A stretch of DNA of 62,934 nt, counting the filler. It is 20 parts of 20 records of this genome, joined end to end, with 100 filler letters (N's around TTAATTAATTAA, not from the genome) between each part and the next. Parts side by side here need not be neighbours in the genome. Positions count along the whole stretch, not along the records: positions 52,202 to 55,268 come from SRR16133337_10502; 19 more parts are not named here. One strand, 5' to 3'. Made by a program: the position numbers and the translations under genes. The notes under the pieces are model-generated. The model was not told the origin of the DNA. It was given only the letters and a program-made list of their open reading frames with translations, and ran no database searches. How positions within the stretch are numbered: the first letter of the stretch is position 1; each line of letters begins with the position of its first letter. Below are positions 1-62,934 of this stretch, one piece after another.

Positions 1-344
1 AACATCCTTAGACAGAGTCCTACCTTAAATTGTATAGTCCTGTAAACGACATACTATTTTTGTAAATTTCGATTTGGTTTCTTTTTGTCAAAGTAAAACA
101 AGATCTGGATATAGTGTAAAGAATGTCGGAGTGTTAGAATATAAATATACTCTTGTTGGAAAAAGAAATCAGTCTGAGCGGAAATTTTGGGAAATCCACG
201 CGTCCGGAAAAGTACTTTTTTTTCTCGAAAAAAGGCCACTAAAAAAAACTACACTAACCATTTTATTTTTTACTATAAAAAACCAAAGACAGAGAAATAG
301 CGAAAAATGCAAAAACTACGGTTTCAATTTTTACGTTATAGCTC

Positions 345-1800
345 GCGCTCGCACGTTAGTACTTTTGTCACATGAATAGTCCTTCTGGTATTGTCGTACG
401 TACCTGCGACAATCAAATCGCCATTCTGTATTTGTATAATTGAATTTCCGATCCCAAATTCTTTTATCCACAAAGGTGTCCCGTCATTCGAAAATCTTCC
501 AACAAAATTGACTCCGGTAACTGCAACACCTCGGTTGTCCTTCAGTAAAACACTTGAAAATGCGCGTTCATCTCTGTTACCTGAGCGACCCGTTGTTTTC
601 AAATAATGTCTCTCTGCGACATATTCTATGTACATAGAGGGAGAAGAAGTGATATAAAATTGTCGAGTACAAAAAATTCGGATTTTCTTTCATGCGATGC
701 GATGTATCAAACATGGTAGCACTTTGGTATACCTTCGTTTGGGGAACAAACGGCTTCCGGACTCCTCTCACGAGGTCTCGATATGAAAAATGTTATTTTT
801 TATTCAAAAACGATACTGCGCTTACACAAAGGACGTTCATTGTGTTCAAAAGAGCATGTTCAACACTTAGGCAACGTTGTTGATCTGGATAAAACACATA
901 AAAATAGTCGCGTTTTGACGAAATAAATTTGAAATGTTGTTCCCAGAGTTCCAAACAAAATTTGTTCCAAAAAGAGCAAACGTAGTGAAAACAGCAATTT
1001 CAAGTATTCATAAGCAGAGTTATGATTTACAAAGATACACTTACCACAGTGCCCATCTAAACATTTCTCAAAGTCTCCACATGTCCCAAAAGAAGTAGCG
1101 CATGCACTGAAACCACATTCGTCAGTTAACGCATTAACCAAACACTCTAATCACAAATACAACACCGTTTGAGTGTTGATGCGTGTGTACACATTAGTGT
1201 GTGTGTGTGTGTGCGTGTTCGGTGTGTGTGTTGGGAGTGTGTGTGCTTGTGTGAGCATGTGTACCTTGAATGTCATTGATATAACAACATGTGTAGTTTG
1301 CAAATGTTTTTGTGTGTGTACATGTTCAAAAATTTCCACTATAGCACAGATTTATTTTGTGACAAACACATTGCACATATACGAAAACAAACAAACACTG
1401 AACCATATTTAAAAAACAAACAAACACTGCACGATGTGTTTTTTGTTTATATCACGGGACAACTTGCTAAAAACTCATAAAATTATACAACCTGATTGAA
1501 TGTGTGAATGAAGAGTGATGTGTGTATGTGTGTTGTGTGTGCGTGTTTGTGTGTGAAGGTGGTCATGAAAACAAAATGCGTGATTAACGAACCCATACAA
1601 AATGCGAGTGGACAAAATGGTGTGCCGTCACCAAAATTATATGCAAAAAATTGGAATCCACGCGTTGTACAATCGATAACTTCCGCGTCTCTACATGTGT
1701 TTTGATCGTCAGCAAAACAAAATTCCCTCGAAACAATACCTTCTTCTCCTCTTGGGTGCTCTCCATTCATCCATCCAGGAAATTGAGTTCCACAGCAATT
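345..1800 (-). CDS. Spliced eukaryotic extracellular protein fragment with a UMOD/GP2/OIT3-type D8C Cys-rich domain (exon 1593-1800); further probable exons near 1045-1125 and 350-625
   Basis: The AG/GT-bounded exon 1800->1593 translates NCCGTQFPGWMNGEHPRGEEGIVSREFCFADDQNTC...FFAYNF...CPLAFCM. This matches the D8C pattern CGT.aPgWLNGxHP...GIVxRxxC...YxL...CxLAYC. Assigning the downstream exons to the same gene is inference. Confidence 0.6.
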
Positions 1801-2001
1801 CTAGAGGAAACGTGAAAAATAAAAAAGTTTGGAGATTCATGAAAATTTTGGTTGGGGATTCGGAAAATTTGCTTGTTTGGTGTAGTTAAAATTTTCACAT
1901 TGTATCGCATTTTCAGAATCTAAGACCAAATTTGTGACCAAAAATAAATCTTTTGCGAAAAAATTTGAAATTTATAACAGAATTTTTTTTCCTCCAAATG
2001 G

Positions 2002-2101
2002 NNNNNNNNNNNNNNNNNNNNNNNNNNNNNNNNNNNNNNNNNNNNTTAATTAATTAANNNNNNNNNNNNNNNNNNNNNNNNNNNNNNNNNNNNNNNNNNN
2101 N
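2002..2101. other. Artificial contig spacer (first of 19)
   Basis: 44 N + TTAATTAATTAA (stops in all six frames) + 44 N. The same spacer starts at 4481, 7408, 10039, 13864, 16676, 23591, 25967, 28592, 30891, 34438, 36790, 39522, 41626, 47203, 49811, 52102, 55269 and 59878. No synteny can be inferred across these spacers. Confidence 0.99.
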
Positions 2102-2246
2102 TTTTCGAAAAGCAACACCAGTTTTGGAAGGGGTAACCTGGCGAAACAATAGGATGAATTACCCAAGTCCCTTTTCACACCCAACAGCGATATCCTAGCC
2201 TTCACATTCCATTCTTCTCACCAAAGCCAACAAAAAGACATCGCAC

Positions 2247-2850
2247 TGGTTGGTTGGTTGGTTGGTTGGTTGTCGATGCCACTGGGACGGATTACATCAG
2301 AAATTTCAGGGAAAACCGTGAAATTTCCGGAAAGGATTACCCAGTGCCCCAGTCTTCCACACACCTAAGAAGGCAGGAAGCTAGAATGTTCTCCATCCGC
2401 CTCTGGGGGATGCAGTGAGCCAGACAGTGGCCGAAGCAAGTCCGGCCGTGGCTAAATCCCTGAATGTCCTTTAGTGGACCAAAACCATGCCAGTCTCATC
2501 CCTGCCAGTACCCCCTTTCGGCGTTAAAAGGTAACTCTTCCAGATGAGACCGTAGAGGGTCGAAAAACACCTCTGGGCTACCCCTAATCTTGGGAAGGAC
2601 GAAAAATTGCTACCGTAGCAACGCCCAAGACAAGGTGGAAACACCCAGCCTGATTACACCAGAGAGAAGACTCCAAGAAAAGAAAATTCTTCCACTAAGA
2701 AATTCAATCCATCATCTCCAAACACCCTTCAAGGATCGCACACAAGGATTCAATCGATCACTCCCAGTTCAGCAAAGACGCGCTCTCAGCGGGAAACTTG
2801 CATGTCAGAACACCTTCCATAGAAATTTCGAGAAAAGGACGGAGCAGTGA
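2247..2850 (+). mobile_element. Probable degenerate 5' end of a non-LTR (RTE-like) retrotransposon: (TGGT)6 tract, hairpin-rich leader, decayed endonuclease start
   Basis: The region is more GC-rich than its flanks and has several hairpins. One frame near 2783-2850 reads LSAGNLHVRTPS, resembling the (G)TxNVRTL start of LINE AP-endonucleases. Confidence 0.3.
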
Positions 2851-2942
2851 GTGCTTGCTATTGATTTGAAAAATATGAACATCGCACTCAAAAATACTAC
2901 GTTTATGATTTGACATATAGGATAAGCAATCAATCAACCGAG

Positions 2943-3927
2943 ATGAGCAGGAAAAGTGGTCGAAAAGGAGGCGGTGGTCGAAAAGGAGGTGGTGGTGGTG
3001 GAAAAGGAGGCGGTGGGAAGAAAGGTGAGTTCAGCCAAACCATTGCAAGAAAGTGAGCTGCAGCCTCAGCCGAGGTGTGTGAAAATGCACGCAATTTTTG
3101 TCGGGAGCCTTGACAAATGTGTTTGCATGAAAAAGTCTTCTCAAAGAATCGACTTGAAAATTTTGTTCGAGTCGAAAAATTGAACACCAAAATTTAATAT
3201 GGAGGAGGGTGAAGGACGTATTTTGTGAAAAGCCATGTGGGTTTGAAAAGGCAAAATCTATGAAAAATTCACCCTGTTCGAGCATGGTTTTCTCAAGACT
3301 TTACGTAACACATTCAATAACAGGCCGTCAGTCATTTTGAACCAAAAATTGACATGTTTGGTTCCATGAGTTTACAGTAGTGCATTGGCTTTAGTCTGAC
3401 GGAGCCAGACTCTCAATTATACAAAACGTTGGCAGGTGGCTAAAAAACTCATAGCGAAATCTGCTTCACTTTTGTACAGGTGATAACATTCTTCCTCAAA
3501 ACCGTGTGCAATTTCTTGGGGGTTCACAATTCACAAAGGGAACAATTTTCAGCCAGCATTTTGGTTTCTTTACACGCGGGGATTGAAGTTGCGAATCTTG
3601 AGAGTTAAAAAGTCCGGAAATATGTATTGGGACTCCTTTTTTACTGTTGGAAAAGCACAAGCCTGAGACAGACGTATCCAGACTTCCAATTAAGAAACAA
3701 CAGGGTATCAAAATGCAAGTTGCTATTGAGAAACGGTTTGAAAGTCTAAGTGCAAGCGGTTTTCTATTTGTTAGCACACATTTTTGACCCTTGTCAGAAA
3801 AATGACTTTCAGTGTATTTGCTCAACTGTAATTTGTTTGTTTTCAGGAAATTGTCCGAAATGTGGAGCTATGTTGCTTGACCCAAAGGAGCAAGATTATT
3901 GTCACAAATGTTCTCATCCACTCAAAG
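2943..3927 (+). CDS. Spliced eukaryotic gene start: Gly/Lys-rich exon (2943-3024) + zinc-ribbon exon (3847-3927)
   Basis: MSRKSGRKGGGGRKGGGGGGKGGGGKK|GTGAGT ... CAG|GNCPKCGAMLLDPKEQDYCHKCSHPLK|GTAAA. Both junctions are phase 1 and compatible; CxxC...CxxC motif present. Confidence 0.6.
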
Positions 3928-3985
3928 GTAAACCAAACATGCTCGCATCCGCTTGTTTAGGTGTGTGTGTGCGTGTGTGCGTGTG

Positions 3986-4449
3986 CAGGTCTCAGAGATG
4001 GGGGGTGATGGGGTGCGCAAATCACACACCAAAGATTTTTTTTGGGGGTGACATTTTCAAAATTTAAGCAAAGACCCGCAAAAATATGAAGCTGGATTTA
4101 TTCAACATATTTTGACCATATTGGAATCGCAAGTGGAGATGCTCTCCCCAACTTTGCACGAAACCTCATCACGACATCTTTCAGATCAATCTCAGATCAA
4201 TCTGAAGCCTCTCATGGTCTGAGTCAGTGTTTCCTTTGTAATATCGTGGTCCCTCATGGCTAATCATCAGCAACGTTTAGCCATGGTGATTAAATCTAAC
4301 AAATACTAACTCGGAGTTTTAGAAAGTCCGAAAAAAATGTGGTTTAAAAATTTTGGGGGTGATGGGGGGGTGATTGGGTGAAAAAAAATGGGTGGGTGAT
4401 GGGGGGTGATAAAATCACCCCCCTAGAATTTTTTCCTGTGAGACCCCTG
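3986..4449. mobile_element. hAT-like MITE inserted in a (GT/GC) microsatellite
   Basis: Imperfect TIRs CAGGTCTCAGAG / CTGTGAGACCCCTG, subterminal GGGGGTGAT repeats, near-identical GTGTGCGTGTG flanks and no ORF. Confidence 0.5.
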
Positions 4450-5479
4450 CGTGTGTGCGTGTGTGTGTGAGAGAGAGAGANNNNNNNNNNNNNNNNNNNN
4501 NNNNNNNNNNNNNNNNNNNNNNNNTTAATTAATTAANNNNNNNNNNNNNNNNNNNNNNNNNNNNNNNNNNNNNNNNNNNNAAAAGTATCCAAAATATTTG
4601 ATTTGGGGTCCAAAAGTACCCCCAAAATTTGAACTAGGAGGGTGGGCAAAAGCACCCCAAAATATTTTTGAATATAAAGCTATGTTATCACGCAAATAGT
4701 TTTTCTTGAAATTTGAATAAATGTTAACACCGAAATTAAATTTGTGCAGGAAGGAATTATAAATTATTCTTCAACACAATCCATGTCCTGCAAAATGAAA
4801 ATTTTTGAAAGAAAAAAAGCATGCGCAACTTTTCAGGTATCTACGAATCACAACCTTGCGAATGAGTCAGTGGTTTTCACTTCAATTTCCCCCGATCTTG
4901 CTCCTTTTTGTTCATCTTCATTTTTGGGACGAGAGAAAAAAATCCACTACATAACCATGCATTGGTTGCAAACAAAAGTCCCTCGCCTTACCTCGGCTGA
5001 GGCTCCCAACGCAACGCGACTTTGCCCAAACCCCCAGCACTAGAGCTCCGTTCAGAAAAACTAAATTTGCACCCTAACCCTGAAATTATTAAATATTTAT
5101 TGGCGAGTACATCTCTGGTTGAATGCTCGCTGAAAGTCATCAGTTTAATGTTGATTCCCTAAGCGTGCAACTTAACTGCAATTTTTTGAGTTGGGTGTGT
5201 AGGGGGTTTGTTTGAAAGAGTTTCAATACTGTTTTTGGAACTCGAAAAAAACGTTTTTGGAATTTGGAAAACGCGTTTAGGTTTGTATTTATTCTTTTAC
5301 CGACCATTACAGCATTTATTTTCTTTGACCATGGGAAGCTCCGTGCAAAAACGTGGGTATTAAATGTTGTAACACCAGAACTCCAGACACACCAACATCA
5401 AAATGAATTTCACACAAAAAAGTGGATTTCAAAAATTTATGGCTTTTATTTTGCTGACACAAAAACGTTGTTTTCTCAG

Positions 5480-7286
5480 ATTTCTGCTACGCTGCTCGTG
5501 ATGGTGACCTAGACGCTGTGAAAGAGCTGATATCTCACAAAAAAGTGAAAATCGACAAACCGTACAAGGTAGGTAAAACAATACAAAGCAGAAACACTTG
5601 AAAACCGTAAAAAAATCATTTCTTAGAAGAAGAAAAAAGACCCACACACCACTCCACTCCACTTCACCACTAATTGGTCGCCAAGTTTCTTCCAATGTCG
5701 TCTAAAAGTTACGAGGTTGATTTACGGGCCTTTCTGAGACCAAATCTCGAAAAAAATATTTTCACGTAATATTCGCCAGCTAGTCAGGGCCTTCGATCAT
5801 GCAAGAGGCCATTTTGCCACAATCTCAATTTTCCTTGAACGTTTTTCCTCGTGAAATTTGGCCCGTTGACGGGACTCCCAATATCGAAGACTTTAACTTG
5901 TGGAGGGTTATTTTTTTCTTGAAAAGTTGCAGGAACTCCATCGTAAGATTGAACAATTTCTTGTGTCTCCTGCATATTTTGCAAAGTTTGTAATTTCACA
6001 ACAGTAAGAATTCGTTTGGGTGGTTAGCATTTTTTGCTCACTTTCAAGAAGTTTGGTAAAACAATCAACACTTCGCAAAAAATATCGCACTTTTTTCGCT
6101 ATCTTAGAACATGCAAAAATACTAACCACCCAAACGAATTTTTACAGCTGGAATGCGAAATTATTTGAACTGCAAGACTTTCAACACCAAAGGTGCGCTG
6201 TTGCCCAAACATTCAACGAGTTTCCTGTTTGTGTCAGCACACATTCAAGAAGTTTGATAATACAATCAACACTTCGCAAAAAATATCATACTTTTTCACT
6301 ATCTTTGAACAGGCAAAACTGCTAACCGCACAAACGAATTTTTACATATGGTCAGGCAAAACAGAAACTTGTTGAATGTTTGGGCAACCTCGCACTTTTG
6401 GTGTTGAAAGTCTCACAATTTACTAATGTAGTTCACAACACAGGCACTGTGGCACTGTTTACTCCGCCAGCTTACCACCCAAAAGAATACGTACCATTTG
6501 TAGATTTTGTTTGAGTGTTTGGCATTTTTGCGTGTTTAAAAAAGTTTTCTCAGCTGCTCCACATACAGCAAGGAATACATCCACGTGATACTTTTTGGTG
6601 TTTTGAAAAAAATCGAATGTTTAGGGTGGGTCAAAGGATTTCCCGTTTTGCGCTGGCGTGCACACCCCAACTGCACTCCACTCCGCACCCTTCCCTCCTC
6701 CCCCTCCACTCAGCACTTTTGATTCGACTCCCTCCATTCATACATTTGCAACACCCCAAAACACATGTAGCTTTTCACAACATTTTTGGAACACACACTT
6801 TTGGTTTTCAAAAATTAGAATCAGTTTGAAGTGGAGGGTCATTTTTTAACCAAATTGATTGTAGTTTTGTATTTTCCAGTGTAAAAGACGCAGGGGAAAT
6901 TACTTTTTAAAAAAATATCGAAAAGTCTATCCAACAGCTTTTTGGAAAACACACACATTCGAGAAGTGTGATATTTTGCACATAGTGTTGAAGGTAATAC
7001 AAGAACTCCTTGAACGTTTAACCAAACAAAAACTTGTTGAATTTGTCGCATTTTTTGTGTTAAGTCGCACAATCAATACTTACACTACCAACCAAAAGAA
7101 AATTTACTCTCACAAAAGCGTTGCTACAACATACACAATTTTTGTGTGGTTTCAATCATTAATTTGTTGTTCAGGGATTAAATGCTCTTCATTGGTCTGC
7201 CGCATGTGGACGCCATGAAATAGCGCGATTTTTGCTACAAAATAATGCCGATATGGAGAGTTTGACGACGCATTATTACGACGCGG
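5480..7286 (+). CDS. Ankyrin-repeat protein, two exons (5480-5568, 7175-7286), partial
   Basis: The joined exons give DFCYAARDGDLDAVKELISHKKVKIDKPYK|GLNALHWSAACGRHEIARFLLQNNADMESL, i.e. consecutive ankyrin repeats across a phase-0 GT-AG intron. Confidence 0.75.
6002..6418. repeat. Nested direct and inverted repeat (foldback-like) within the ankyrin intron
   Basis: A ~110-nt unit is repeated at a ~200-nt period (6037-6147, 6238-6347). 6002-6036 is the inverse of 6113-6147, and 6170-6232 is the inverse of 6356-6418. The copies are diverged. Confidence 0.8.
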
Positions 7287-7507
7287 GTAGATTTCATACC
7301 GTATGTTTGGGATGTGTGAAAATAATCCTTTTGTGTGTTTATGGGGAAAAAGTATTTGAAGTTTATACAAGTGTTGCATTATCAAAAATAAAAACCAAAT
7401 ATCTTCGNNNNNNNNNNNNNNNNNNNNNNNNNNNNNNNNNNNNNNNNNNNNTTAATTAATTAANNNNNNNNNNNNNNNNNNNNNNNNNNNNNNNNNNNNN
7501 NNNNNNN

Positions 7508-10038
7508 TAAACAGCTGCCAGGTTGGCCCTGCCGAGGCCAAGCTGACCCACAATCAGCTCCCCGTGTGTATCTGTTTCAATAATGTATTAACCGACTAAG
7601 CCCGCTGACCTCAAGCTATATTAATGCGCCGCCTTACACCCTGCACCCCGCACACACCCCCTGCCTTGCAGCAATTAAGCCCCCCAAAGGAGGCCCAGTG
7701 TGCAACTCTCTTTAACCTAGTATTTAAAATTTAAAGCCTCGCCCGAGCCCTTACATCCGCCTACCCTACTTGGTACTAGTGTAAGTGTAACCCCCTAATC
7801 TCCCCAGCCTACACAAACTGGAGGGCCTCAGCCCAACCTAATGACTAAAGACTGATCCCAACTTGACGGGTGTTAACATAGAACGAGTTTCTCGTAACCT
7901 GGCAGCTGTGTCCCGCCAAATCTAGTAGCTTGTTCTGCTTTTGGGTCGTTTAGACCCCTCGCCCCGCGGCCAAACCCAAGCCCGAGCAGAGGCCCACCTC
8001 AATAACTTAAAGAGCCCCGGCCCGCCCGGGCGGGCTAGCCTGACTCGATCTTAAGTACTTAATGCGGAGTTCAGACACACCGAAAGACCCAATAGAACAT
8101 CCTAATTAGCGCGGCTACTGAGGGAGTGTACATGCTAGGCCTATGAAGCGGACCTTCAGTGCTCACATAAATCAGCCAGCCTTCCCTCTTTTAACCCTGC
8201 GCCGCACTAGGGCCTCACTTATAGAGCTTTCGAGCACGGTCGCGCGTTGTCTCCCACACATTAGGCCTATTAAGATGAAGCTTAGCTAAGCCCTTAAGGG
8301 TGCTAGGGCTAAGAATTCTTAATCCTGCTATTTTAGATTAAGGCCTCACCTAAGCCCCTGACCATAAACCTTGGTACTCCAATATAAAATGTGAAACCTT
8401 TTAACCCCCTTGTGGGCCCTAAATAACCATCCCAAGCGTACCTGGGTACTCAGCCCTACCTCAACTTGAGTATTAAATCCCACCTCTAACCTAACCCAAA
8501 GCTCCGAGGGCGGCCCTTGGCACCCCTCTGCACACAATACACCTTTCCCCTCCTCGGGTGCTAAACCCAGACGCATCAAAGGGGTCAAGCGGAGGCCTAG
8601 ATCAAATCTTAACGTATGGCAGGTACAATAACTCACCCCTAAATCATAAAGACCTGCCAACCCCGGCGGCACCAAGAGGCACCCCCGAACCTGACAAGCC
8701 TTTAGAGCCTTTGTATTATCTAACCCCCGCACCCTGTAACCATGGCCGAACCCAGGCCTAGGCCCTGGTGGTGTATTTGCCAACCCTGCGCCCGGAGGTT
8801 AAAACACTTAAACCCGCAAGGGAGGGTCTCGCTAATTCAGACACGCCAGACCTAAAGCGGGGCCGCCACACCTTAGCGGCCCTGCACCCCAGGTAGCTAA
8901 TACACTACATCCTTTAGATAGCTCCTGCTAACCTAAGTGCAGCCACCTCAACCCTGCGAGAGGTCTCCTGGCCTACTTAAAGCAAGCCCCCTCTCGGCGC
9001 GCGAGCTTACACAGACGCCTACCCCCCCCCCCAACTTACGAAGCCGCAGAGCTCCCCTGGCCCAGCGGGGGCCCCCAAGTTTCAAGCAACTCGCACGGAC
9101 CCATGAGAGCTGATCGTCGAGCCATGTCTTATAAAACTGGGAGCCAGGTCAACTAAACCCACAAGACCGGGGGCTTCGCCCCCAATAAACTCCATAAACT
9201 AATATTCTCCAATAATCGCATTAACCGGCTAGCCCCACCACCAAGTCCTGCTAAAACAATCATGCCCACCCACCCAACCCTACCTTGCGGTAATTAAAAA
9301 CCCTCAACTAAGCAGACATTAAGCCTTGATTAAACTAATATAAAAATTCGAGCCCGAACAACAACCCCTCTAGTATAACTAGGCTCACCATCAACCCTGA
9401 CCCCTGGCCGAGGGCTGCGAAATTAGCCCTACGGGTCCGACCAAGGACAACATACGCTATTGCCCTTAGAGGTGACCCGCCACACGAGTGAAGTAGGCCA
9501 ACCGGAGAGGTCAGTATTTTAATTTGACTGTAAGAGGGAAGCAGCTCAACTGTTTATACTCGAGGGGCCCTTTGCACCTCAAAAATCTATACGTGCACAC
9601 GCCCAGCGTTCTCCCAGGTGATAGGCTGGCGCGACCCCGTATGGAGCACCCGGGCTAGGCAGGGGCACATTTGTAATGGGCCCGCCCACTCTAATACTTT
9701 ACTAGGTACCCCATTTGAGACAGGTGTAACCCCAACCCTAGCCACTAAAGCAGGCACAAAAATTATAATCAAATTAGTAAGGCCTCATGAAAGCCCGTAA
9801 GCACTTCGGCATCTTGCCAGACAAGCGCAGGCATACTTAACATCCCCACAGTTTTAAGACACAACTAACACCCCCGGGGTTCAACATAAAGAGGCTCAAG
9901 TAAGCACTAACCTCCCTTCTGGAAAGGGCGTAGCCGACTGGCCTACCCCGTCTCAGGTAAGACAAAGGCAGGGCGCGGCACCTCGGGGCTGTTCACCCCG
10001 CCCAGATGAAAAAAATAGGTGGCTTCCAAAATAGCTGA
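7508..10038 (+). mobile_element. Heavily mutated GC-rich retroelement relic (possible non-LTR endonuclease region near 9200-10010)
   Basis: Whole contig is GC-rich yet dense in TAA/TAG in all frames. Faint ordered AP-endonuclease-like peptides (ILQ.., LAVI.., GEVSILI, KNLYVH, GILNI, SPRPD) occur in shifting frames. Confidence 0.4.
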
Positions 10039-10634
10039 NNNNNNNNNNNNNNNNNNNNNNNNNNNNNNNNNNNNNNNNNNNNTTAATTAATTAANNNNNN
10101 NNNNNNNNNNNNNNNNNNNNNNNNNNNNNNNNNNNNNNCCCGACCCAAATATGCTATAATCGTTCTAGATATCAATGAATAATCCACCACGTAGACACAA
10201 CCACTTGTTCCGCCCCTCAAAAGCACACCCACCATCTACATTCGAAAATTGTAAATGTTAAGCTTATGGGTGTTTTTGCATATAAAAAATTTATGGATTT
10301 CACACTTTCTTTTTCACGCTGTTCGGATTTCGTTTCCATTTCCGTTGTTCATATTTTGAAAGTTAGCAGGATTTTAACGTTTTCACAAGCGAAGCATAAA
10401 ATCTCAACCATTGTTTTGGCATAAATTAAATTACAAATGTTTACATCAATTTTCATTTGTGTTTCAACTTTTATGCCTAAAGTGAATTTTTCGCCAGTAT
10501 AATTTTGCGAGATAACCTAACCCACACCCTCACGTCATTTTGAGAAATGTTCGAAAATAACTACTCTTGAATGGAGTGGATGTAATAATGTATTTGGTAC
10601 GTATTTTCATTTGTGTGCGTGCTTTACATTTTAG

Positions 10635-11151
10635 ATAGATTTTATTCTTTCAGAACCCCACGGGGTAGTGTGTATAGAACGAGGAGATATACATAGCAGA
10701 CAAACAATACGGAATAATGATATATTGTGGCAATATCGGGTAAGGGATGCTTTATTTTTTTGAAGAAATAATTTCCATATTTTTAATTGAAAAACACGTA
10801 TTTCCACAATGAAATACCTATGTTTTATGTTCTGCCTCTATAGAACAATATCCACCTTGTCCAAGTTTATGCACAAAACTCTGTTAGCTCAACTGCAGTC
10901 AGGTATGCATTTTTTCGTTATGATAAATTATGAGATTTTCACCCCTCAGGACAAATAAAATTCAATATGTTTTGTAAAACGTTATATGTACTCGTATCTG
11001 TATACGCATTTACTTACAACAATTGCACTCAGTTTTGGATTTGTGATTTTGTTGTAGAACTTTAATCAAGCGGAAAATGTCGATTAAATACATGGTTCCG
11101 AATGAAGTCATAAGTTACATTGATGAAAATAAACTTTACCAAAATAAATGA
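10635..11151 (+). CDS. NMNAT: Nicotinamide/nicotinate mononucleotide adenylyltransferase, last three exons (10635-10739, 10844-10902, 11058-11151)
   Basis: Spliced translation IDFILSEPHGVVCIERG...NDILWQYR|NNIHLVQVYAQNSVSSTAVR|TLIKRKMSIKYMVPNEVISYIDENKLYQNK* matches the eukaryotic NMNAT C-terminus (ISSTxIR, SIKYLVP, YIxxxxLY). Splice phases are consistent. Confidence 0.88.
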
Positions 11152-12852
11152 CGCAAGTTCGAATCAAATAGCCATATTTCTTTGAGTCGTATTACGCATT
11201 TATTCTTCCAGCAAAACCCTGAAGTTGGGAGTAGCATTTAAGGTGATCGAGCATTCTAAGAGGTAAGTACAAATTTTGTGAGACCAAGAAATCTGTCTTA
11301 AACCTGAAAGTTGTAACGGATTTTTGAAAAGGACATCTAATTTCCTCTACATTCGTACTCATCAGCGGTGTTCGTTACAACTAATCAATCCATACAGGAA
11401 TGGATTAATATTTTACAGGCGAAATTTTTTGATTTTCTTCCTTTAACAATTTGTTAAACTTGAGAATAATACTGCACACATAAACACATATCCTCGTCAG
11501 TGTACGTTCCACTGCAAGAGGGGCATCTCCTAGAGGGTGGTGAGCCGTTTGTCGTTGCGGTAATAGTTTTGTCATGCAATTAGTTGTGAGGAAATTGCTA
11601 TTGCTTTTTAAAAAATCATCTTTTAGATTTTTTTTATTTTGTTGGAAAAATCATCCGTAAAGACTGTCGATACGGTTTCTAGAAACCACACGAAATCATA
11701 TGTCGATTAGTTTCAGTAGAGTTTGTGTTGCTGCCGCAGCATGGCTGGGCTCTTTGTTCTGAACTTGCAACAGTATGGACGTTTTTTAATGGTCCTGGTG
11801 AGTCGATTTTGGCACGTCGTTTCTGAAACTCCGTCTCAAAGTGGAGTGTTGGTTGTTGTTTTTTGTTAGTGTCACTCTGCGCTCCTGGTTTTAACTCTCC
11901 TCCCTTCATTATCAGGTCAGTGGATGTGTCCGCAGTCTTTTCAATTTCTAAGAAAGTTGTCCATTTTCATTTCGCACTTTTTAAGTCTCGCATTTTTTTG
12001 TGTTTTTTGTGGTGAATATTGTATCTTCCATTTTGTTGAATCTGCGCAATGAGTGGCAAGCGCTAGTGCTCGCTTTTAAGCTAAATTAACAGTGTTTTGG
12101 GGACCCGTACTCGTACATTTTTATGCTTTTTTGTTGGTCAAAACACATGGCGATTGCCTTTCCATGTTACGAAAATTGCATACCGTCTAGCGTTTTACAT
12201 TTACTAGCGGTGCTACAATGCTTCCTATGGCCACTTGCGCTCCATGTACCCACAATTTTGGCATTTTTTGGAACTTTTAATTCAAAATGAATGTGGTGGA
12301 AATCAGTGATACATTTTACATGAACGTTCATGACTAACAAAACACTTCTAATGAAACCACTGCGCGCATTCCGGCGACTTTGAATTATTTCGTTCTCTTT
12401 CCTGTTAGATAGCGCACTCATTTTATGCTTAAAATTTACATTTTCTGCTTCTGGTACGTAGGCACTACGGTTTAGGGGTGTAGCGTCTGTTTAGGTATAC
12501 GAGCACTACATTCCATTGAAAAGTCGCTTTTGTCACCTTCAGTTGGGGCAAGCTACATTTGTGCATATTGTTTGATATCAAATTCCGTATTTTATAACGT
12601 ATTAATGCCATTCAATACAGCTCGTTCGCTGGAACATTTGAAAGCTCATCAAGTTGTAAAATCAAACCAGACATATGTTTTGTGGAAACATGGGACAAAT
12701 CACGTGAAGCAAATACAATGAAAAAGATGTTCAGTGTTATATTCGGTTATAAAAAATTATGTGCGGGAAATGAGCTCGTTAGAAGTGTTTTGCTAGCTTT
12801 AAAAGGTGGTTATTTCAATTCGTACTGTGAATGCATTTTTTTTAATGTTTAG

Positions 12853-13693
12853 CTTACCGGAATGGCGTTGCAACTTGTGAAACCGGCGAGAAAGCAGTAC
12901 TTGCAGCAAGTATTACAATGCGCGGAAGAACTCTTATACTTGGAGATGATCACGGATATTTGATTTCAGCACCAGAATCTTTTATACCCGGTGACGTTGT
13001 TAATTTTGTCATCGAGTGTGTACAAAACTGACAACTTTTCATGAGTTTATTTGAGGGACGCCTGGACATTTTCACCTGAACATTTTTCACTGATATTTTC
13101 TTAGGGCGTTATTTTTTGTTGTTGTACATTATCGACTGCATTACACAGTAAATCCGTAATTTGCCACAAAACACACATTTTATTCACCAAGAAAAAAACA
13201 CAAACAGTAAAAAAAGAAGGAAAAAAAAGGGTAAGGTCAAATTCTGAAATTTGTCAAAATTATGCTTGTTGGAATAGAAAGGCGCAACAAATACGACTCA
13301 ATCTTGTTTTTTTTAAATTGTAGCACGCCTGTTGTATCGGGTACAAACCACAACAACGAGTCATTGAAGGTTTACATTATTTGCTACAACTTCATTTTTT
13401 TAGAGGAACCGACTCGCCTTTTACGGCGTACGTAGCACACGTGAAAGATATCGAAAGTGAACAGCGCATTGGTTACTTTACAAACATTGGTGGCGGAGTT
13501 TCTGTTCCGGTACTCACGTCATGTCATTTGAATGAAGACAACACATCTAACACCGTATGTCATTCTGAAGATTCTGATAAGTTTGAGGTGGAATTGCAGT
13601 GGCAGTCGCATAGCGATGTTTCATCAGACGTGAGAATTGATGTTTTGTTCTACAAGTTTCCGTTTTACTACATGTCTTCCAGACGAGTGGAAG
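12853..13693 (+). CDS. Reeler-domain protein, exons 12853-13015 and 13404-13693 (partial)
   Basis: AYRNGVATC...SFIPGDVVNFVIE|GTDSPFTAYVAHVKD...RIGYF...SC...NTVCHSEDSDKFEVELQWQS follows the Reeler pattern (YPxG, YxPG, IGxF, VTH, W). The phase-2 junction is consistent. Confidence 0.6.
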
Positions 13694-16600
13694 GTAAATA
13701 TGTCTTCGCTTTGGATTTTATTATTTGGTAGGTTATTTTTTACGAACAGATTTGGAGATTTGCTGTCATAAACGGACATGGATTTTTAGTTGGATATATT
13801 TCCCCCATATTTGCAACTTTTGCGCATGTCAAAAGTTTTATGTAATTTTCAGTCCGTGGTGATNNNNNNNNNNNNNNNNNNNNNNNNNNNNNNNNNNNNN
13901 NNNNNNNTTAATTAATTAANNNNNNNNNNNNNNNNNNNNNNNNNNNNNNNNNNNNNNNNNNNNAAAGCGAAAAATAGCAAATCTATCGGCAAATTGTTTA
14001 GTAAAAGGCTAAACAGCATTTACAACATTCTAATGTTTTCTCTAACAAAATTGTTTGGTCAAATATTCAGTTTTGAGGTTTGAAAAAGTGAAAAAATATT
14101 AAAACTTTGACATTTGTCAAACAGGCGAATCTCCCGAATCCCCAAAAGAATTTTTCCATATTATTACACTTACGATTGTCCAGGGAGAAGCACAACATGT
14201 ACAGTGTCAGGAGTCGTGCCATATGTATGTGCTCTCTCGTCAAGTTGCATCGCAATTTCTTCCTGTTCTGATTGCCCAACTGGAGGGGATTGAACTTGTG
14301 GCTGAAGTGTCGGAATCACACCGGAGGTTTTAGACTGATCATTTTTCCCTGTACTTACAGGAAACGAACGCGCTACCGTCTACAAAAAAAGGAAAAGTTT
14401 TCTTAATTGGTGGTGACATAACTCTTTCGGGGGTACTTAGTTAGTTAGAACATCACGGTTTCGGCATCAAAACACCACAGTGTTTTTTCTTTCTCTGTAT
14501 GTTATGCATCCTCACAACATGGCATAAGTGACAAAAATGCTCTCTGGAACACAACGAAACACCCCGATACAACTTGCTTTGGTGGAGCCACACAAGTTTT
14601 ACCCCCACCCCACACACCTCTCTCACCACCCAAAAATTGACATTGTTTTAATTCGATGCCTCACGAGAACGGCTCGGGAGTTGGTTGTGCATCAGACGAA
14701 GGTATGTCAAAGTGTTACCATTCTCGACAAAAGAATTATTGTCACATGCATTTTTTTAAAAGCTTTAATAAGTGTTTTTTCGGGTTTGAAAATACGAACT
14801 TTTTTGTGCGGATGCATGTGTGACGGGCAAAAGTTCCTCGCAATGTTTGATCATAAAAGTAAAACCTTGTCATACTTATAATTTGGTGTTCAAGTTCCAT
14901 GAATGATCTGATGAAACAACCTTACCAGAAATATCCGAGCAATTTCAACACAATGTAGAACGCAATTGATTGCTCAAAAAAAACATACAAAATAACTCGA
15001 TTGACGGCCAACCCAACTTCAAGTTCTAGGCACTTGTTTGTGAAGAGGGACGCGCCCAACCGGCCTCATAAACACTTGTTTGACATCATTCTTATAATTA
15101 CCTCAAATACAACCGCTTGTAATAAAGCATGCCCTTCAACTACTTCAACCCCCTCAATCTCATAGCCTGCAGGAGGGGGCACTGCCGCGTATGCCTTTAG
15201 CATGTTTACCCGGATCAAATCGCTAGAAAAAGCCCAAGTATTAAGTAAAACAGTAAGTTTAGGAACATGGGTCGAGCAAAAATGAAAAAATTTCAATGTG
15301 AAAGCAACGAAGCAAAGTACCAAACGGCATATTATAATAAATGTCAATTTTACACTAAAACGAAGAGCGAAAACAATTGGGATGAAAACTCCAAGTTTAG
15401 AGGCTAGAATTGCCCAAATTTAAAAGCAAATGACATTTTGGTTGTGACAGACTGTAGGAAATGCTCGACGCTCTTCATTTGTCGCGTTTGCTAGCAAAAC
15501 GCCACCAAGGAGTGAACATCAATGTATTTTCGTCTCCAATTGTTAGCTAGAGTGTTGATCGGCTTTTTTATTTTCGCTTTGTGCGGTTTCAATTGTCACG
15601 GCGAACAAACGATGTGAAATTGGTTTGTTGTGTCGTGAAATTTCGCGCTTAAAAAATGAAGTGAAAAATGTAGATCGCCGCAGCACAAGGGGTAAAAGCT
15701 GCAACGAAACAGTGGCGCCCGTGAAGTAGAAACAGACACGTAGACACTACACCACAAATAAAGTGAAAAATGCGCACTGAGGATTTGCTAGCTTCTAAAG
15801 AGTCACAACCATTGTAAATTTGAGCTCGCATAAAAAACAAAAAATACAAACAAAATTCGACGGCAGATATGAGCATTTGATTTGGTGAAACACCCAGAAC
15901 TGTAAGTTCCGTCGGCACTTTAATACCACAAATTTTTGTTCGGCACCACGGTAGTAAAAAATGCGAATTTACGCAAGCTTTGATGTTTCTTGGAAGAAAA
16001 TGCATTTGCTCCATTACTTCCACACAAGTGCTCAATTTTCCCGCCCTTGTTTGAGCATTTCTTTGTATCATACTTAGATAAATACAAGCGACGCGGCGCC
16101 AAAAACACACTAAAAATCCATTCCCCCTTTCAATTTTAGTTGGTTGGTTAGTACGAAACTCAAAATCTCCGTATTGATACGGCGGTGCTCGGGTGCTCGC
16201 GAGGCGGAGAGAACAAGCTCCGCGATCAAAAGCTCGCTAGCCGCAGCCGAAGGTACGTTTGAGCTGAATTGAAACACTTTTAAATTGAGTTTTGCGCATT
16301 AATAACTCAGCAATGACTATCAACGTCAGTTTTGATGTTTCCCCCATAACCTGCATTGAAACAAGCTCGTGTTTTCACTCGTGTGAACGTGTCCTTTGTT
16401 GTGTGTGTTTTTCACTGCTCAACACACGCACTACACCGTGTTGCATTTCCACTAAGAACAACAGCACGTGTAAGGTGAAATCGGCAAGTGCCACTCCATA
16501 ACCTAAATGGAGGTAATTTCAAACACATTGTAGACAATTGAAAATTCACCATCCACCTGCAAATGAACACACCACTGCGCTCTCTCCCAAGGGCACAGTG

Positions 16601-16775
16601 TCAATTTGCATTTTTGTCACTTTTTGTTTGATTTATTTTGTGAATTTCAAAAATATGTAGTGGACACACATTGCANNNNNNNNNNNNNNNNNNNNNNNNN
16701 NNNNNNNNNNNNNNNNNNNTTAATTAATTAANNNNNNNNNNNNNNNNNNNNNNNNNNNNNNNNNNNNNNNNNNNN

Positions 16776-16875
16776 ACATCCAGAGATTGAGACAGCTATT
16801 TTTAACGTTTGTGAACAAAGAATTCTTGAAAATCAAAAAATTCGAGAAAAAAGAAAAGCAATTTTAAATCTATAA
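16776..16875 (+). CDS. 3' end of a small phage-like hypothetical protein (truncated by contig start)
   Basis: Open frame HPEIETAIFNVCEQRILENQKIREKRKAILNL* ends 4 nt before the KilA-N ATG. Confidence 0.5.
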
Positions 16876-16879
16876 AATA

Positions 16880-17407
16880 ATGAAAGTAACCGAATTTATC
16901 TATCAAGACACACAAATTCATTTTGCTCTAAAAAATGAGGGAAATGTAATGGTCAATGCTACCGAAATGGCAAAAGCATTTGAAAAAAAAGTAGAAGCAT
17001 TTATGCGAAATGACAACACAAAATCTTTTATAAAAGAGTGTTTAAAAAGCGAGAATTCTCGCTTTTTAAATATAAAAACTGAATTAGATTTAATCGATTC
17101 TCGTCAAAAATCTGGAACCTATATGCACAGAATTTTAGCATTAAAATTTGCCGCTTGGTTAGATGCTAGTTTTGAGTTGTGGATTTTTAACACAATAGAC
17201 AACCTTATTTTTGGTCATTACAAAAAACATTGGGATGCTCATGTCCAACAAGAAATGGCTAAAGCAAGCATGGAAACTTTAAAACAACAAATGCTTACCC
17301 ATCCAACAGTAGAACATGTAGTTGCTTATTTTGAAGCCCAACAAATTTACGACACGGCGAAAAACACAAAAACAAAAGCGATTAGAAATCAATTAAAAAT
17401 GTTTTAA
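16880..17407 (+). CDS. KilA-N domain protein (phage DNA-binding/antirepressor-like)
   Basis: VMVNATEMAKAFEK...GTYMHRILALKFAAWLDASFELWI is the KilA-N signature; helical C-terminus. Confidence 0.9.
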   Translation: MKVTEFIYQDTQIHFALKNEGNVMVNATEMAKAFEKKVEAFMRNDNTKSFIKECLKSENSRFLNIKTELDLIDSRQKSGTYMHRILALKFAAWLDASFELWIFNTIDNLIFGHYKKHWDAHVQQEMAKASMETLKQQMLTHPTVEHVVAYFEAQQIYDTAKNTKTKAIRNQLKMF

Positions 17408-17477
17408 AATAAAAAACCATGGCAAAAGAAATTAAATCAACCCGATTCTTCTTATGGGAAGATAAAACACTTTTTGT

Positions 17478-17945
17478 TCAGTTGTTCGGGCTTGTATATG
17501 CTATATATATAGCTATAATAGAGAGTATTAAACCGATAACAGAAACTATGAGTGGTAACCATCTAGTTTTAGTTATCCATTTAAGGTCTTTTATTCTTAA
17601 ATTCTGTTCTAGCTTGTCTTTTTCTTTTTGTTCTAAATTTTCTTTACCTCCTTTTTGGGCTCCTAAACTCTCTATATATTGTATCCAAGGCTGCCTACGA
17701 CCAGGACCACGATCATATACTTTAAAAAGTTTTTTTGTAAAAGGGGTAATAGAATATAAAGAGTTATCATCCTTTTTTATTAAGTCCTCGTTCTCTAAAA
17801 ATTTTATTGCATCAGAACATTCTATTTTATCAGTAACAAGATTTTTATCATTACGAGCATCAACAAAATCATTAAAAATATCTAGAGATATTGGTTGTTT
17901 TTCTTTAATCAAAAAAATACTTTCTTGTACAAAATAGCGATCCAT
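17478..17945 (-). CDS. Hypothetical protein with C-terminal transmembrane helix, antisense to the phage operon
   Basis: 155 aa; charged N-terminal region (wHTH-like FLENEDLIKKD...YSIT), coiled segment, then hydrophobic WLPLIVSVIGLILSIIAIYIAY. Confidence 0.7.
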   Translation of the reverse strand: MDRYFVQESIFLIKEKQPISLDIFNDFVDARNDKNLVTDKIECSDAIKFLENEDLIKKDDNSLYSITPFTKKLFKVYDRGPGRRQPWIQYIESLGAQKGGKENLEQKEKDKLEQNLRIKDLKWITKTRWLPLIVSVIGLILSIIAIYIAYTSPNN

Positions 17946-17965
17946 AAAAACAATATTAACAAAAA

Positions 17966-17989
17966 AATCCGTAGCTACAACTACGGATT
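17966..17989. promoter_or_regulatory. Inverted repeat between the divergent genes
   Basis: AATCCGTAG-ctacaa-CTACGGATT forms a perfect 9-bp stem; operator or terminator role is unresolved. Confidence 0.45.
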
Positions 17990-18021
17990 GTAATTTTTAT
18001 TAATCAATAAACCTTAAAACT

Positions 18022-18648
18022 GTGATTAACATAAGCAAACCTACAAAATTTAACGAGTATACACAAATTGCGGGGCTAATGCCTAACGATTCTAATATAG
18101 AATTTATAGGCATCAGAAAAACAAAGCAGGTTCTTTGGCTTCAAAACGGGAGCAATCACTATTTTACAGACCTTCCAATGGCGTTTTATAATCTACTAAA
18201 AAATGCCTATTTAAAAGATCATAAGGCGATTGATTTTTTATGTGGCGTTACAGAAAATCAACATAGGCAAATTGAATTGTACACCTATTATATGTATGGA
18301 GACGCAGATACAACTCCTGATATTTCGAATAACACCCTTTCCACTTCTGAAAACTTCCGAGACACAAGGAATTGTCCTAGCCTTTTGTGGAATTCTAAAA
18401 ATATCAATATAGGCGATCACATTCTTACGCCTCGCCAGTTGGTAATCATTGACCTTATAGGCAATGATTTTCCCGATAAAGCGATAGCTACTGCTTTAGG
18501 GGTTTCTCATAAAACGTTAGATTTCCATAAAGCCAACTTGTTCAAAGCCGTAGGCGTGCCAACAAAAATGGCACTTTTAAAAATCTCTATACAACATAAG
18601 ATTATTAATACAGAAAACATAGAAAGCATCCATGAAATTGACCTTTAA
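18022..18648 (+). CDS. LuxR-type C-terminal HTH regulator with an uncharacterised N-terminal domain
   Basis: C-terminal LTPRQLVIIDLIGNDFPDKAIATALGVSHKTLDFHKANLFKAVGV is a LuxR/GerE HTH; no receiver-domain motifs are visible in the N-terminal part. Confidence 0.85.
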   Translation: MINISKPTKFNEYTQIAGLMPNDSNIEFIGIRKTKQVLWLQNGSNHYFTDLPMAFYNLLKNAYLKDHKAIDFLCGVTENQHRQIELYTYYMYGDADTTPDISNNTLSTSENFRDTRNCPSLLWNSKNINIGDHILTPRQLVIIDLIGNDFPDKAIATALGVSHKTLDFHKANLFKAVGVPTKMALLKISIQHKIINTENIESIHEIDL

Positions 18649-18711
18649 AATAGGTTAATACACGTTCTTTTTTTTAACTGAGTGAAGCACAAACGCTTCG
18701 AGATTTCTTTG

Positions 18712-18746
18712 AAACCTACCCTAATTTTAAGTAGGGTAGGTTTTTT
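18712..18746 (+). terminator. Rho-independent terminator
   Basis: AAACCTACCCTA-attttaag-TAGGGTAGGTTT followed by a T run. Confidence 0.75.
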
Positions 18747-18758
18747 AAACATTCAATT

Positions 18759-18956
18759 ATGAAAAAAAAAAACATCCCAAAAATGGTGATAAAAATAGAG
18801 TCTACAGAGCTAAACACCTATATGGTGAACAATAAAGAAGTATACCAAGACACAGATGGCAACTGGGTTACCAAGGAAGAATTTACAGTTCTTGAAACAA
18901 AGGCATGGAACCGTTATAAAAAACGCAAAATCATTAAAAAGAAAAGCCATTGCTAA
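18759..18956 (+). CDS. Small phage hypothetical protein
   Basis: 65-aa ORF in the operon just before the primase; YMVNNKEVYQDTDGNWV has a protein-like pattern. Confidence 0.6.
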   Translation: MKKKNIPKMVIKIESTELNTYMVNNKEVYQDTDGNWVTKEEFTVLETKAWNRYKKRKIIKKKSHC

Positions 18957-18981
18957 CCAATACAAAATGGATTTGTAGAGA

Positions 18982-21900
18982 ATGAGATACACAAAATCAT
19001 CAGTCCAAAGAGTTAGAGAAGCAGATATTGTTAAAACTATTGGAGAGTTTACAGAACTAAAAAAAGTAGCTAGTAATTATAAATGCTGCTCTCCTTTTTC
19101 TGACGAAAAAACACCATCTTTTACTGTCTCGCCTGTAAAACAAATATTTAAATGTTTTTCCACTGGTTTAGGAGGAGACGGAATTAAGTTTGTGATACAG
19201 CATAAATCTGTAGACTTCGTTGAAGCAGTTGAAATTATTGCAAAAATCCATAATATTTATTTAGAAAAAGAAGAAGTTACTCCAGAAATACAAAGAAAGC
19301 TAGACCAGAAAGCCGAAATGTACAATCTAACAGATAAGGCTACTAGAAGTTTTGTAAACGCTTATAAAAAATTAGATGTTAATCATTGGGCAAAAAAACT
19401 AATAGCTGAACGTCAATTTAACGATGAAAGTGGTTTAAATTTTCAAATAGGATTTAATGGCGATGATAACAAACTCACTAAATGGGCCATTGCAAATGGT
19501 ACGCTAGCAGTTAGTAAAGAGTTAGGTCTATCAAAAACCAAAAACAGCACTAGTTACGATATATTTAAGAATCGCATAATGTTTCCTATTCATAATGAAA
19601 AAGGAACCGTTGTTGGTTTTGGCGGGCGTCAATCTAACGATCCTAAGCTTGATAAAAGTTTTAAATACATCAACTCAAAAGAGAGTTTAATCTATGATAA
19701 ATCTGCGATGCTATATGGCTTATTTCAAGCAAAACACATCATTAACAAAGTAGGTTCTGTAATTCTAACAGAAGGCTATACAGATGTAATTGCTATGCAT
19801 CAAAACGGATGTGAAAATACTGTAGCATCTTGCGGAACAGCCCTAACTGATAGGCACGCTCAATTATTAAAAAAATATGCTGAAGAAGTCGTTTTATTAC
19901 GTGATGGAGATGTAGCAGGACTAAAAACAATGCTTAAAAAGAATGGAGATATTGATATTTGCTTATCTCACGGATTAAATGTTTCCATTTGCTTACTTCC
20001 AGACGGAGAAGATCCAGATACGTTTTCAAGAACACAGTTAAATATGCATACTTGGATTCATGATAATAAACATGATGCAATCCTTTACAAAGTAAATCAG
20101 TATGATGTTACACGAGATAGATATCAGTTTGATGTTGATGAATTAAACAAGTCCATAAAACTTCAAGTGAAAACTTTAGAATCTGATATTATTGACCTTA
20201 AAGATTTGCAAGATGAAGAACTGACTAAAGCAAAAGACTCTAACAAGGCAATTTTATCAGAAATAAAATCTGTTAAAAATCAAGGTGCCCAGGAACTAAA
20301 AGAATTTCAAAAAATAGATCCCGATAAAAAGTCAAGAGCAGTTACAGAAATTGCAGAAACTCTGTTTAAAATAAAACACGAAGTAAAGCGTAACGAATAC
20401 ATAAAGCAAGTTGCAAAACTTTTAAAAATAAGTGTTTCAGCATTAAAAGCAGAAATTGGGAAGTTTGAGATTAAAGAAACCGAGGCTAAAGAAAAAGATA
20501 ATAGTAAAGTTTCAATGCGCGGTGTTCAATTACCAGATGGAGCTGATAAAGAAGAATATTTAGAAGGTCATGGATTTGTAACTGTTGGAAACTCGTATTA
20601 TTTTCATAGGATCAATAGCAACATTTTTTTTCAAGGTACTACTTTTAAATTAGAGCCCTTATTTCATATACAAGGCACTAAAGAAAATAAACGCTTATGT
20701 GAAATTACCAATTTACGAGGCAAAAAGAAACTGATTGATTTTGATAGTGATATGCTAGCAAATTTCAATGAATTCAGAAAGTATCTTTTTAGAATTGGCG
20801 GGTTTATGTTCTTAACTCATAACGGTTTACGAACGGAGCATTTTGACAAGTTTGTATATCGTTTTGAAGAACAATTTGAACCAGCTTTAGAACTCTTAAC
20901 CATGGGATGGAACAGAAAAGGATTTTATGCCTTTGCTAATGGCGTGTATTGGGAAGGGAAATTTAGAGCTGTAAACAAATACGGGATTATGAATTTAGAA
21001 GGAATTGATAAAATCGAAAGCGATTACAACCAAAAAATAGACAATTACTATTCTCCTGCTTTTTCCGTAATGCATCAAGACAATCAAGAGGGCGATGATT
21101 TATATGAAAACGATCGATACTTTGTATATAAAGACGCAACTATTTCTTTAGAAGATTGGATGAAGCAAATGATTTTAGTATTTCAAGAAAAAGGTATAAC
21201 CGGCATCCTATTTAATTTCGGTGGGCTATTTAGAGATTTGTTTTTAACGCATTATGATTCTTTTCCATTATTAGGTGGTTTTGGCGAAAAAGATTCTGGA
21301 AAGTCTGGTTTTGGTAAAATATTACAGAACTTCTTTTACTATAGATTGCCTCCTGTAGATTTAACACAAACGACACACGTAGGTTTATCCAGACGATTAA
21401 GCCGAAACACAAATACCGTTCAGTTTGGCGATGAATATCAAGATAGAACTGTAAAAGAGGAAGTTGGTAACTTATTAATGGGTGCTTGGAATGGCATTGG
21501 TAGAGAAAAAGGAAAAGGAGTTGGAACCACCAGAACCAGTTTAGATAAAATAAATTCAGCTGTTTATTACGCTGGCCAGTTTATGCCTACATTTAAAGAA
21601 AATGCACTAGCTACTAGAACAATATCGCAATTCTTTTTAACTAAAAAATATACTCCAGAAGAAAAAACAAACTTTAATAAGCTATTAAATTGGACTAACT
21701 CTGGAATTAGTAGTTTAACGGTAGAAATAGTACAACATAGAACTTACTTTGAAAAAAGGTTGCCTTTGGTCCACGCCGAAACGGAGCGAAATCTAAAAGA
21801 ACTCCTAAAAAACGAGCAGTACCAAGAACGAATTTTTGGTAACGTATCTATGTTGTTTACTACCTACTCTATCTTAAAGGATAAAATTGATTTTCCTTTT

Positions 21901-22434
21901 ACTGAAGAAGAAGTAAGAAAATTATGCATCCATTTAATAATTAACAACTCAGAGCAAATTGCTGATAGTAACGGATTAACAGAGTTCTGGAGTATCATTA
22001 CTTTCTTATTCGAAACCAAACGAATTAAAAAACATCAAGACTTTGTAATAGGCAGAGACCTTTCTTTTAAAATAATTGGAGAAAAAAGAAGCGAATCACT
22101 TCACGAAAACCAAGAACGCAACCAGATACTATATTTACGCTTAAAATCGATTTATCAGTTTTATAATAAAGAAGCATCTACACGAGAAGGTGTTGATGTT
22201 ATCGGACAAACAACCATACGCCATTACTTTAAATCACGTCCATATTTTATAGGTCTTATAAAAGGAAAGCGTTTTGGAACAGCAGGAACACAAAGCTGCT
22301 ATGCTTTTAATTACACCACGATGGTTGAAAAAGGTTTAGTAACCCTAGAAGAGGACAATTCCTTATTTAAGAAACCAGAAAATCCACCTTCAGGTACAAG
22401 TAGTAACGAAGAATCCGATGATTTACCATTCTAA
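18982..22434 (+). CDS. Phage/MGE DnaG-type primase fused to a C-terminal P-loop helicase
   Basis: CHC2-like N-terminus (SPFSDEKTPSF...FKCFSTG), RIMFPI...GFGGR, KYINS, Toprim (TEGYTD, DGDVAG, PDGEDPD), Walker A GEKDSGKS, Walker B FGDEY, acidic DDLPF tail. Confidence 0.92.
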   Translation: MRYTKSSVQRVREADIVKTIGEFTELKKVASNYKCCSPFSDEKTPSFTVSPVKQIFKCFSTGLGGDGIKFVIQHKSVDFVEAVEIIAKIHNIYLEKEEVTPEIQRKLDQKAEMYNLTDKATRSFVNAYKKLDVNHWAKKLIAERQFNDESGLNFQIGFNGDDNKLTKWAIANGTLAVSKELGLSKTKNSTSYDIFKNRIMFPIHNEKGTVVGFGGRQSNDPKLDKSFKYINSKESLIYDKSAMLYGLFQAKHIINKVGSVILTEGYTDVIAMHQNGCENTVASCGTALTDRHAQLLKKYAEEVVLLRDGDVAGLKTMLKKNGDIDICLSHGLNVSICLLPDGEDPDTFSRTQLNMHTWIHDNKHDAILYKVNQYDVTRDRYQFDVDELNKSIKLQVKTLESDIIDLKDLQDEELTKAKDSNKAILSEIKSVKNQGAQELKEFQKIDPDKKSRAVTEIAETLFKIKHEVKRNEYIKQVAKLLKISVSALKAEIGKFEIKETEAKEKDNSKVSMRGVQLPDGADKEEYLEGHGFVTVGNSYYFHRINSNIFFQGTTFKLEPLFHIQGTKENKRLCEITNLRGKKKLIDFDSDMLANFNEFRKYLFRIGGFMFLTHNGLRTEHFDKFVYRFEEQFEPALELLTMGWNRKGFYAFANGVYWEGKFRAVNKYGIMNLEGIDKIESDYNQKIDNYYSPAFSVMHQDNQEGDDLYENDRYFVYKDATISLEDWMKQMILVFQEKGITGILFNFGGLFRDLFLTHYDSFPLLGGFGEKDSGKSGFGKILQNFFYYRLPPVDLTQTTHVGLSRRLSRNTNTVQFGDEYQDRTVKEEVGNLLMGAWNGIGREKGKGVGTTRTSLDKINSAVYYAGQFMPTFKENALATRTISQFFLTKKYTPEEKTNFNKLLNWTNSGISSLTVEIVQHRTYFEKRLPLVHAETERNLKELLKNEQYQERIFGNVSMLFTTYSILKDKIDFPFTEEEVRKLCIHLIINNSEQIADSNGLTEFWSIITFLFETKRIKKHQDFVIGRDLSFKIIGEKRSESLHENQERNQILYLRLKSIYQFYNKEASTREGVDVIGQTTIRHYFKSRPYFIGLIKGKRFGTAGTQSCYAFNYTTMVEKGLVTLEEDNSLFKKPENPPSGTSSNEESDDLPF

Positions 22435-22445
22435 AATATAGCACT

Positions 22446-22736
22446 ATGGCAACACTAACAGCAATGCAACCACGTCCTTATGTTTTTCCAATAGCAGTAG
22501 CCGAAACAGAATTAGTACAGGCTCTACCCGAAGATTTAAAAACCTTTACGGGTCATGATGAATTTGGAAAACCAATCTACAAATTAAGAGCAGGACTAAT
22601 TTATTGGTTAAAATCTTCTATTACAGGGCAAATAGAAGGCACTCCTTTTATAATAAAAGAAAATACAGATGCTAATCATTTAAAAGAAATGTTAGACTGT
22701 AAAATGATATGGATTTCAAAAGCTCCTTTTAATTAA
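22446..22736 (+). CDS. Phage hypothetical protein
   Basis: 96-aa ORF 11 nt downstream of the primase on the same strand. Confidence 0.7.
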   Translation: MATLTAMQPRPYVFPIAVAETELVQALPEDLKTFTGHDEFGKPIYKLRAGLIYWLKSSITGQIEGTPFIIKENTDANHLKEMLDCKMIWISKAPFN

Positions 22737-23023
22737 TGATTGGCTAACGTGAAAACCCAATTAAAAAATATTTATTTCTGCACTTGAATCAACTGGAAAG
22801 TCAGTTAATTCAAAAACTAATCAACCACCAAATGGTGGTCGAATAATTGAAAATAGAGGTAGAAACGGAATCTATTTTAAAGAAAATAGTTTCTATAATA
22901 CAACAAAGTGAAAATAAAGACGCAAAAGATTTGCTTTTAGCGTATTCTGAATTTGAGGAAGCCAAGAAGAAGAAAACAAAAGCAGTTACTTTATTTAGCA
23001 AACAAATGAGTATGGATTTATAA
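22736..23023 (+). pseudogene. Translationally coupled ORF interrupted by two in-frame TAA
   Basis: TAATG overlap with the upstream stop; the frame reads MIG*RENPIKKYLFLHLNQLESQLIQKLINHQMVVE*LKIEVETESILKK...KQMSMDL* and is followed by a terminator. Confidence 0.55.
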
Positions 23024-23050
23024 CCCACCACCCAAATTACACACACCTTT

Positions 23051-23075
23051 AAAAACCGCCCTTCAGCGGTTTTTT
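23051..23075 (+). terminator. Rho-independent terminator
   Basis: AAAAACCGC-ccttca-GCGGTTTTTT. Confidence 0.7.
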
Positions 23076-23087
23076 ACATTTCTCTTG

Positions 23088-23521
23088 GTTCAACTAGTTC
23101 AACTTACATTTTTTTCACAACCAAAGCGTTACAGAAATGTTGAACCGTTGAAACTCACGACCTAAATTCTACTTTTTTATTTTATTTCAAGCTCTCAAAA
23201 TTCATACTCACAAAATAAACAAAACCCCCAACCAAATAATAAAAAACATTTAAGGAGAAAAGTGCGAGAATTAAGCGTTCAACTGTTCAACTTTTCCAAC
23301 ACTATAGATTTTATTTATTATAACTATTTAATTATTAAAGAGTTAATATAATTTTTAACTAAAAAATCTATGTTAATTTTGTTGGAAAATGTTGAACGGT
23401 GTTTTTTGCGTTCCAACATTTTAAAGGTGCGTTCAACATAGTCCAACAGTAGCAAAAACGATAATCATTTGTCTTTCAGATATTTAATTGATTTGTTGGA
23501 AAAGTTGAACGGGAATCCAAC
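23088..23521. repeat. Iteron-like array (putative replication origin)
   Basis: About 15 copies of GTTCAAC/TTCCAAC or their complements GTTGAAC/GTTGGAA, often paired 8-10 nt apart, flank an AT-rich tract (23300-23380) downstream of the primase-helicase. Confidence 0.7.
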
Positions 23522-25459
23522 AAAATAAGGTAAGGTTAAAAAATAGTCCTATTGCTCTTTATATACTCCGCCTGGTTAGAAACCCGAAAANNNNNNNNNN
23601 NNNNNNNNNNNNNNNNNNNNNNNNNNNNNNNNNNTTAATTAATTAANNNNNNNNNNNNNNNNNNNNNNNNNNNNNNNNNNNNNNNNNNNNAAAAAAAAAA
23701 AATCACGCGTTTTTTTGTCCCTAAAAAACGATATTTTCTCATCTTTTTTAACAGAAAACAAATACCTGAGAATGTATACAGGACTGTGTCGCGTTAAAAT
23801 ATAAGAAAATTTGTCATCCCAAGCATATGAGCCAACAGCTGCAATATTTACAAGCTCGGCAGAGAAAAGCTCTTGGTCAGAAACAAATGTCACAATGAAT
23901 GCAAATGGATCTTTTCTTGGAATTGCTAAATATCATAAACACAATAGCGAATTTGCAATGGTATTTTTTTCACATACGGTGTTCACCATTGAATATACAT
24001 CTCGGTATCGATTGGTTGTGCTTCAGAAAACCACAGTTGGCGTGGATATTACATATGTTAGATACTGTACGTAACGAAATATCGGGCACGTTTGGCACCA
24101 CAGTGAATCCAAAAAATGCTAACGTTAGTGATTGTTGACACCAGCCGAGATTGTAAAGGTATCCTTAGAAGTGACCAAACACTTCAAAATTAAACATAGA
24201 TGTTTAAAACAGTCACAGAAAAAGTTGTTGCGTCGGAATGTTACCTCAAAAAAGAAAACGTACTTTCATCGGATTTTTGTGCGACGTGCCATTTGTAGCA
24301 TTTTTCGCATCCACACGGGTGTCAAAAATATCTGATGTATCAAATGTTTACTTTGCAAAATGCAGAGCACAAAAAAATGCATCGTAACAAACCCACACTC
24401 CTCATCACCTCAGGAACCACTCAGGGGAGTAGGTGGATTCTTAAATTACAGGCGATTTTTGAAAAAAAGAAATGTATTTGAAGGGCAGGTGTTCTTATAA
24501 AAAAACCAAAAAAAATCCGGTGGGTGTTCTTTCATCGCCGAAAGAGCGAAAAAAAATTGAAAGAGTTGCTGGTGTGGGTGTGTGAGTCTTAGGAAAAATT
24601 GTGCGAAAACACAACGAATCCCCTCCTTCCGTTATCCCAAAAATAGCCGTTAAGTTGATGGGAGTGGAGTTGAGTTCTTACAACGAATTTTAGTGTAGTT
24701 CTACAAACTTAAGGAGGAGGTAGGTGGGTGGGGTGGTGGAGGGGAGTAGTGGTGTGGGTGGGTCCTTTTTTTTTAGCTTGTACAAAGCTCGAATCAAAAT
24801 CATGGGAAAAAATCCAATACTCGACCTGCTTGAAAAGTAAATGTATGGCTTTTTGTTATCTCAATATCGAGGTAGTCCCCTTCGAATTCGAATGTTGAAG
24901 GCACATCTTCAAGAGAAATTTTTCCTGAAATGTCATCACATTTAACGATTGCAGTCTCGCCAGATACATAAAAAATTTCTGCAAACGCCACGAAAAAATT
25001 GTAAAATTGTAAGATGTCGACGACAAAATATTCATCTGATGAACATTCTTGTGCGCTTTCGGATGTGTTTGTATTTGTCAGTTCAGATTGCTAAAGCATG
25101 CAAACACAAGTTTTTGTACATGAACACGCACACTCAGAAAAAATATATTTATTTTTAAAAAAAGGTCCCAGGCGCTTTTATTTTATCTTTTTTTCACGCC
25201 GTGTGAAATGCATCCTCAAAATATGACTCACCCGTACTGTAAAATGATGTACCCCACAAGTTTTAGCCCACTGTGAAAACCTATTGTATTCGTTGATGTC
25301 CATAAAAACTAATTTTTCGAAAAACTTTCAGAAACATTTTTGAAACACGATTATATCTTTTCATCAAAAAAATAATTTTGGAAAAGACGCAAAATTCATA
25401 AAGTTACATTCGCCAAATTTGACTGAGTAATAAGATGAGTGGGGATTTTTGCCACAATA

Positions 25460-25832
25460 CAGGGAATTTTATAGCAAGAACCCGCCACACCGCCGCCATC
25501 CTCCACCACACCAACACTCATCCTCTTAAGAACCACACATAGGTGTGTGGGGTAGGTGTTATGGGTTCTTACAAAAATTAGGTATGGTTTTTGGCAAAAT
25601 TTCAATTTAAGGGGTGAGTGTTCTTGCAACATTTTGGGGAAAATTGCATTTTAGGTGCTTCGTATAACATCGCTCGAAGAACGAAAAAAAATTTGAACGT
25701 GTGGAGGTGTGTGTGGAGGGTGTTCTAAGGAAACATTTTGTGAAAACGCTAAGAAGCCCACCTCTCTGTTTTGTCAAAAAATGCCTTTAAGGGTGGAGGG
25801 TGTGTGTGTGGGTCTTGCAATGAAATTTCCTG
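25460..25832. mobile_element. Tc1/pogo-like MITE
   Basis: TA|CAGGGAATTTTATAGCAAGAACC ... GGTCTTGCAATGAAATTTCCTG|TA: imperfect TIRs with TA flanks. Related AAGAACC/CCACCC motifs recur near 24380-24790, 40045-40250 and 40740-40890. Confidence 0.55.
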
Positions 25833-26359
25833 TATAATTTCAGGTATAGCCAAACATTTCTTTTGACTACAACAACCAATTGTGACTTACAACAATACTT
25901 GGAGTAATATGATATTCAAATTCGACATAGACAATTGTTTCTGGATCAACTTCGCGCATTTCAGCANNNNNNNNNNNNNNNNNNNNNNNNNNNNNNNNNN
26001 NNNNNNNNNNTTAATTAATTAANNNNNNNNNNNNNNNNNNNNNNNNNNNNNNNNNNNNNNNNNNNNATTTCAACTTCATCACTTTTGTGGAGTATGATGA
26101 GTGTGTGGGAGATGAATGTTGAGTGGACATACGAACGAACGTACGAACATTATTACATTCAAAATAGATCCACATGAAAATCGAATTATATTTAATATCG
26201 AAACAAAAAATGTTGAGAACTGGGTTGTCGGTATATATTTAAAACATTCAAAGCATAAAATTTCCATTTTTCGAAATGGGAGTTCATTGAAGGGCAAAGT
26301 GAGTTATTCAGTGATCTGATGTTGCCTACAGTCATGTTATGATGATTACTCATTATTAT

Positions 26360-28171
26360 TTTGTACTGTACCATTATTGAGCGCAGATAATTTGATTTTT
26401 TGTGATGAAGGAATTAATTTGTGTCGCGGATATTCAATACGTCGCTCAGGGGAAAACTTTTTGGTTGCCATTGAAGACGCCGTTGAAGATGAAGGCAATG
26501 ATGAGGTAGACGGTATTGATGATGTAGATTGATGAGGAATGAGAGGAGAAACAAATTTGTTCGATTTTTTTCTCTTCGACGATACACTTGTCGATTTCTT
26601 AGAATGAATAAGTTTTTGATTTTGTCGAATGGTCCTAAAATTAATACAACAACGTCCGTAAAACCACAATGTGACTCTAATTTCATACTTGTGAAAGTTT
26701 CATTTTTCTGAAAAGTGTACGGCAAAAAAAAATCATACTTTTAGTGCAATTTAGCACGAACATTTCATATGTACAATCACGAAAAGTACCACGCATTACT
26801 GTATAGATCAAAACAATGACACTTTAATGTGCTGGTGCAGTGAGAAACATAATTGAGCACAGTGTTCGGTTTGTAGAATTGGATAGTGAAATTTTCTTAC
26901 AGTACAACCAATAAAGACGATGACGTAAGTTTTTTAGAGACCTCTTTATCTACAGCGAATTTTTTTGAAAACATTATTGTGAATTTACCTTGGAGGCTGG
27001 GCTTCAAATTTACGTTTTGCGGGCAACATCGCGGACTGTACAGAATGCGAAGGGCGATTTTTCGAAGCAACACCACCTACGAAATCACAACACCAATATC
27101 ACATGCACAATTTGTCAAAAATAAAAACCAAATTTCTTGCACATCAGCAATACAAGGGGTAGGGTTTCAAAAAAGCACAGTCCTCCCCCACCCCTCACTC
27201 CCTTTAAGTTCACCTTTCTTTAATCCGGCCAAAACATTGAACCCATAAAACCAACATGATGTTACGAAAACGAAATTTCAATGAGCAATGTTTTGTTGTT
27301 GCAATAATTACTCCAAAAGGTGAATGTTTTTCAAATAATCCAGATGACAAATTATTGAGAATCATACAACATCCATCATAATTTCACTACCAAATAATTT
27401 TTTTCATGTCACTGCCCGTTCAAAATGCTACACTTTCACAAACACTATTCACCATACGCACTTCTTGCCACAAAAGTTTGATTTCCTGGTGGCGATGTTG
27501 ATGAGGACGGGCGGTTAAGAATATTCTTCCCACGGTCCAGGGCATCGTTAGAAACGTTCACTTTCTTTCCTCCTCCAGTTTGAAACATTTCATCAAATGA
27601 CGCAACATCATTACGATCGCTCAGCTGTTGTTTCTTCTGTAAAACCAAAAAACACGTAAACATAAATAAATTATATACAACTACCCGCACTATGTTTTCT
27701 TGCAGGCATCTGCGACAATGTTTAACACAAATAAGGCATTTCAAGTGTGCGACAATAACCCTACGTGAGGACAGTACAATTTCTGTTATAAAGAACGCAT
27801 CGGCGCAAGACCAACTCCTACACCACCCACGCCCGCGTAACAAAAGAATATTTATACAACCTGTATTTTCCCGTCGATTAAATGTGGCAACATTCGGGGT
27901 GTAAGTTTCAAAAATAATAACTTGACAGGAAAACTACACGCCTCAGAACACGAAAATATATGTTGCCATGGTCAGGAATACATACATTAAGAATTCCTTG
28001 GGCGCGATCCAGAGAAATTTTCGATACTTCCACTTCCTTCCCACTTCCAGTTTGAAACATCTTACTCATATCAATTGAAGCAGAAGATGATGGCGCTGGA
28101 GATGACGAGACCGAAAAGGTTGACGGGGTTGAAGAAGTTGACGGTGAGAAACCAATCTTTGAGTGATCCAT
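26360..28171 (-). CDS. BRCA2: BRCA2-like protein, N-terminal exons (28171-27986, 27636-27453, 27076-26989, ~26630-26370) with two BRC repeats
   Basis: MFQTGSGKEVEVSKISLDRAQGIL and MFQTGGGKKVNVSNDALDRGKNIL fit the BRC consensus FxTaSGKxVxVSxxsLxkaxxl. The first three exons join in phase across GT-AG introns. The DNA-binding domain is not on this contig. Confidence 0.72.
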
Positions 28172-30992
28172 CTAACATCCAGTATTCACAATGTTCAATG
28201 TAAAAAATAGACCCGTTCATTTCGCTTTCTCCTTCGAATGTCGGATGTGGAAAAGTACACCATGCGCTTTTGTATTTCCCGTATAGAATTTTATTGTATT
28301 GACTAAATTCGTCACAGAAAATTCAAGCACTTATTCTGGAAAAATCATCTTTCTCGTGTCCCAAAATCATAGTAGAAACTATTGGGGGCAACATGCGGCA
28401 TTATTCATCAATTGTGACAAACGTATGTAAATTTAATTGGTGTGTCTGTTTCGTAACTATGTTTGGCATGTTCACTGATGTGGGAATTTGAGAGAAAACG
28501 TACATATTTATTGCCAAATACACCCAGTTGAATAACAAAATAGTGTTATCAGTTTCAAAATTCTTCACAAAAAATATGTTTTGGTCACAAANNNNNNNNN
28601 NNNNNNNNNNNNNNNNNNNNNNNNNNNNNNNNNNNTTAATTAATTAANNNNNNNNNNNNNNNNNNNNNNNNNNNNNNNNNNNNNNNNNNNNTAAAGAAAA
28701 TACATTGTGATTTTAAAAAAAGGCTGTCCTGGTGAATGACGAGAAAAACATTCGATAAAACCTTGTGCCCAAGGGCGTAATGTGTTTTCGTTTGGTAGGT
28801 GATTTTCCCGATGTCATGTATTGAACAAAGATTCTTCATTGAATAAAAAATATTCATCAATATATTTCTTTCGCGTTTCTTGGATTCATACATACATGAA
28901 TGTACAATACATAACTCTGAAACTACACAAGCAAGTTTCTACCCCTGTTCACTTACATTGAATTCACATATCCAGAGAATTCCGAATCGCAATCGCACAT
29001 CCACACTGTCTCACTTTGAGAACCACCATTTCCCCGGAAAGTTATGTTTTTTCTGAAAAATAAATATACATACATACAAAGCATATGAGTTATACAAACT
29101 GGAAAACAAAACTTTGCTTTTACATCTCACAACACAAACGTCAATTAAAATTCAAAATTATGAAATGTAAAATGTTGTTTGATCAGTCAAGAGAATTACA
29201 TGGATGAAAGAAGTTAAAATTTAGATTTTTTTAGCATTTGCAAATATTAAAACTGAATTTCTGGCCAAAAATCCTTCTTACTGAAAATCTTGCTAATATG
29301 CACAACTTCGTATTTTCTCCAACTGAGCTTAGCTTTTTAAGACACAAACTATCAACAAGAAACATGGCAAAACAAAAGCAATAAATACGATTACGTACCT
29401 TGAAACGTGTACGAAATTAGAATTCGATATCATTCTACTATCAACATCAAAATCCAGTACACAATACTTGATCCCTACCAAAACGAAAAAAACAAAACAT
29501 GTCTGTTATTTAAATTTATGTAACTTAATTCTTTTTACGAAAATATTACGCCCACATGGAAATAACAACATATAAATTTATATAGAAAGATTTTGGGCTG
29601 TTAAACGTTTATTTTTAATGTGAAATGTAAAAACAAAAAGAGGCGAAAAATCTCCTTTTTTTTGACTGTGCGTGGTTATTTTCAGAAATTTACCAGCAAG
29701 AATTTCCTCAACATTGTATGCTTAACTTGTGCATAGAGAAAGATAAACAAATCTTAGAAAAATCTTATGGGTTTCACGTGGAGACCGAAAATAGATTTTT
29801 AGGGTTTTGATAAACTTTTTTACATTCAAAAGAGAAAAACCCGACTATCCATAAGTGTAATTTTTTTTTATATTTCCGCATTATCAACTACAACCCACGA
29901 AATACAACTCAATAAGAACATGTTTTGACAACGAGCAATCTCAAAACTTGAAAACTTCGCTTTCGAGAAGTATTACATTGCCCACTACATCAACACTAAA
30001 TTTCTTATTCAGCAGAGAAACTGACCATTAAAACCCAAAAAATAAAACCCAATCACCACGTGCAAAATTAGAGATGTTACGAGATAACTAATGGCAAACA
30101 TCCAAATTCCATACCTGCTTGTATGCATGTGATCGACATTTTGACACTTCTCGCACGCAGTTGATACATGTAAATATCCTCCACAGATGTTTCCACAACT
30201 TGTGATACATTCCCGTCCATATCCACGCGATTTTCAATATTTTCATTTGTTTCGGTTCTGCGTCTTTTCTGGATTCTGTTCAAATGAGCCATATGGAAAC
30301 CACACATACAAGTGCACGTTTCGCACAAGTGCCAAATGCACCTGTGCAAAATTGTAACAACTTCCTCACCAGAATTCCAACATCTCTGGCATAATTTTTT
30401 ATTTTTTCTTCGTTGTGTATTTTGCGAACACGTGACTGGCAAAAGTTTTTCTTCTCCACTGGGCAGAACAAACTTTTTCAGCCAAACACTTGGATTATCT
30501 GTTGGGATTATCGCCATTGAACTTTCTGTTCACCGCATTGTCACATGTGTGTTTGTTGCATTTTTTCAAAAACCCGAAAACAGCTTCAAACTTTCCGACT
30601 GCAGTCCCATTAGTCACCGTTGACATCTCAATCCAAATCCTAAAATAAACACAAAAAACCAGAGGTAACCTGCACACTTTATAAATTGCTCCAAAATGAA
30701 AATTTAAAATTCGAAAAACAAAAGTCAAACATCTACGGAACCTTTTGAACAACGTTTGAACACTGACCAAAATACACAAAAACTACAACGTGCAGGCATA
30801 GTTTATTTCATATAATTTTATGGTACGAAGACTGCAAAACATTGTATCAACAAACTAAATTTGATTTCCATTCCACTTCTAAAAAAATACNNNNNNNNNN
30901 NNNNNNNNNNNNNNNNNNNNNNNNNNNNNNNNNNTTAATTAATTAANNNNNNNNNNNNNNNNNNNNNNNNNNNNNNNNNNNNNNNNNNNNGA

Positions 30993-32757
30993 AAAGAAAT
31001 CTACTCTCACAAACCTGAAATATCAATTGAAGAATTAAACGATATTGTTCAGTCATATATAAACAGTATTATATTTTTACGAGTTTGTGAAGACAGAAAT
31101 TTAGAAACTTATAAAACCCTTTTAAATTTTGCCGATAAAAACGACTTCAATTCACTCATCAAAAAATTTAAGGAAGCCGATAAAAAATACAACGCAGGAC
31201 TTTTTAACCATCCATTAACTAACGAAATAATATCAAATAATAGTTCTGCTTTTTGGACAATCATTCAACATTTGTATTTTCCTGAAAGCAGTTATTCCTT
31301 TTCAGTATTTTCATCTGACATTTTAGGTAATCCACCATATATGGCAACCGAACATATGAAGCAATTTACACCTTTGGAATTACCTTTGTATAAAAAACAC
31401 TATTCATCATCTTACAAACAATTCGATAAGTACTTTTTATTCATTGAAAGAGGTTTAGACTTATTAAAACCAAAAGGCTATTTCGGATATATTGTACCAA
31501 GCAAATTCACAAAAGTAGGTGCAGGGAAAAAGTTGAGAGAATTACTTGTTTCAAATAAATCAGTGGAACAAATAATTTCATTTGGAGCAAACCAAGTATT
31601 TTACAATAAAACAACCTACACTTGTTTGCTTGTTCTTAAAAATGAAGAACAAGAAGAACTAAATTATTTAGAAGTTGATTCTTTAAAAAATTGGAAAACA
31701 AGAAAAATCAATGAAGAGCATTTTGATTCCGTTAAATTTAGTGATTTAGAAAAAAATGATTGGATTCTTGTCCCAAGTATTTTAAAACCCGTTTTCAATG
31801 CTATAAATAAACAGTCTGAAACTTTAGAAAACTTAATTGGTTCTGATAATATCTACAATGGGATTCAAACAAGTGCAAACAATATTTACATCCATTCGAA
31901 AACAAAAGAAGATAAAAAGTACCTCTATTTTTCTAAAGATGGCATTGATTGGAAAGTAGAAAAAGTATTAACAAGACCATATTACAAGACTTCAAGTGGA
32001 GATAACAATCTAAATACTTATCGCCCATTTAGTCCTAATACTTTTGTTATTTACCCATACTTGAAGTCAAAAAAAGGAATTCAATTTGTTGAAATTGACA
32101 ATTTGAAATCTAACTATCCAAATTTATTTGCTTTTCTAAACCATTACAAAAGCAAATTAGACAATTCAAAAAGAGATATAAAACCTACACCTGAAACTGC
32201 TAATGAATGGTATCGTTTTGGAAGGCATCAAAGTCTTGATAAATGTGATGTTCCTGCTAAAATTATTGTAGGTGTTTTAGCACAGGGTAATAAATACGCA
32301 ATTGATTATTTCGGCACATTAATTTCATCTGGAGGAACAGCAGGATATTGTATGATTACTTTACCTAATAAATTTCCCTTACTCAATTTATTATATCCAA
32401 GCCCTCTTAAATTCTAAATATTTAGAATGGTTTTCAGTATTAATCGGAGAAGTGTTTAGAGGTGGATATATCGCTAGAGGAACGAAAGTATTGAAAAAAC
32501 TACCTATACAAATTATTGATTTTGATAGCAAAAAAGGAAAAGCAATACACGATAAAATTGCTTCTATTCAGAAAGGATTAATTAATGTTCAAGGTCTAAT
32601 TGATAAAAATAAAGGAAACAACAGAAGATTAATTCCCTTACAACGTCAATTTGATAGCCAAAAGGATGAATTAGAACAGACATTAAATATATTATTTAAC
32701 TTAGGAGAAAGTGAGAACCTTATTCCTTTAATTTCAGAAATATATGCAACTAATTAA
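30993..32757 (+). pseudogene. Type IIG restriction-modification fusion (Eco57I/BpmI RM-like): 5'-truncated by contig, internally deleted and frameshifted
   Basis: The frame is open from the contig start (IIFLRVCEDR, KYNAGLF, YSFSVFSSDILGN) and then jumps directly to PPY with no SAM-binding motif I. TaqI-C-like TRD (WYRFGRHQ). +1 frameshift at ~32368-32380 into YSIYYIQALLNSKYLEWF...FRGGY. Confidence 0.85.
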
Positions 32758-34363
32758 AAACGCATCTAAAGAAAAATTAAGAGGAGGATTTTACACGCCT
32801 GAACCTATTGCTTCATTTATTTTAAAATGGGCTTTCAATGGAAATAAAGAATTAGATATTCTTGAACCAAGTTGTGGTGATGGAGTTTTCTTAGAAAAAA
32901 TTCAAAAAGAAAACTATAAATACAATGCTGTTACAGCAATTGAGTTTGATGAAATTGAAGCAGTCAAATCAAGAAAAATAGGACTGAATAAATCCAAAAT
33001 TATCAATTCTGATTTTCATGATTTTTGCATCAATACAAAACAGAAATTTGATTTAATAATTGGAAATCCACCATACATTCGCTATCAATATTTTGACAGA
33101 GTACAACAGAAATTCGCTTCTGAAATATTTGGGAAAGCAAAATTGAAATATTCCAAACTTACTAATGCTTGGGTTTCTTTTGTTGTTGGCTCTTCCCTAC
33201 TCTTAAAAGAACAAGGAAAAATAGGCTTTGTACTTCCTGCTGAAATACTACAAGTTTCATATGCCCAACCTTTAAGAGAGTTTTTAGGACAATTTTACAA
33301 CAAAATAAACATTGTGTCTTTTGAAAAACTAGTATTTCCTGACATTCAACAAGAGGTAGTTTTATTGTTGTGCGAAAAAAACAATACTAAAACACATTTA
33401 ATTGAACATTTAGAATTACGAGATGCGGATGAACTTCAAAAATTAGATGTTTCAAAACTAAAAAGTCCAAAGAAAAAGATTGATTTTAAATCCAACAAAT
33501 GGACTTTTTATTTTCTTGACCAAAAAGAAATAGATTTTTTAGAAAAACTTCAATCAGATAAAATAATTCCAAAATTAGGCGATTATGCAAAAGTTGAAGT
33601 AGGAATTACAACAGGTTCAAATCCATTTTTCACAGTACCTCTTTCTACGGTACAATTTTACAACTTAGAGAAATATGCAAAACCATTGGTTGGCAGAAGT
33701 GTACAAGTTCCAAGTGCAATATTTACTGAAAAAGATTGGAGGAAAAATAGAAATTCAGAAGCAAGAACACATTTTTTATCCTTTCCGAAAATGAAGGATT
33801 TAAACGGTTCTATTGGAGCAAGAGATTATATCACTTGGGGAGAAAAAGCTAAAATAAACAAAGGTTATAAATGTAGAATTAGAGAAGAATGGCAAATTGT
33901 TCCTTCACAACGAATTTCAGATGCTCTATTTATCCGCAGAAATAACAAGTACCCAAAATTGATAATAAATGAAGCAAAAGCATTTACAACGGACACAATG
34001 CACCGAGTAACAGTAAATAAAAATGTAGAGATAAAAACTTTAACAGCAAGTTATTACAACTCACTTTCTTTTGCTTTCTCTGAAATTTGCGGAAGAAGTC
34101 ACGGAGGCGGAGTTTTAGAATTAATGCCTAATGAAGTTGAAAGAATCCTTTTGCCATACAATGAAAACAATGCCGAATTATTACCAGTAATTGATAAAAT
34201 GATTCGAGAGAAAAAAAATATTTCTGAATTACTAAAAATCACGAATGAAAAAATATTAAAGGAAAATTTCGCATTGACCGATTCTGAAATTGAATTGGCA
34301 GATAGCATTTGGAAGAAATTATCTAAAAGAAGATTGAATAGAGGAAAAAAAGCCAACACATAA
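32744..34363 (+). CDS. N6-adenine DNA methyltransferase, M.Eco57I/M.BpmI-like companion methylase
   Basis: KLRGGFYTP, ILEPSCGDG (motif I), GNPPYIRYQ (motif IV), YKCRIR, TTDTMHRV, GRSHGGGVLEL; overlaps the RM stop by 14 nt. Confidence 0.93.
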   Translation: MQLIKNASKEKLRGGFYTPEPIASFILKWAFNGNKELDILEPSCGDGVFLEKIQKENYKYNAVTAIEFDEIEAVKSRKIGLNKSKIINSDFHDFCINTKQKFDLIIGNPPYIRYQYFDRVQQKFASEIFGKAKLKYSKLTNAWVSFVVGSSLLLKEQGKIGFVLPAEILQVSYAQPLREFLGQFYNKINIVSFEKLVFPDIQQEVVLLLCEKNNTKTHLIEHLELRDADELQKLDVSKLKSPKKKIDFKSNKWTFYFLDQKEIDFLEKLQSDKIIPKLGDYAKVEVGITTGSNPFFTVPLSTVQFYNLEKYAKPLVGRSVQVPSAIFTEKDWRKNRNSEARTHFLSFPKMKDLNGSIGARDYITWGEKAKINKGYKCRIREEWQIVPSQRISDALFIRRNNKYPKLIINEAKAFTTDTMHRVTVNKNVEIKTLTASYYNSLSFAFSEICGRSHGGGVLELMPNEVERILLPYNENNAELLPVIDKMIREKKNISELLKITNEKILKENFALTDSEIELADSIWKKLSKRRLNRGKKANT

Positions 34364-36057
34364 AGTCATACAAACATAATGTAATTCGGGTATCATTCAA
34401 AGCAATAGTAAAGATTTTCTAAACTAAAAGACAATTTNNNNNNNNNNNNNNNNNNNNNNNNNNNNNNNNNNNNNNNNNNNNTTAATTAATTAANNNNNNN
34501 NNNNNNNNNNNNNNNNNNNNNNNNNNNNNNNNNNNNNTTTTTTGAAAAGAAAAACTTGTCATGAAAACAAGGATCGGTCTAGTACCTTTAAAGATGTTTT
34601 ACCGCCTGGTGTAATGGCGAAAATTTGACACCAATTTCTTGAGAAACAACAAACTCAAAATTTGGCGGCGTGACAATGAAATCGGGGCTGTACCCTTATG
34701 TATGAAAAACACAGTTCACAAATTCCGAACTGTTTTCTCAAAACTCAAACCACAGAATTTCTTGATTCTCACTTAGAAAAATTCACTTCTCACAAAACAT
34801 TTGTATCCTACGCTCGCTGCACTAGTTTTTTTTAATTTTTTGATTTTGTTTCTCCTACAAATAGATCTCGTTAAAAATGGGGAGATATTTTGAAGGACAT
34901 ATAAGCACTTTTCTCTGTTGTTGACTGAGAGCTGTTTCACTAAATTTTAGGAGAAAATAATTCAAATCTTGCTCTATCACAGAAACATTTTGCCTTGTTC
35001 GACCAAACAACAAAGCAAGATTTCGAAAATGTTATACTTGGATTTAAAATCCACATTAATTTTGTGTGCAACAGTAAAATCTCACCAAGAAGACTTAGTC
35101 TAAGTAAGAAAAATATACGGTAAATGACAAGCAGAGCAAACATGCACGTGCTTGACTTGGTTCAGGCTAGAGTCAATACACTCAGGTCAGACAAAAAAAA
35201 GTACAGCTGTATCGCGTTCCTGACGACGTCCTAACACCCAAACCCCCCCCGCAAGTCGAAATATTTTGAACCCACAGCCTCCCTTAAAGTGTGTGTTCTT
35301 CATTTGTTTTAAATCAATGTATTTCTACGTGTACGTCTATTCCTATTACGAACACGTCTCTTTGCTCAAAACAAACCTTTGCATTCATCCCCCAAGATTC
35401 TGATATTTTTGAGAGTTTATTGTGCTCACACTCTAATTTTCCGTCCAACGCTACTGTAGAAGAATCGCGTACAAAATTTTATTTTCATTTTCTACTCAAA
35501 ACAGCCAATATTTGCACAATTAAACGTGTGGGTTTAGAGTCCAGCAGTTCTGTAAGACCTGTCGTGGTGTTTAATAACGGAAGTAGTTTTGCAAAAAGAA
35601 ATAGAAAACAATTTTTCAAAATTTAAAGTTCCTTTCAACACGAAATTTTGATGCGCGAGTAGAAACGAAAGCGTTTGATCGAGCTGCTTGTTGTATAATC
35701 TTCCTATTGTTGAAGAAATGAATAAAGCGAACACTTGCCATAAATTACAATGTCTATGTGAACCCATCAGAGAAATGTTTTCTTTCATGAAATACACACG
35801 TTAAACATCTTCTGTTGCATTGGTCAGCACAATGTCTCAAGAAGCAAAAAACAAACAAACATTACTCTTCGCGCAACCAAGATATGTCTTGACAATTTCA
35901 TGGAAATTCTGTTAAAAGGCAACCTACTCTGGGTCCCCTGTTTGAAATGATCAGTTGTAAAACCCCAAGAGTAAGGACGTGTATTCTTCCACACATCAAA
36001 GTTATGACAAAGATGACAAGATATACATAAAGTTCTGACAAAAGGTAAATCTTGATA

Positions 36058-36360
36058 CCTCTTCAACTGATATCTTGCCATCATACATCTGCTTGAAGTA
36101 TTTGTCTACGAATTCATTAATTAATTTAGTACTGATGTTGAAGTTTCCTACCTCGTCTATGGACAGCTTGCCATCGTAGATTTTCTGAAAATAAGAATTT
36201 GCTGCCTCTTCAATGGCATCAACTGAGGTGGAGCTGTCGGCTTGACTGTTGGCAGAGCAGTAGGCCCGGTAAATTCTCTCCACGTAAGCGTTTGTACCCG
36301 ACTGGAGAGATTCTTTCAAAGAACCGAAGCATTCAAAGATTTCAGTGGCACCATCCACAC
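36058..36360 (-). CDS. Exon resembling the start of the CNOT1 TTP-binding domain
   Basis: IEEAANSYFQKIYDGKLSIDEV resembles CNOT1 (IExEANSYFQxxxxGxLSIxx); the downstream conserved CNOT1 exons were not found. Confidence 0.45.
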
Positions 36361-39300
36361 CAACAATGTTGATATGTTGGTGCTAAAAAATACATAAACA
36401 TTTGTCACATGTACAACACACGCAAAAATGCTTCGTCATAATTCTACATCGACACCATGCCCTATTTTCGAATTTTCCTAGAGTGTTTTTGGGCGAATCT
36501 AAATTTTTGAATCCAACTAATCCTGTAAAATGTTTTATCTGCAAATGTAAAACATGCATTGGTTTTGAATCTAGGTACAATGTTCAAAAGATAGACAGTG
36601 AGACTTTTCTCAATAATGTAGTGTGTTTTTAATCGGAGCAAGAATGAAGGGTGGACATTTTTTCAAAGAATCATGTGTGTTTATTTGGGAGAACAAGAAG
36701 TGGACTTTTAAGATATTTTCACATTTAAAAGTGAAAACTCGTAACGCCGGTCTGTAATTTATTTTTTTTCGATTTTCATATTTTGTTCCNNNNNNNNNNN
36801 NNNNNNNNNNNNNNNNNNNNNNNNNNNNNNNNNTTAATTAATTAANNNNNNNNNNNNNNNNNNNNNNNNNNNNNNNNNNNNNNNNNNNNACAAAATTCTT
36901 TTTGAGACGTGGTTTCTTTATCAAAACGAAAACAAACCTCCAGGATTTCTTCGATTTGCTTTTTCAAACATACAGAAGAGTGAGTGGTGTGAGTGTGGCG
37001 AGGACAAAGCACTTGGCCCAACTATTTTAAGTTTTATCTATTTTGTACTCAAATCGATTTTCAACCAGAAACGTCTAAATTGTGTGACAATGTAAAATTG
37101 GACACAATACAATGTAGCCATTTTGATAAGTTTTCGCTGCAACACCCCCATAGCTGCAATTTACTGTGTGAGTTTGAAATTTGTATAAAGCACAAGTAAA
37201 TCACATACTAAGCAAATATTGAAACATACATTTTTTTTATTTCGTTGTATAAAACAAGAGTGATTTTTTCATTTTTTTTTCTGTTTGAAGAAAGTTGTGG
37301 ATAGGTTAACTTTTCTTTGAAAGACATAGCCAGATTGTTTTTGGACATAGTAATTCCTCACCTTCCACTTTCAGCAACAAACATTTCATGTGCACGTGTC
37401 TTTTGCTTTGTGGATTGAAAGCGATGAAATTTGCTGCACAATTGTGTGATGACAGCCACAATTTGTAGTAATGTAGACCAAATCGATTGCAGAAGAGGGA
37501 AATGCGTCTGTCTAATCGGTACAAACATTTCTTGGGGTCAAAGAATTATTGCGTATCAATTCAACAAAGTGTTCTTCTTTGTGCTGTAGAATGTGAGAGA
37601 GTGGTCGGAATGATTGATAAATGCGCAAGAAATTGTGATTAATCTGCGTTTATTTCTATATATGAAGTTTTTGTAAGGTTTTTAAAAGTCCTATTTTATT
37701 TTATATTTATGGCTCAAATTTTGGTACCCCAATCATTTCGCTGTTCTTTCAGCATGGCGAGCAACTTCTGTATCTTTTATCAACCCCACAAATTGCCCTC
37801 AATCAAATACCAAAAATACTCCAAACGACTGCGCATGTCACACAGGTGTGTGAATTCACAATAACAAGTTGTGGCGAAACTCGTGTGTATTTTTGGAGTT
37901 CAGTTGCAAGAAAATGAAAATCTCATGTAAACATGTAATGTCAAACTGTACTGCGAAGAAAATTTCATACCAAAACATTGCCAGCACGCATCCTCGTGTA
38001 CAATCTCACGTTGTTTGAACAAAATCACAACCATGAAAGTGCACAAATATTGCTCAAATCGATTTTTGTGCTCTAAATAAATTCATTGTGCTACAAATAA
38101 TTCACGGTGTGAACCCACCGCTTGTTCCACATTGAAAGGAAAGACGAAAGTAAACAAATGGCCAAGTATTTGACTTTTTGATGCAACAGGTTCGAGCTAT
38201 TCCGTCGCGAAGGTCTTTTTGAGGAGTAACTACAGTTGAGTACGCGTTTAATCGAAAAATGTTAAACAACAGGAGTCTATGAAACACGAGTTTTGACTGT
38301 CGCTGTTTTTAGTATTTTTGGAAAGCGTGGTGATTTTGACACCGCCCACCACAAAATAATGGAGATTCTAAACTAAAGCAGGAATTTGTCAACAGAAAAT
38401 TCCTCTCAACGAGAAATGAAAAGTGTGTAACCATCTGTCCATATTCTGCTTGTGTGGTGAATTTTTCTCGGTGCGCCGTATTTTAACGCATCTATTGCGA
38501 ATCGCACTTTTTGGGACTCTGTGTTGAAGGGAAGGAAAACGAGTGACAGCTTTGCCATTCAGAGCAAATGCTCTTTCTTTTTCTCCAATTCATTTTTTTG
38601 CGATCTTCGGTTGGGCTGAACTCAAACACCCACCATACCTGGATACCACTAGCTCGCTCTTTCCGTATGCGCTCAATCTCATGGAATTAGTATCAGTCTT
38701 TCCCTTTGGCTGTATTTGTTTAGTGCGGTACAGGAAGACAGCGAAGGGGCACCACTTATCTTTTCTTGTTGCACTGGAACTTATCTTTTTTCGTTGGTTT
38801 TCTAGATTCTGGAGGGATGCGCGTTTTTGATGTAACCATGTCCTTCCTAAGCCGACACGCATGAGCAAAAGTCAGCTTCAGTCCTTGAAATTGTGGTGCG
38901 AATCTACCAAATCATTTTCACGGTATTCAACAGCTGCAGGTTGCGAATAAACAGAAATAAATCTATTGGAGCGTCTGTGGCTGCGCGCGACGGGCATTTT
39001 GAATGAAAAACAACTGGTGTGACTGTAAAATGAAAAGACGAAACCGCACATCATCACAATTCAAATAATAAATATTTCATTGGCGTTACTCTCAAAGAGT
39101 TTTCGTTGTATTTCTCATTAATTTTGGCGGGTTCCAAAAAAAAAACGAAATCTTGTTTGTCTCATGCGCAAATTAAAATCCAGGACAAGAACAAAAACAT
39201 TAAAGTTTTGTCCATTTTTGAACATCAAAAGGATTCTTGAATGTGATTGGTGTCCGCGAGCGTCTGTTTCTTCCATAAGGTGTCTTTGGAAATTGTGTAG

Positions 39301-39632
39301 GAGGATTTGCGAGGAGGAAAATTCTTTTTGGATATTTTTTTGGAAAACACACATGCTTGGAGATACACCTTTTTTGGAACTCGTCAATTAACAATCCGAA
39401 ACTTGCAGAGAGTATGTAATTTGGATTTACTTCTAACTGTTCAGTAAGCAGCGTTTAATACATTAAGCCCCACATCCTTTCTACAGACGATTTTGTTGGT
39501 GATTTTCAAATCGAAAAAGTANNNNNNNNNNNNNNNNNNNNNNNNNNNNNNNNNNNNNNNNNNNNTTAATTAATTAANNNNNNNNNNNNNNNNNNNNNNN
39601 NNNNNNNNNNNNNNNNNNNNNTTTTATATTAC

Positions 39633-41316
39633 CTGAGCGTTCAGCTGCTCCGGGTATGAGATTTTCTATAAATACATCAGCTTTAGAAACGAGTTTTGCT
39701 AAAAGTTCTGCATCTTTAGGATTTTTTATATCGAGTTCTAGTGATTCTTTTCCTCTATTAAGCCAAACCCAGTACGAACACAAACCCTAAACGAACAAAA
39801 AACAATAAACATAACATCAAACAAAAGAATTAGATTCTTAATTCAGTACTCAATTCATACAGATTTAAATCGCTCGTTGTGTGTCGGTTCAGATATATTG
39901 TATGTTCAGGATTGTCACATTTTTTTTAAAAAATATAATACATCGAACCCTAAGCACAGCCTGTAAACCTGTGAAATGCATTTTGAAAGAAAGTATGAAG
40001 CGAAAACACAGTTTTGCCAATTGTTTGTCCGGAAATGTTTTAAATACAGGATATTTTAATGAAAAACTCCCACCGCACCCTACACCACTCCACTTCCACC
40101 ATACACCCGTTTTCACGGATCTAATATTTCAAATTTAAAGTGGAGTCCGTGGGAGATGGGTGGGTTCGTGAACTTTATAATTTCCCAAATGTTCGATTTT
40201 CGATGTGTAGTGAGTGGGGTGGGTGTATTTGACGAAAATTAGTACCTTATTTTTTTTCGAATTCTCACCAACAAAGAAAATACAAAAAATGAAATGAATT
40301 TTACTGATTTCGCAAATTTTTGATTTATGGATTTTTTGTATGTGGAAATGAAACCACACCCTACACACAAACGAAGATTTTGTTTTTTTCAAGACACTTA
40401 CATTAACTACGTGATCGTAATGTCTACAAAAGTCCCCAACGCCTTTTCGTTCTACTTTAATTACACGTGCACCTCCTTCAACAAGCTTCGCAGTACAAAA
40501 AGGGGCAGCTACTGCCTAAAAATAAAAAATTACAAATTACGTTACCACAAGAACCATCCCAATTTCATCAACCATGGCTTAAGTATTTCAATGATTTTTC
40601 GTACTCCACAAATATTGGAAAAACAAACACCAAAATATAACATGATGTATTAATCTACACAAAGAAAACGCGTCATAGACCCTGTACTGGATGTAATTTT
40701 ATTCGGACCTACAGTCTAGCAATTACAAGTGCTAACGGTGTAAGAACCCCTCGCTCCACCCCCTAAAACACTTTTTCTGGTGATTTTCAAATGAAAAAGT
40801 AGTGATTTTGAAAAAACAATGAGGATTTCGAAGTGTGAGTGTTCTTAGAGTGGAGGGTGTGTGTGTGTGTTCTTCCTCCATTAGCCTTGTGTGTAACAGC
40901 GTTTGGACATCGTTATCAAGCTTAAAAGCTTAAGTTCTACGGTTCAAAAAGCATATTCTTTCAAATGGAGGCGCTCAAGAACTAATGTGTAGCGACAAAT
41001 GGAATAAGTTGTTTTTTATGTTTAACCGCCGGCCAGCAGCCAAGCTCAGAGACTCCCTCCAAAGACCATCAAAAGCCACGGCTTCTAATTGTGTACGAAT
41101 TTTCGAAACCAAACGAAAATCAACTTCAAACTTCGCATATTTTTGTTGACACCCACAAAATCCACAACAGAATTTTACCTGTTCCAGAGCAACAACTAGT
41201 AGTCCTTCATACGGTTTCATTACACCACGAGAGCAAGAGGAAAACAATTTCTGTTGAAAGGCCGACGGAGTCGAAAATTTCCGTGAAAAGCGCCGGAGGA
41301 CGAGATTCCCCAGCAT
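39633..41316 (-). CDS. CoA-transferase family III (CaiB/BaiF), exons 41316-41179, 40515-40402, 39786-39633; partial
   Basis: Spliced translation MLGNLVLRRFSRKFS...KPYEGLLVVALEQ|AVAAPFCTAKLVEGGARVIKVERKGVGDFCRHYDHVVN|GLCSYWVWLNRGKESLELDIK...ADVFIENLIPG. Phase-0 GT-AG introns; Arg/Ser-rich leader suggests mitochondrial targeting. Confidence 0.9.
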
Positions 41317-41725
41317 TGTTATGCTAGTGAAAGACGCACAGTTCGTTGCCGCAACCGCCGAAATGCAACAAATGATTATTAGAGTCACTTAGGTAGTTTG
41401 CTTTTTCAGTGTTATAGGGCAACGACACTTTCAACTCTCTGTTCTGATTTTATTTTCGTCATCTTACTGTTGCTTGCGCGCAAAAATGGTGGAGTTCCAC
41501 GTTGTGGAGCAGGTTATTGGTGGCATTTTTGCCTTTTTGGCGGTGGTGTCAACCTCAGCTCAAATTTACCTCCATTATTCATACAATTGCCACCCTTTCA
41601 TGCGAAGAAGAACAATGAGGTAAAANNNNNNNNNNNNNNNNNNNNNNNNNNNNNNNNNNNNNNNNNNNNTTAATTAATTAANNNNNNNNNNNNNNNNNNN
41701 NNNNNNNNNNNNNNNNNNNNNNNNN

Positions 41726-44700
41726 GGTATAGACATGACGCGGTAAATTTCCCTACTTCTAAAACTAGGATTTGGGTGAAAATTCTCAGTCCAATACATA
41801 AAAAAAAATATTCAAGGATTTATTGTAAGGATACAGATAAATATAAGAAAAGTAAAGTGCTGTAAGCAATAAATGAGAAGAATTTAACCTCAAGATATCA
41901 AACTATGAATATATATCAAAAGCAATTGTCAAGGTTGACTACCACTACATGTGATGTAAAAGAAGAGATAGGATAGGGATTTCAAAGGATGCAAGGAAGA
42001 ACACTGCACAGCACAAAACTAATCCATAGAAAATTTTACCGTCTTATCTGAGCCATATGGCCCAAATAAAACCAAGTATTATATAAATAGGAAAAAAATA
42101 GACTATACAGGACAATGTTTATCCCTGCATCCCTGATCATATAACCTTAAAAGTAAAACCATGGTCGCCCCTTTTCACAAGTATGAAAATTAGTCTACAG
42201 TTATCATTATTTATTAACAGAAACAAACAAAACAAACTGGTCGACATTATTAATCATTACCGCGTCGGGACAACCCGGTCTCCATCAATCCTTTTAACTA
42301 AAAATTAACCAATGCCTTTTATAGTTTTTAGAGATATATCAACTAATTAGATTTCTAGTTAAATTGTCACAAAATTATTTTGAATAAATTTTTTTTGTTA
42401 AAAGAGAAATTGCCACAAAATTATTACAATTATTATTGCAAGCTTAGATAAACCAGGTATACAAATACATTGAAATATCTCTATAGCTATTTTAAGGTTT
42501 AAATTTGTTGCTGTATTTCAGCGTATATGTATACAGTTAATCATACCTGAAATGCTTTTTTAAAAAGTTGATTCAAGGAGTAAATATCTTTAATGAATTT
42601 AAAGCCAGTTCAGCATTATTTTTTTTCCCCCCATTTCAAAGTTATCCTTAGAAAAAAAAGAGCAAAAAAAATTGCTCAATAAATCCTTGTCTTTTTATGA
42701 TCGTAATATTCCGATGAGGGCGAGGTGTGTGGAGTGGGGCGCGTTGAAGGTGGTTTGACTGCAGCTCAAGGGAGACACCTCAAAGCTGGTAATACGTCAT
42801 TGTGCTTCAAGGATACAAGGGATAGGTAGTCTTAGGGCTCTATCATACTTCTACAATCATCACACTGTAAATGGGCACCCACATAATCCTCATCAGATAA
42901 AATCATTCCTATAATAAAAGATTAAGAATTAGAATTGTGAATTATACCTACAAAATAAATGTAAGATCCGGCATTTTAATATTTTATCCTGGGTCAAAAA
43001 CCAGGCGCGAATACAGCTGCTTGTACTTACTATTGCGTAACAATAGATCCCTGGTGCTTTTAATATGCATTACAAAATTTTGCTTTAAAGGAATTCTATT
43101 TTTAAGCCTGGAATTAAATAAAAACAATGACATAATCAAAATTTCTATGTTTAAAAGAGATGCTATGGAATCTGTTATATAATTAGGGGCTCCAAGTAAC
43201 ATAAAGCTCTGATCAAATTGAATATTTGTATTTTCTAGATATTTTTCAAAGTAATCTGAAACAAAACTTACAGTTGTTGGGCAATTTATAAAAAAATGTG
43301 AGATAGTTTCTTTTGGGGCTGGAAGAGCTTTAGAAATAGTGCAAAAAGTACAGGCCGCGGACACATCTACTGAAAAATGAGAAATGCTACTGTTTAATTT
43401 TAAATAGTTATTAAAGAGCTTAAAACCAAAATTTCTATGTTCTATTGAAAGAAAGTTATACTGCCAAGTATTATACCATCTAGATTCTCGTTGTATATCT
43501 ACTTCATTTAAATTACACCACAAGTATCTATTTCTAGATGTACTTATGGTTTTATAATCAAGATTTTTTTTTCTAGAAAAGAATTCTCTGAAATTTTTAG
43601 ATTTTAATTTAGGTTTTTTAAAATAATCTTCAATTCTTTTGTTAGGGTTGACTAATTTATCTTTATAAAGAGATACACAATTTCTAATCATTGAATTCAA
43701 GCGAAAAAATTCCATGAAATTAAGTTGGATATTAGTTTTAATTTTAAAAGATTCATAAGATAATATCTTATTGTCAATTGATATAACGTCACAAAATTTT
43801 AAAGATTTTATTAAATTTTCATTATTGTTCCAAGTTTGATGAGTGAATATGGCTCTAGAAATTGTATTTAGTTGGTTGTCATAGAAAGCAGGGTTGTCAA
43901 ATATTCTTAAGTCATGAATATTAGCGTTATCAATCCAATATAACTGGCTAAATTCTTTATAAGAAGAAACAATTCTGTGTAAAATAGGATTTGTTGAAAA
44001 ATCTATATTATCTTTGAAATAAAATTTATCCTCAGTGCTTATAGAGGCTCTGTGTAACTCATTTGTCCAAGTATCATTTATATTTAAAGATTTCTTAAAA
44101 AGTAAAATATCCATTGATTTAAGAAAATCTCGAATATTGGGAATCCCTAAACCACCATGGTTAGCGGATGAGAAAATCTTGTTTTTGGCAACCCTATTAC
44201 TTTGATTTATAAAATTGATAATCAATTTTTCAATATTATTAATTACATTCTCAGGGGGGGTAAGAACAGTGCCTAAATAAGTTATTTGTGGTAAAATAAA
44301 AGTTTTGATAATTGTTATCTTGCCAGGAACACTTAAGCCAAGAATGCCCCAAAAATTTCTAATCTTATTCATTTTTCTCAAACATTTTTCCCAGTTTTGA
44401 TCCATTCTTTCCAATCTATTATCAAAGATTAAACCTAACATTTTGAATTCATTAACAATTTCAAACCCAAGAGAATTAGCATACTCAAGAAAATTGTTAT
44501 CATTAATATTATTTCCCACCAAACATATTTTTGTTTTACTTGTGTTAATCTTAAGACCTGACATGTTACCAAAATTATTTAAAAGAGTATAGCAAGCATT
44601 GAGACTCTGTATATTAGGCTTAAAAAATATATCCCCATCATCAGCAAAAAAGGAGGCAGGGTCAGGGGTAAAGTCGGGAGGTACATTAAATGGAATTTGT

Positions 44701-47189
44701 GGTGGTATAGAAATGTGTAGGTTAATAATTATCTTAATGACAAGCGGGTTTAGACCTACTTTAAAATAAGGACATGATGGGCGATCTCCTTGGAGGCTTC
44801 CTAAGGCTATCATAAAGTTAGTAGTTATTCCAGTGTTAGTTATTATGTGACCATATCTTGAATTCAAGCATGTTCTAACAAGATTAATAAAATTCGGTCC
44901 AAAATTAAAAGTTTCTAACACATCTATTAGGTAATCATGGCTTAAAGTATCAAATGCGGCTCTAAAATCCAAATTTAAAATGCCAAGAGAAGTATTTGTT
45001 TTTATTGATTTAGATATTAGCTCATACATAGTGATCAATCCTTCCTGAATACAGTATTTTGAGGAATACCCTTTTTGTGCTCTATAAACTATCTTATCAA
45101 TGACAGAATTAAGACGTAGTGCAATAACTCCTGTAAATAGTTTAGTTGGGGCAGGGAGATTAGCAATAGGTCTAGCATTAGAAATCTTTGTATGATCAAC
45201 AGGGCCATTTTTAGGGATGAGCCTTATGCTGGAACAACGTAAGAGAGGGCTTAACTCTTTTTTCCTAACCATACTGTTAAAACCTTTTAAAAATGGAATT
45301 CTTAGAAAATCCCAAAACTTCCTTATAGCCTTAATGTGAAAACCATCTGCACCACTACAAGAGTTGAAGTTAGAAGAATTTAAAGATTGTTGTAACTCTT
45401 CCATTGTTATTTCATTTTCTAGAGATGCTTTATCAATATCAGATAATTTATGATTATTAAGAATAGGATGATCCCAATCGTCTCCAAAGAATTCCCTTAA
45501 GGAAATGTTTGGTTTAAAAGGTTTTTCAAATTTGTCTTTAAAATGTTTTACTAAGTAATTATCTCTTTCCTTAGTGTTTGCAAAGTTAAGCCCATTTGAA
45601 TCCTTTAATTGATCTAAAATGTCGGATTTCTTGGAATTATTTAACAATTTTGAATAATATTTTGAAGAACCTTTTTCTGAATTAACAATATTAAAATATT
45701 TAAAATTCTCAAGAGCTCTCATATTTTCCTTATCCTCTATTTCAGTAAGCCTTAATTCTAAATTTTGAATAGAATCTATATTACTTTTTGACCAAACATG
45801 TGTGCTATTTTTAAGCTTATTAATTTGCAATAAAATATCCTTTTTTTCAGAACAAAGATTTTTTACGTAATTGCTTTGAAAACTTATTGTAGAATTTTTT
45901 ATGCAATTTAGTAAAATGTCAAGGAATAAGTCATATTCAATATTTAAAGGAAATTCATAACATTCATCAATTGAAGGAAAATTGTTACACAAAGTATTGA
46001 TTTTTTCATCACGTATGATAATCCATGTTTTTACAAAAAGGTCATTTTGAAAATTGCATTGTTGTAACAAGTTTCTTTCAATGTTTAATCTAGTTATTGT
46101 TTGAAGACATTCATTGAGGAAAGCCTTATTTTCTATTTCAAAATATTGTAGTATGCAAAAGTAAACTTCAAATTTGATGCTTTCATACAGAAAAGGAATA
46201 TCAAGTAAAGAAGGGTCAATTTTTTTAGGTTTAAATACATTTGAATTTTTACTTTCCATAACAACTGCCTTGTGATCAAAATTAGAAATCTTAGAATCTA
46301 CATAATAACATTTGTTAAAAACATCAACAAGCGAAGGAGATATTAAGAAATTATCAATGCGAGATCTATTCTTTTTTGTTTTGTCATAAGGTATATAAGA
46401 AAATTCCAATTTATTAGGATGAATGAAGCGAAAAAGATCAATGGCAAACCCCTCATTAATCCAATCAACTAAATTTCTGCAATGATTAATATTAGGAAGA
46501 GAAGACATGCATATAGTATCCAAATTTCCCGATTTAGGGCAAAGACTAGTATCAGTTAGAGTTGGTATTGCATTAAGATCACCGCCCAATATAAAACAAT
46601 CATTATTTATAGATTTAATCTTTTCTTTTAAAGAAATGTAGAAATTCATATTATCTTTGTCTAAAGGACCATATGTGCAAACTAAACTAAACCTAAAATT
46701 GTTAATGTGCAAATCAAGTAATAAAACATTTTCGCAAAGTGAATGATAGCTTTTAAAAACCTTGAAATTTAAATTTTGCTTTATCAAAATAGCACAACCC
46801 CTCTTTGCCTTAGAACTATTTATAAAAACATCAAAACTCCCATATTTTGAGAATTGAATGACTTTTTTTAATGAAGACTCTTTTGTTCCTACTCTGACGT
46901 CCTGTAAAAGGATTACGTCACTAGATTGTTTAAGAATGTGATTGATTTTTGATCCAAATTTATCAATAATTGGAATATTATGGTCACGTGATCCTAGGTT
47001 TAAAGAATTTACATTCTGTGTCTGAAACTTAACATTTCTTAATGCATTCATATCTAAATTAGGATTATTTCTGTCATCGAGATTGATATTATGTTCTTCA
47101 AAAATTAAACTACCCATTACAAATTAATAAACATAAAACTTTAAAATATTTCAATATTATAAAAAATGATGTTTATTAATTTGTAATGG
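41726..47189 (-). mobile_element. Non-LTR retrotransposon (L1/Tx1-like): ORF2 plus ~1.26 kb downstream region
   Basis: The whole contig is a single intronless EN-RT ORF plus AT-rich flanks. Confidence 0.85.
42984..47117 (-). CDS. LINE ORF2: AP-endonuclease + reverse transcriptase + C-terminal CCHC zinc finger
   Basis: EN motifs QNVNSL, LLQD, CTYGP, GGDLN, SRIDNFL, FDHK; RT motifs RPIANL, LDFRAAFD, QGDRPS, FADD; zinc finger CTFC...ETISHFFINC; 1377 aa uninterrupted. Confidence 0.95.
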   Translation of the reverse strand: MGSLIFEEHNINLDDRNNPNLDMNALRNVKFQTQNVNSLNLGSRDHNIPIIDKFGSKINHILKQSSDVILLQDVRVGTKESSLKKVIQFSKYGSFDVFINSSKAKRGCAILIKQNLNFKVFKSYHSLCENVLLLDLHINNFRFSLVCTYGPLDKDNMNFYISLKEKIKSINNDCFILGGDLNAIPTLTDTSLCPKSGNLDTICMSSLPNINHCRNLVDWINEGFAIDLFRFIHPNKLEFSYIPYDKTKKNRSRIDNFLISPSLVDVFNKCYYVDSKISNFDHKAVVMESKNSNVFKPKKIDPSLLDIPFLYESIKFEVYFCILQYFEIENKAFLNECLQTITRLNIERNLLQQCNFQNDLFVKTWIIIRDEKINTLCNNFPSIDECYEFPLNIEYDLFLDILLNCIKNSTISFQSNYVKNLCSEKKDILLQINKLKNSTHVWSKSNIDSIQNLELRLTEIEDKENMRALENFKYFNIVNSEKGSSKYYSKLLNNSKKSDILDQLKDSNGLNFANTKERDNYLVKHFKDKFEKPFKPNISLREFFGDDWDHPILNNHKLSDIDKASLENEITMEELQQSLNSSNFNSCSGADGFHIKAIRKFWDFLRIPFLKGFNSMVRKKELSPLLRCSSIRLIPKNGPVDHTKISNARPIANLPAPTKLFTGVIALRLNSVIDKIVYRAQKGYSSKYCIQEGLITMYELISKSIKTNTSLGILNLDFRAAFDTLSHDYLIDVLETFNFGPNFINLVRTCLNSRYGHIITNTGITTNFMIALGSLQGDRPSCPYFKVGLNPLVIKIIINLHISIPPQIPFNVPPDFTPDPASFFADDGDIFFKPNIQSLNACYTLLNNFGNMSGLKINTSKTKICLVGNNINDNNFLEYANSLGFEIVNEFKMLGLIFDNRLERMDQNWEKCLRKMNKIRNFWGILGLSVPGKITIIKTFILPQITYLGTVLTPPENVINNIEKLIINFINQSNRVAKNKIFSSANHGGLGIPNIRDFLKSMDILLFKKSLNINDTWTNELHRASISTEDKFYFKDNIDFSTNPILHRIVSSYKEFSQLYWIDNANIHDLRIFDNPAFYDNQLNTISRAIFTHQTWNNNENLIKSLKFCDVISIDNKILSYESFKIKTNIQLNFMEFFRLNSMIRNCVSLYKDKLVNPNKRIEDYFKKPKLKSKNFREFFSRKKNLDYKTISTSRNRYLWCNLNEVDIQRESRWYNTWQYNFLSIEHRNFGFKLFNNYLKLNSSISHFSVDVSAACTFCTISKALPAPKETISHFFINCPTTVSFVSDYFEKYLENTNIQFDQSFMLLGAPNYITDSIASLLNIEILIMSLFLFNSRLKNRIPLKQNFVMHIKSTRDLLLRNSKYKQLYSRLVFDPG

Positions 47190-47202
47190 AGATCGGAAGA
47201 GC
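47190..47202 (+). other. Illumina adapter remnant
   Basis: AGATCGGAAGAGC at the contig end. Confidence 0.97.
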
Positions 47203-47395
47203 NNNNNNNNNNNNNNNNNNNNNNNNNNNNNNNNNNNNNNNNNNNNTTAATTAATTAANNNNNNNNNNNNNNNNNNNNNNNNNNNNNNNNNNNNNNNNNN
47301 NNTGCACACTATATATTGTGATCTTGCCTAAAACTCGAAAACTTGAATTGTTTCAAACAACGTGAATTTGTGTTTTGTGTGTGTATAATTTGTAG

Positions 47396-48829
47396 GTGAG
47401 GAATGTGATGATGGCGATGAGGACAACTTTGACTCTTGCAGAAATGATTGTACTCTTCCGTATTGTGGTGATGGAATTAAAGACAGAGGTAACTAAAAAA
47501 TGGTTTGGCTATTTTTTTAAACACACATTTTAATTGTGAATTCTTTTGTTTTGAAGTTGTTGGTGTAATCACGAAAATCTAATTTTTCGAACAACAATTC
47601 CGTTGGGCAGTGGCAGAAAATACGCGTTTTTTTTTGTTTGGTTTTAAATCAGATGTGGGAGTTTTTTTCCACAAATGCACAGAAAATATGAGTATTTAAA
47701 ATATTGCGACTTTCTTTTTTAGACGAAGAATGTGATGATGGTAACAGAGTAAACGAAGATGACTGTAGGAACGACTGTACCCTTCCATTCTGCGGTGATG
47801 GAATCGTTGATGAGGGAGAATTGTGTGATGATGGAAATAGAAACAACGAAGATGAATGCGATGAAAATTGCCACGGTATGTTTCCACTGTTTCAGTTCAA
47901 TCAAATTAAAATTAATTTGGAACGCAGACGATACTAAAAGGGCATAAAAATGAAAATACAATTACTCGGTACGGTTATTTTGAAAAACGGCAGCTTCAAA
48001 ATCTTGTCGTAGGTTCTGACGACATATCAAATTTACTAGTTGTTGACGCCAAGTGTTTCCCACACACAGATAAGTCCCACTAGCCAAGGAAAATGGTCAT
48101 GTTGTTTTTACTGGTTCTTGTTCTCATGAACCCACTGGAATGCAGGCCCAACGACCTCGAACAACCGGACATTTCAGGTGTTGAAGAGCATCAGAGTAGA
48201 GAAGCACCACTAAGGAAAGAGCTGTGATTTCGTACCTGCTCGATCACATATCAGGAATTTGCACTCCCCAGCGTTGTGAAATTTCTTGCCAAAAGGACAA
48301 TATGCGATGTGGGTTTCTTTTTAGACGCGAAAAAAGTGCGAGACTTAAAAAATGTGCGAAAACTGTCTCTCTTTTTTTCTCTTCTTCTTTTGTGTCGAAG
48401 CGAGATAAATGCTGAATTGTGGTGAAATGTGCTTCTGGCATAAGCACCAACCTCCACACACAGCTTTTTTTTCCCTTGATGTGTGATTTCCGAAATGAAA
48501 TCGGCGAATTCGAAGAAACTTTTTTGTCACATTGTGTAATTGTGTTTTCACAAAGTTTTAATCTCCATTCCAAGAACCTTGTGGTTCAATATCTAACTTG
48601 TAGTCGTCGCATTTGTTTGTTTTTAGTGTGTCCGGATTTGTACTATATTCCAGAAAAAACATTTGTATGCTCAATTTCATGCGATGGTGATGGTATTTTC
48701 CAAGCAGGTGTCCACGATTTAGAAACTTTCAATGCTGATTGGTTTTACCCTGGAACGACGTGGTTCGATACAGAGTTTGATTGTTGGTGCAACGCAGTTT
48801 GCGAACCTCCTCCAGATGGACACACTTTC
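47396..48829 (+). CDS. Spliced surface protein with Myxococcus-type cysteine-rich repeats (DUF4215-like); exons 47396-47488, 47723-47875, 48627-48829
   Basis: GEECDDGDEDNFDSCRNDCTLPYCGDG and EECDDGNRVNEDDCRNDCTLPFCGDGIVDEGELCDDGN match CGDG...EeCDDGN...dgC...C; AG/GT borders present. Confidence 0.8.
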
Positions 48830-50384
48830 GTAAGTGATGTTTGATTATTATTTTTTAGCGATTTTTTTTTCGGGTGCAAATTCTTCGCCTTTGTTCTGCT
48901 CATTTTTTGCAATGCTGTCTAGAACTAATAAATGAATGACTGAAAAAAAGAGAAACTAATTTTAGAAGTTAAGTTTTTCTTATAGCTATTCCGAGTAAGC
49001 TTACTCAAAAACCAACATACACAAATTTGAGGAGGTGTTTCTTTCCCTCTTGTTGAGAAATTGACTTACCAATCTGAGCATAGTGTGAAAAATTGATTGT
49101 AACTTGAATTACAGTGCTTGTTCAAACAAAACTTAACAGCCAGTAAATTGCCTTGAGAACTTATGTTTGTGCATCAACTCGTTTCTGTTCACACTAAAAT
49201 ATTTTGCATTTTGCGGCAATATTTGAATAATGTGGCGCCATGCACATTTTCATAGATTTCTCTAATTTGTTTAGAAACAAGAGCGAATTAAGGAGTGTAC
49301 TTGTTTCGGGGAAATCCCAAAATGTAGATATTCGAAAAAGTTTTCGTGCAAACGAGGTACAATTGTTGTTATTATTGCGATTTTTGTCTTAGGTATGCCA
49401 TTATAATGGATGTGAATGGATTCTCGCATCCCCAATGACTGAACCAATGATCGGCCCAATGAACGATTTAGACGACTTGTTAGAAGCAGGCGCATTTCCA
49501 CCTGGATCTGTACACGATGGACAGTTTTTCGATTGTTGGTGTCGAGCATGGAATTATTAAGGTGTGTAAAATTTGAATATTTCAACTGCATATTTCGATA
49601 TGTGTGTTAGACAGTAGCAGTACTCAACGAGCCATTACGAAACCAATTAATACTCTCAAAAACATATTCTCAAAATGAGACACTGGCCAAAAATAAAATC
49701 AGAACTCAATGAGGCCTAGGAAAAAAAGTGAGGCAAATGTGTCGTATTTTCCCGAGATTTTTTAACAGTAACAAGCATGTTTTATAACGCGCGTTTTGAA
49801 AATTCTCCCCNNNNNNNNNNNNNNNNNNNNNNNNNNNNNNNNNNNNNNNNNNNNTTAATTAATTAANNNNNNNNNNNNNNNNNNNNNNNNNNNNNNNNNN
49901 NNNNNNNNNNCCTCACAGCTAGGGAAGGTCCTACGACTCGGTACTTTTCAGGAAAATGATAGGAAACTATATCATTCCATGCGGACAATTTTGTTAAGAA
50001 ATAATTATTTGGGGTTTCATATTTGTAATGCAAAAACACTAAACCTTGTGGGGCACAAAATAATTATGTCAGATGTATCAGCGGCGATGGGTGGTCAGGA
50101 AGTCCTCTGACTCGATACGTTTAGAGAAAGAATACTCAAAGGCAAGATTAGGGTACGACGGAGGGTGGGTGGTGGTACTACAACTCGGGCAAGTCCTTTG
50201 TCTTGGTATCTTAGAGTAGTAAGAATGAAACCTACTTAAAAAAGAGGGAAGTGTGTGCGTGTATGTGCGTACATGTCTGTGAAAGTGCGTGCGTGTGCGA
50301 GTAGGTGGGGCTACAACTCCATATTTAAACATTTTTCAAATGCGCTGTGTGCATCAAACAATATGTAAAGTTTTTTGAAGTACC

Positions 50385-51592
50385 TGGAATACAATATAGA
50401 GGCCTGACAAAGATCCTGTGTACTTCAATGCAACCAAAAATAAAATTGTGAGAATCACAAATGCCAGAAACAAGCCAAAAAATACATCAGTCTCGCCACC
50501 TAATGTAAATAAAAACAAGAAAAGTTTGCTAACATGGTATGGTACTGAGCTCACAAAAACAGTGCATAGTTATGTTATCAGATGTACCTAACATGTGTTC
50601 CAACATACCCGTACATGCAATAGTTTTGACAAGTTCTCCTGTACATGAAATAGTACTTCTGTCTGCTTCAGTATCTGGGTCGTAATTGTCCAAGCAAAAA
50701 ACTTCACAACTTTCTATCATCACAAAACAAACAAGAATAACATTTTATATTTACGGGCTCAAATTTTACAAATCTGGTTCATCAGAAGAGTTTGTTAGTA
50801 CAACGTAACATGTCGCAGTTTTCCGGTGTTATTAAAAAAGCTTTCCACATTATGTCGATGATATAATGCTTTGTGCCTCGTTTCGGGAAATCATTACGAA
50901 AAGGAAACTTAGAGATATTTAGCAGTGACGTGACTGCCGGCACCCACACCCACACCCACACAAACCCCTCACCCTCACAATTTGAAAGTTCTGTGTGCAA
51001 ACCGCTGCTTTATTCACCATTGTTTCACTCATATAGCTTACTCTCGTACTTTTAAAAGCTCCAACGACATAGCAGTTGCATGGACAGTAACGAACTACGC
51101 TTTCTGCATCGCCAGGACACTGCCAGCAGATTTTTTGTTTGTGTTGCAAAAGCGATGAACAACCGAAAAAGCACTCGTTTTGCGTTTTTTGAAGACAGTT
51201 ACATATCTATTGACTCACCTCCGTCAGCTATCATATCTTCACATTCGCCAAGAAGTTGGAGATTATGCTCACTCAAAAACGCTTTGACGTCACATATTCT
51301 TTCTACGAAAGCAGAGATCACATAAAAGAAAACAAAAATTTAAAAGGTTATCATTCTTTCAAACCAAAAACATTATGAGTACAATTTTGCCATAATGTAA
51401 TTACGATACACCCAAAATCAAAAAATCGGATTTAACAAATAGATGAATAGTTTCGCCCAACAATTCCACTGCATTGCAATTTACCTTTGCATTCAAAAGA
51501 TGATGTCAAGCCGCCAGGTTCGCAAAAAATAGTTGTGCTGTTTTTAGCGGCGTTTGAACTGTATCCATCCAAACAAGACACTTTACAAGTAT
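50385..51592 (-). CDS. Spliced Cys-rich (sushi/CCP-like) membrane protein fragment
   Basis: Paralogous exons TCKVSCLDGY...TIFCEPGG...FECK and SCEVFCLDNY...TISCTG...IACT, followed by a hydrophobic exon FFGLFLAFVILTILFLVAL. Confidence 0.5.
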
Positions 51593-51988
51593 CTAACCAA
51601 ACAAACGTATAATAAAACACAAAATATAAAATCACAAAATGCGAAAATAATTGAAGACCCTACGCAACTTCAGGATTGTCACAAAATTTTGCAAACACCT
51701 TCAACAACCTCAAGGAAGTACTGCTTAAAACGTATAGCGTTTCATGTGATGTTTGAAATACAAAATGATCTTAATTTTCCTGTTTGTGTATTTAACGAAA
51801 TTGCGACAATGTCATATATGAATAAAGTATTGTCCACTTTCTACGAATGTGAGGCAATGTCGAGTGATAACAAAGATGCAACAAAAACAAAAGACGAGTT
51901 CACAAGCGCGGCAATTTTGTAAACATGTACAAACCTTGTAAACATGTAAAAACTTGCAAAACCTCTCAATCCTCTCAATCCTCACAAT

Positions 51989-52101
51989 ACTGTAAAGTAC
52001 CGTGTCGTAGGCCCCACCCGTGTCGTAGCATCACCCATGTCGTAGCCCCACCCACCCCTAACTTCAGATCGAAGTTAATATTTTTTACAATGTGTTTTTA
52101 G
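51989..52101. repeat. Probable DNA-transposon/MITE end with subterminal repeats
   Basis: TACTGTAAAGTACC followed by three (G)TGTCGTAG.CCCACC-like repeats at the contig end. Confidence 0.35.
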
Positions 52102-52220
52102 NNNNNNNNNNNNNNNNNNNNNNNNNNNNNNNNNNNNNNNNNNNNTTAATTAATTAANNNNNNNNNNNNNNNNNNNNNNNNNNNNNNNNNNNNNNNNNNN
52201 NACAATAGGTTAATTTTTAG

Positions 52221-53078
52221 AAGTCCCCTTATGTTACAACGCCAACGCCTATAGAATTCGCTTACCATTTAAAAAAGTGGCTCGCACGTTCGGTAAAATG
52301 TCTGCTTATAGATGGTTATTTCAACAAACAAGCGTTTATTCTAACCGATAAAGGAAAGGGGCAAAACATTGGTAAATCTCATTTTACTAAATGGTTGTGT
52401 CCCCCATCGCTTCCGCTCAATCGTTCTTTTGAAGATTCAAAAAAAGACAATTTAATTAAGCTTGCAACAAACGCCTTTATAATTTTGGACGAATTAGATG
52501 GAATTTCAAGAAAGGATTTAAATAGTTTAAAAGCGTTGTTTTCAATGGACGAAATTAGAGTGCGTTTACCTTATGCAAGACGCGAAGAAACGGTACAAAG
52601 AACCGCCAATTTTATAGGTTCAACCAACGAAGAAAACTTTTTAAACGACCCAACAGGCTCGGTGCGTTGGCTTGTTTTTGATGTTACCGCAATAAATTGG
52701 GAATATTCTAAAAAAATGGATATAAACGACATCTGGAGTCAAGCTTACGCTTTGGCTAAAGATGTAAATTTTGATGAAACATTTACCAAAGAAGATGTAA
52801 AAAACAACGAATTACGTAATGAAACCTAGCAAATAAGATCACCTGAGGCTGAGATGATTAGTTTACTTTATGAAGTTCCAAACGAAAAAAACAAACATAA
52901 AGTTGTTTTTCTTACCTCTACGGAAATATTAATTTATTTAAAGTGTAATTCAAACCTTAACAGGCTTTCACCGGTTTCGGTTGGTAAAGCTTTAAAACTT
53001 TTAAAATTTGAACGTGTAAAAAAGAACGGTGTTTACGGTTATAACGTTGTACAAACTAAAAGAGTTTTAGGAGCATAA
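52221..53078 (+). pseudogene. vapE: VapE-like (virulence-associated E) helicase, N-terminally truncated with an in-frame TAG at 52827
   Basis: KKWLARSV, Walker A GQNIGKS, ILDELDG, RLPYARR, FIGSTN, FLNDPTGSVRW; the frame continues past the TAG (NET*QIRSPEAEMISLLY...) into a wHTH-like tail. Confidence 0.85.
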
Positions 53079-53121
53079 AACCAAGCCTTTTCGATAAAAG
53101 TCAACCTAAAATATTTTAAAA

Positions 53122-53319
53122 ATGAAACTATCAAGCGAACAAAAAACAGCGGTTTTAACGTGCGTAAATGACCTCGAAAATTATTATGCAACTTGCGGAA
53201 ACGATTTAGATTTTCAAAATTTAGAAATTTTCAAAATTCATTTAAACACCATACAGTTAAACCTTGAAAACATTGAGGTTGTGGCGGATTTTGTGAGCGT
53301 TTCAAACAGCAAAAAATAA
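53122..53319 (+). CDS. Small hypothetical protein
   Basis: 65-aa ORF with an A-rich leader between vapE and the repeat array. Confidence 0.55.
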   Translation: MKLSSEQKTAVLTCVNDLENYYATCGNDLDFQNLEIFKIHLNTIQLNLENIEVVADFVSVSNSKK

Positions 53320-53336
53320 ATAAACCATGAAAGCAT

Positions 53337-53542
53337 CTTACCCAACTTACCCAAAGTATAACAATACTAATAAAATCAAAGCCCTAAACGAGGTAAGTAA
53401 GTGCAAAAAGCATCCTACCCTACCCTATCTTACCCAATCTTACCTTTAGCCAAATGTAAAAGGGTAACTTGGGGTAACTTTGGATAAGAGGGTTTTTTAT
53501 CTTACCCACCGCATTCTCACTGGATGGGGTAAGATGGGTAAC
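53337..53542. repeat. Iteron-like array (putative replication origin)
   Basis: About 13 copies of (C)TTACCC / GGGTAA(G/C) in both orientations, many spaced 9-10 nt apart. Confidence 0.7.
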
Positions 53543-53607
53543 TTTTTTTTACGTTTCGAGCAAAAAAAAATAAAAAATTAGTGTGAAATTTTAAAACCTA
53601 AAAAAAA

Positions 53608-55121
53608 ATGTTAGTTAAACAGTTTCATTACATATCAAAAGATGAAAGTTTAAAACTTTTAAACTCTATTGAAAACATAAAATACAAAGTGATTGTTTTA
53701 TTGATGCTCGATTGTGGATTAAGAGTGTCCGAAGCTTGCTCTTTAAAATTCAAAAACTTCGATTTCAAAAACCGACTACTCACAATTCAATCTTTAAAGA
53801 AAAAAGGCAAAAAACATTTGCGTACAATTCCTATATCTGACAGACTATACCGTCAATTGGGTACCTATTTGAATTCTAAAAATCTAATTTTTGAAAAAGA
53901 CAGTTTTTTATTTCCCTCAAAATCTTGGGAGGGCTATTTAGGTAGAAAGGCAGTTTGGAAGTTCCTCAATAGCTTAAAAGGAAAACTGTTGATTGAAAAT
54001 TTACACCCTCACGCTCTAAGACATTCTTTTGCAACGCACCACTTGTCTGCAGGTTCATCTTTGGAAGAAATTAAAGTAATGTTGGGGCATAAATCGTACA
54101 ATACTACATTAATTTATGCAGAAATTCCCACCGATAAACTAAAAGAGCACGTCAATGCTCTTACCTACTCCCCTCCTACTGTTTGGCAAAGAATTTATTG
54201 TTTTTTCATTCCAAAACCCAAAACAAAACTGATCAATCTAAATTTTACAGAAAACTATTACAGTATCGGTAGAAATGAAGAATTAAAGAACTTGAACGCA
54301 AACATAGAAAAAGGCGTAAATACTTTGGTACTTGGTAAAATTGGCACAGGAAAAACACATTTATTGCAAAACATTGAAACCAAAAGAAAAATACTTCGTA
54401 TCGATGATTCTGAATCCATAAAAAAAACATTGGCTCAAATTCTATTGCATTTTCATGAAAAAAAAGAAACGGTAATTTCATTGCTCTGGAAAGATTTCAC
54501 AAAAGATGAAATCAACAAAAAAATTCAACGCGAGAATATCGCAAACCTTTGCGATACTATAAAAGCTTCCGTAAAACCAAACGATTATATTTTAATCATT
54601 GATGACATGACAAGCATCACTCCTACTGCAAAAAAAGCAATTGAAAAATTAAAAGATACATTTATAATCATTGCTGGGGCACGTGAAATAAAAGCGAACA
54701 ATACTTCATTTCTTTGGAATTTTGAAAGATTGGATTTAAAACCTTTAAACCGTAGATATTCAATGCAATTAATCAATCAACTTTCTAGTGGTTTGGAGGT
54801 AGAAAAAAAGGAGGTTTTCTTAAATCATATTTATGATCAAACAAATGGAAACCCCAGGGCAATTACAGAATTAATAAACAGATACAAAAAAGAACCTTTT
54901 TTAGATGTTCAAACCATCAAAGAAATAAAACACACAGGTGCATTGCATGAGTTTGATATGACCTGGTTGGTTATCGTGTTTTTAGGCTGTTTAACAGCAC
55001 TTCGATATTTAGCGAGGGAGTTTAGGACGAACCTGCGTTAAGATTCATTGGTAGCATCGCTATGGTAGTTCTAATCATGTTTCGACCACTCATGAGAAGT
55101 TTAAAAAGAACTTTTATTTAA
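53608..55121 (+). CDS. Tyrosine recombinase catalytic domain fused to a P-loop (AAA-like) ATPase and C-terminal TM helices; frameshift near 55021-55026
   Basis: YR residues GLRVSE, HALRH and LGH...TLIY are intact; Walker A GKIGTGKT, Walker B LIIDD, GNPR; TM WLVIVFLGCLTALRY. The ORF stops at 55041, but an alternative frame continues DEPALRFIGSIAMVVLIMFRPLMRSLKRTFI* to 55121. Confidence 0.85.
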
Positions 55122-55368
55122 TTGTCGTAAAAAACAGTTTTGGAAGGTAGACAAAATAAATATTTTGTCGCCGCACGCCCTCCCCAAATAAGACATTATA
55201 TCACTCAAAATCATCAAATCTATGAAAAATGAAAAGACTGTATATTTTATAAATAACTTTAGTAATCANNNNNNNNNNNNNNNNNNNNNNNNNNNNNNNN
55301 NNNNNNNNNNNNTTAATTAATTAANNNNNNNNNNNNNNNNNNNNNNNNNNNNNNNNNNNNNNNNNNNN

Positions 55369-55385
55369 CGACGCTCTTCCGATCT
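55369..55385 (+). other. Illumina adapter remnant
   Basis: CGACGCTCTTCCGATCT at the contig start. Confidence 0.97.
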
Positions 55386-55428
55386 TGATATGCATTATAA
55401 TTTGTTAAATCGAAATCGCTATAAGTCT

Positions 55429-56724
55429 TCATGCTCTCTTTATATTTCTTAAAATGACTTTAAGAAAATCAAAATCTGTTTTTTTATAGGTTAATATTAC
55501 TTTTATTGGTATTGCCACTTTTCTACTATAAAAATAAAGAAACAATATAGTTGCTAAACTATAACTAACTGTAGAAGCCATTGCCGCTCCATCTGCTCCA
55601 TAATTGGGAATCCATAAAACATTTAGAATAATATTTATAATAAGTGCTGGCAGCATTGCTTTTAATGAAACCCAAGGTTTTCCTCTTCCTGCTAAATCCA
55701 TATTCATTATTTTAAATATGGTAAGCAATAATACTCCTACAAGAAGTCTGTTTAATACTGAAACACTTCCTTTAAATGCTTCTCCAAACAGAATAAAAAT
55801 GAGTGAATCGGATAAGATATATAGAATCAAGCCTCCTATAGTTGTAACTACAATCGATACTCTTAATAATTGAGTAATTTTTAAAGAAAACTTTTTATTA
55901 TCTTTAGACACAGAACTTCTAGCAAATATTATAGCACTTAAAATCATTGGCACTTGCCAAAGATGTTGAGTGATTGCAACCCCTTTAGAATACAATCCTA
56001 TTTCAAAAGGGGTTGACATATAATCCAATAAAATAACATCCAATCGATAATTTAGGTCAATCACCAAAAGTGCAAAGGCATATACCAATCCTAAACTTAG
56101 CATTCTTTTTACAACTTCCCATTTAATCTTAGAGCGAAAGGATTTTAAAAAATCATTTCTATAAAGCAGTATAAAGAACATAAACAGAGGTCCACCTATC
56201 ATAGCCATCAAATAGCCTGGAATTTCAAGAGGCAGTATTATTATGAAAAGTAGAGTTAATAATAAAATAATAAATTTAGGGATCCAGTTTATTTTATTAA
56301 ATACACCTATTTGATTCTTTCCTAAAAAAATCCCTGAATTGTATGTATTGAATAAACTAAAAGGGATTGGAATCAATGCATAGGCAATTAATGTCAAATC
56401 ATTTGTGGACTTAGTCAGATAATGCATTAAACCAAAACATATGACGATACTTAAGATGGAGCTAAATAACCATATCCGAGTTATAGCTATCTTAATATCT
56501 TCCTCTGTAAAAAAAGAAGTCCCTAAAAAGTAAGTTGTGGACTGCCTTACCCCTAATGACCCTATACTTATAAAAAGAGATGGATATACAAGTAATACAT
56601 CAATGATCCCATTTTTTTCTGGACCAAGTTGTCGAGCAACAATCACAGAAGTTAGTAAGCCAAAAAGAGTAATTAAAACTTTAGAAACTCCTACACCCGA
56701 TATATCTTTAACAATTCCCTTCAA
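55429..56724 (-). CDS. wzx: Oligosaccharide flippase (Wzx/MOP family)
   Basis: Highly hydrophobic multi-TM protein; ARQLGPEKNG, RLDVILL, IGLYS, IPNYGADGAAMAS. Probable TTG start overlaps the upstream TGA. Confidence 0.88.
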   Translation of the reverse strand: MKGIVKDISGVGVSKVLITLFGLLTSVIVARQLGPEKNGIIDVLLVYPSLFISIGSLGVRQSTTYFLGTSFFTEEDIKIAITRIWLFSSILSIVICFGLMHYLTKSTNDLTLIAYALIPIPFSLFNTYNSGIFLGKNQIGVFNKINWIPKFIILLLTLLFIIILPLEIPGYLMAMIGGPLFMFFILLYRNDFLKSFRSKIKWEVVKRMLSLGLVYAFALLVIDLNYRLDVILLDYMSTPFEIGLYSKGVAITQHLWQVPMILSAIIFARSSVSKDNKKFSLKITQLLRVSIVVTTIGGLILYILSDSLIFILFGEAFKGSVSVLNRLLVGVLLLTIFKIMNMDLAGRGKPWVSLKAMLPALIINIILNVLWIPNYGADGAAMASTVSYSLATILFLYFYSRKVAIPIKVILTYKKTDFDFLKVILRNIKRA

Positions 56725-57257
56725 TTTTTTTGTTTTTTGATTTTGCAAGGAACTCCATACGCAATACAATTATCAGGCACATCTATGTTTATCAATAAAT
56801 TTGCTCCAACGATTGCGTTTTCTCCAATTATTACTTTTCCAATTATTTTCGCACCAGCAAATATTTTAGCACCTTTCTTAACAATAGGGTATTCTTTTTC
56901 TAATTCAGGTCTACCTGAACTCCCAAGAGTAACTTGCTGAAAAATAGTAACATTGTTTTCAATAACAACACCAACTCCTATGACTATTCCTATGGGGTGA
57001 GGTAATTTGATTCCTTTTCCTAAAGTAGATTTATAGGAAATATCACAGTTTCTGGCTATACATTTTTTTCTATAATACATTGCTAAGAGGTTTAAAAACG
57101 TCGATTTGCCTTTAAGACAAAACTTTCCTAATCGGTAATTTAATAAAACACGAAAAGTTGGATTAAATAAACTTTCCTTAAAAAAATTTAAAAAGCTTTT
57201 TTCCTCAGCATATAAATCATCAAATATTTCTTTTTTAAGTTTTAGTATTCTTTTCAT
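56721..57257 (-). CDS. Hexapeptide-repeat O-acetyltransferase (CysE/EpsC-like)
   Basis: LPHPIGIVIG, TIFQQVTLG, AGAKIIGKVIIGENAIVGAN, DVPDNCIAYGVP. Confidence 0.9.
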   Translation of the reverse strand: MKRILKLKKEIFDDLYAEEKSFLNFFKESLFNPTFRVLLNYRLGKFCLKGKSTFLNLLAMYYRKKCIARNCDISYKSTLGKGIKLPHPIGIVIGVGVVIENNVTIFQQVTLGSSGRPELEKEYPIVKKGAKIFAGAKIIGKVIIGENAIVGANLLINIDVPDNCIAYGVPCKIKKQKN

Positions 57258-57259
57258 AC

Positions 57260-58510
57260 CTAAATTAAAACATTTAACCCTTTCAATTTTTGAATTACAT
57301 TCTCATATCCTCTACTTATTTGCCAAGAGTTTTCTATGGTAGTTTCTCCTCCTTTGACTGTTAAACCTGCTAGTAACAATGCTATTCCAGCTCTCAGATC
57401 TAAAGCTGTTACTTTTGCTCCTAACAAATCTCGCCCTCCTTTTATTTTTAACAAATCTCCTTCAACCTGAAAATTCATTCCCATTTTAGCTAATTCTTCA
57501 GCATAACCATACCTTCCAGGAAATCTCAAATCTATAATTCTTGATTCTCCTTTAGACATTGCTCCATACACAGCGAATAAAGGTTGCATGTCTGAATTGA
57601 TTCCAGGATATGGTCCCGTACTGATTTCAATAGGATAAGCACTCCCTCCTCTAACTATTAAAGAATTACTACCCTTATAATACTTCATACCACTTTCTCT
57701 TAGGTGTACTAAAGGGACTTCCAAATGTTCATAGGGGAAATTTTCAATTTCAACTTCTCCATTTGTTATTACAGATCCTATAGCCCAAGTTAAAGCTTCC
57801 ATATTATCTGGAATTACAGAATGCTTTACACCATTTAATTTATCAACTCCATTTATTACAATACACTTCTGTCCATAAGCCTTAATAGCACCTCCCATCT
57901 TATTAATCATATCAATCAAATCAATAATCTCAGGTCTAATATGAGGGTTCCATATAATTGTTTCCCCTTTTGCTAAACTTGCACTAATAATAGAATTTTC
58001 GGTTGCTCCAGTAGAACGCATAGGTAAATGAATATGATTTCCTTTTAATTTACCTCCTTTTACTTTAGCACATAAATAACCACCTTCTTCCCATACTTTA
58101 GCACCTAAAATTTCTAGTAACATAACATGTAAATCATATTTTCTTTCCCCTAATTTACATCCCCCTGGTAATGGCACTTTACCCTCTCCGAATCTCGTTG
58201 TAAGTGCTCCTAAAATTAAAAGTGTATTTCTTATTGACCCCTCTTCCCATTCTAAGATTGTTTTTGTCTTATCATCTATTTCAGAGATCATTACAATATC
58301 CTTTTCAATTTCATAACTTTTCCCTAGAACTTTTAACATTTTTAAATGAACTTGAACATCTAATAATCCATTTGGAAAATTGTAGAGGGCAATTTTTTCG
58401 TCTGTCAGTATACTAGCCGCTAATAACCGCAATGCACTATTCTTTGCTCCACTAATTCTCACTTTTCCTTCGAGTATGCCTTTTTTTATTACTAATTGTT
58501 CTTTATTCAT
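57260..58510 (-). CDS. murA: UDP-N-acetylglucosamine 1-carboxyvinyltransferase paralogue
   Basis: SGAKNSAL, LPGGCKLGER (catalytic Cys), STGATEN, PYPGINSDMQP, DLRAG, RGYE. Confidence 0.92.
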   Translation of the reverse strand: MNKEQLVIKKGILEGKVRISGAKNSALRLLAASILTDEKIALYNFPNGLLDVQVHLKMLKVLGKSYEIEKDIVMISEIDDKTKTILEWEEGSIRNTLLILGALTTRFGEGKVPLPGGCKLGERKYDLHVMLLEILGAKVWEEGGYLCAKVKGGKLKGNHIHLPMRSTGATENSIISASLAKGETIIWNPHIRPEIIDLIDMINKMGGAIKAYGQKCIVINGVDKLNGVKHSVIPDNMEALTWAIGSVITNGEVEIENFPYEHLEVPLVHLRESGMKYYKGSNSLIVRGGSAYPIEISTGPYPGINSDMQPLFAVYGAMSKGESRIIDLRFPGRYGYAEELAKMGMNFQVEGDLLKIKGGRDLLGAKVTALDLRAGIALLLAGLTVKGGETTIENSWQISRGYENVIQKLKGLNVLI

Positions 58511-58520
58511 TTTTATTATT

Positions 58521-58645
58521 TTATTTCACAAAATCTAAGGTAATTTTTCCTCTAGGAATCTCTACACGTTTAAAATCATCATGAGCTAGTAAAAAACAAT
58601 AATATCGGATTTTTCAATTGCCTCCCTATAATGTGTAATTGTTAA
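58521..58645 (-). pseudogene. C-terminal remnant of a UDP-sugar dehydrogenase (WecC-like)
   Basis: Frameshifted peptide LTITHYREAIEKSDIIVF/LLAHDDFKRVEIPRGKITLDFVK* matches the 'ADiiVxLVxHxxF...LD' tail of UDP-ManNAc/Glc dehydrogenases. Confidence 0.6.
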
Positions 58646-58765
58646 GTTTCATAAGGTTGTTAATTGACCCTTTTTTTTATTTGTTTTCAAATTTAGGATT
58701 TTATTTAAATTTTAGGGGGGGCTTTAAAAATAGTTGGGTCTAATTCATACCCTTTTTCAATGGCA

Positions 58766-59800
58766 TCAAAAGGTGTTTTGACCTTGAGTTCTCTCTTGAA
58801 ACCATTCCACAAATTTCCGTACCCCCTCTTCAATGCCAACCCTACTTTTATAGCCTAATTTTTCAATTTCGGTAGTATCTGCCCAAGTCTGAGGTACATC
58901 ACCCGCTTGCATCGATAAAAATTCTTTTTTAGCTACTTTTCCATAACTCGTTTCAATCGCTTTGATAAAAGCTTCTAAAGATTGCGGTTTTCCATTTCCG
59001 ATATTAGAAACTCTATAGGCAGGTTTCTCCGCTTCTTTTTGAGGCGGATTTTGCAATAAAATTTCAATTCCATTGACGATATCATCAATATACGTAAAAT
59101 CACGACTCATATTGCCTTCGTTAAAAACTTTGATCGCTCTATTCTCAGCAATGGCTTTTGTAAATAAATAAAGAGCCATATCAGGTCTTCCCCAAGGACC
59201 ATATACCGTAAAAAGACGTAAACCCGTTGTCGGGATCTTATACAGATGGCTATAAGTATACGCCATCAACTCATTGCTCTTTTTAGTAGCGGCATACAAA
59301 CTAATGGGATGATCCACACTATCTGATGTTGAAAAAGGAACTTTTTTATTCTCTCCATAAACACTAGAACTACTTGCATATAAAAGATGCTGTATTTTAT
59401 GATGTCTACAACATTCCAATACATTTAAAAACCCAACGATATTGCTATCTATATAAGCTTCTGGATTTTCTATACTGTAACGAACCCCTGCTTGAGCTGC
59501 CAAATTACAAACGACCTCAAATTTTTCAGCTTTAAAAAGGTTGGGTAAATTTTCACGATCCTCCAAATTCATCCGAACAAACCGAAAGGATTCGCCGTAT
59601 AATTTACTTTTTGAAAGATTTAAAAAAGAAGTTGCCTGTTTTCTATCAATTCCCAACTCCTTGATTCGAGCATATTTTAAATTGACATCATAATAAGCAT
59701 TGACATTATCCAAACCGACAACCGTATGCCCTTTTTTTAATAATGCCTGCGATAAATGAAAACCTATAAAACCAGCAGCTCCCGTAACTAATATTTTCAT
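58766..59800 (-). CDS. NAD-dependent epimerase (UDP-glucuronate 4-epimerase-like SDR)
   Basis: MKILVTGAAGFIG, NLAAQAGVRYS, YASSSSVYG, YAATK, FTVYGPWGRPDMA, RDFTYIDD. Confidence 0.95.
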   Translation of the reverse strand: MKILVTGAAGFIGFHLSQALLKKGHTVVGLDNVNAYYDVNLKYARIKELGIDRKQATSFLNLSKSKLYGESFRFVRMNLEDRENLPNLFKAEKFEVVCNLAAQAGVRYSIENPEAYIDSNIVGFLNVLECCRHHKIQHLLYASSSSVYGENKKVPFSTSDSVDHPISLYAATKKSNELMAYTYSHLYKIPTTGLRLFTVYGPWGRPDMALYLFTKAIAENRAIKVFNEGNMSRDFTYIDDIVNGIEILLQNPPQKEAEKPAYRVSNIGNGKPQSLEAFIKAIETSYGKVAKKEFLSMQAGDVPQTWADTTEIEKLGYKSRVGIEEGVRKFVEWFQERTQGQNTF

Positions 59801-60045
59801 ATGAATCAATTATAACTGTCTTGCAGAGATGGTGATGCAGTGAAACCGTGATGCAGTGATACGGTGAAACCGTTTTTNNNNNNNNNNNNNNNNNNNNNNN
59901 NNNNNNNNNNNNNNNNNNNNNTTAATTAATTAANNNNNNNNNNNNNNNNNNNNNNNNNNNNNNNNNNNNNNNNNNNNGAAGTGATTTCACAAATCACTCC
60001 ATAGGATCAGTTCTGAAAAACCACGGTAGTGAAAGCCTTAGTGAA

Positions 60046-61338
60046 TTAAATGAATAGGAAAACAACGGGAATTGGATAATATAAAATACTTTTGTCCTTC
60101 AATTTAAGGCGTCCCAAGAACATGTTGTATGAAAATAAAACTAATAATGACACACACCTGATGGCACGTTCGATAGTGAGTGAATTTCGAATTTTGGCAG
60201 GGTGTTCATCACTAGTCTTGCGGTAAAATTTGAAGAACACTTCCTCTCCTGCCCATCCACCCCTGTCCAAAATGCGCCTAATGGGAACCCCAGCAACATA
60301 ACATTTAGTTGCACTAGCCGCCCGAAAATCGCCTGGTGTAAAATCAGAAATATTACAAGCTGTGAGTGTGTCCTGAAGGATAACGCTCACTGTGTAAGGA
60401 CTTAAAGAAGAAGACTTAGGATGCTTCTTTGTAATAGGAGGAAAAAAGCCCAAGAATGTGAAAAGACCATCAAAGGCTTCACGCTCATGTAAATATGCCA
60501 AATTATGTGGCGTAGAGCAATAAAATTTGCCTTTAAATTTGGCTGATAAAATGCGGTAGGTTGGGCCAAAATCAGAAGCACCAGGTCTATAACTCTTGCC
60601 ACGAAACAAACTACAAGTAAAAGCAGATGCATATTGTTCTTTTTCACTCGTTACAACGCCCTTAGGGATATCAAACTCAAGTTTAACACGAGATTTAAAT
60701 AAATTAGACGCGCAACGTCGTTGACATAACATGTCAATAATAAACAAAACTACAGCCCTATCACGCAATTGGTGATACGAAAGGCGATCACAAGGGCCCA
60801 TCGAATGTAAATATGATAAGATAATAGAAATATCAAAAACCCCAACACGCCGTGGACGAGCGGGGTGAAGCCTAAAGGCGGCATCAATGAGTAAATTATT
60901 AATGTCCATAAACGAGCCAAAAAATTTCATCATGAAAGAAAATGTTTCTTTCATTTGTTTGGCTGGACCGGCACTGGAAGATGTGCCAATAAAAGACGCT
61001 ATGCATTCAGTGCCACTAGGGCCTTTGAAATCGAAAACGCACACGCTTTCATTTTTTGCAAATTTGGCCCAGTGACGCCACTTGTAGAACTTATTTTTAA
61101 AAGTCGATGAAGCACGACATTTGGTGAGCAATTGAGCAACTTTTTGCGAAATTCCGCGACACGTGAGAATGTGCTTGATACAGGCATACAGATCAGAGGC
61201 ACTGTCAAATTGGTCACAAAGGCATGAATGAATTTCACTTGGGGAGGCGCTTGCAAAAGGGTGGGACGCATCGGCAGCAACAAAGGATAATCCACTAAAA
61301 AAGATAACACACGATTGAAAAATGTTTGGGTCGGCCAA
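60046..61338 (-). CDS. DIRS tyrosine recombinase
   Basis: RASSTFKNKFYKWRHWAKF, FDISIILSYL, LRDRAVVLF, FRAASAT, GGW...FFKFYRK. Confidence 0.85.
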   Translation of the reverse strand: MADPNIFQSCVIFFSGLSFVAADASHPFASASPSEIHSCLCDQFDSASDLYACIKHILTCRGISQKVAQLLTKCRASSTFKNKFYKWRHWAKFAKNESVCVFDFKGPSGTECIASFIGTSSSAGPAKQMKETFSFMMKFFGSFMDINNLLIDAAFRLHPARPRRVGVFDISIILSYLHSMGPCDRLSYHQLRDRAVVLFIIDMLCQRRCASNLFKSRVKLEFDIPKGVVTSEKEQYASAFTCSLFRGKSYRPGASDFGPTYRILSAKFKGKFYCSTPHNLAYLHEREAFDGLFTFLGFFPPITKKHPKSSSLSPYTVSVILQDTLTACNISDFTPGDFRAASATKCYVAGVPIRRILDRGGWAGEEVFFKFYRKTSDEHPAKIRNSLTIERAIRCVSLLVLFSYNMFLGRLKLKDKSILYYPIPVVFLFI

Positions 61339-62934
61339 AAAGGGACAACCAACAACATTAAAGTGGGCGAGTCACGTGTTAATCGATTAATAATTCTGTC
61401 CAACAAAATGAAAGGAGGGAAAGCGTAGACTGTACTAAATTGACACCACTTTTCATCTTTACGTAAGAAATCAACGTAAAGAGCGTCAGGTTGGGGGTTA
61501 AATGAAACATATGTATCAACTTGTTTGTTAGCAAAGGACGCGAAAGCATCTATATCGGGAGTTCCGTAAAGAGCACAAATCCTCAAAAAACAAAGGCGTG
61601 AAAGACGCCAATCCGAAGTATCATGGAAATGACGGGAACCAAAATCAGCTAAGTTCGCTTTGGTGTTAACATAGAAAAATTTTAAGATGATATCGCGTGA
61701 AACTGAAAAACGCACACATTCCTCAACCGGACGTAAAAATTTTCGAATTTTTCCACATTGTTTCGCAAAATATGAAAGAGCTGTCGTATTGTCAATACCA
61801 ATGGAGATAGTACAATGCGATAAATTGTTGGATTGAACGAACGAAAGAATAGAATTTCGAGTTGCAAGAATTTCCAAAAAATTATTATGTAAAGAGAGCT
61901 CATGTGGTGACCATAGACCTTGAGATGAAGTATGTGGAAGTATACGATCACCTTTAGAAACAATAAATGCCCAACCAGTGCCACCAGAAGCATCAACATG
62001 CAAAATAAAATGTTGGTGAGGATCTGTCAAAGGCTTAAAATTCCAACAATGAATTTTTGAAATCCAACGTTCCCATTCAAGACAAAGTGCATCAGGTAAC
62101 GTTACATGCTCAGAATAATCAATACCTTGGGAAATACAGGAACGAACAAAGATATCAGTTTCAATACAATGAATGCGCATATTTTTCAATGCCAAAATAT
62201 TAGATGAAAATTTACCGAGTGCACTACACACGTCGCGCAGGCAAACGGAGTTGTGAGCTTTGTGAATACTGATTAACTGACGCACAGAATCAAGAATAAT
62301 ATCGATTTTGTCTTGTGAAATACCAATGGTCATGTCAGAGGAATTAAAAATGTAGCCTAAGGATGCATAAATGTGGGAAGGTGACGGATTTGATTTTGCA
62401 ATATTCCTATGAAAACCGAGAGCACTCCATAAGCAATCAACCAAAAATTGATTTTGGAATGCTGTAACTTCGTGATTTGCACAAGAATGGGTGATCGTGG
62501 TCCCATCATCGAGGTAAACTAACCGAGAAATATTAAGTAAACGCATTTCGCGGGTCACAGCAGCTGCTAGTTTTGTGTACAAGTAACTGGCAGGTGCGAA
62601 ACCAAACTGCATCACGGAAAAGCAAACAGGTTTATCATCAAGCCAGAGGCAGAAAAATTTTTGTGATTTCTCATTGAGAGAGATGTGGTGATATGCATCA
62701 CGTAAATCCTCACCACTGAAAAAACAATCCTGTGACATTTCACATGCTAATTGCTTAGCACCTGTCATACGGAAATAAGGGCAACGGACATGTGCGTTTA
62801 ATGGCTTTAAATTGGAAACCGGACGAATACCTCCATCTTTTTTGGGAACCACAAAAATATGGTGGAAAAATGCATATTCAATGTCACCAGTAAAAGGAAT
62901 CAATTTACCTTGTTCAAGCCAGTCATAAAGTAAA
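60999..62934 (-). CDS. DIRS reverse transcriptase-RNase H-methyltransferase-like polyprotein (partial)
   Basis: FVVPKKDGGIRPVSNLKPLN, DLRDAYHHI, MQFG, YLDD; RNase H DAS/LEILA/DNTTA/NLADFGSR; MT-like IDAFAS...YAFPPF; the frame is open to the window end. Confidence 0.93.
   Translation of the reverse strand, partial: LLYDWLEQGKLIPFTGDIEYAFFHHIFVVPKKDGGIRPVSNLKPLNAHVRCPYFRMTGAKQLACEMSQDCFFSGEDLRDAYHHISLNEKSQKFFCLWLDDKPVCFSVMQFGFAPASYLYTKLAAAVTREMRLLNISRLVYLDDGTTITHSCANHEVTAFQNQFLVDCLWSALGFHRNIAKSNPSPSHIYASLGYIFNSSDMTIGISQDKIDIILDSVRQLISIHKAHNSVCLRDVCSALGKFSSNILALKNMRIHCIETDIFVRSCISQGIDYSEHVTLPDALCLEWERWISKIHCWNFKPLTDPHQHFILHVDASGGTGWAFIVSKGDRILPHTSSQGLWSPHELSLHNNFLEILATRNSILSFVQSNNLSHCTISIGIDNTTALSYFAKQCGKIRKFLRPVEECVRFSVSRDIILKFFYVNTKANLADFGSRHFHDTSDWRLSRLCFLRICALYGTPDIDAFASFANKQVDTYVSFNPQPDALYVDFLRKDEKWCQFSTVYAFPPFILLDRIINRLTRDSPTLMLLVVPFWPTQTFFNRVLSFLVDYPLLLPMRPTLLQAPPQVKFIHAFVTNLTVPLICMPVSSTFSRVAEFRKKLLNCSPNVVLHRLLKISSTSGVTGPNLQKMKACAFSISKALVALNA

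Follow-up and report, generated by a model that had tools for sequence, protein, structure and literature searches.

Tyrosine recombinases (YRs) are thought to require a core-binding domain to clamp their DNA. The catalytic state of one such pair, XerCD, is controlled by a separate protein, FtsK, a membrane-anchored ATPase that is a RecA-fold translocase with its anchor at the N-terminus. TnsC (of Tn7 and CAST elements) and MuB, each a soluble protein separate from the DDE transposase it works with, act as ATP-dependent DNA-binding switches by which a DNA-cutting enzyme is licensed. Invertases of the FimB/FimE type, about 200 aa in length, have almost no N-terminal domain. As MobK (pIGRK), TcpM (pCW3) and MpsA (SGI1) are portrayed in the passages devoted to them, they are YR-type relaxases that have neither core- nor arm-binding domains and bear other N- or C-terminal additions, and MobK nicks oriT via Tyr179 (PMC8152469, PMC9299015). 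By the account in PMC8152469 the three are not alike in sequence.

The gene described here lies in a window of 62,934 nucleotides that consists of 20 small contigs with N44-TTAATTAATTAA-N44 linkers between them, and the true genomic context of the gene is 52202-55268 only. The original prediction, a catalytic-only YR fused to a P-loop ATPase and a two-helix membrane anchor (hereafter YR-ATPase), held up well: the motifs lie where they had been claimed, and Pfam Phage_integrase (PF00589) matches residues 9-172 with an E-value of 2.3e-33 (115.8 bits, cut-off 27.1; profile positions 3-167 of 172). The features of the locus are collected in Table 1.

Table 1. Predicted features of the YR-ATPase locus, in positions of the whole window.
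Feature	Position	Strand	Basis
Primase-VapE, 3' part, truncated by the contig start, with in-frame TAG at 52827-52829	52221..53078	+	Pfam VapE-like, 1.9e-23
Small conserved ORF, 65 aa	53122..53319	+	60% identical to an ORF of locus L004 (62 aa, same position class)
GGGTAA(C/G)/TTACCC repeat array, both orientations	53327..53545	.	Motif matches
YR-ATPase main reading frame, 477 aa, premature TAA	53608..55041	+	Translation
Xer-like tyrosine recombinase catalytic domain, residues 9-172	53632..54123	+	Pfam, NCBIfam, VIA, conservation
AAA+/STAND-like P-loop ATPase, residues ~220-440	54265..54927	+	Weak Pfam, motifs, fold
Walker A, GKIGTGKT, residues 243-250	54334-54357	+	Motif
Walker B, LIIDD, residues 329-333	54592-54606	+	Motif
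GNPR (GNPRAI, residues 414-419)	54847-54858	+	Motif
First hydrophobic (transmembrane) helix, residues 451-469	54958..55014	+	Homologue hydropathy; AF2 helix 452-472
Frameshift site, two extra bases vs intact homologues (GAGTTTAGGACG vs GAGTTAGACG)	55019..55027	+	Homologue comparison
Displaced C-terminal tail: DEPALRFIG, second hydrophobic helix, basic end, stop at 55119-55121	55026..55121	+	Other frame; homologues

Judged by its sequence, the protein is a member of the tyrosine recombinase superfamily PF00589. Its catalytic residues are R39 (within GLRVSE), K64, H135 and R138 (within H135-A-L-R138-H), H161 and Y170, all of which are invariant in 27 homologues of 46-71% identity. Xer-type enzymes (XerA, XerC/XerD and XerH; also IntI) are the best match and have an identical R-K-HxxR-H-Y set, and the nearest relatives in both sequence and fold are the true recombinases XerA, XerH and IntI. 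The VIA alignment to XerA residues 100-273 had a Z-score of 20.0 (rmsd 2.8 over 167 residues). Membership of the XerA, XerD or XerC equivalogs is not indicated, as the NCBIfam scores (129.7, 113.3 and 102.1 bits) are far under the respective cut-offs of 220, 329.6 and 335.15, with the XerA match confined to profile positions 95-261. What sets the protein apart from the Xer-type enzymes is that the core-binding domain of about 100 residues is missing, while an ATPase and a membrane hairpin have been added. The catalytic domain begins at residue ~4-9, in agreement with the earlier claim that there was no room for a core-binding domain. NCBIfam Xer profiles align only from profile position 95-131 onward and solved recombinases only from their own residue ~100-186 onward, model residue 3-4 standing opposite residue ~100 of XerA and IntI and ~130 of Cre, and because both kinds of alignment begin past the N-terminal domain we conclude that the core-binding domain is absent. 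The protein is thus comparable by description to MobK, TcpM and MpsA, as a catalytic-domain-only YR on a mobile element in the sense of the definition given in PMC8152469. However, those relaxases are soluble, have no ATPase and need the coupling protein and type IV system of a helper. FimB/FimE-type invertases also differ in having no ATPase or anchor and another genetic context, and the NCBIfam model for "tyrosine-type DNA invertase" scored 37.3 bits against a cut-off of 221.

The assignment of the ATPase stands on motifs, family alignment and fold, since the Pfam matches of the window copy (AAA_16, ATPase_2, AAA_22 and NB-ARC) are all under their gathering cut-offs. The G-x-GK, D, R and GNPR residues are invariant in 27 homologues. 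By VIA the model matched NB-ARC (Z 16.1), Cdc6/Orc1 (15.9), TnsC (15.1) and MuB (14.5) about equally, with TnsC and MuB aligned nearly whole (216 of 257 and 213 of 235 residues, respectively). STAND proteins (NB-ARC/NLR, Apaf-1/CED-4 and bacterial Avs) would share with it a nucleotide-binding plus helical domain, the GxP-like GNPR and an N-terminal effector-type domain; on the model, though, this likeness would be one of fold level only, tied with that to ORC/Cdc6, TnsC and MuB. The ATPase profile found nothing below E 0.2 among PDB sequences, and no FtsK, HerA or VirD4 family was among the Pfam matches or the 50 VIA matches listed, an absence that is compatible with that fold. The AF2 model has the final helix of the ATPase end at ~426, with the membrane helices beginning at 452. 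As the anchor follows directly after the ATPase, the protein is without a winged-helix or repeat sensor; neither a winged-helix domain nor a C-terminal sensor/repeat region is present in the AF2 model, the homologues end at ~503 aa, and a membrane hairpin takes the place that such parts have in STAND proteins. In contrast to FtsK, the ATPase would be AAA+/STAND-like, and it is fused to its recombinase and anchored C-terminally.

We found 669 homologues of the YR-ATPase, and 112 of the best 120 are 496-506 aa long and in frame. When representatives of the ATPase-anchor part were taken at 50% identity, the YR domain was present in 98 of the best 150. The fusion also occurs in Spirochaetota and in one cluster labelled Margulisiibacteriota, while the ATPase is found without the recombinase in Proteobacteria, Thermus and cyanobacteria. 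The assembly of the window is rough (contigs of 2-7 kb, remains of an adapter where the next contig starts and two lesions within 3 kb), and one could suspect that poor assembly, or a local joining of two genes, had produced the fusion. That explanation is extremely improbable, and it is refuted by the identical single frame in hundreds of independent sequences (NCBI, JGI, ENA and Logan), complete plasmids and closed chromosomes included. The homologue search suggested in the original prediction therefore showed that the fusion is not local, and that ATPase-only forms exist in other phyla. Its further statement, that no membrane-tethered YR-ATPase family had been characterised, also stands: none was found, no Pfam, NCBIfam or PADLOC model covers the architecture, and searches of article text in the literature (PMC4158269 and PMC7159879 by term search) returned no description of the architecture or of the module considered below. 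The YR-ATPase is a large uncharacterised family of ~503 aa, carried by plasmids and integrated elements. A scan of the genome contigs returned one locus only. A metagenome scan and a first viral scan based on generic recombinase motifs returned only ordinary integrases, and a scan of a viral collection with ATPase-specific motifs confirmed 0 of 115 candidate stretches. Fused forms of greater length (836-2385 aa) were also sought and not found, although this is weak evidence.

A C-terminally anchored AAA-type ATPase beside a YdjM-type membrane hydrolase forms a conserved module of this family. The window copy shows no such partner, and because the contig stops at 55268, 147 bp past the gene, neither a YdjM nor an OEP gene is visible there. 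In all 11 plasmid records viewed (12 have the ATPase part) a "metal-dependent hydrolase" lies <=5 kb from the gene, a YdjM-type gene is present at the Aureibaculum chromosomal locus as well, and Pfam YdjM was confirmed in all five loci scanned. Between the top-119 homologue lists of the YR-ATPase and YdjM there are 27 exact coincidences of contig size, where about one is expected by chance. The partner, a membrane metallohydrolase of YdjM type, combines a beta domain with a long helical hairpin; its metal-ligand His and Asp residues are invariant (n = 29). Foldseek returned nothing for the partner model at E <= 0.001, and a wide VIA search with the hairpin gave generic coiled coils only (LipC, Z 8.5, and MacA, Z 7.9, among many unrelated matches). 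In cyanobacterial pSYSX the ATPase-YdjM pair lacks a recombinase, and a DUF87/HerA-type ATPase comes after it.

The YR-ATPase and YdjM genes are often accompanied by genes for a small secreted TolC/OEP-like protein, in which signal peptides are visible, and a small lipoprotein. The OEP match reached 46.5 bits in Thermus and 23.9 in Aureibaculum (cut-off 22) and was weaker in pA5BP1 and on contig C35; in Bacteroidota these matches are marginal. Tripartite exporters (type I secretion, MacAB-TolC and EmrAB-TolC) likewise consist of an inner-membrane ATPase unit, a long-hairpin protein and a TolC/OEP-like protein. However, the ATPase of the module is not an ABC protein, and its OEP-like protein is at most half the size of TolC. 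All plasmids holding the two genes (12 of 12 and 34 of 34) were typed as non-mobilizable, that is, as having no known relaxase, a typing that is frequent in these taxa anyway. The module adjoins replication genes in the window, in L004, on C35/C39 and on several plasmids. On the Aureibaculum contig C35 it is preceded by RteC and HTH_17 genes, of a kind typically found in transfer elements of Bacteroidota.

Our best reading, which we put forward tentatively and by analogy, is that, at the membrane, the protein would nick or recombine the DNA of its own element under the control of ATP, in a relaxase-like manner linked to DNA passage. We favor a relaxase-like role because the partners resemble parts of an envelope-spanning assembly. 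The protein would act at the inner membrane on the DNA of its own element; on binding ATP, the ATPase part would oligomerise or bind DNA, replace the missing core-binding clamp and turn on cleavage by Tyr170, after which the recombinase domain would nick and hold the DNA while the anchored ATPase coupled it to passage through the envelope. Such a protein would resemble MobK, TcpM or MpsA with a coupling ATPase attached. The original prediction had offered a coupling of resolution to DNA export as one possibility, and by analogy this would fit the YdjM-type, TolC/OEP-like and lipoprotein partners. A stronger version, in which the module is a compact transfer machine that needs no classical relaxase or type IV secretion system, we consider unlikely; here the fused protein, as relaxase and coupling ATPase in one chain, would cut the element DNA and feed it into a conduit made of the YdjM hairpin and the TolC-like protein. 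In favor of DNA passage one may count the HerA-type ATPase after the pair in pSYSX, the non-mobilizable typing of the plasmids, the RteC and HTH_17 genes on C35 and the existence of YR-type relaxases that have no core-binding domain. Several observations would speak against DNA passage, namely the closeness of the YR domain to true recombinases, the marginal OEP matches in Bacteroidota, the generic coiled-coil matches of the partner's hairpin and the lack of an FtsK, HerA or VirD4 type among the ATPase matches, unlike in known DNA-transfer systems. In addition, the module is always near replication genes, which suits maintenance equally well, and the absence of another YR from the Aureibaculum contig fits the role of an integrase.

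A second possibility, itself somewhat doubtful, is that the YR-ATPase is the element's own site-specific recombinase, serving integration/excision or the resolution of plasmid multimers, with the ATPase substituting for the core-binding domain and gating synapsis in the way that transposases are gated by TnsC and MuB, or XerD by FtsK. Were this so, the membrane anchor and the YdjM neighbor might only localise or time the reaction. The likeness to Xer enzymes and the complete catalytic set agree with such a function, as do the nearly whole alignments of TnsC and MuB and the adjacent replication genes. Moreover, the YR-ATPase is the sole annotated recombinase on the 14.4-kb plasmid pA5BP1 and the sole YR match on a 396-kb Aureibaculum contig. 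However, plain recombination leaves unexplained why a secreted OEP-like protein, a lipoprotein and a polytopic metallohydrolase should accompany the gene, and why in Proteobacteria, Thermus and cyanobacteria this ATPase-YdjM pair occurs with no recombinase. Nor were there convincing att-type direct repeats or a tRNA target around the Aureibaculum copy, and the borders of an element could not be defined; genus relatives of Aureibaculum share only an adjacent 678-aa gene.

A STAND-like defence sensor-effector, the other function raised in the original prediction, fared less well. The ATPase would in this case sense an invader, whereupon the recombinase would cut DNA and/or the YdjM partner, as a phospholipase-C/nuclease-P1-like enzyme, would damage the membrane, resulting in abortive infection or the exclusion of rival plasmids. 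The part of this claim that survives is the resemblance of the fold to NB-ARC/NLR proteins, to which can be added that the homologue P0082 (32.7 bits) passes the NB-ARC gathering score of 23.5 that the window copy (16.3 bits) does not reach. There are also weak nSTAND matches, a YdjM partner in Thermus with a weak match to zinc phospholipase C (24.6 bits, cut-off 26.8), and, elsewhere, module neighbors such as toxin-antitoxin pairs, a dGTPase and a Cap4-nuclease plus SMC-like pair. However, the sensor part did not survive, there being no winged-helix or repeat region, and an exchange of the N-terminal domain for other recognisable effectors was not seen among the relatives. No PADLOC system matches: PADLOC-DB 2.0 gave only P-loop matches to mad8 (27 bits, residues 222-256) and PtuA (16.1 bits) for the YR-ATPase and no family for the YdjM partners. 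None of 400 other genomes of the phylum and none of 400 other genomes of the family sampled had the YR-ATPase, it was not matched in the phage records searched, and it sits with replication backbones, not defence islands. Based on this balance we regard defence or exclusion as quite improbable.

Hundreds of natural proteins have exchanged the core-binding domain for an ATP switch plus an anchor in the membrane, an architecture pointing to a so far unstudied means by which DNA cleavage is regulated or localised. It is also the marker of an unnamed membrane module, found in several phyla on plasmids and integrated elements without known transfer genes, and which these elements possibly carry to process or transport their own DNA. 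Should the module move DNA, many plasmids now typed as non-mobilizable would need to be reclassified, and if the conduit exists, such plasmids could pass between Gram-negative cells. Should it serve resolution or integration instead, the YR-ATPase would combine in one chain the kind of control that FtsK exerts on Xer, or TnsC on its transposase, and would be of interest as a regulated recombinase tool.

The change of frame that had been placed after ~55025 is real in the letters of the window. Residues 1-473 have 64% identity to an intact 504-aa Aureibaculum protein, and the displaced tail is 58% identical to residues 474-504 of the same protein. At the junction the Aureibaculum gene reads GAGTTAGACGAACC and the window GAGTTTAGGACGAACC, which is longer by two bases. 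Where the homologues end in the pattern ...RYLARE(L/M)DEP(A/S)LRFIG...RPL...KR.F, the window protein reads ...RYLAREF and the other frame continues as DEPALRFIGSIAMVVLIMFRPLMRSLKRTFI*; the two-base insertion, at ~55021-55026, thus shifts the second helix and the basic tail out of frame and creates the premature stop. Programmed frameshifting was considered and rejected, as the homologues read in frame. The neighboring vapE fragment is 78% identical to residues 424-704 of a 738-aa Aureibaculum primase-VapE, which has Tyr at the place of the in-frame TAG. Since the frameshift removes the second helix, and in view of the vapE nonsense codon, the window copy of the YR-ATPase is probably inactive, unless the two lesions are assembly errors.

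The vapE replicon with its iteron-like repeats, which the original prediction had placed beside the gene, is a true neighbor, located within the same contig. The small ORF that follows vapE had no match in a Pfam search. Eight of the 14 GGGTAAS matches in the whole window fall within the repeat array, and a homologous array (n = 9, 7088-7270) is found in L004 directly after vapE. The array is confined to these two loci with vapE and is missing from YR-ATPase loci that have no vapE. We considered it as a recombination site or oriT of the recombinase and dropped this assignment, since it tracks with vapE and not with the YR-ATPase. Based on its restriction to vapE loci and its position directly after vapE in L004, the array probably represents the origin iterons of the VapE replicon.

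The original prediction described a tyrosine recombinase (YR) running in frame into an ATPase and a hydrophobic helix, and every one of the YR, Walker A, Walker B and GNPR motifs that it listed, as well as the helix, is present in the 477-aa ORF (here YR-ATPase). Residues 9-172 match Pfam Phage_integrase over profile positions 3-167 of 172 (E 2.3e-33). The ATPase part of the window copy matches ATPase_2, AAA_16, AAA_22 and NB-ARC, each under its gathering score; one homologue passes that for NB-ARC. The recombinase had also been proposed to consist of a catalytic domain only, and both profiles and structural alignments bear this out. The NCBIfam Xer models align by their C-terminal halves only (XerA 95-261 of 263, XerD 122-285 of 290, XerC 123-284 of 295), all with scores far under their cut-offs. 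An AlphaFold model was built for a homologue of 70% identity (alignment of 27 sequences, mean pLDDT 76); in it, residues 4-184 superpose on XerA residues 100-273 (Z 20.0, rmsd 2.8, 167 residues) and residues 3-172 on IntI 100-304 and Cre 130-326. Since the Xer profiles and the solved recombinases match without their N-terminal parts, the YR domain is catalytic-domain-only.

Features of the YR-ATPase gene, its contig and the related loci
Feature	Location	Strand	Detail
Linkers between contigs	2046, 4525, ... 59922		N44-TTAATTAATTAA-N44
Contig preceding YR-ATPase contig	49911-52101		short tandem repeats
YR-ATPase contig	52202-55268		3,067 bp
Primase-vapE fragment	52221-53078
In-frame TAG	52827-52829		in primase-vapE fragment
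GGGTAA(C/G)/TTACCC repeats, window	53327-53545	both orientations	homologous to array in L004
YR-ATPase ORF	53608-55041	+	477 aa
YR catalytic residues	window ORF		R39, K64, H135xxR138, H161, Y170
Walker A	residues 243-250		GKIGTGKT
Walker B	residues 329-333		LIIDD
GNPR	residues 414-417 of window ORF
Hydrophobic helix	residues 451-469 of window ORF
Stop of out-of-frame tail	55121
Adapter-like start of next contig	55369-55386		CGACGCTCTTCCGATCT
GGGTAA(C/G)/TTACCC repeats, L004 (Aureibaculum chromosome)	7088-7270	both orientations	homologous to array in window
SMC_N-type/Cap4-nuclease pair, L004	14257-17072
Second Aureibaculum copy, L207 (contig C35 of genome G001)	1369-4059		after RteC (6e-53), HTH_17, 238-aa unknown, DnaC/IstB-like ATPase
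Thermonuclease-family gene, L204 (Thermus pTCCB09)	8186-8666
Thermonuclease-family gene, L208 (Synechocystis pSYSX)	10224-10895

The window, with 19 TTAATTAATTAA linkers flanked by 44 N on either side, is a chain of 20 small separate contigs (~2-7 kb each), so genes to either side of a linker do not adjoin each other in the organism and the true context of the YR-ATPase gene is limited to its own contig. Five full-length homologues end in ...RYLARE(L/M)DEP(A/S)LRFIG..., a second hydrophobic helix and then ...KR.F, and the window copy in ...RYLAREF, with the rest of the tail, DEPALRFIGSIAMVVLIMFRPLMRSLKRTFI*, in a different frame as a result of two extra bases relative to the Aureibaculum gene (GAGTTTAGGACG vs GAGTTAGACG). 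The primase-vapE fragment is 78% identical to Aureibaculum primase-VapE over residues 424-704 of the latter, and has its TAG where that homologue has Tyr. Two such lesions in 3 kb mean that either the element is decaying or the assembly is poor.

The YR-ATPase belongs to a conserved family. A word-indexed search yielded 669 homologous proteins at E ≤ 0.001, named at source only as "tyrosine-type recombinase/integrase", "XerC/XerD" or "hypothetical", and among the 120 homologues listed, 112 are of 496-506 aa and 8 of 420-472 aa. Comparison of 27 homologues, 46-71% identical to the first sequence, shows no change in any YR catalytic residue, in the Walker A GxGK and Walker B Asp, or at R359 and GNPR. 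An exhaustive phmmer search with the ATPase and anchor found 376 representatives at E ≤ 0.001 (204 at E ≤ 1e-10); 98 of the best 150 have the YR domain by our own HMM, and from the table of these 150 we counted ~18 complete stand-alone ATPase-anchor proteins (280-350 aa) and seven with a 75-320-aa N-terminal extension, for which Pfam gave no match above cut-off, the remainder being fragments. A Thiospirochaeta plasmid and a Margulisiibacteriota-labelled cluster also have the fusion, which is rare among species-representative genomes. In surveys limited to scoring the top 3-4 candidates of each genome, the protein query matched 25 of 401 Bacteroidota genomes at 1e-20, but in 24 of them only up to residue 194, the matches there being ordinary integrases. 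The family profile, run against 401 genomes of the family, matched a single one, the centre genome itself. The individual folds are known; the combination and the module described below are undescribed, based on the absence of a model for either in Pfam, NCBIfam and PADLOC and of a description in the literature found, supplementary tables aside. What is new is the in-frame recombinase-ATPase fusion, which is the dominant form in Bacteroidota.

Residues ~213-456 of the model fit several ATPase groups about equally well. Z scores are 16.1 for plant NB-ARC domains (NRC3; rmsd 3.3 over 208 residues), 15.9 for archaeal Cdc6/Orc1, 15.1 for the TnsC of a CAST transposon (216 of its 257 residues) and 14.5 for MuB (213 of 235); Apaf-1 and RFC are also among the matches, and Foldseek returned the same mixture. 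We class this part as a putative AAA+/STAND-type switch that several clades match about equally; in the predicted structure neither a winged-helix domain nor a sensor region could be accommodated. Two helices follow (452-472 and 476-497), both hydrophobic in homologues.

The ATPase part was found in 12 plasmid records, all typed non-mobilizable. In each of the 11 plasmids viewed (the twelfth, of Nitrosococcus oceani, was left out), a "metal-dependent hydrolase" lies on the same strand within 5 kb: pA5BP1, Spirosoma pTS, a Methylobacter plasmid, pHALHY02, pHALHY01, pALVIN01, Thermus pTCCB09, a Flammeovirga plasmid (gene in two pieces), the Nitrosococcus plasmids pNWAT01 and pNHAL01 (two small genes between) and the Thiospirochaeta plasmid (~4 kb off, with an IS110 between). 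Pfam assigned YdjM, a membrane hydrolase, in all five loci scanned; the other six plasmids have hydrolases by record name, four of them backed by tblastn. Indirect support for the pairing comes from the longest contigs of the top 119 homologues of each partner, whose sizes coincide exactly in 27 cases (~1 expected by chance). H6, D43, D45, H68, H73, H112 and D116 are invariant in 29 YdjM-partner sequences, and in the model (pLDDT 83) residues 1-195 form a helical membrane domain, residues 197-317 a beta domain and residues 322-414 a long helical hairpin, with no specific match among solved structures. A third recurrent gene encodes a small protein with an outer-membrane-efflux (OEP)/TolC repeat (cut-off 22; Thermus 46.5 bits, Aureibaculum 23.9, pA5BP1 20.3, Aureibaculum C35 17.9) and an N-terminus resembling a signal peptide. 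The two-gene cassettes between ATPase and YdjM differ in the sister Nitrosococcus plasmids: one has a small gene with a MazF-type toxin, the other DUF6883 with DUF4926.

On the Aureibaculum chromosome the order is OEP-like (239 aa), primase-VapE (738 aa), repeat array, small ORFs (one lipoprotein-like), YR-ATPase (504 aa), two small ORFs and YdjM (445 aa). A CCTACCCTACCC stretch accompanies the array both here and in the window; the two arrays differ in their position relative to the small ORFs. Since the array is present only where vapE is present, it is most simply read as the origin of the VapE replicon, with the repeats probably its iterons. The Aureibaculum genome has at least two more module copies on short contigs, in the order RteC, HTH_17, 238-aa protein, DnaC-like protein, OEP-like protein, YR-ATPase; the replication/regulation backbone of C35 thus differs from the vapE backbone. 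In Proteobacteria, Thermus and Synechocystis pSYSX the ATPase occurs without recombinase, and in pSYSX the ATPase-YdjM pair is followed by a DUF87/HerA-type ATPase. Both pTCCB09 and pSYSX also have, within a few genes of the pair, a gene of the thermonuclease family that may be a further loose associate.

The domain composition, the conservation of catalytic and ATP-binding residues, the membrane anchor and the partnership between the genes are established. On this footing we tentatively propose that the YR-ATPase would act on the element's own DNA at the inner membrane, the ATPase standing in for the missing DNA clamp and gating Tyr170, in a process that would pass DNA through the envelope. 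This is the sole reading to use all the parts, since the cytoplasmic ATPase of an envelope set carries a fused DNA enzyme, which in cyanobacteria is replaced by a HerA-type ATPase; even so, we hold it with well short of even confidence. Recombinase-type relaxases without a core domain are a known precedent (PMC8152469; PMC9299015). It is unlikely that the module represents a DNA-transfer system of a new kind. Nearly as likely as DNA passage, though still doubtful, is a pure recombinase serving integration, excision or dimer resolution: the YR domain is most similar to Xer proteins, pA5BP1 has no other annotated recombinase, and no second YR match was found on the Aureibaculum contig. The resemblance of the ATPase to TnsC and MuB also favours a pure recombinase, ATPases of that kind being classic licensing factors of DNA-cutting enzymes. 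A defence function is less likely than either and seems improbable.

The Aureibaculum element is flanked by a gene pair, a weakly matched SMC_N-type ATPase and a Cap4-nuclease-domain protein (5e-30), that resembles a Lamassu-type defence pair. In the window, the contig preceding that of the YR-ATPase has several short tandem repeats and no ORF of more than ~120 aa and bears little resemblance to typical bacterial coding sequence, and the contig that follows the YR-ATPase one begins with what we take to be a residual sequencing-adapter end, a sign of rough assembly.
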